A stretch of 25,887 nt of DNA, from positions 1 to 25,887 of the IMG/VR virus record IMGVR_UViG_3300020045_001767, one strand, 5' to 3'. Under the pieces are notes generated by a model. That model ran no database searches and had not been told where the DNA came from. It was given only the letters and a program-made list of their open reading frames with translations. The translations under genes and the position numbers were made by a program. Numbering within the stretch: position 1 is the stretch's first letter; every line of letters begins with the position of its first letter. The stretch comes from a virus (Duplodnaviria; Caudoviricetes). Positions 1-25,887 of this stretch are shown here, one piece after another.

Positions 1-244
1 TGTATGAAGTATCAGTAACTTTCTTTAAAGTTTTTCGATTTGTAGCGTTTAAAATAATTGGCTTACATTCTAAAAAGAATACGGTTAAAACAGGCTCTTC
101 CATTTGTGCCTTTTGATTAAAAACAAACTCAGATTTAACTTCTTTTATTGTCACAATAATATCATTTGTTTTACCGTTTTCATCCTGTAAGTCCCAACCT
201 CCTAAATAGTTTGGATTTCTTAATTTGTCAATGTGTGTTTTCAT
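1..244 (-). CDS. Conserved phage hypothetical protein, truncated by the window edge (possibly recombination-module associated)
   Basis: Manual translation from ATG at 244: MKTHIDKLRNPNYLGGWDL...KPIILNATNRKTLKK..., open to the edge. ATGA overlap with the stop of ORF 241..543. Function is a guess. Confidence 0.7.
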   Translation of the reverse strand, partial: MKTHIDKLRNPNYLGGWDLQDENGKTNDIIVTIKEVKSEFVFNQKAQMEEPVLTVFFLECKPIILNATNRKTLKKVTDTSY

Positions 245-543
245 AATTTATAATTTTTTATAGGTTGTTCAAAAATAGGGTCGTTCACTAATATCTCAGT
301 AACGGATTTAGCAAATGGGTATTTTTTAGATATTACACCGCATTCAACACTTGCAATAATTCTACGGTTTACCATTTCTTGTTTAAATTTCGATTCTAAG
401 GCTTCAAATATTTCTAAGCTATACTTAGTATCACTTTTTAATAAAAGATAGCGTAGGATAATCTCGGCCTCTTTATCGGCGGTTAATCTTTCGTTTGCAA
501 AGGCGTTAATGTACTTTACAATGTTTAATAGTATTTTTTTCAT
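241..543 (-). CDS. Hypothetical phage protein (100 aa)
   Basis: ORF track; co-directional, coupled to the next gene, preceded by the repeated promoter-like motif at 559-590. Confidence 0.75.
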   Translation of the reverse strand: MKKILLNIVKYINAFANERLTADKEAEIILRYLLLKSDTKYSLEIFEALESKFKQEMVNRRIIASVECGVISKKYPFAKSVTEILVNDPIFEQPIKNYKL

Positions 544-558
544 ATCGTTTTATTTTCT

Positions 559-590
559 GTAAATGTAAACATAATTACTTACATAACAAT
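559..590 (-). promoter_or_regulatory. Copy 1 of a 32-bp promoter/operator-like repeat
   Basis: gtaaatgtaaacataattacttacataacaat matches 5044-5075 at 28/32. The minus strand contains TACATTTA, a variant of the Bacteroidota -7 box TAnnTTTG. Confidence 0.6.
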
Positions 591-614
591 TAAAAAGTTG
601 GTTTATTTTTAAGA

Positions 615-1418
615 TTAAATAGGCAACATCATTTTAGATATTATATTAGCGCTTACGTGTGTGTAAATTTCAGTCGTCTTACTACTTGAATGTCCTAAAT
701 GTTTTTGTATAATTCTTAAGTCAGTTCCCGCTTCTAATAACGCAGTAGCATTTGAATGTCTAAGTAAGTGAAAATGATATTCCTTACCTAAATATTTTTT
801 AACTATTTGATTACAACTCGTATGCGAATATTGCAAATCAAACTGACCGTTAAATAAATATTCCTTTGGTTTGTATTCAGAAAAGTAAATTCTAAGTATA
901 TTTAGTATTTTTTCTGATAATCCTACAATTCTATCTTTTCTACCTTTACTCTGTCTAATAGTAATAACCATTCTTTTACTATCAATGTCGTATATTTTTA
1001 GATTACATACCTCAGAAACTCTCATTCCTGTACTATAAGCCAAAGAAATAATAGCCTTGTGTTTAGTGTTGTTAATTTTATGAATAGCATCTAATAAGAA
1101 ATCTTTGTCAATAATTTTAGGTAGTTTTTTTTCTGATCTTGGATATTCGATGTGCTTGAATTTTATAGGTTGTTTTCCGGTGAGTTTATAAAACAATTTC
1201 ACGGCAGAGATTCGATGTTTTCTACCGTTTATTGAGTTTGCCAAAAGTAGCCATTGTTTTATCTGTTTTTCTGAAATTTCAGAAGGTTTGGTTGCTATAT
1301 TATTAAAATACTCCAAAAACAACTTCACTTGACTAGAATAATTAGAAATAGTGTTTTCAGAATAGTTTTTTAGCTTTAAGTCTTCGGAATACAATTCCAC
1401 ATACTTTCCGATATTCAT
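615..1418 (-). CDS. Tyrosine recombinase (integron-integrase-like/XerD family, N-terminal SAM-like domain), without the IntI-specific insertion
   Basis: Catalytic motifs GMRVSE (R), QSKGRKDR (K), HLLRHS (HxxR), LGHSS (H), TTEIYTHV (Y). N-terminus YSENTISNY is typical of SAM-like integrase domains. Confidence 0.93.
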   Translation of the reverse strand: MNIGKYVELYSEDLKLKNYSENTISNYSSQVKLFLEYFNNIATKPSEISEKQIKQWLLLANSINGRKHRISAVKLFYKLTGKQPIKFKHIEYPRSEKKLPKIIDKDFLLDAIHKINNTKHKAIISLAYSTGMRVSEVCNLKIYDIDSKRMVITIRQSKGRKDRIVGLSEKILNILRIYFSEYKPKEYLFNGQFDLQYSHTSCNQIVKKYLGKEYHFHLLRHSNATALLEAGTDLRIIQKHLGHSSSKTTEIYTHVSANIISKMMLPI

Positions 1419-1480
1419 AGTCTTAGGTGTTAGTTTTATTAGTATTTACAGATGATGTTTACATATAGTAGTTAGTGGCA
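1419..1480 (+). other. attI-like primary recombination site, predicted crossover G1471|TT
   Basis: First GTTA core (GTTAGTGGCA, 1471-1480) lies 53 bp upstream of the integrase start. Unlike the other cores, it has no upstream TAAC box or hairpin arm. Confidence 0.6.
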
Positions 1481-1488
1481 ACCGCCTA

Positions 1489-1713
1489 TTATTGCGGGAA
1501 ATATATTTCGGCATCTTTAAACGCAACCTCGTTAATAATATTAGTTCCCCATCCATTCATTCCATTAATAGCGGTTACACTTCCGTCACTTGCGTTTAAG
1601 AATCGCACCATTATTTGTCCGTCAAAATCTACATCAAATTCGCTTTCTAATAGAATTGATGCGTCTACTTTTTTAAAAAATCCATTAAAGAATATTACAA
1701 TTTGCTTTTCCAT
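1489..1713 (-). CDS. Cassette 1 hypothetical protein (74 aa)
   Basis: ORF fills the space between GTTAGTGGCA (1471) and TGCCACTAAC (1736). Confidence 0.75.
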   Translation of the reverse strand: MEKQIVIFFNGFFKKVDASILLESEFDVDFDGQIMVRFLNASDGSVTAINGMNGWGTNIINEVAFKDAEIYFPQ

Positions 1714-1735
1714 AATCTTAAAGTTTTAAGTGGTA

Positions 1736-1877
1736 TGCCACTAACAACAGCTACATTTCAGCTTTTGTATTTGGCATAAGGTTAATATTATTTTGTATTT
1801 GTAATTATTGTTTTTTTATCCGAAGTACCTCGCTTTTTTACCTCAAGCCGAAATTGTAGCTGCGGCCGTTATAGCTT
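1736..1877 (+). repeat. attC-like site 1
   Basis: TGCCACTAAC 1736-1745; arms cagctacatttcagctt / aagccgaaattgtagctg (one bulged base, one mismatch); core GTTATAGCTT 1868-1877. Confidence 0.85.
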
Positions 1878-1903
1878 ATGGCTCGATTTCGTTTCATAAG
1901 AAA

Positions 1904-2086
1904 TTATTCAGTGCCTGTTTCGGCAATTAATTCTAAAACATTTACTTCTTTTAAACCATATTGATATTTACAACTATCACATTTTTTCATTGTGATTTCA
2001 CACCCTTTTCTAGTTTCTTTTAAAATACGAGTTGCAATTCCTTTATCACATTTGCCACATTTAAATTGTTGGGTTATTTTTTTCAT
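1904..2086 (-). CDS. Cassette 2 small zinc-ribbon-like protein (60 aa)
   Basis: CGKC...CDSC cysteine pairs; ATGA overlap with the upstream ORF. Confidence 0.7.
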   Translation of the reverse strand: MKKITQQFKCGKCDKGIATRILKETRKGCEITMKKCDSCKYQYGLKEVNVLELIAETGTE

Positions 2087-2226
2087 GATTCTGCAATTAT
2101 TAGTAAATCTTCGGCATTATAATCGGTATCTTCATTAGATACAGCGTCAATTAAAATATCTGGTCTTTCCAGCAATTCGTTTATAACATTAATCACTTCT
2201 TCTCTTGTAAAATTTTGCTTTTTCAT
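2083..2226 (-). CDS. Cassette 2 small acidic hypothetical protein (likely start MKKQNF at 2226; alternative start 2286 inside attC2)
   Basis: ORF track 2083..2286; the internal ATG at 2226 has an A-rich upstream context. Confidence 0.65.
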   Translation of the reverse strand: MKKQNFTREEVINVINELLERPDILIDAVSNEDTDYNAEDLLIIAES

Positions 2227-2252
2227 TACGTTTATTTTTAAAAACCCGCCAC

Positions 2253-2392
2253 AAGCTATAACAGCAATTTGTGGTAATTCGGGCATTAGTTATTAATTTA
2301 TTTTTGGTCTTGTATTTGTATAATCTGTCTTGAATCGCTACTTTAGGATTTACTTACCCAAAACTACCACAAGTTGCAGGACGTTAGGGATA
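2253..2392 (+). repeat. attC-like site 2
   Basis: AAGCTATAAC 2253-2262 is the reverse complement of 1868-1877; arms gcaatttgtggtaattcggg / cccaaaactaccacaagttgc; core GTTAGGGATA 2383-2392. Confidence 0.85.
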
Positions 2393-2396
2393 ACCG

Positions 2397-2822
2397 CTAG
2401 TTGCCGGTTAAACCTATTTGTTTTAATGCCGTTGGAGTTAGCTGTATATTATATTTTACCAGGTATTCTATTGTTTCATGTTTTAATCCTGAAAATTGTT
2501 TTAAATAAACACTATTTATTCCATTTGATAAATATTCATTATACCTGTTATATTCTATAATTTCAAAATTATTAAACAAGCACCTTTCTTTTGCTTTTTT
2601 ATATTGTTTATACTGCATCAATTCATGCATTGCAAGGTTATGGAATTGCGCTCTATAAAGAATGTCATCTGATGGAGTTTCTAGAACATTCCCATCTTCA
2701 TCACAAGGAACAAACATCCATTTTTCATTGGCTTGTTTTAAGAATTTTGCGTAGTTTGTAATATTTATTCCAGACATACTTTCGTCTTGTAATACGTAAT
2801 CGGTCATTGATAATAAGTTCAT
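2397..2822 (-). CDS. Cassette 3 hypothetical phage-type protein (141 aa)
   Basis: ORF fills cassette 3; contains MFVPCDEDGNVLE. Confidence 0.8.
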   Translation of the reverse strand: MNLLSMTDYVLQDESMSGINITNYAKFLKQANEKWMFVPCDEDGNVLETPSDDILYRAQFHNLAMHELMQYKQYKKAKERCLFNNFEIIEYNRYNEYLSNGINSVYLKQFSGLKHETIEYLVKYNIQLTPTALKQIGLTGN

Positions 2823-2857
2823 AGTATTATTTTTTTAAGTTAATTTTTTACGTGGTA

Positions 2858-2995
2858 TATCCCTAACACGTGATTGTATCAATGGCTACATCATTTTTTC
2901 CTTCGGAAAAAACGCTGGCGGGTTTAATCAGGATTTACTTGTTTTCTTTAGTCTTTAATTTTAGCCACCGAGACAAGCACCCAACGTTAGCGGTC
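2858..2995 (+). repeat. attC-like site 3
   Basis: TATCCCTAAC 2858-2867 is the reverse complement of 2383-2392; arms gtgattgtatcaatggcta / tagccaccgagacaagcac; core GTTAGCGGTC 2986-2995. Confidence 0.85.
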
Positions 2996-2998
2996 AGG

Positions 2999-3292
2999 CT
3001 AACAATCGACCTCCGAAAATAAAGGCTTCGAGCATTTACAACATTCTACTTCATAATCTTGAAAAGCATAATCTTGAAAATAACCGCATTCGTCGCCACC
3101 TTCATAGTTTATATATTCGCTAAATTCTTTATTGGCATTTATTTCTTCAACTCTTTTTTGGCAACAATCAGAACAATAAAAAGTATTTCCATCTTCGTAA
3201 TAAATCCAATTTGCGAGTTCTTTATCAACCTCGCCCGAACCGCTAACAACCGATTGATTTTCAGCTTTTTTATTATTTTCTTCTGTATTCAT
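2999..3292 (-). CDS. Cassette 4 acidic Cys-rich hypothetical protein (97 aa), start inside the attC4 loop
   Basis: ORF track; YCSDCC and CCKC motifs suggest metal binding. Confidence 0.75.
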   Translation of the reverse strand: MNTEENNKKAENQSVVSGSGEVDKELANWIYYEDGNTFYCSDCCQKRVEEINANKEFSEYINYEGGDECGYFQDYAFQDYEVECCKCSKPLFSEVDC

Positions 3293-3379
3293 TTTTCTGT
3301 GTTTTTTAGTATTAGTGATTAGGTAAATATGGCTTTGTGTTTTTTCAAGCCGAAAAACAAGCGGCGAACGTTATGGTTA
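3239..3379 (+). repeat. attC-like site 4
   Basis: ACCGCTAAC 3239-3247 is the reverse complement of 2986-2994; arms ccgattgattttcagctt / aagccgaaaaacaagcgg; core GTTATGGTTA 3370-3379. Confidence 0.85.
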
Positions 3380-3380
3380 A

Positions 3381-3842
3381 TCATAAAAAACGCCTACGTT
3401 GCTTAAAGTACGCATCCATAGTAGATACTTTCCCTTCATTGTCGTGATATTTTTCATTTAATCCGTGCATAACTCCTTCTGTCAAATACTCTATAAAAGA
3501 AAGAGGAAAACCTCCAACTCTTTTTTTTGTCTTTTCAAATCCGTATTCTTCTGATAAGCTAGAAATACCCATTCTTAAAGCAAAATGTATTTCATTACTT
3601 AATCCATCTTTAAAACAACCTATAAAATTAGGTTCTTGCCTGTTTTTAAAGTAATTATCAATAGTTTCCAATGCCTTTAAGTATTCGGAATGACTAACCA
3701 TAACACTCGTTTGGCAAGATTGGGTATTTGGCTTAATTTGATGATTGTTTTGTACTTGGCATATTAGTTTTAAATTTAAAGTTGGTCTTGTATTTTCGGC
3801 AACAAGACAAAGCCACGAACCGTTATTCTTCAAATGATTCAT
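3381..3842 (-). CDS. Cassette 5 hypothetical protein (start uncertain; the frame stays open through attC5)
   Basis: ORF track 153 aa. The N-terminal ~50 codons overlap attC5, so the true start may be the internal M of MVSHSEY. Confidence 0.65.
   Translation of the reverse strand: MNHLKNNGSWLCLVAENTRPTLNLKLICQVQNNHQIKPNTQSCQTSVMVSHSEYLKALETIDNYFKNRQEPNFIGCFKDGLSNEIHFALRMGISSLSEEYGFEKTKKRVGGFPLSFIEYLTEGVMHGLNEKYHDNEGKVSTMDAYFKQRRRFL
3695..3824 (+). repeat. attC-like site 5 (arms not complementary, probably chimeric)
   Basis: TAACCATAAC 3695-3704 is the reverse complement of 3370-3379. GTT at 3822 has the same spacing, but arm ctcgtttggcaagattggg does not pair with cggcaacaagacaaagccac. Confidence 0.7.
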
Positions 3843-4056
3843 AATGTTTTTTCTCTACTGCCTCAAACAGCAACTGCCTATCGATTATTTCTAATATTTT
3901 AGAAAAATGATCCTCTGGTATTGGATTATCTAATTTAGAATTAAACCATCTTTGCCTAACTTGTCCAAAACTAGTTTTAGTTTTATTTGCAATAACTTTT
4001 AATATTGCTGTCTTATGCTTCATTAAAGCATATTTTTCTGTGATTTGTTTTTTCAT
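3823..4056 (-). CDS. Small basic protein, possible helix-turn-helix DNA-binding protein (77 aa)
   Basis: IANKTKTSFGQVRQRWF resembles an HTH. Its TAA stop coincides with the TTA of the last GTTA core. Confidence 0.6.
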   Translation of the reverse strand: MKKQITEKYALMKHKTAILKVIANKTKTSFGQVRQRWFNSKLDNPIPEDHFSKILEIIDRQLLFEAVEKKHYESFEE

Positions 4057-4057
4057 G

Positions 4058-4249
4058 TTATAGTTTTATCCAGTTTAAAAGGTTTAAATGAGCGCATCCA
4101 GTATATAAACAATATAATTCATTTCCTCTATCGTCATTAATTTTAAATGACATATAGGTATTGCCTTGTGATGTTTCGTATTTTTTACCCTTAGTTAATG
4201 ATGTCTCTAAGTCATGTACATCGATAGGACTTTCTACATATTTTTTCAT
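4058..4249 (-). CDS. Hypothetical phage protein (63 aa)
   Basis: ORF track; tightly packed in the operon. Confidence 0.7.
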   Translation of the reverse strand: MKKYVESPIDVHDLETSLTKGKKYETSQGNTYMSFKINDDRGNELYCLYTGCAHLNLLNWIKL

Positions 4250-4256
4250 AATTGTA

Positions 4257-4685
4257 TTATTTTAATGAGTTTGGGTTTTCGTGAATGTTTCCGATTATTT
4301 CTAAATGATTTTCAGTGTCTTTATATGCAAAGCTTGAGTAATTAAATTCGTAATTATCCCCTTCTTTTCTTTCGGTTGTTTTAGAATCAACGTAATAAAT
4401 AACTCTAAATTTTATATCTGGGTTTATTTCGACAACTGCGTATCTGTGCCAACGTTCCTCACTATGTTTGTGCATTCCCCATTTTACAATATCACCCTCA
4501 TAAATATCAACTCCGTTTTTATCGGTTAGTCCCGTGAATTGCATTAACGGTTCAAAATCATTTACGTCTATTTTAATCACAGCTCCTGTTCCAACAGAAA
4601 CTTTTACAAAGTATGGACAAAAAGAAAATACATTATGCATCTTTTTTCCAATCATGTCCCATGCTCTAAATTTAATTTCTCTCAT
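4257..4685 (-). CDS. YopX family phage protein
   Basis: Signature motifs MREIKFRAWD, LMQFTGLTDKNGVDIYEGDIV and EIIGNIHENP. Confidence 0.93.
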   Translation of the reverse strand: MREIKFRAWDMIGKKMHNVFSFCPYFVKVSVGTGAVIKIDVNDFEPLMQFTGLTDKNGVDIYEGDIVKWGMHKHSEERWHRYAVVEINPDIKFRVIYYVDSKTTERKEGDNYEFNYSSFAYKDTENHLEIIGNIHENPNSLK

Positions 4686-4801
4686 TACAATAATCCTTTT
4701 AATTCATTTGGCATACAAGATTTACCTCCAAATAAAAAGTTACTAATTTCTTCGTGCGATGTGTAGCCCAATGTGATAATGGCTAATAATAGTTTTTTCA
4801 T
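4685..4801 (-). CDS. Small hypothetical protein (38 aa), not in the ORF track
   Basis: MKKLLLAIITLGYTSHEEISNFLFGGKSCMPNELKGLL*; TAATG coupling to the YopX start. Confidence 0.5.
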   Translation of the reverse strand: MKKLLLAIITLGYTSHEEISNFLFGGKSCMPNELKGLL

Positions 4802-4825
4802 GGTGTTAGTTTTAATTTATTTGTT

Positions 4826-5017
4826 TTATATTGTTTTTTCGTATTCTTTAATTTGCTCTAAGAAATTGCAATCTTTTGGATATTGATTTATAAAATATGA
4901 TTGTCCTATTTTTTTACAACTTGTGCAAATTCCTTCCCCACAATCCCATTCTATAAACTCAGGACATTCTTTGTTTTTGCAAAATTCATTAAAGCAAGTT
5001 TTTATATTACCTTCCAT
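4826..5017 (-). CDS. Cys-rich hypothetical protein (63 aa)
   Basis: ORF track; seven cysteines; first gene after the repeat at 5044-5075. Confidence 0.7.
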   Translation of the reverse strand: MEGNIKTCFNEFCKNKECPEFIEWDCGEGICTSCKKIGQSYFINQYPKDCNFLEQIKEYEKTI

Positions 5018-5043
5018 AATTTCTATTTGTTTTATTTATATAA

Positions 5044-5075
5044 GTAAATGTAATCATAATAATTCACATAACAAT
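5044..5075 (-). promoter_or_regulatory. Copy 2 of the 32-bp promoter/operator-like repeat
   Basis: gtaaatgtaatcataataattcacataacaat; 28/32 identical to 559-590; lies just after a terminator. Confidence 0.6.
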
Positions 5076-5113
5076 AGTTTTTATAAAAAAAGTGCAAATT
5101 ATTTTTTAGACAT

Positions 5114-5144
5114 AAAAAAACCCTTGCTTGTATCAAGGGTTTTT
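5114..5144. terminator. Intrinsic terminator, potentially bidirectional, ending the late/lysis transcript
   Basis: A7-cccttg-cttgtat-caaggg-T5. Confidence 0.85.
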
Positions 5145-5316
5145 AACGATAACTAAAGATGACTAATCTTTTTTTAACCTGTGAAGAAATGGTGTGAAAT
5201 TTTTTTATTTATCTTAAATTGCGTACTAGCATTCATCCAGATAATTAAAGAAATAACCACATTGTTTTAGTAACTAAGAGAAAGTCATTGTACTTCAAAT
5301 ACTCTTTTCTATAATT

Positions 5317-5324
5317 CAAATATA
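5317..5324 (-). promoter_or_regulatory. Bacteroidota -7 promoter box TATATTTG
   Basis: Exact TAnnTTTG match in intergenic DNA. Confidence 0.5.
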
Positions 5325-5425
5325 CAACTATATTTTTAATTTAAACCATAATAATACGAATAAACACAATATAAAAAACAGCAATGCAAATAATATTGTG
5401 TACTCTGTTTTCTCTGATTCTTTGT

Positions 5426-5995
5426 TTACTTAATTATAGCAACGCCTAAAATAAATCCTAATCCAAATTTAAACAGCGTAGTATCGTAAAATTCTTTTTT
5501 AGGCGCAACTTCTATGTGTTGAATTTCTTTAGAATTAACGTATTTATTTGAATGTGAAATATCAATAGTATTTATTTTTTCACCTAATAACCATTTTCTT
5601 TTATTGCCTGTAACAATTATCAAAGAATCATTAATAGTTAAATCAGATACTTTTAAGCCTTTATTGTTAGATTTATAGGTAAACTCATATTCGTCTGTTT
5701 TTATTTCGCCTATACGCTCAAAAACATAAGGTACTGAATCTTTATAACGTACTGCAATAGTGTCAATCTTAATCCTATCTACATATTTTGTAATAGTTTT
5801 TATTTCGGTAAACTTTTTTACTATTGTTTCTGGCAATTTAACGGCTTCAATAGCTTCTTTTTTAGTCGTTACTGTTTTATATTCTACTGTATCGTGCTTA
5901 GTAATTTTGTCATTATTGCATCTTGAAACTAATGCGCAAATAAGAACTATAATAATTCCTATCCACGCCCAATTTGATTTTATAAATTCTTTCAT
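5426..5995 (-). CDS. Spanin-like lysis accessory protein (N-terminal hydrophobic/lipoprotein signal, C-terminal TM)
   Basis: WAWIGIIIVLICALVSRC N-terminus, FKFGLGFILGVAIIK C-terminus, downstream of the endolysin. Confidence 0.55.
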   Translation of the reverse strand: MKEFIKSNWAWIGIIIVLICALVSRCNNDKITKHDTVEYKTVTTKKEAIEAVKLPETIVKKFTEIKTITKYVDRIKIDTIAVRYKDSVPYVFERIGEIKTDEYEFTYKSNNKGLKVSDLTINDSLIIVTGNKRKWLLGEKINTIDISHSNKYVNSKEIQHIEVAPKKEFYDTTLFKFGLGFILGVAIIK

Positions 5996-6007
5996 AAGTA
6001 TTTAGTA

Positions 6008-6376
6008 TTAATTTGAAAGTAAAACTTTATTAGCTGTGCCCCATCCGTTTATTAACAAAGTTCCATTTAATTTAGGCTCTAAATGTATTGTTTCGCAACC
6101 ATCTATATTACATTTTCTTTTTTGATATTCTTTTTTAGAATTATAAATCTTTATCCCGTCTAAATTAGCTTTAAAAATAATAGGGTCTTTTGCGGTCTTA
6201 TTGTTAAATAAATGACCGTCTATTTCAAACATTCCTATTAATTTAGTTTCTAATTCTATAGCGGAGTGATTTGTAGATTTAATCCTCTTATCAATAAAAT
6301 GACTATCTTGTATTGATATTTGTGCTGATAAATTAGCGGTCATTAAGAATACTGACGCTATAATTAGTTTTTTCAT
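6008..6376 (-). CDS. Secreted hypothetical protein (122 aa)
   Basis: Signal peptide MKKLIIASVFLMTANLSA-Q with the Bacteroidota-typical Gln at +1. Confidence 0.75.
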   Translation of the reverse strand: MKKLIIASVFLMTANLSAQISIQDSHFIDKRIKSTNHSAIELETKLIGMFEIDGHLFNNKTAKDPIIFKANLDGIKIYNSKKEYQKRKCNIDGCETIHLEPKLNGTLLINGWGTANKVLLSN

Positions 6377-6521
6377 AATATTATATTAATTAACCTTCTA
6401 TTGTTCCTCCGTTTAAAGTACTAACTAAATCATCTTCCCCTAATGCAATAATATCATTTTTCATAATTTATAATTTTTTGTTATTTAAGTTTTTAGTGCT
6501 TTTTCTTAAATAGTTAATTTC

Positions 6522-6725
6522 TTATTTAAGTTTATCTTCTAAAACCTGTTTAATTAAAATACAATCTTCGTACATTTCGTGTTTTTCAAACTTCTGCAAA
6601 GCACATTGCAAGTCTCTTACATGCGTACCTTCAAAATCAATCTCTAGCCACTGATTAAAATCTTTAATTAAAGGTCTTAAAATTGGAGGTGGTAAAATTG
6701 ATTCGTATGATGGGTTTATGTTCAT
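6522..6725 (-). CDS. Hypothetical protein (67 aa)
   Basis: ORF track; TAATG coupling to the endolysin stop. Confidence 0.7.
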   Translation of the reverse strand: MNINPSYESILPPPILRPLIKDFNQWLEIDFEGTHVRDLQCALQKFEKHEMYEDCILIKQVLEDKLK

Positions 6726-7189
6726 TATTCCTTTATTTCAAAGTGCATCCAATCATAATTTTTTTCACGCCCTAAGTTGACAAATCCATATTTATAAAAT
6801 ATATCAATCATTGGCTTATATTCTTTTCTTGCAAATCGAGCCGTTTTAGATGTTTCTTTTAATAAATTACGTTCTGGATCTAAATCTATTGCGATACCCC
6901 AAGAATGACGAGAATAATCGTTACCACCTCTCATTTTACGAAAGTTAAAACAACCTCCATAAACATCAATTTGTAATTCTTTTATTTTTTCAATTCCGTA
7001 GTAGTGTAGAATTTCTTTAAATATCAATTCAAGTTTATCAACTACTAATTTATGACATTGGATTTTATTTACATAAACATTTTTATCCCAAGCTAGTTTC
7101 ATTGGATAAGGCAGTTTTAAAGTCGTTAAATACTTTGGATTTTCAGTAGGAAAACCGTATTTTTTAATAGCTTCTTGTGTAGTTATCAT
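6725..7189 (-). CDS. Endolysin, M15 family zinc peptidase (L-Ala-D-Glu peptidase-like)
   Basis: SRHSWGIAIDL and DWMHFE zinc-binding motifs; located after holin-like genes. Confidence 0.9.
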   Translation of the reverse strand: MITTQEAIKKYGFPTENPKYLTTLKLPYPMKLAWDKNVYVNKIQCHKLVVDKLELIFKEILHYYGIEKIKELQIDVYGGCFNFRKMRGGNDYSRHSWGIAIDLDPERNLLKETSKTARFARKEYKPMIDIFYKYGFVNLGREKNYDWMHFEIKE

Positions 7190-7494
7190 TTTTCATCTTT
7201 TTTAGGTTCAATAAATTCTTTATTCCATTTTTTATAAAAGTGATTATCTTGTTTTTCTCTTAATTCTTGCTCTAATATTTGGCTTTTAATCCTTGAATCC
7301 CTTATGTATGTTCTTAATTTATAATAAGCAAAAAATACAGCTATCAGAGTCATTAAAAACTGCAATAGATTAGTTGCATTAGATAAGTAGAATTCTCCAA
7401 AGGTAATTTTTTTTGCTACATCAATAAGCGTAAAACTATAAAAAACAAAAAAACAGTAATTAAGTGCGTTGAAAAGAAATTTTATTGTTTGCAT
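7186..7494 (-). CDS. Membrane protein, holin/antiholin candidate (102 aa)
   Basis: Two hydrophobic segments and a charged C-terminus; adjacent to the endolysin. Confidence 0.6.
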   Translation of the reverse strand: MQTIKFLFNALNYCFFVFYSFTLIDVAKKITFGEFYLSNATNLLQFLMTLIAVFFAYYKLRTYIRDSRIKSQILEQELREKQDNHFYKKWNKEFIEPKKDEK

Positions 7495-7843
7495 AGGCGA
7501 AAATCATAAAAGATAACGGTATTTTCAAAAGGTAAAATAAATTACCCATTAATCCCAAAAATACAAAATCTAAACCATTAATAATAAATAAAAATAAAGC
7601 TATTTGTTTTGTAATGAAATCTAATTTTACAAAAGCTAAAAAATAAAATACAACTCCTATAATTATTATATTGGAATAATCTTCCAACACGTTACACAAG
7701 AATTTTTTATTATCAGAAAATAAAGCATATCTAACTTTTAAATCTGAATTGTAAAATACCGCCTTCACTTCTGAAAGCGGTACTAATGAAAGCAATATTA
7801 AATGCCTACTTCTCATCTTTGTCAACTGGAGGTTTTGAGCCAC
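7460..7843 (-). CDS. Multi-pass membrane protein in the lysis module (true start possibly MRSRH)
   Basis: Three to four hydrophobic segments. Confidence 0.6.
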   Translation of the reverse strand: MAQNLQLTKMRSRHLILLSLVPLSEVKAVFYNSDLKVRYALFSDNKKFLCNVLEDYSNIIIIGVVFYFLAFVKLDFITKQIALFLFIINGLDFVFLGLMGNLFYLLKIPLSFMIFAYANNKISFQRT

Positions 7844-8069
7844 CTATTAACGCATCTACTTTATCTTGTAGCTTATCAGGATTTTGAGTAGGAAGTTGAA
7901 CTTTTAATTTGTAGACCCCGTAAAGTCCAAACAAAACTTTTAAAATACCTATCCATTTTTCAGAAATCCCGATTTCTAACAAGAAAGGATTTAAAACCTC
8001 GAACCCTTGATCTAAAATAATTAATGCAAATCCCACGATTGCAAACCACCAATTTTTTAAAGTATTCAT
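7806..8069 (-). CDS. Holin candidate (87 aa)
   Basis: Two TM segments and a charged C-terminal tail; first gene of the lysis module. Confidence 0.6.
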   Translation of the reverse strand: MNTLKNWWFAIVGFALIILDQGFEVLNPFLLEIGISEKWIGILKVLFGLYGVYKLKVQLPTQNPDKLQDKVDALIGGSKPPVDKDEK

Positions 8070-8092
8070 ATTTATTTATTTAAAGTTAATTA

Positions 8093-10972
8093 TTAATGTG
8101 CTACCCAGTTTGTACCGTTGTAAAAAACTGGCGTTACTACAGCCCCACCGCCTACAACCGTAGCCATGTATGTAGGTGCTAAAGCGTCTGTAACATAAGC
8201 CATTGCTCCTATAACGCCTGTTGGTAAAGTTGAAACTGTATATGCTTTTAATTCTATAGTTCCTGTCATCGTTAATTTAGGCATAGTAAACTCGCCTAGT
8301 TGATTAACTTTAGCAGTTAAAACACCATTTTTTGTATATTGGAATAAATCTCCCGTAGCTGTAGTGGCTGAGTTAGCTTTATAAGCCACACCAGACGAGC
8401 CTGTTGTTGCATCCATATATATCCCTGTTCCATTATTTGGCATAGCGCTAATAAATGTTCCTGCTCCAGAAAAATTCCTTCCTTCAATCCCATTTCCAGT
8501 AGAAGTGTTGTCTATATACAAAGTATAAGATGTGTCCCCAGAGGAAGCAAATATCCTTTTAAACGATGTATTAGCTGAAAAATCTTTAGCTCCTGTTATT
8601 GTTTGGCTTCCTGCTAATTTTACATTTCCCGCATCTGTTGCAGTCACAAAAGCAGTAGTTGCAACGCTTGTGTCATTATCACCTAAAGTTGGAGTTGGTG
8701 CTGTTGGATTTCCTGTTAAAGTAGGAGAAACCAAAGGCGCAAAATTAGTTGTTATATAATCTCTTCTAGTTAATTGATTGTTAGATGTTGGCTGAGAGTT
8801 TCCTAATGTAGTCGTTCCGCTTGAAACTGTTCCTGTTGCTTGAATATCATTTATCCCATCATTAACAGACCCGCCAACTAATAGTCTGCCCCACCATCTA
8901 CCAAAAGTAGTTGTTGAATTTCCAAAAACACTTGTATTTGACCCTAAACCTATCCCACTATAAGCTACAACCAATTGATTTGTTTGATTATCTCCTAACG
9001 GTCTTGCATCATAACCTACAAACGTTGAATTGTTTGTTATCGTTACGTTTCCACCGCTTGAAATTGTTTTCCCAGCGTCTTTTCCTATAGATGTATTTCT
9101 TGATCCAGTAGTGTTTCCAAACAAAGCTCCAAAACCAAAACCAGCATTATCAGACCCAGTATTCGCAAACATAGATTGTGCTCCTACGCTTGAATTATTG
9201 TTCCCTGATACATTAGCAAGTAATGAAGCCCCCCCTAATGCCGTATTACTACTTCCTCCTAAGTTACTACGTAAAGCATCTGTTCCTACTGCTAAATTAC
9301 TACTTCCAGTAGTGTTGTCTCTCAAAGACCCCGCACCAATAGCTAGTAAGCCCGTCCCTGTAGTATTTGACATAATTGCATTAACACCCATTTTTTGATT
9401 CGAACCTATATTTCCGCTCCCTTTACCGATAGCCACACCGTTAAAGCTACTGTCTGATCCTGTAGATATAGACCCGCTTCTTGATATTGGGGCACTTTTA
9501 TTATTACCCGAGTCTCTATTTGGGTCTGATACTAAGTTAAAATTTGATGTTGCGAGAACTACTTTAGTTACATAACCAGCTGGACTCGTGATGTAGACCC
9601 ATGTACTAGCATCTGTCCCAATATAAAGATTATTTACATTTAATTTTAAAGCATTGTCATTTGTTATAGGTGGATTATTTAAATCAAAAATAGTAGCTGC
9701 CGTAGGGCTTGTGGCATTTACATAAACGATATTAGAGTACGTAGTAGGCAGTACCGAATTTATTGCATCAACTGTAGGATATTTTGTTCCTGTTCCGTCT
9801 ACTACCAAAGAGTTTTGTTTATTAGCAACGTTTTCTGGAGTATAGCCTAAAGCACTAACAATATTAGCGAAATTCAAAGTAACACCGCCAGAAGCAACAC
9901 CTCCAAATTTCTGAGCTTCTAATATATCTGCATCCGCAACCGTCTGTAAAGAGGTTGTTGTATTTCGCATTATAATATAAGCTCTTATAATTCCGTTCTC
10001 TTTTGAGTTTGGTTCTAAGACAAAGTTTCTGAGAAATATTGCATTTTTAGCACTCGATAAATCATCATAATAATTTTGACCGTATTGAATCCTTGTAACT
10101 CCACTTTGAAACATCGTTACTGTTTGAATAGTAAATTTATTATTTGGTACAGATGTTAAAACATTATTTAAATCATACAAAGCAGGATCTAAATTTATCC
10201 TGTCACTTCCCTCTGTACCGTTTTGTGTTCTATATCTAAACGTTAAAGATGTTCCTGATGTTTGTGCTAATTCATGAGGGTTTTTCCAATCATTTACAAA
10301 GTTTGAACCTAATTTAAATATTAATCCTGCACTTTTATTTAACTGTAAATTAGCTCCATTAGCCGTATATTTATTGCCAGTTAAGTTCAACGCTCCAACC
10401 GCCTCAATAAAGTCGTGTAATTGGTTTGTACTTGCGTTTGTAGGTGCTGAAATATTGTTAATTACATTTATTGTAGTTAAGTTACTATGTATAACTGCGC
10501 CTAATACAATTAAAGAGCGTCTTTGCTCTGGCGTAAATGGTGTAGCTTGCATTACTACTGAGGCTGTATTATTTATAGCTACATAGGTAATTGTACCTGT
10601 AAGTAGGTAAGTTGGCGTAATTCCTGTAAAGGCAGGAAAATTAATTATCGTGCTTGTAGGATTTTCTGGGTCATCAAAGTTTGAAATTATCCCTATTCCT
10701 GCTGTGATATTAAATTTTGTAGGATCTCCGTTAGCTGAGATTAAACCGTTTTTAATTAATCCTGTAGAAAGGAATGCTTTTTTACCTTGAAGGTCTTCAA
10801 GTAATATTTTTCCATAAGTTCCATCTGCTCCAACTGTACCTAAATAAGTTGGTGTAGTTACCGTCTGAGTAGAATTGTTTTTAATCCCATAGTCAAATTC
10901 TTGTTCCATTCCACTAGAAACTTGACCGTACATTGAAACGGTGCATAATAAAAGAAATAGTATTTTTTTCAT
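8093..10972 (-). CDS. Tail fibre/adhesin-like protein (959 aa) with N-terminal signal peptide
   Basis: Tail-fibre motif SPTLTGNPTAPTP..DNDTSVATTAFV; ~14-aa NTTG..N.A.G..AL repeats; last gene of the tail cluster. Confidence 0.75.
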   Translation of the reverse strand: MKKILFLLLCTVSMYGQVSSGMEQEFDYGIKNNSTQTVTTPTYLGTVGADGTYGKILLEDLQGKKAFLSTGLIKNGLISANGDPTKFNITAGIGIISNFDDPENPTSTIINFPAFTGITPTYLLTGTITYVAINNTASVVMQATPFTPEQRRSLIVLGAVIHSNLTTINVINNISAPTNASTNQLHDFIEAVGALNLTGNKYTANGANLQLNKSAGLIFKLGSNFVNDWKNPHELAQTSGTSLTFRYRTQNGTEGSDRINLDPALYDLNNVLTSVPNNKFTIQTVTMFQSGVTRIQYGQNYYDDLSSAKNAIFLRNFVLEPNSKENGIIRAYIIMRNTTTSLQTVADADILEAQKFGGVASGGVTLNFANIVSALGYTPENVANKQNSLVVDGTGTKYPTVDAINSVLPTTYSNIVYVNATSPTAATIFDLNNPPITNDNALKLNVNNLYIGTDASTWVYITSPAGYVTKVVLATSNFNLVSDPNRDSGNNKSAPISRSGSISTGSDSSFNGVAIGKGSGNIGSNQKMGVNAIMSNTTGTGLLAIGAGSLRDNTTGSSNLAVGTDALRSNLGGSSNTALGGASLLANVSGNNNSSVGAQSMFANTGSDNAGFGFGALFGNTTGSRNTSIGKDAGKTISSGGNVTITNNSTFVGYDARPLGDNQTNQLVVAYSGIGLGSNTSVFGNSTTTFGRWWGRLLVGGSVNDGINDIQATGTVSSGTTTLGNSQPTSNNQLTRRDYITTNFAPLVSPTLTGNPTAPTPTLGDNDTSVATTAFVTATDAGNVKLAGSQTITGAKDFSANTSFKRIFASSGDTSYTLYIDNTSTGNGIEGRNFSGAGTFISAMPNNGTGIYMDATTGSSGVAYKANSATTATGDLFQYTKNGVLTAKVNQLGEFTMPKLTMTGTIELKAYTVSTLPTGVIGAMAYVTDALAPTYMATVVGGGAVVTPVFYNGTNWVAH

Positions 10973-10973
10973 G

Positions 10974-11666
10974 TTATTTAGATATTATATAAATGTAATT
11001 ATTTACTGCTGTTGCTTTTGTTAATGTTACTACATCGCCTGTTTGCGACCATCTATTAACTAATGATAAATTATTTCCTGTTGTTTTATAATGAGGTTGT
11101 CCATTAACTAAAACTGTTATTGCTTTGTGTCCTGTAGGTATTGTAAAAGTTTGCGTAGAAGCTATCGTAACTACTACATCTGTTACCGTAAAGATATTAC
11201 CATCAGAAACATCTGCCTTTAGTGATAACGCATTAAAAATAGCATTCTCACTCGGAGTAGTTGTTGTAAATCCACTTCTTATAAATTGTGTAATTCCTGC
11301 TAATTCTACATTAACAGGAATTTCTACGCCTATAAACCAAAACGAACCATTACTAACTAGTGCGTTTAATTCTTCTGTACAAATAATTGTAGAACCACCT
11401 GCAACATTATAAAATGTTCCTTTACCCACTAAAATAAATTCCTGTATAGATGTCGTCGGCAATGTTTGACCGTCTGTAACTGATATTGCACGAAAACCAA
11501 CTCCATCACTTGCTCCGATATATGCTCCTATAAAAACAGCTAATTCTTCAATTGTACCACGTTTTAAATCAGTTCCGACTTCATGTGGTACGTTATCGGT
11601 TAAATTAAACGGTTCGCTTGGTAACTCTCCTATTCTTATTGTGGTTATTTCTATTGGGTCTATCAT
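10974..11666 (-). CDS. Tail-associated structural protein (230 aa)
   Basis: Position in the tail cluster; N-terminus paralogous to 11663..12229. Confidence 0.65.
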   Translation of the reverse strand: MIDPIEITTIRIGELPSEPFNLTDNVPHEVGTDLKRGTIEELAVFIGAYIGASDGVGFRAISVTDGQTLPTTSIQEFILVGKGTFYNVAGGSTIICTEELNALVSNGSFWFIGVEIPVNVELAGITQFIRSGFTTTTPSENAIFNALSLKADVSDGNIFTVTDVVVTIASTQTFTIPTGHKAITVLVNGQPHYKTTGNNLSLVNRWSQTGDVVTLTKATAVNNYIYIISK

Positions 11667-12229
11667 AATTTCATCATATATAATTGCACAATAGAAGGGT
11701 GGTAGTTTTTATTTACGCCTGTTTCTCCTGTTGTTCCTGTATTAATAATTCCAGAACCAGAAAAAGATGTAGCTCCACCTCCAGAGCCTCCATTTTGAGC
11801 AACAAATTTATCGTTATCAGCTCCAGAAATGTTAGATATTTTAGCGGTATGTGTATGGCTAACTACTACAGAATCAGCACTACCAACTTGAAGTCCTACA
11901 AAATTGTAATTAGCTCCATAACCAATTCCGCTTCTGCCGTCTAAATTTTCAGTACCATTATTTCCGTTACATATTGCAAAACCTAAACAAAGATTTGTTC
12001 CTAGTCCTGTAGCGTCAAAATTATCAGTAATATACTGAGAATCTACACTCATTCTTACCACTTCATATTGCAATTTACCAACTAATGGGCGTAATAAATC
12101 TAAAAGCTGTTGTATCGTTCCGCTTTTTAATAATCCATCAATCTCGTGAGGAATTAAACTATCGAGAGTTAATGGTTCTGGTGGTAATTCACCTACGCTT
12201 GTGGTCGTTATTAAATTTGGGTATATCAT
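11663..12229 (-). CDS. Tail collar/short fibre-like protein (188 aa)
   Basis: GFAICNGNNGTENLDGR...HTH...NYHPSIVQLYMMKL resembles phage tail-collar domain proteins. Confidence 0.7.
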   Translation of the reverse strand: MIYPNLITTTSVGELPPEPLTLDSLIPHEIDGLLKSGTIQQLLDLLRPLVGKLQYEVVRMSVDSQYITDNFDATGLGTNLCLGFAICNGNNGTENLDGRSGIGYGANYNFVGLQVGSADSVVVSHTHTAKISNISGADNDKFVAQNGGSGGGATSFSGSGIINTGTTGETGVNKNYHPSIVQLYMMKL

Positions 12230-12738
12230 ATCTCGTTAGTTCTTATTATTACATTAGGGTCTCCATTATTTATTACAATATTTGGGTCTCCATTATTTAA
12301 AACTGTTGTTCCTAAACTTGCAGTTAAAGGCTTGTGAAATCCAATTGCTGAACCACTAAAAGAAATAAACTCGCCTACAGGATTTGGGTCTGAAAGGTCT
12401 GAAATATAGCATTTACCATAATCAACAATTGGATAAATAGTTCCTTGAAACTTCCAATCTAAAAGCGTTCTACTTCTTTTTAACTGTCTTAATTTATCTA
12501 AACTAGCCACTCCGAAATTACCACCCGCAACCGTTGTGTTTAATTGTAGTCCTGCAAAACTAATAATGTACGATTGTCCTATAGGTCGTGAAGTATTCCA
12601 ACCTTCATTATCTCTTGTGGTTGTATCTATAAACTCGCTCGTTTCTTCTAATGAATTTTCAGTTAAGCAACCAACAGGCAACCAAGCGTTATTCACTTTA
12701 AAATACAGAATCCTATCTTCTCCTTTTATAAAATCCAT
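12226..12738 (-). CDS. Tail tube protein paralogue (170 aa)
   Basis: IKGEDRILY...PVGCLTENS aligns by eye with IKGELGILY...PIACLTSNS of 17932..18372. Confidence 0.7.
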   Translation of the reverse strand: MDFIKGEDRILYFKVNNAWLPVGCLTENSLEETSEFIDTTTRDNEGWNTSRPIGQSYIISFAGLQLNTTVAGGNFGVASLDKLRQLKRSRTLLDWKFQGTIYPIVDYGKCYISDLSDPNPVGEFISFSGSAIGFHKPLTASLGTTVLNNGDPNIVINNGDPNVIIRTNEI

Positions 12739-14972
12739 TAGCCTATTATTGTTGGTTTAACTGTATTTCCATAATCAAACGTAAATTTATACATAATATC
12801 TGGTATTTCCGCTGAATACAACTCTAAAAGTTTAAAATCAACAATGTTTGCTTTTGTATCATACGAATATTCAACAGGAAAGAATTTACCGTTTAGATTA
12901 TTTATTGCTATGAATGACAAATAAGGTAAGTAACCAAATATAGAACCTGTAAACTGTTTTAATGGTTTTTGTCCTATTCTTAATTCTTCTTCAGCTGCTA
13001 TTCTTAATAATGGGTAACTTTCAAAACTACCTTTTCTTGACCACGTTTGCGTCGTGTCTAATCCGTTTTCTTTATAGATTGCGCCTAAATAAATAATTCC
13101 TGCGTTATCTCCGTTTGAAACTGATTTGTTTTCTTTTACAATAGAACTTACTTTTTGCGTTCTTGAAACTGTATGAAATTCCCCTATTTCTGGTTTATCT
13201 CCAGTATTCGGTATTAAATCTAAACTACTAATTAAAGTTCTACCTAAGTTTGGATAAACTGTCATAATTGCAATAGTTAAATTTCCATCAGCTAAGAAAG
13301 TTGGTAAAACAACTTCTAAAGAACCTTCTCCATTTAACCACAAAGTATAAGTGTCACTTGCATTAGTTGTCCAAACTGCATTTATAGCATCGTCTATTGG
13401 AGTTGAACTGTTTGCAGGTGTATATTTTAAATAATAAATACCTTGTTGTATTCTCATTCTAATAAATCGTCCTGCTGTATCTCCTGCTCCATTAGTAACA
13501 GAGTATGACATTCTTAATTTTAAGAAATCCTGAACCACTACAGCTAAAACATCGCTTTTTACAATGTTAGTTGTGTTTCCAAAAGTAGAGTTTTGAATAG
13601 TAAAACCGCTTTGCCTTAATGGATCATTTATTAAAGGGAATGCATCTTCAACAGTCCATCCTTCGTAATTTAAATTTCCATCGTGAATTAACGAAGGATT
13701 TGGAAGTAAGCCACTAACAAACCCGTATTTATAACCTAATCTAAAAGCCGAAATACTACCTTTAATCTCGATTTTCTGATTACCACTGCAATGATGTGGA
13801 TAATAATTATCTAATTGACTACCTATGCTTTTATTTACGTTTATAGTAACGTTTCCGATATAATTATTTTCAATGTCATAACGACGAAATAACACATAAG
13901 GATTTGTATATATCTCATTAGGTTTAAAGATATACCATTCTCCGTTTTCTTGCGTTATACAAGCGCAAAATATATCCAAAACAGACTTTAAAACTTCTTC
14001 ACAACTCATTAAAGTACCATCTCCTGTAGATTGACCATCATTCTTAAAAAAACGGTCTGCATTCAATTGTATTTTAGTTAGTATATCTAAATTATCGGTA
14101 TATGTTAATCCATCGTATAAAGTATTTATAGATGTGTTTATAGGTAATAATATTCCTGTTCTTTTTAAGCAATTATAAACTATATCAGAAGCTTTCATTT
14201 TACCTATAAAACGAAATCCAGAAGGCTGAACAAATGATAAATTAGATAATGCTCCAAGTCCATCAACACAATCCAATGAAATTACCCATATATCCCTGAC
14301 AAAAGATTGAAAAACTCCATCTGGCTTAAGAAAACCTCTAAATAATATATTACTATTTTTATAGAATTTAACGACAAAATCCTGTTCGTTTTGAGTATAT
14401 AAATCTTCTAAAGTAACATCTAAACTTGCTTCTAATTCTAATGATAAACCTGTTCCTCTAATGCTGTCTAAATGGTCTTTAACGCTTCCCTTTTCGAGTG
14501 TTGCGCTTCCGTGTATTTCAGTGGCTATTCCTGTGTAATTCTTTTTGTAAATCTCACATAAAAAAGTATCGTTTACATTATTGGTGTATTGAAAAAAGTA
14601 TCTTAGTTTTAATAATTCTTCATCCGATACATCGGCAATAGTAAGATTAATGTTTACATCTGTTGCACCTGTTGAAATTACAGTGTTATCTGAATTTACT
14701 AATACTTCAATAGTATCATCAACTCTTTTGTATGAAATAGTAGGAGAAACCCAATTTGCAATTAAAAAAGAAAGTGTTTTATCTATTGTTTCTGATAATG
14801 TAGCTTCTAACTTCACAACATTAGGCGAAAAATCAGCAAGACCGTAATCAATATTTAATGATGTTTGACCGTTTGTATAAACAAGATTAATACTATCTAT
14901 AAGTATTGAGTAAATAAATCCATTGCCAATTGTTGGCTGTCCCGTGAATGATATTACTATTTTTTTTGCCAT
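12738..14972 (-). CDS. Tail tip/hub structural protein (744 aa)
   Basis: Large beta-rich ORF downstream of the tape measure; assignment is positional. Confidence 0.65.
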   Translation of the reverse strand: MAKKIVISFTGQPTIGNGFIYSILIDSINLVYTNGQTSLNIDYGLADFSPNVVKLEATLSETIDKTLSFLIANWVSPTISYKRVDDTIEVLVNSDNTVISTGATDVNINLTIADVSDEELLKLRYFFQYTNNVNDTFLCEIYKKNYTGIATEIHGSATLEKGSVKDHLDSIRGTGLSLELEASLDVTLEDLYTQNEQDFVVKFYKNSNILFRGFLKPDGVFQSFVRDIWVISLDCVDGLGALSNLSFVQPSGFRFIGKMKASDIVYNCLKRTGILLPINTSINTLYDGLTYTDNLDILTKIQLNADRFFKNDGQSTGDGTLMSCEEVLKSVLDIFCACITQENGEWYIFKPNEIYTNPYVLFRRYDIENNYIGNVTINVNKSIGSQLDNYYPHHCSGNQKIEIKGSISAFRLGYKYGFVSGLLPNPSLIHDGNLNYEGWTVEDAFPLINDPLRQSGFTIQNSTFGNTTNIVKSDVLAVVVQDFLKLRMSYSVTNGAGDTAGRFIRMRIQQGIYYLKYTPANSSTPIDDAINAVWTTNASDTYTLWLNGEGSLEVVLPTFLADGNLTIAIMTVYPNLGRTLISSLDLIPNTGDKPEIGEFHTVSRTQKVSSIVKENKSVSNGDNAGIIYLGAIYKENGLDTTQTWSRKGSFESYPLLRIAAEEELRIGQKPLKQFTGSIFGYLPYLSFIAINNLNGKFFPVEYSYDTKANIVDFKLLELYSAEIPDIMYKFTFDYGNTVKPTIIG

Positions 14973-14976
14973 GTGT

Positions 14977-14984
14977 CAAATATA
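14977..14984 (-). promoter_or_regulatory. -7 promoter box TATATTTG, 4 nt before the ATG
   Basis: Minus strand gTATATTTGacacATG. Confidence 0.6.
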
Positions 14985-14985
14985 C

Positions 14986-15015
14986 AAAAAAACCGATACA
15001 TTTCTATATCGGTTT
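14986..15015 (-). terminator. Intrinsic terminator
   Basis: Stem aaaccgata/tatcggttt with a T-run on the minus strand. Confidence 0.75.
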
Positions 15016-15033
15016 AAAGTTAGTTGTGATTTG

Positions 15034-15237
15034 CTATTTTATAAATTTATCTATTTCTATAGACAACTGTTTCAATAAACAATCTCTAGTGCTAATTTCT
15101 TCTTTGAAATCATATTTTTCAGCATCTTTTAGTATTTCAAACATTGTTTCAAATTCTTTTTTAGCAGGCTCTTGAAAAATTGTATACCCTAACGCCCCCT
15201 CTTTAATTTCTGATTTTCTGTTCCATTTAAAGCTCAT
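15034..15237 (-). CDS. Small hypothetical (moron-like) protein (67 aa)
   Basis: ORF track; lies between two terminators inside the tail cluster. Confidence 0.65.
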   Translation of the reverse strand: MSFKWNRKSEIKEGALGYTIFQEPAKKEFETMFEILKDAEKYDFKEEISTRDCLLKQLSIEIDKFIK

Positions 15238-15252
15238 AATATTTTTTAAATT

Positions 15253-15279
15253 AAAAAAGCACCCAATTAAAGGTGCTTT
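15253..15279 (-). terminator. Intrinsic terminator
   Basis: Stem aaagcacc/ggtgcttt with a T6 run on the minus strand. Confidence 0.7.
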
Positions 15280-15400
15280 AGGTTATTGTTTAGTTACGTA
15301 CTACTTCATACGTTGTTCTTAAGACCTACGAAATCTTAACTTCAATGATTGTTCTTGACTATGCAATAATACGACATTTCTTATTAAGAACAAATATAAA

Positions 15401-17275
15401 TTAACCTAAACTCAATGAACCTCCTAATCTTCTGTTTTTATCTAAAGTATTGCCTAATACTCCAATTAATGATTGACCGCTTATTTCAAATACTACTGTA
15501 CCGCCTTGAAACGATGAACCTCCGCTACTTGAACCTGTAGAAGATGAAGGACTTGAAACGCTTGCTCCTGTAGAAACTGAGCCTCCAGAGCCACCGCTTT
15601 TAGCTTTAGAACTAATTGCGCCACCAACAGCTTTTAATGCTACTCCGACCGCTATAGCTGCTAGACCTGCTCCAATAGATAATGGACCACCTGCTGCAAT
15701 TGCTAAATCTAATTTACCTTTAACTACTGCTAATGTACCATACTGAATTAACATACCTCCCATTTCAGAAAGGAATTTACCTAAACTTTGAAGCAAACTT
15801 GTTCCAATAGCAGCGAAAACATTACCTCCTGTAGCTAATGCTTCACCAATTGAAGTGCCTAATTGACTAAAAGTATCAGCTATACTTCCCGTTATTAGTT
15901 CGTTCATATCAGCGTTAAGTTGTTGCAATATCTCCAACATATGTGCCCCACTTGTATCGAATGCCACATTTATGTTACCCATTGAAGTGGTAATCATTCC
16001 CTCAGCACCTTGAACATTTTTAGCAATTTGAAGTACTTTACCTCCTGTTTCTGCTAATCCTGTTGGCGTAACTGTTGCACCTAAACCTGATACTTGTGGC
16101 GTAACTCCAACTGCACCCGTTTTAACTCCTTTTGGTTTTACTGATTCTAATTTTATAGAAGCAGCTATACTTTTTTCTAAACTATCGGTTAATTTATCCT
16201 GCTGAGTCCTGTTATTTTGTAAGTTAACAGAAAGACCTTGTAATGTTTTTGAATATTGAAACGCTGCTAAAGCTATTTTTTCAGTTTTACTTAATGCATT
16301 AGCATTTCCTTTATTTAGTTCTCCTACTAAATCTATTTCGCCTCTTAACTGCTTATTTAAAATTACAGCTGATTCAAACGCTTCTTTTTTAGACAATTTA
16401 TAAAGCCTAAACATTTCAGCTATTGACGCATTAACTTTGTTTTGTATCTTTTCTTCTTCTTCTGATAACGCTACTATTCTATCGGTTAATGCTGTTGCTT
16501 TTGCTTTTGCAATTAACGCTTTTGTTACGCCTCTTACAGCAGTAGCTACATTTCCGTTAAGTATTTCCTCTTTGGTTAAATTACCAAAATATGCGGGATA
16601 TTCGTCTTGCAGTTTTTTGACAGCTAATAATCTATCGTTCATTGAAAGATTAATATTTTTAGCTGCTGCAACATAAGCCGATACAGATGATATTTGAGCC
16701 TGTGAGTTCTTAACAGCTTCAACATTCATTTCTTGCATAGACCTTTTAGCTACATCGAAATTACCTGTCAATTTATTAAAAACATCGCCAACGGTTAAGC
16801 CATTCTGAGCCATATAAGTTAAGCCCGTAGTAACCAAAGAAACAGCTAATAATATACCTCCACTTCCCATTATAGAGCTAGCCATAGCTTTTAAAGCAGA
16901 ACCTGTGCTTCCTGTACTATTCTTTAAATGTCCAAATGCTTCAACTGTAGCTGTAATATTGTTACCAATACCCATTATGCCAAATGGTGCATCTTGTGCA
17001 ATGCGTGAAAACTGCATTAATGCATTACCACCCGTAACTACTTTTGGAGCGAAGTCTTTAGAAAAAGAAGTTCCTGCATCTTTAGCAGTAGTTCTCAAGT
17101 CCATTAAAGACTTTTTAGCATCTTTAATTTTAGCGGTTATTTCTCTTGTGTCAAGCCCAAGTTTTATTTGCGCCTGTTTTTCTTTAGCTAATTGTTTAAC
17201 ATCATATTCGACTTCTTTAATTTTCTTGTCAAAGTCTGATTTATCTGCTCCAATTTGTACCTCTAATCCTGCCAT
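15401..17275 (-). CDS. Tail tape measure protein (624 aa)
   Basis: Ala/Gly-rich helical protein with RIAQDAPFG motif and hydrophobic segments; follows the tail chaperones. Confidence 0.88.
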   Translation of the reverse strand: MAGLEVQIGADKSDFDKKIKEVEYDVKQLAKEKQAQIKLGLDTREITAKIKDAKKSLMDLRTTAKDAGTSFSKDFAPKVVTGGNALMQFSRIAQDAPFGIMGIGNNITATVEAFGHLKNSTGSTGSALKAMASSIMGSGGILLAVSLVTTGLTYMAQNGLTVGDVFNKLTGNFDVAKRSMQEMNVEAVKNSQAQISSVSAYVAAAKNINLSMNDRLLAVKKLQDEYPAYFGNLTKEEILNGNVATAVRGVTKALIAKAKATALTDRIVALSEEEEKIQNKVNASIAEMFRLYKLSKKEAFESAVILNKQLRGEIDLVGELNKGNANALSKTEKIALAAFQYSKTLQGLSVNLQNNRTQQDKLTDSLEKSIAASIKLESVKPKGVKTGAVGVTPQVSGLGATVTPTGLAETGGKVLQIAKNVQGAEGMITTSMGNINVAFDTSGAHMLEILQQLNADMNELITGSIADTFSQLGTSIGEALATGGNVFAAIGTSLLQSLGKFLSEMGGMLIQYGTLAVVKGKLDLAIAAGGPLSIGAGLAAIAVGVALKAVGGAISSKAKSGGSGGSVSTGASVSSPSSSTGSSSGGSSFQGGTVVFEISGQSLIGVLGNTLDKNRRLGGSLSLG

Positions 17276-17547
17276 TATTGAATGTTTTTTAAGTATTTTG
17301 CATATTCCTGTAAGAATCTTTCTTTTTGAATGTCAGAGACTCCTTTTTGCTGAGTTTTACCACCCGATAAATCCATAAACTTATCTATGTTTTTAGGTAG
17401 TTTTTTATAATCTTGGTGAGGTGCTATTAAAGCATTATAAGCAACCAACCTAAACTTTTTCCAATCTTCTAACTGCATACGTTTATAAGCAAAAAGGCGA
17501 ATTTGGAACTCTGCAAAAGTCATGTCATAAACATCGCTCAATCGCAT
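17275..17547 (-). CDS. Tail assembly chaperone, C-terminal (gpT-like) frame reached by -1 frameshift
   Basis: Frame is open upstream of the ATG back to the A9 run at 17613-17621. Confidence 0.75.
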   Translation of the reverse strand: MRLSDVYDMTFAEFQIRLFAYKRMQLEDWKKFRLVAYNALIAPHQDYKKLPKNIDKFMDLSGGKTQQKGVSDIQKERFLQEYAKYLKNIQ

Positions 17548-17594
17548 AATTCCAAGTTCGCCACAAGCAAAAGAAATAACATCTTTTTTGAAAT

Positions 17595-17927
17595 CTATTT
17601 CACTGCTTTCACTTTTTTTTTATCCGTATCTACAGGCACATCTTTAAACATAGACTCGTTAAAAGCTATCTTAAAATCAAACCAAAATTTGCCTCCAATA
17701 CCTCCGTTTTCATCAATTAAATCGAATATATCAATCTTTGTAAAATCAATTTCTTTACCTTCTCTTTTGCAAGCATATAAACGGGAATAATACATTATCT
17801 TAGGCATTAACACCTCGTCTGTTTGCGTGCCTAATTCGTCAAGTTTTAAACCTGTTCCTTCCAATAACTCATTAAGGAATCCTATTCCAAAATGAAAATC
17901 TATACCTAGCAAGTTTTTCTTATTCAT
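17595..17927 (-). CDS. Tail assembly chaperone (gpG-like)
   Basis: Between tail tube and tape measure; slippery A9 near the 3' end. Confidence 0.75.
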   Translation of the reverse strand: MNKKNLLGIDFHFGIGFLNELLEGTGLKLDELGTQTDEVLMPKIMYYSRLYACKREGKEIDFTKIDIFDLIDENGGIGGKFWFDFKIAFNESMFKDVPVDTDKKKVKAVK

Positions 17928-17931
17928 GTTT

Positions 17932-18372
17932 TTATGCTTCTGGATCTACTGTTGCAACTGCTCCGCTACCTTCTAAAGTAATAGAAAAAGTACTTAGTTC
18001 GTCTCCTGCTCCTTGGTCTAATGGTAAATCAGTAATAATAGCATTACCATAGTAAATAACTCCCGTAACTCCTGTATCTAATTTCCAAACTATTGGAAGT
18101 TTAGCAACCATTTTAGTAAACAAGAAATCATGTGACGCTTTTGTAATCTCACCTCCTACAGATGTAGTATCGATATACTCGCCTTCCGCATCTAATGTAT
18201 AGGTAAAAATACCAGCTTGCTTAATTGTAACTCCCGGATCACATTTTGTATTTGATTCAATAACAGAAACAGAAGGGCTGAAACTATTTGAAGTTAAACA
18301 AGCTATTGGGCGGTATATTGTACCATCATGTACGTATAGAATACCTAATTCTCCTTTAATTGGTGTTGACAT
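17932..18372 (-). CDS. Major tail tube protein (146 aa)
   Basis: Position, size and C-terminal STFSITLEGSG motif. Confidence 0.82.
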   Translation of the reverse strand: MSTPIKGELGILYVHDGTIYRPIACLTSNSFSPSVSVIESNTKCDPGVTIKQAGIFTYTLDAEGEYIDTTSVGGEITKASHDFLFTKMVAKLPIVWKLDTGVTGVIYYGNAIITDLPLDQGAGDELSTFSITLEGSGAVATVDPEA

Positions 18373-18378
18373 AATATT

Positions 18379-18801
18379 TTATATTAGTGTTAAATTTAAT
18401 CTTAAAAATGAACGAAATATAATTTCCGTATCTGTTATTGTTTCTAATTGATTTTCAAATGTAATATTCTGCGTTAAGTTTGTAAATCCTATTACTGTTA
18501 TTTTTGGGCTTAACAATGTATAAATAGCTTGTTCAATATCATTTAATAACAATCTACTTCCTGTGTTGCCACTAGATGTTGATTTAGTATAAATCTCAAT
18601 TAATAATGATGTTGACCATCGATAATCACATTTAGTATTCTTTTCAACTTCTTTTGTCTGAGCATTTAACAAAACATACTCTAAAGGCGCATTTGTAGCC
18701 CTGCTATCGAAAGATTTTATAATCTTTGACGATACGACTATATTATTAATTAAGTCATGTACTGCCTTTCTAATGTATTTATCTGGGTTAACTGTTACCA
18801 T
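18379..18801 (-). CDS. Tail terminator/completion protein (140 aa)
   Basis: Canonical position upstream of the tail tube. Confidence 0.7.
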   Translation of the reverse strand: MVTVNPDKYIRKAVHDLINNIVVSSKIIKSFDSRATNAPLEYVLLNAQTKEVEKNTKCDYRWSTSLLIEIYTKSTSSGNTGSRLLLNDIEQAIYTLLSPKITVIGFTNLTQNITFENQLETITDTEIIFRSFLRLNLTLI

Positions 18802-18805
18802 TCTT

Positions 18806-18813
18806 CAAATATA
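18806..18813 (-). promoter_or_regulatory. -7 promoter box TATATTTG, 4 nt before the ATG
   Basis: Minus strand gTATATTTGaagaATG. Confidence 0.6.
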
Positions 18814-19335
18814 CTAAATTTTCTTATTCATTCTACTTAATAATTTTTCTAAGTTTTTAACGTAATCTTTTTTACCTTTAATCCAAGAAGGATATAAAAA
18901 AGGCTGTGGATTAACTCCTGCACCAAGTATTTTAGCAAATATAGGATAGGCAAATTTTTCATCTATTCCTTTTGCTCTACACCAAACTTTTATAGCTTCT
19001 AATCCTTGTTTAAAAGTTCCTTGTTTAGCACCTTTAAAACTATTTGCCATTTCTTTAAACTCGGAAGGAACATTAACCTTTGTGCCTGTCCCAAACTCCA
19101 TATAAGCACCGTATAATTCATTAACGGTAACTTTTCTTTGCAATGGTTTTGGTTTACTATGACTTATTGACTGAGCCAATTTACCAAAGTTTTTAGGAGC
19201 TAATTTCTTTGCGTCACCTTCAATCTGAAATGCTATAGCTTCGGTTTCTGCATCAATCATTTTATCAGCATCTTTACCGAACTTTCGTAATTCAGAAATA
19301 ACGCCTTGAACGCCTTTAACTCCCTGTGATGCCAT
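18814..19335 (-). CDS. HK97 gp10-like tail completion protein
   Basis: AKKLAP..G.LAQSI, YGAYMEFGT and PQPFLYP motifs. Confidence 0.88.
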   Translation of the reverse strand: MASQGVKGVQGVISELRKFGKDADKMIDAETEAIAFQIEGDAKKLAPKNFGKLAQSISHSKPKPLQRKVTVNELYGAYMEFGTGTKVNVPSEFKEMANSFKGAKQGTFKQGLEAIKVWCRAKGIDEKFAYPIFAKILGAGVNPQPFLYPSWIKGKKDYVKNLEKLLSRMNKKI

Positions 19336-19651
19336 TAGCTGTTATATTCGTTTCTCTAAATAATTCATCATTGTATCTAATATCATTTACAACATACTTT
19401 TTTGAACGGTACATTATAAATAAATTATCAATATTGCTTGGAGTTATTTTATCAGTAGAACGTATTTTAAAACTGTAATTGTTTTTAATATCACTCGCTC
19501 CTACTTGCGTATCTCTAAAAGCTGAATTTTGCTTAACTTCTGACCAAAACGAACCTATCAACACATCAGTAGGAATAGTACCTCCAAAACCATCAGCAGT
19601 AGATGTTGTTTGGTAGATTTGTATTTTACGGTTGTATTGTCTAGCTAGCAT
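19316..19651 (-). CDS. Head closure protein (SPP1 gp16-like head-tail adaptor)
   Basis: R.I.IYQ....DGFGG pattern, 111 aa, position. Confidence 0.82.
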   Translation of the reverse strand: MLARQYNRKIQIYQTTSTADGFGGTIPTDVLIGSFWSEVKQNSAFRDTQVGASDIKNNYSFKIRSTDKITPSNIDNLFIMYRSKKYVVNDIRYNDELFRETNITANGITGS

Positions 19652-19818
19652 AATGAAAGTATATATTTTCTTAATTTTTTATAATATTCTATAATCCCAA
19701 TATCAAGCCTTTCATTTCCATTTTCTTTCCAAGATTCAATTATCAAATCAAGCCCAACTAATGCGCTATACTTATCACCATTAAATCTATTTATTATGGT
19801 TTTAGCCTCTTCTTCCAT
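19645..19818 (-). CDS. Small hypothetical protein (57 aa), not in the ORF track
   Basis: MEEEAKTIINRFNGDKYSALVGLDLIIESWKENG...YILSLC*; fills the gap between connector and closure genes. Confidence 0.6.
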   Translation of the reverse strand: MEEEAKTIINRFNGDKYSALVGLDLIIESWKENGNERLDIGIIEYYKKLRKYILSLC

Positions 19819-19820
19819 AA

Positions 19821-20267
19821 CTATATAAACCTTTTATTAATATCAATTACTTGCATTACGCTTTCTGGAATCAAAGTAGTATTAACTTGCTTTTCGCTTT
19901 CGTAATACCAAACTTTAATCATTTGTAATCCTGCTTGTATTAAATCGTCAGGCACTTCATCAGCCCCGTAACCTACATTTAAAGTTACTGTTTTAACATC
20001 TGGATAAATAGTAAATAAAGTAAAATCTACTTTGAAAGGTGCTGGAACTGTTACGATTGAATTAATAGGATAATCATACACTTTTACTTGACAACTACCG
20101 TTATATACTTTCTCTTGCACAAACATAATGTGATTAGTTCGCTTTTCAATAAAACGTAATGCACCGTTAATCATTGAAGTTATTTCTAAATCCTCTCCAG
20201 TAAAACCTAAATCCATTTTAAGATAGTCTTTTGCACGCTCTAACGTTATAACATCTATGTAAGCCAT
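19821..20267 (-). CDS. Head-tail connector protein (HK97 gp6/SPP1 gp15-like)
   Basis: ITLERAKDYLK...VPDDLIQAGLQMIKVWYYE pattern. Confidence 0.88.
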   Translation of the reverse strand: MAYIDVITLERAKDYLKMDLGFTGEDLEITSMINGALRFIEKRTNHIMFVQEKVYNGSCQVKVYDYPINSIVTVPAPFKVDFTLFTIYPDVKTVTLNVGYGADEVPDDLIQAGLQMIKVWYYESEKQVNTTLIPESVMQVIDINKRFI

Positions 20268-20524
20268 TATTTTGCATAGTATTTAAAGACGAATCTTTTG
20301 TTAGTTTTTATTTCTTCTAATGTCATAAGTAAATCATCACCTATTAAATATTGTTTTTCTTTAAAATTAAAAGGCTTTAAACATCTACATCTATGGGTTT
20401 CAATTAAAGGTTCATTATCCCATACAGCAAGCCCTTTCTTTACTGCTCTTTCGTTTCTTTCTTGTCCTAAATCTTGAATGCTATCTATCGGCAAATTGCA
20501 TTTCTTTATGATTTTAATTTCCAT
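20267..20524 (-). CDS. Hypothetical protein (85 aa)
   Basis: ORF track; coupled to the connector gene. Confidence 0.7.
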   Translation of the reverse strand: MEIKIIKKCNLPIDSIQDLGQERNERAVKKGLAVWDNEPLIETHRCRCLKPFNFKEKQYLIGDDLLMTLEEIKTNKRFVFKYYAK

Positions 20525-20543
20525 AGTGTAAAATTTATTTATA

Positions 20544-20592
20544 CAAATATAGTTAAAAATAATTGTGTATTAAAAATATAATTATATATTTG
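20544..20592. promoter_or_regulatory. Divergent -7 promoter boxes (TATATTTG on minus 20544-20551 and on plus 20585-20592)
   Basis: Two exact TAnnTTTG matches, back to back between divergent gene groups. Confidence 0.65.
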
Positions 20593-20598
20593 CTCTAT

Positions 20599-20691
20599 AG
20601 TTACGGTCTGAAACTTGGTAACTGAAAAACATTAGCCTTTTAATTTGAGTAAAGCATCAGACCCTTTACAATATAATTGAAAGGCATTTTT
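20599..20691 (+). promoter_or_regulatory. Structured 5' leader with two hairpins whose loops are complementary
   Basis: agttac/gtaact stem with loop GGTCTGA; gccttttaatt..gtaaag/ctttac..aattgaaaggc stem with loop TCAGACC, followed by a T-run. Confidence 0.6.
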
Positions 20692-20704
20692 AATTTATAT
20701 AATT

Positions 20705-20968
20705 ATGAGCGCATCTGAAAAAAGATTGTTTAGAGGACAACAAAAATTAACTCCTGAAATATACAAACTGTATAAAGATAGGGTTGAATTAGATTTCATT
20801 ATAAAATCTTTACGTGAGATTCCTATCGACAAACTTAAAAAACTAACAGGCTTTGAAGCAACAGACCCTTATGACGGAAAAGTACCTGATAGCATGGCGG
20901 ATTCACAATATAGGGATTCATTGATGAGACTAGGAGTAATTGAATTTAGAATGGAGATATTAATTTAA
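20705..20968 (+). CDS. Moron hypothetical protein (87 aa)
   Basis: Plus-strand ORF after its own promoter and leader. Confidence 0.75.
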   Translation: MSASEKRLFRGQQKLTPEIYKLYKDRVELDFIIKSLREIPIDKLKKLTGFEATDPYDGKVPDSMADSQYRDSLMRLGVIEFRMEILI

Positions 20969-20980
20969 TAAAAAATAATT

Positions 20981-21139
20981 ATGAAAAAAATAAAATCATT
21001 TATACAAAGAGAATTATTCATTTTAAAGCTAAATAAAGCTACTAAAAACAAAGTTTTATTTCAGTTTTTAGAAGATAACGGACACTACATTGTTAAAGAA
21101 GACGGTGGTATAATATATAAAATGCCAGAATTTAAATAA
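20981..21139 (+). CDS. Moron hypothetical protein (52 aa), not in the ORF track
   Basis: MKKIKSFIQRELFILKLNK...YKMPEFK*; A-rich start context, fills the gap. Confidence 0.65.
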   Translation: MKKIKSFIQRELFILKLNKATKNKVLFQFLEDNGHYIVKEDGGIIYKMPEFK

Positions 21140-21147
21140 CAATAACT

Positions 21148-21372
21148 ATGAAAAATTTAAGACTAAATATGATTCAGTATTCATTTGTAGATAAAATAAA
21201 AAAGCATCCGCAAGAATTTATAAATGATTTAGGTATAACTTATAAAAAATGTGAACCAATGCCTATTGGTGATTGTTGGTTGTTTTTTGATTGCAAAAAC
21301 ATACCTAATGAATTACCTAGTTTTATAGAAATTATAGAAAATAAAAAACCCTTGCATTACTACAAGGGTTAA
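21148..21372 (+). CDS. Moron hypothetical protein (74 aa)
   Basis: ORF track; its 3' end runs through the capsid terminator. Confidence 0.7.
   Translation: MKNLRLNMIQYSFVDKIKKHPQEFINDLGITYKKCEPMPIGDCWLFFDCKNIPNELPSFIEIIENKKPLHYYKG
21343..21370 (-). terminator. Intrinsic terminator after the major capsid gene
   Basis: A6-cccttg..caagggtt; same stem sequence as 5114-5144. Confidence 0.8.
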
Positions 21373-21400
21373 AAAACCAAAAAACTATGAAAGAAAAAAA

Positions 21401-22540
21401 CTATGCTACGTTTCCGAAATCTCCTAAGATAAACGCTGTTGGCATATCAATCCCAAGAACAACTCTTTGCTCAATACGAGCGGTGATTAAGTTCTTAGTA
21501 ACGTTGTCAGCATCTTGTTCAAAGAACTCAACAGCTAATCCATCAACTGCAATTTTCTTAGCATAAGACCAGTCACCCATTAAATATTTATCTACAGGCA
21601 TCCATGACGCTTTATAAACAGGCACTCCATTAATTGCTAATCTACCGTTAACGAATGTTACGATACCTGGCAAAGAATAATCATTAGGTTTAGTAATTGC
21701 AATATTAGCCCAATCTTTAGGGTTCAATACAATTCCTGTTACATCATAATCAATAGATTCCAAAGAACCCATGTCGTCAACCAATTGCTCTACGTCAACT
21801 GTTTTTGCAGTAGTTGAAGCGGTTGCTGCAGCAGCCAAAGCAGTATAAAACTGTAAATTCTCAGCTTTAAAATAATCTCTACGTAATGCGGTAGGCAAAA
21901 ATGATTGCAAGAATGGTAAGTCTTGAGCCATTTGTTTACTGTAACGTGTGAAACCAGATAAGTAAGCAGCGTTAAAAGTAACCGCTGTTAAATCGTAATC
22001 TTTTTGTGATTTACTTGCTCCCTCTGTTTGAGTAGAAATAGAACCTTCAGCCCCTGTTTCACGGTAAATAACATAAATACCAGTTGCACTATTTACTGTT
22101 GGTACTAAATCAGAAAAGTTAATTTTTTGACTTGGAACAATTGAAACACCATCCTGAACCGTAGCTACCGCTGAACCTGTTAGGTTTGTTGCAATAGTCA
22201 TGTTTCCAACTGCTTTAGTCTCAATCCTTGCGCTTCTACCTTTAGTTACTTTTGATACTGAATCAAAGTTATCTTTTAACTCAGCTTGTAAAATAGCATC
22301 ATAAGATTTAGTTTCAGTTTCCGTTCCCTTTTCTTGAAGTTTCAAATCAAGTTTATCAGCGTGTGCTTGAATAGCTGTTAAATCAGCTTTTAATGCCAAT
22401 ATATCAGCATCTTTTTCTGATTTCATTTTAGTTTCTAAGGCTTCAATAAGTCCTTTTACTTCTGCTGTTTGCTCTGTTGCTTTTGTATCAACTTGTGCTT
22501 TAATGCCCTCTAAGGCTGTTTTAATTTCTAATGCTTCCAT
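21401..22540 (-). CDS. HK97-fold major capsid protein
   Basis: N-terminal coiled-coil delta domain; GIVLNPKDW, INGVPV, MGDWS and KNLITARIEQR motifs. Confidence 0.95.
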   Translation of the reverse strand: MEALEIKTALEGIKAQVDTKATEQTAEVKGLIEALETKMKSEKDADILALKADLTAIQAHADKLDLKLQEKGTETETKSYDAILQAELKDNFDSVSKVTKGRSARIETKAVGNMTIATNLTGSAVATVQDGVSIVPSQKINFSDLVPTVNSATGIYVIYRETGAEGSISTQTEGASKSQKDYDLTAVTFNAAYLSGFTRYSKQMAQDLPFLQSFLPTALRRDYFKAENLQFYTALAAAATASTTAKTVDVEQLVDDMGSLESIDYDVTGIVLNPKDWANIAITKPNDYSLPGIVTFVNGRLAINGVPVYKASWMPVDKYLMGDWSYAKKIAVDGLAVEFFEQDADNVTKNLITARIEQRVVLGIDMPTAFILGDFGNVA

Positions 22541-22567
22541 TGTGTGTTGTTGTGTTGTTGTTTGTAA

Positions 22568-23398
22568 TTAAATTTTAAATCCCTTCAATAAATCAAATAT
22601 AAGCGGCTCATTCAAAGTGTCAGTTTCTAACGACTTCTTGCTAAGTGCTTTCATTATTTCAATCTCTTTCGACTGAGATGTGATAATATCTTTAGACATT
22701 TTTACTAACGTATTATTCTTTAGTAAACTTTCATATTTTTTAGCCATTTTAATAGCTGCCTCGTGATGTGGTATCATCATATCAATAAACTCCATATCCT
22801 TGTCGTCTTGCTCATCCATTTGAGCCATTTTCAACAGCGTTTCAATAGTTCTTAATCTCTCATCCGAATAATCTAAATTGTATGCTTTTTGTACCAATTC
22901 CATTATGCCATAATGAGATTGTATGCTTTTAATACCTTGTACAGTACTTAGTTCATTTGCTCCCCATGAAGAAAGAAAAGAGTACTCCATTAACTTATAT
23001 TCAGTAATAATGCTTTTATTCTTTTGATCCCTTTGTAAAACATTATATCCTATGCTTAATTCAGCGTTTAATCCAGAAGTATGCATAAGTTGAATATCAG
23101 TAAATAAGTCTTTACCTAATGGTTTGTTTAAGTTGAATTGCGTAGTTGTAAGTAACCCATAAGTATCTTTAGTATTTATTTCTAAAGGTATTCCAACCAT
23201 CATTGTTGGATTATGATCTTTCAAAACTCTAATCCTTTTGTAATTCTCGCTTACTGTTTTTTCAAAACTACCGTAAGCAGATATATCACCGTCGCTATCT
23301 TTAAAGTTATATGCGTTAGCATAAGCTACAATAATACCTTTAGATTGGTCTAAATCTTTTACATCAATAGATAACTGTTTAAAACCCGTATTTGTCAT
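22568..23398 (-). CDS. HK97 family prohead protease with DUF305-like insertion
   Basis: GIIVAYANAY..DSDGD, LKDH, LSIGY, LMEYS...GAN motifs; insert FIDMMIPHHEAAIKMA. Confidence 0.9.
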   Translation of the reverse strand: MTNTGFKQLSIDVKDLDQSKGIIVAYANAYNFKDSDGDISAYGSFEKTVSENYKRIRVLKDHNPTMMVGIPLEINTKDTYGLLTTTQFNLNKPLGKDLFTDIQLMHTSGLNAELSIGYNVLQRDQKNKSIITEYKLMEYSFLSSWGANELSTVQGIKSIQSHYGIMELVQKAYNLDYSDERLRTIETLLKMAQMDEQDDKDMEFIDMMIPHHEAAIKMAKKYESLLKNNTLVKMSKDIITSQSKEIEIMKALSKKSLETDTLNEPLIFDLLKGFKI

Positions 23399-23400
23399 GC

Positions 23401-23997
23401 TTATTTATTTAATTTATTAGCTAATGCAATTGCTTTTCTAGTTATAGACATTTTTAATTTAGTTTCTTCGCTTGCTTTTCTACCTATTGCTTTTAAAGCT
23501 ATTTTATCTTTAGTTTCTTGAGATAAAGTACATCCTAATCTAGAAGCCGTACCTTTTCTATTTCTGCTCATTAATTCAATACTTTCTTTAGTATGCTTTC
23601 TACCTAACATTGATCTTGAATTTGAGTCTGTTAATTTTTGTCTGTGTTCTTTTGTAATTATTTTCTTTTTAGCAGATTCCGACATCTTAAATTTTGATTC
23701 CTCTGAAAAATAACCTGACTTATCTTTTGTCGTAGTTAGTCTGCAATTCAAACCACCATTAGTAACGTTATATTTATCTTGCCAAAATCTTTCTCTATCA
23801 CTAAGTAATTCAACTAAACATTCTTCAACTACTTCAAACGAATGATTTTCTACACCGTATTTTTTAAATGACCTATTTAATCTAACTTGACTTTTAGAAT
23901 CTTTATTTTTATAGTCATTCCATCTATAATTAATGTCAACAGATTGACCGATATAAACTCTATTTGTTGGACTCGTTATCTTATAAATACCTATCAT
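23401..23997 (-). CDS. GIY-YIG homing endonuclease with NUMOD3-like repeats
   Basis: GIYKIT...VYIGQS...R N-terminus; SEESKFKMS, HTKESIELMS and SEETKLKMS repeats. Confidence 0.92.
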   Translation of the reverse strand: MIGIYKITSPTNRVYIGQSVDINYRWNDYKNKDSKSQVRLNRSFKKYGVENHSFEVVEECLVELLSDRERFWQDKYNVTNGGLNCRLTTTKDKSGYFSEESKFKMSESAKKKIITKEHRQKLTDSNSRSMLGRKHTKESIELMSRNRKGTASRLGCTLSQETKDKIALKAIGRKASEETKLKMSITRKAIALANKLNK

Positions 23998-24764
23998 CTA
24001 TTTTTTATTATTAACATTCCATCTGCATCACGCTTGGGAATAAATGCAATTGTACACCTGCAATTAATTACATTACCTGGACTTGCTTTTATATCTCCAG
24101 GATACTGTATATTTTGACCTCCTACAAAAAAGGGCTTTTCTAAATCTTGTTTCACGCCATTCATGTCTAAATGATCGAAAGGCGTTATTCTTGTTCTATT
24201 ATCTTGTACACTAATCCACATCTTTTGCATTACCAAATCGCTTTCTTCTGCTGCTTTCATAGCTGCAAAATTACTTGCGCTTGTAGTTTCAGTTCTTGCA
24301 ATTCTTAACGCTTGCCACTTATAAAAACTTTGCGATTTACTTATTAATGCATAAATTGCATTCTGCAAATCTACAATAGTTGCATTATCACCTAAACTAT
24401 CTTTAATAGTTTTTATAATGTCACTAGCTAATGTATCTCTTACACTTGTAATCTTTACACCGCCATCTGTAGACAAAAATAGTAAAATTTCTCTTAACAA
24501 TAACTCATTAAATAAAACATTTGCTTTTTTGACCTTTTCAATCTCTTTATTAATTCTATTACCGTGAGTAATTCCTATTGTTTCGTATAATTCACGGTAC
24601 ATAGAATATACTTGTTCTTTAGTGATGTTTGATTGAATCGTCGCTTCATAAGTACTTAACGAAACGTTATTAAATGGAATAGCACGTAACATATAACTTA
24701 CGTGCTTTTGTACGATTCTATACGCTTTTCGTTCGTATATTCTATGTAGTTTTAGGTAGTTCAT
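23994..24764 (-). CDS. Head morphogenesis protein (Mu gpF/SPP1 gp7-like)
   Basis: RIARTET, KMWISVQDNRTR..H and YPGD....NVINCRC motifs. Confidence 0.92.
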   Translation of the reverse strand: MNYLKLHRIYERKAYRIVQKHVSYMLRAIPFNNVSLSTYEATIQSNITKEQVYSMYRELYETIGITHGNRINKEIEKVKKANVLFNELLLREILLFLSTDGGVKITSVRDTLASDIIKTIKDSLGDNATIVDLQNAIYALISKSQSFYKWQALRIARTETTSASNFAAMKAAEESDLVMQKMWISVQDNRTRITPFDHLDMNGVKQDLEKPFFVGGQNIQYPGDIKASPGNVINCRCTIAFIPKRDADGMLIIKNR

Positions 24765-25887
24765 TAAATATTTGCATCATTCATTACTCCCTCGCTTACA
24801 TCGTCAATTCTTTGAACATTGGTAGGCATCCAAACAACATTCATACCGTCATCTTCTAATGTTTCATAACCAAACACCGTTCTTTTCTCATTAGGCGTAA
24901 CAGGAATTAAATTCAATGCTTCGGCTTGTATCTTCATGTCAACTTGCATTTCTGGTAATTCTGTAACGTCCCATTCAATTATAGAATTTTCATATCCTTT
25001 GAATCTTGGAATCCATGATTTATTTAAAGCATCTTGAAGTAAACACAAATTTGGCTTTATAGCGTCGGTAATTAGCTGTTTTCTCGCGTCTGAATTATCG
25101 TTATTAGATAATGCACCAGAAGTGTCTTTATTAAGTAGCTTAGAAGGGAAGTTTAAGACATTACAAATAGTATCTCTATCCCATGCTAAATAATCGAAAG
25201 GTTTTAATTCGTCTGTTGTTAGTGAAATTCTTTGAAATCCTACTTCTCCACTTGCGCCTGCTATTTTACTCAAACGTTCAGGGCTTGCATCCATTTCAAT
25301 AAGCTTCTCTTTCATTGAAGTAGCTTGCTCATTAGTCCACGGAGTACCTTTACCATAAACAAAACCAAAAGCTCCAGCAGATTGCAATGTTTTTATATTT
25401 GTGTCAATTGCAGAGTTTTGGCTGTTTATATTTCTTAATGCTGAACGTAAAGGACTCATTCCGTATAAGTGAGAACCTTGTAAATCAAAATTAGGATTCG
25501 GGTATTTGACATGTATAACATCTTCAACTTCAAATCTAATATATTGATTACCTTCTATAAGCATGTAGTAATCTATAGGGTTTTCAATAGTTAACATTCC
25601 TGCATTTGGTTTTAATACGATTTGCATTAAGTGAGCAGGTAAAGCATAAGTAAGCATTGGAATACCTTTATTAATACCATCTTTTGGACTCATTGAGTAT
25701 TGGTAATAATTGCCTGTTATATCCATGTAGGTTTCATACAAACCCCAAATGTCAGACCAAGTTTGCGTAGGATTTGGAGATTCCATAGGGAATTTAATAT
25801 CATTTGAAGAGTAGGCTTTATTCTCTAATTTTCTTTTCTTTACTTGCTGAAGCAAAGACAGGTCTCCTTTAGTTGACATTTCTATTT
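24764..25887 (-). CDS. Portal protein (N-terminus beyond the window)
   Basis: TGNYY, VIHVKY.NP, YGMSPL and TPNEKR..GYE motifs; the frame runs to the window edge. Confidence 0.92.
   Translation of the reverse strand, partial: IEMSTKGDLSLLQQVKKRKLENKAYSSNDIKFPMESPNPTQTWSDIWGLYETYMDITGNYYQYSMSPKDGINKGIPMLTYALPAHLMQIVLKPNAGMLTIENPIDYYMLIEGNQYIRFEVEDVIHVKYPNPNFDLQGSHLYGMSPLRSALRNINSQNSAIDTNIKTLQSAGAFGFVYGKGTPWTNEQATSMKEKLIEMDASPERLSKIAGASGEVGFQRISLTTDELKPFDYLAWDRDTICNVLNFPSKLLNKDTSGALSNNDNSDARKQLITDAIKPNLCLLQDALNKSWIPRFKGYENSIIEWDVTELPEMQVDMKIQAEALNLIPVTPNEKRTVFGYETLEDDGMNVVWMPTNVQRIDDVSEGVMNDANI

What the first reader, a model, noticed from the sequence alone, without database searches (positions are those of the whole stretch)
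615..3824. Phage-borne integron-like system: non-IntI tyrosine recombinase, attI-like site and five attC-bounded cassettes
Seen: six GTTA cores at 1471, 1868, 2383, 2986, 3370 and 3822. For each of the first five, the reverse complement of that core reappears at the far end of the same unit: GTTAGTGGCA/TGCCACTAAC (1736), GTTATAGCTT/AAGCTATAAC (2253), GTTAGGGATA/TATCCCTAAC (2858), GTTAGCGGT/ACCGCTAAC (3239), GTTATGGTTA/TAACCATAAC (3695). Each AAC box lies 118-123 bp before the next GTT, with 17-21-nt inverted arms in sites 1-4. Established: this is the integron cassette signature, where R'' pairs with the cassette's own R' only in the excised circle because crossover is at G|TT. Inference: the adjacent recombinase excises and inserts these units, giving the phage a shufflable accessory-gene array. 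I cannot confirm from here that the system is undescribed.
Basis: partly seen in the sequence, partly recalled or inferred. Interest (0 to 1): 0.95.

Follow-up and report, generated by a model that had tools for sequence, protein, structure and literature searches.

The report
Phage integron-like array with inverted genes
This Flavobacterium-type phage carries five hairpin-bounded gene cassettes beside a short recombinase that likely swaps them as bacterial integrons do, yet the enzyme lacks the segment that defines integron integrases, the genes read backwards, and related phages differ by whole cassettes at exactly the predicted junction.

Summary
Observation confirmed: six GTTA cores; five units carry the reverse complement of their own core (9-10 nt, other units' 4-5 nt), then a hairpin; 0 of 200 shuffles exceed two units. 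In related phages the recombinase leader is conserved up to G|TT (46 of 51 loci), and identical cassettes sit at different array positions with G|TT borders. Two cultured Flavobacterium phage genomes differ by one 439-bp cassette moved to first position. The 267-aa recombinase has all six catalytic residues but lacks the IntI insertion, so this works like an integron without being a classical one. Cassette genes are antisense to the sites (105 of 117 phage units), whereas Flavobacteriaceae chromosomes carry the same sites with sense genes (46 of 49) behind a ~376-aa sister enzyme. And 5 of 8 close kin, plus the cultured phages, lack the recombinase, so a host enzyme likely also acts. Site 5 looks chimeric. 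Catalysis, circles and single-strand chemistry are inferred. Ten paper searches found only partial precedents (phage attC clusters; an attC-like hairpin in Riemerella, no enzyme named). This scan has reported the system on other DNA many times (38 notes).

The parts
615..1418 (-). Tyrosine recombinase, 267 aa, core-binding plus catalytic domain, no IntI insertion; likely the cassette integrase
   Evidence: Pfam PF00589; below the NCBIfam cut-offs for XerA, XerC, XerD and IntI; R133, K158, H217, R220, Y252 invariant and H243 >=90% conserved in 40 homologues; 35 residues where IntI4 has 83
1419..1471 (+). attI-like docking site, left half; also the recombinase's 5' leader; crossover after G1471
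   Evidence: First core 53-56 nt from the start codon in 46 of 51 loci, 36 different first cores; conservation peaks just left of G|TT and ends after GTTA; a relative's contig diverges at 1475
1472..1868 (+). Cassette 1 (397 bp): ORF 1489-1713 on - (74 aa, unknown), AAC box 1736-1745, hairpin 1746-1867
1869..2383 (+). Cassette 2 (515 bp): two ORFs on -, 1904-2086 (60 aa, Cys-rich) and 2083-2226 or -2286 (47 or 67 aa; the longer form starts inside the hairpin); AAC box 2253-2262, hairpin 2263-2382
   Evidence: this unit's ORF/hairpin stretch has 69.5% matches in cultured Flavobacterium phages
2384..2986 (+). Cassette 3 (603 bp): ORF 2397-2822 on - (141 aa, PHROG 12560, unknown function), AAC box 2858-2867, hairpin 2868-2985
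2987..3370 (+). Cassette 4 (384 bp): ORF 2999-3292 on - (97 aa, Cys-rich, first ATG inside the hairpin), AAC box 3239-3247, hairpin 3248-3369
   Evidence: homologues are cassettes in L069 and L161; 29 relatives without annotation
3371..3822 (+). Cassette 5 (452 bp): ORF 3381-3701 on - (106 aa; frame open to 3842), AAC box 3695-3704, poorly pairing, probably chimeric hairpin 3705-3821
   Evidence: its left arm resembles L018 site 5 and L021 site 3, its right arm matches L001 site 2
3823..4056 (-). Fixed flanking gene (77 aa) whose stop codon is the TTA of the terminal core; right boundary of the array
   Evidence: 8 of 8 kin with this gene diverge from the window at the terminal core (6) or inside the terminal hairpin (2)
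5044..5075 (-). Promoter-like 32-mer, likely driving the operon that runs through the array into the recombinase gene
   Evidence: 4 mismatches to the copy at 559-590; fits TTG-N19-TAnnTTT(A/G), a Bacteroidota promoter pattern recalled from memory, 5 matches in 1-5400; function not shown
559..590 (-). Second copy of the promoter-like 32-mer, downstream of the recombinase; shared with recombinase-less kin

Best explanation
The region is an integron-like cassette platform in a siphovirus: five units bounded by G|TT junctions, each ending in a hairpin, that the adjacent 267-aa tyrosine recombinase likely excises and inserts at the docking site beside its own start codon. Shown: the unit is TT-gene-AAC-hairpin-G, it travels whole, and it is gained, lost and moved at G|TT. 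Inferred from integron chemistry: the enzyme recognises the folded - strand of the hairpin, hairpin x hairpin recombination releases a circle, and hairpin x docking-site recombination puts it in first position. Unlike integrons, the recombining strand is the coding strand. The hairpin sits in front of its gene, often supplies the start codon, and the genes are probably transcribed from a phage promoter at the far end, so a newly inserted cassette lands farthest from that promoter. A sister enzyme on Flavobacteriaceae chromosomes uses the same site type with sense genes and can probably act on phage arrays in trans, which would explain arrays that still shuffle after the phage gene is lost.
For: Own-core complementarity and nulls. 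31 of 47 recombinase loci with >=1.5 kb upstream have chains of >=2 units, against 2 of 470 shuffles. First core at a fixed distance in 46 of 51 loci. Same cassette at different positions with G|TT borders and its AAC-side hairpin: L005 unit 5 / L018 unit 1 (93%), L022 unit 3 / L040 unit 2 (100%). lillamy9-6 vs 9-7: identical 439-bp unit moved to first position and a 476-bp unit lost; hemulen6-1 vs stinky9-1 differ by 1181 bp, two units. Strand asymmetry: G.T pairs 168 on the bottom strand vs 55 on the top, bottom more stable in 104 of 112 sites, conserved unpaired A at +15. Coupling fades with distance: upstream site in 14 of 19 metagenome loci at >=38% identity, 1 of 23 below. Intact catalytic residues. 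A separate 387-403-aa integrase in 4 loci. Host side: 105 of 151 Flavobacteriaceae genomes have a homologue at E<=1e-55; 16 of 18 inspected have same-type sites 3' of it. Published transformation in Riemerella moved a gene with a 140-bp attC-like 3' hairpin without homology (PMC13148043).
Against: No recombination, circle or transcript was observed. None of 8 close kin has the recombinase in the DNA fetched, and 5 span the whole locus without it. The cultured phages that show relocation encode none (0 of 5 records), so that event cannot be credited to a phage enzyme. The enzyme lacks the insertion described as essential for integron function (PMC8138268). Site 5 is chimeric and 2 of 8 kin plus one contig break inside the terminal hairpin, so loop-to-loop homologous recombination also reshapes arrays. 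Only two non-duplicate cassette pairs with matching cores were found among 122 units. The lillamy assemblies were not checked against reads. 4 of 47 loci show no unit at all.
Confidence: 0.76

Rival explanations
1. The cassettes are real, but only the host's chromosomal enzyme moves them; the phage gene is a passenger or serves lysogeny.
For: Arrays vary, and in cultured phages relocate, without a phage recombinase. This record has only one recombinase in the 67% that is held. Close homologues occur in what look like prophages (L065, L066).
Against: Fixed 53-56-nt distance to the first core in 46 of 51 loci; intact active site across homologues 47-94% identical; a phage clade (support 0.986) next to the host array enzymes; a second, larger integrase in 4 loci.
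Confidence: 0.11
2. The phage enzyme moves the cassettes but as a Xer-like double-strand recombinase, on duplex or cruciform sites with two strand exchanges, not on one folded strand.
For: Best matches are XerA by profile, sequence and fold; the IntI insertion tied to single-strand recognition is absent.
Against: Partner sites share only 4-5 nt at the core in 90 of 112 cases and arm sequences vary while pairing is kept; wobble pairs and stability favour one strand, as in attC (PMC5027507).
Confidence: 0.08
3. The hairpins are repeated regulatory leaders, and genes are swapped by homologous or micro-homologous recombination between them.
For: Chimeric site 5; breaks inside the terminal hairpin in 2 of 8 kin and one contig; the hairpin lies 5' of each gene and holds the first ATG in 41 of 108 ORFs.
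Against: It does not explain own-core complementarity, relocation to first position, or junctions sharing only 4-7 nt; host arrays have the same sites 3' of their genes.
Confidence: 0.05

Closest known systems
Integrons (IntI, attI, attC cassettes; IntI1, Vibrio cholerae IntI4, PDB 2a3v)
   Same: Tyrosine recombinase reading away from an adjacent docking site; G|TT crossover; AAC box complementary to the unit's own core; imperfect hairpin with bottom-strand bias; one- or two-gene cassettes that move to first position.
   Different: No IntI insertion (35 vs 83 residues; 140 bits vs cut-off 265). Genes antisense to the site. Core extends to 9-10 complementary nt with no RRRY preference evident. 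Central spacer is asymmetric, the right side 3-4 nt longer. Hairpins mostly 116-123 nt, often translated.
Phage attC clusters (CALINs) and phage-borne IntI integrons of Qi et al. 2023 (PMC9892861; abstract, word search and section 3.4 read)
   Same: attC-like sites in phages, methyltransferase cargo, including a Bacteroidota phage (Polaribacter P12002L) of which one site recombined with IntI1.
   Different: Those clusters have no integrase and were found with classical attC tools. The passages I read name no non-IntI enzyme and no systematic gene inversion. I did not map their two P12002L sites onto the three my pattern finds.
Homology-independent gene capture in Riemerella anatipestifer (PMC13148043, 2026; word search and section 11 read)
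   Same: Bacteroidota; gene plus short 5' leader plus a 140-bp 3' attC-like hairpin integrates as one unit.
   Different: Chromosomal, sense gene, no recombinase named, mechanism stated as unresolved. I did not see the hairpin sequence (Fig. S6, not opened), so identity with this site type is inferred.
XerA / XerC / XerD recombinases (PDB 4a8e, 5hxy)
   Same: Best sequence and fold matches, same two-domain size, no insertion.
   Different: Below all Xer cut-offs; groups apart from two ~298-aa Xer-like host proteins in the tree; tied to cassette arrays rather than chromosome dimer resolution.

Membership tests
Integron | Tyrosine recombinase with catalytic R-K-H-R-H-Y | tested here: met
   R133, K158, H217, R220, H243, Y252
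Integron | IntI-specific insertion in the catalytic domain | tested here: not met
   Query 176-212 spans IntI4 178-262; TIGR02249 140 bits, cut-off 265, two pieces; host homologues also match in two pieces, 0 of 3 genomes over cut-off
Integron | attI next to the integrase gene, where cassettes enter at G|TT | tested here: met
   46 of 51 loci, 36 different first cores; relocation to first position in a recombinase-less relative with a similar site
Integron | attC: R'' complementary to the cassette's own R', hairpin between | tested here: met
   site 5 pairs poorly
Integron | attC bottom-strand bias and extrahelical bases on the R''-L'' arm | tested here: inconclusive
   Bias met (168 vs 55; 104 of 112). 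A at +15 is 96% conserved and pairs in only 12-20%, near T23/T24 of PMC5027507, but no G16 equivalent is conserved and alignment gaps fall more often on the other arm, 49 vs 14
Integron | Cassette genes in sense orientation, expressed from a promoter at attI | tested here: not met
   105 of 117 phage units antisense, 3 sense, 9 without ORF; host arrays are sense, 46 of 49
Integron | Cassettes move as whole units between arrays and positions | tested here: met
   (comparative; lillamy assemblies not read-checked)
Integron | Single-strand attC recombination by the encoded enzyme with replicative resolution | not testable with these tools
   needs a recombination assay
XerA/XerC/XerD | Score above the curated family cut-off | tested here: not met
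   186/220, 156/330, 156/335 bits
XerA/XerC/XerD | Acts at a dif site for dimer resolution | not tested
   no dif search run
Phage lysogeny integrase | About 400 aa with an N-terminal arm-binding domain | tested here: not met
   267 aa, SAM-like domain starts at residue 8-11; 4 related loci carry a separate 387-403-aa integrase

The most novel reading that the evidence does not exclude
Bacteroidota and their phages run a second, parallel integron system on a recombinase lineage that recognises folded single-strand sites without the IntI insertion. Phages carry a trimmed enzyme and mirror-image cassettes, so host and phage share one cassette currency and each other's enzymes, while a cassette captured from the other side arrives antisense and silent. 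Host arrays would stock defence and resistance genes, phage arrays methylases and other counter-defence genes.
Probability: 0.5. Interest if true: 0.92.

Novelty: new variant of a known kind. Interest (0 to 1): 0.82.

Why it matters
It would show integron-type, hairpin-guided recombination without the protein segment held to be essential for it, which makes the origin of IntI directly testable. It would give a phylum reported as nearly integron-free (IntegronFinder 2.0 passage) a common gene-capture platform that standard tools miss, and offers a candidate enzyme for the unexplained homology-independent gene uptake reported in Riemerella. For phage biology it supplies a precise mechanism for accessory-gene mosaicism: in cultured Baltic phages methyltransferase genes lie in such cassettes, and the original paper links methyltransferase differences to plating efficiency (PMC7077304). 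Cultured phage-host pairs make the system testable now.

Tried and rejected
Rfam: no family in 1-6000 at E<3. Reads: one small-share DNA run of a relative, contigs only, no RNA holder listed; no joint across any cassette, which shows nothing about circles. Single-sequence fold failed (pLDDT 40); the alignment-based model was used (pLDDT 91). Cargo of this window: no Pfam or PADLOC family for the six cassette ORFs, one PHROG of unknown function; Atlas gave no named family for two of them; no viral-contig relative for cassette 3, one weak for cassette 1. Sigma-70 promoter scan at chance level, 26 vs 25.9. The MAFFT alignment of hairpins was too poor for a structural model, so R1 is sequence-only and no covariation claim is made. 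Opposite polarity (hairpin travelling with the gene on its GTT side) rejected: shared cassettes keep the AAC-side hairpin at 94-100% and the preceding 55 nt at 44-47%. The tree has no IntI sequence, so it cannot place the clade relative to IntI. Cellulophaga phage Ingeline_1 integrase (39%) has no such site within 5 kb. No close cultured carrier of the enzyme: best 38.6% among 50,697 phage records.
Full report
Context. The window is a whole linear virus record, 67% complete, with portal, capsid, head-tail, tail and endolysin genes of a siphovirus. The closest recombinase homologues in genomes are in Flavobacterium (90-91%). Nearly all genes, including the recombinase and the cassette ORFs, are on the - strand.

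Observation. All coordinates hold. Each core matches its own AAC box over 9-10 nt and other boxes over 4-5 nt. A five-unit chain was never approached in 200 shuffles (maximum 2) or in nine other stretches of the window (maximum 1). Circle-form sites fold better than the linear ones, and the - strand folds best at sites 1-4. Site 5 pairs over 6 nt only; its two arms resemble different site families, so cassette 5 is probably stuck.

Comparative test. 63 viral and 10 genome loci encode relatives of the recombinase. Of 51 loci that begin at an ATG with at least 70 nt upstream, 46 have a core 53-56 nt from it, with 36 different sequences after the core. Of 47 loci with at least 1.5 kb upstream (window included, a few near-duplicates), 31 have chains of two or more units, 12 one, 4 none; 2 of 470 shuffles reach two. 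From 142 units I kept 122 with a hairpin and a core of at least 9 nt. All-against-all comparison gave seven pairs: four from duplicate contigs, one diverged homologue pair, and two true moves. L005 unit 5 equals L018 unit 1 (93% over 906 nt) and L022 unit 3 equals L040 unit 2 (100%), each with different neighbours, borders at G|TT and the AAC-side hairpin retained. Eight kin carrying the fixed flanking gene diverge from the window at the terminal core (6) or inside the terminal hairpin (2). A relative's contig follows the recombinase and leader and diverges at 1475.

Cultured phages. Hairpin sequence led to Baltic Flavobacterium phages. Five of them carry 9-14 sites each in their first 14 kb. 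lillamy9-7 differs from 9-6 by an identical 439-bp unit cut from position 7 and placed first, next to a docking-like site, and by clean loss of a 476-bp terminal unit. hemulen6-1 and stinky9-1 differ by two whole units. All borders are G|TT. I did not check these assemblies against reads. The describing paper (PMC7077304; word search only, supplements not opened) has no occurrence of integron, cassette or integrase in the main text.

The enzyme. 267 aa, six catalytic residues conserved. Against IntI4 it aligns in two pieces, with 35 residues where IntI4 has 83; XerA aligns in one piece. It is below every NCBIfam cut-off. The model (pLDDT 91) matches XerA first and IntI4 next. Four related loci have a second integrase of 387-403 aa. 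Among 80 metagenome loci, an upstream site occurs in 14 of 19 at 38% identity or more and 1 of 23 below that (loci with at least 800 nt upstream).

Site shape. In 112 unique phage sites (selected for own-core match and arm pairing): A at +1 99%, G at +5 70%, T at +7 98%, A at +15 96% and mostly unpaired, C before GTT 96%. The right spacer is 3-4 nt longer than the left in 94 of 112. G.T pairs fall on the bottom strand 168 times against 55, and that strand is more stable in 104 of 112. This parallels attC strand bias (PMC5027507, passages) with different geometry.

Inversion. The longest ORF is antisense in 105 of 117 unique phage units, sense in 3, absent in 9, and 41 of 108 ORFs have their first ATG inside the hairpin. 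A homologue at E<=1e-55 occurs in 105 of 151 Flavobacteriaceae genomes, typically about 376 aa. Across the 20 regions fetched, ORFs were sense in 46 of 49 scored units. Phage enzymes form one clade (0.986) that joins the host group with weak support (0.79). So the phage layout flips both enzyme and cargo relative to the sites. Consequences, all inferred: expression from the distal promoter-like motif; the recombining strand on the lagging-strand template if replication follows transcription, the orientation that PMC5371416 (abstract and section 12) implies favours excision; and silence of cassettes swapped between host and phage. One phage-type locus has a sense TIR-domain defence gene as first cassette (L069), a possible capture from a host array.

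Against. No activity was seen. None of the eight kin has the recombinase in the DNA fetched; five span the locus without it, two of them keeping its first 16 codons and the leader. The cultured phages encode none (0 of 5; the same profile finds matches). The phage gene is therefore dispensable, and an enzyme in trans must account for the lillamy move. Recombination inside hairpin loops also occurs.

Cargo. The window's six cassette ORFs are unannotated. Of 108 cassette ORFs from relatives, 17 hit Pfam at E<=0.001, among them three DNA methylases, Mom, an Acb2/Tad1 hairpin and a dATP/dGTP pyrophosphohydrolase.

Literature. Ten searches found no description of a non-IntI cassette system in Bacteroidota or their phages; most hits were seen as listings only, and subscription papers are largely missing. 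[quoted passage not shown] IntegronFinder 2.0 reports almost no Bacteroidetes integrons (passages). This scan's earlier notes report the same system on other DNA (38 notes); two are marked as partly fallen, without detail. I treated them as leads only.

Verdict. Works like an integron; not a member by the IntI and gene-orientation tests. New variant of a known kind, strong comparative support, chemistry untested. Interest 0.82.

Noticed in passing
window 559-590 and 5044-5075: Two copies of a 32-mer that fits a Bacteroidota-type promoter on the - strand; both are conserved in kin. A 16-nt inverted match to it lies inside the docking site (1452-1467), possibly a rightward promoter or shared protein-binding site.
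   Followed up: partly
window 5116-5144: Terminator-like hairpin on the - strand separating lysis genes from the operon that contains the array.
   Followed up: no
L080 5350-5520 and L081 748-920 (reverse strand coordinates): Recombinase deleted after its first 16 codons, leader and array kept. L077, L084 and the lillamy phages have a small 60-65-aa gene in its place.
   Followed up: partly
L141-L156, between recombinase stop and first core: Host docking sites appear by eye to contain a 20-28-nt palindrome just left of GTT, with variable sequence; the phage docking site lacks it.
   Followed up: no
L069 7004-7900: Sense-oriented TIR-domain gene (PF10137, PADLOC PDC-S35) as first cassette beside a phage-type recombinase; the second cassette is a homologue of this window's cassette 4.
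   Followed up: partly
L066 (Flavobacterium urumqiense) 8001-8801: Cultured strain with a 90% identical recombinase and one upstream site; the same genome has other hairpin arrays and broken host-type recombinase copies.
   Followed up: partly
L076 (Polaribacter phage Leef_1) 3457-4594: Cultured phage with a 34% identical integrase and two upstream sites in phage-type orientation, not directly adjacent to the gene.
   Followed up: partly
L169 (Polaribacter phage P12002L) 14505-14621, 32227-32278, 39126-39242: Three sites of this type in the phage whose attC Qi et al. tested with IntI1; correspondence to their sites not checked.
   Followed up: partly
L006, first 150 nt upstream of the recombinase: A gene-less mini unit (31 nt between core and AAC box, short hairpin) in first position.
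   Followed up: no
L142 and L150: Host arrays with repeated copies of the same cassettes.
   Followed up: no
window 23401-23997: GIY-YIG/NUMOD3 homing endonuclease between head morphogenesis and protease genes.
   Followed up: no
window 20705-21372: AT-rich island of three small + strand ORFs between capsid and connector genes, with reversed skew; no family hit for the two scanned.
   Followed up: no
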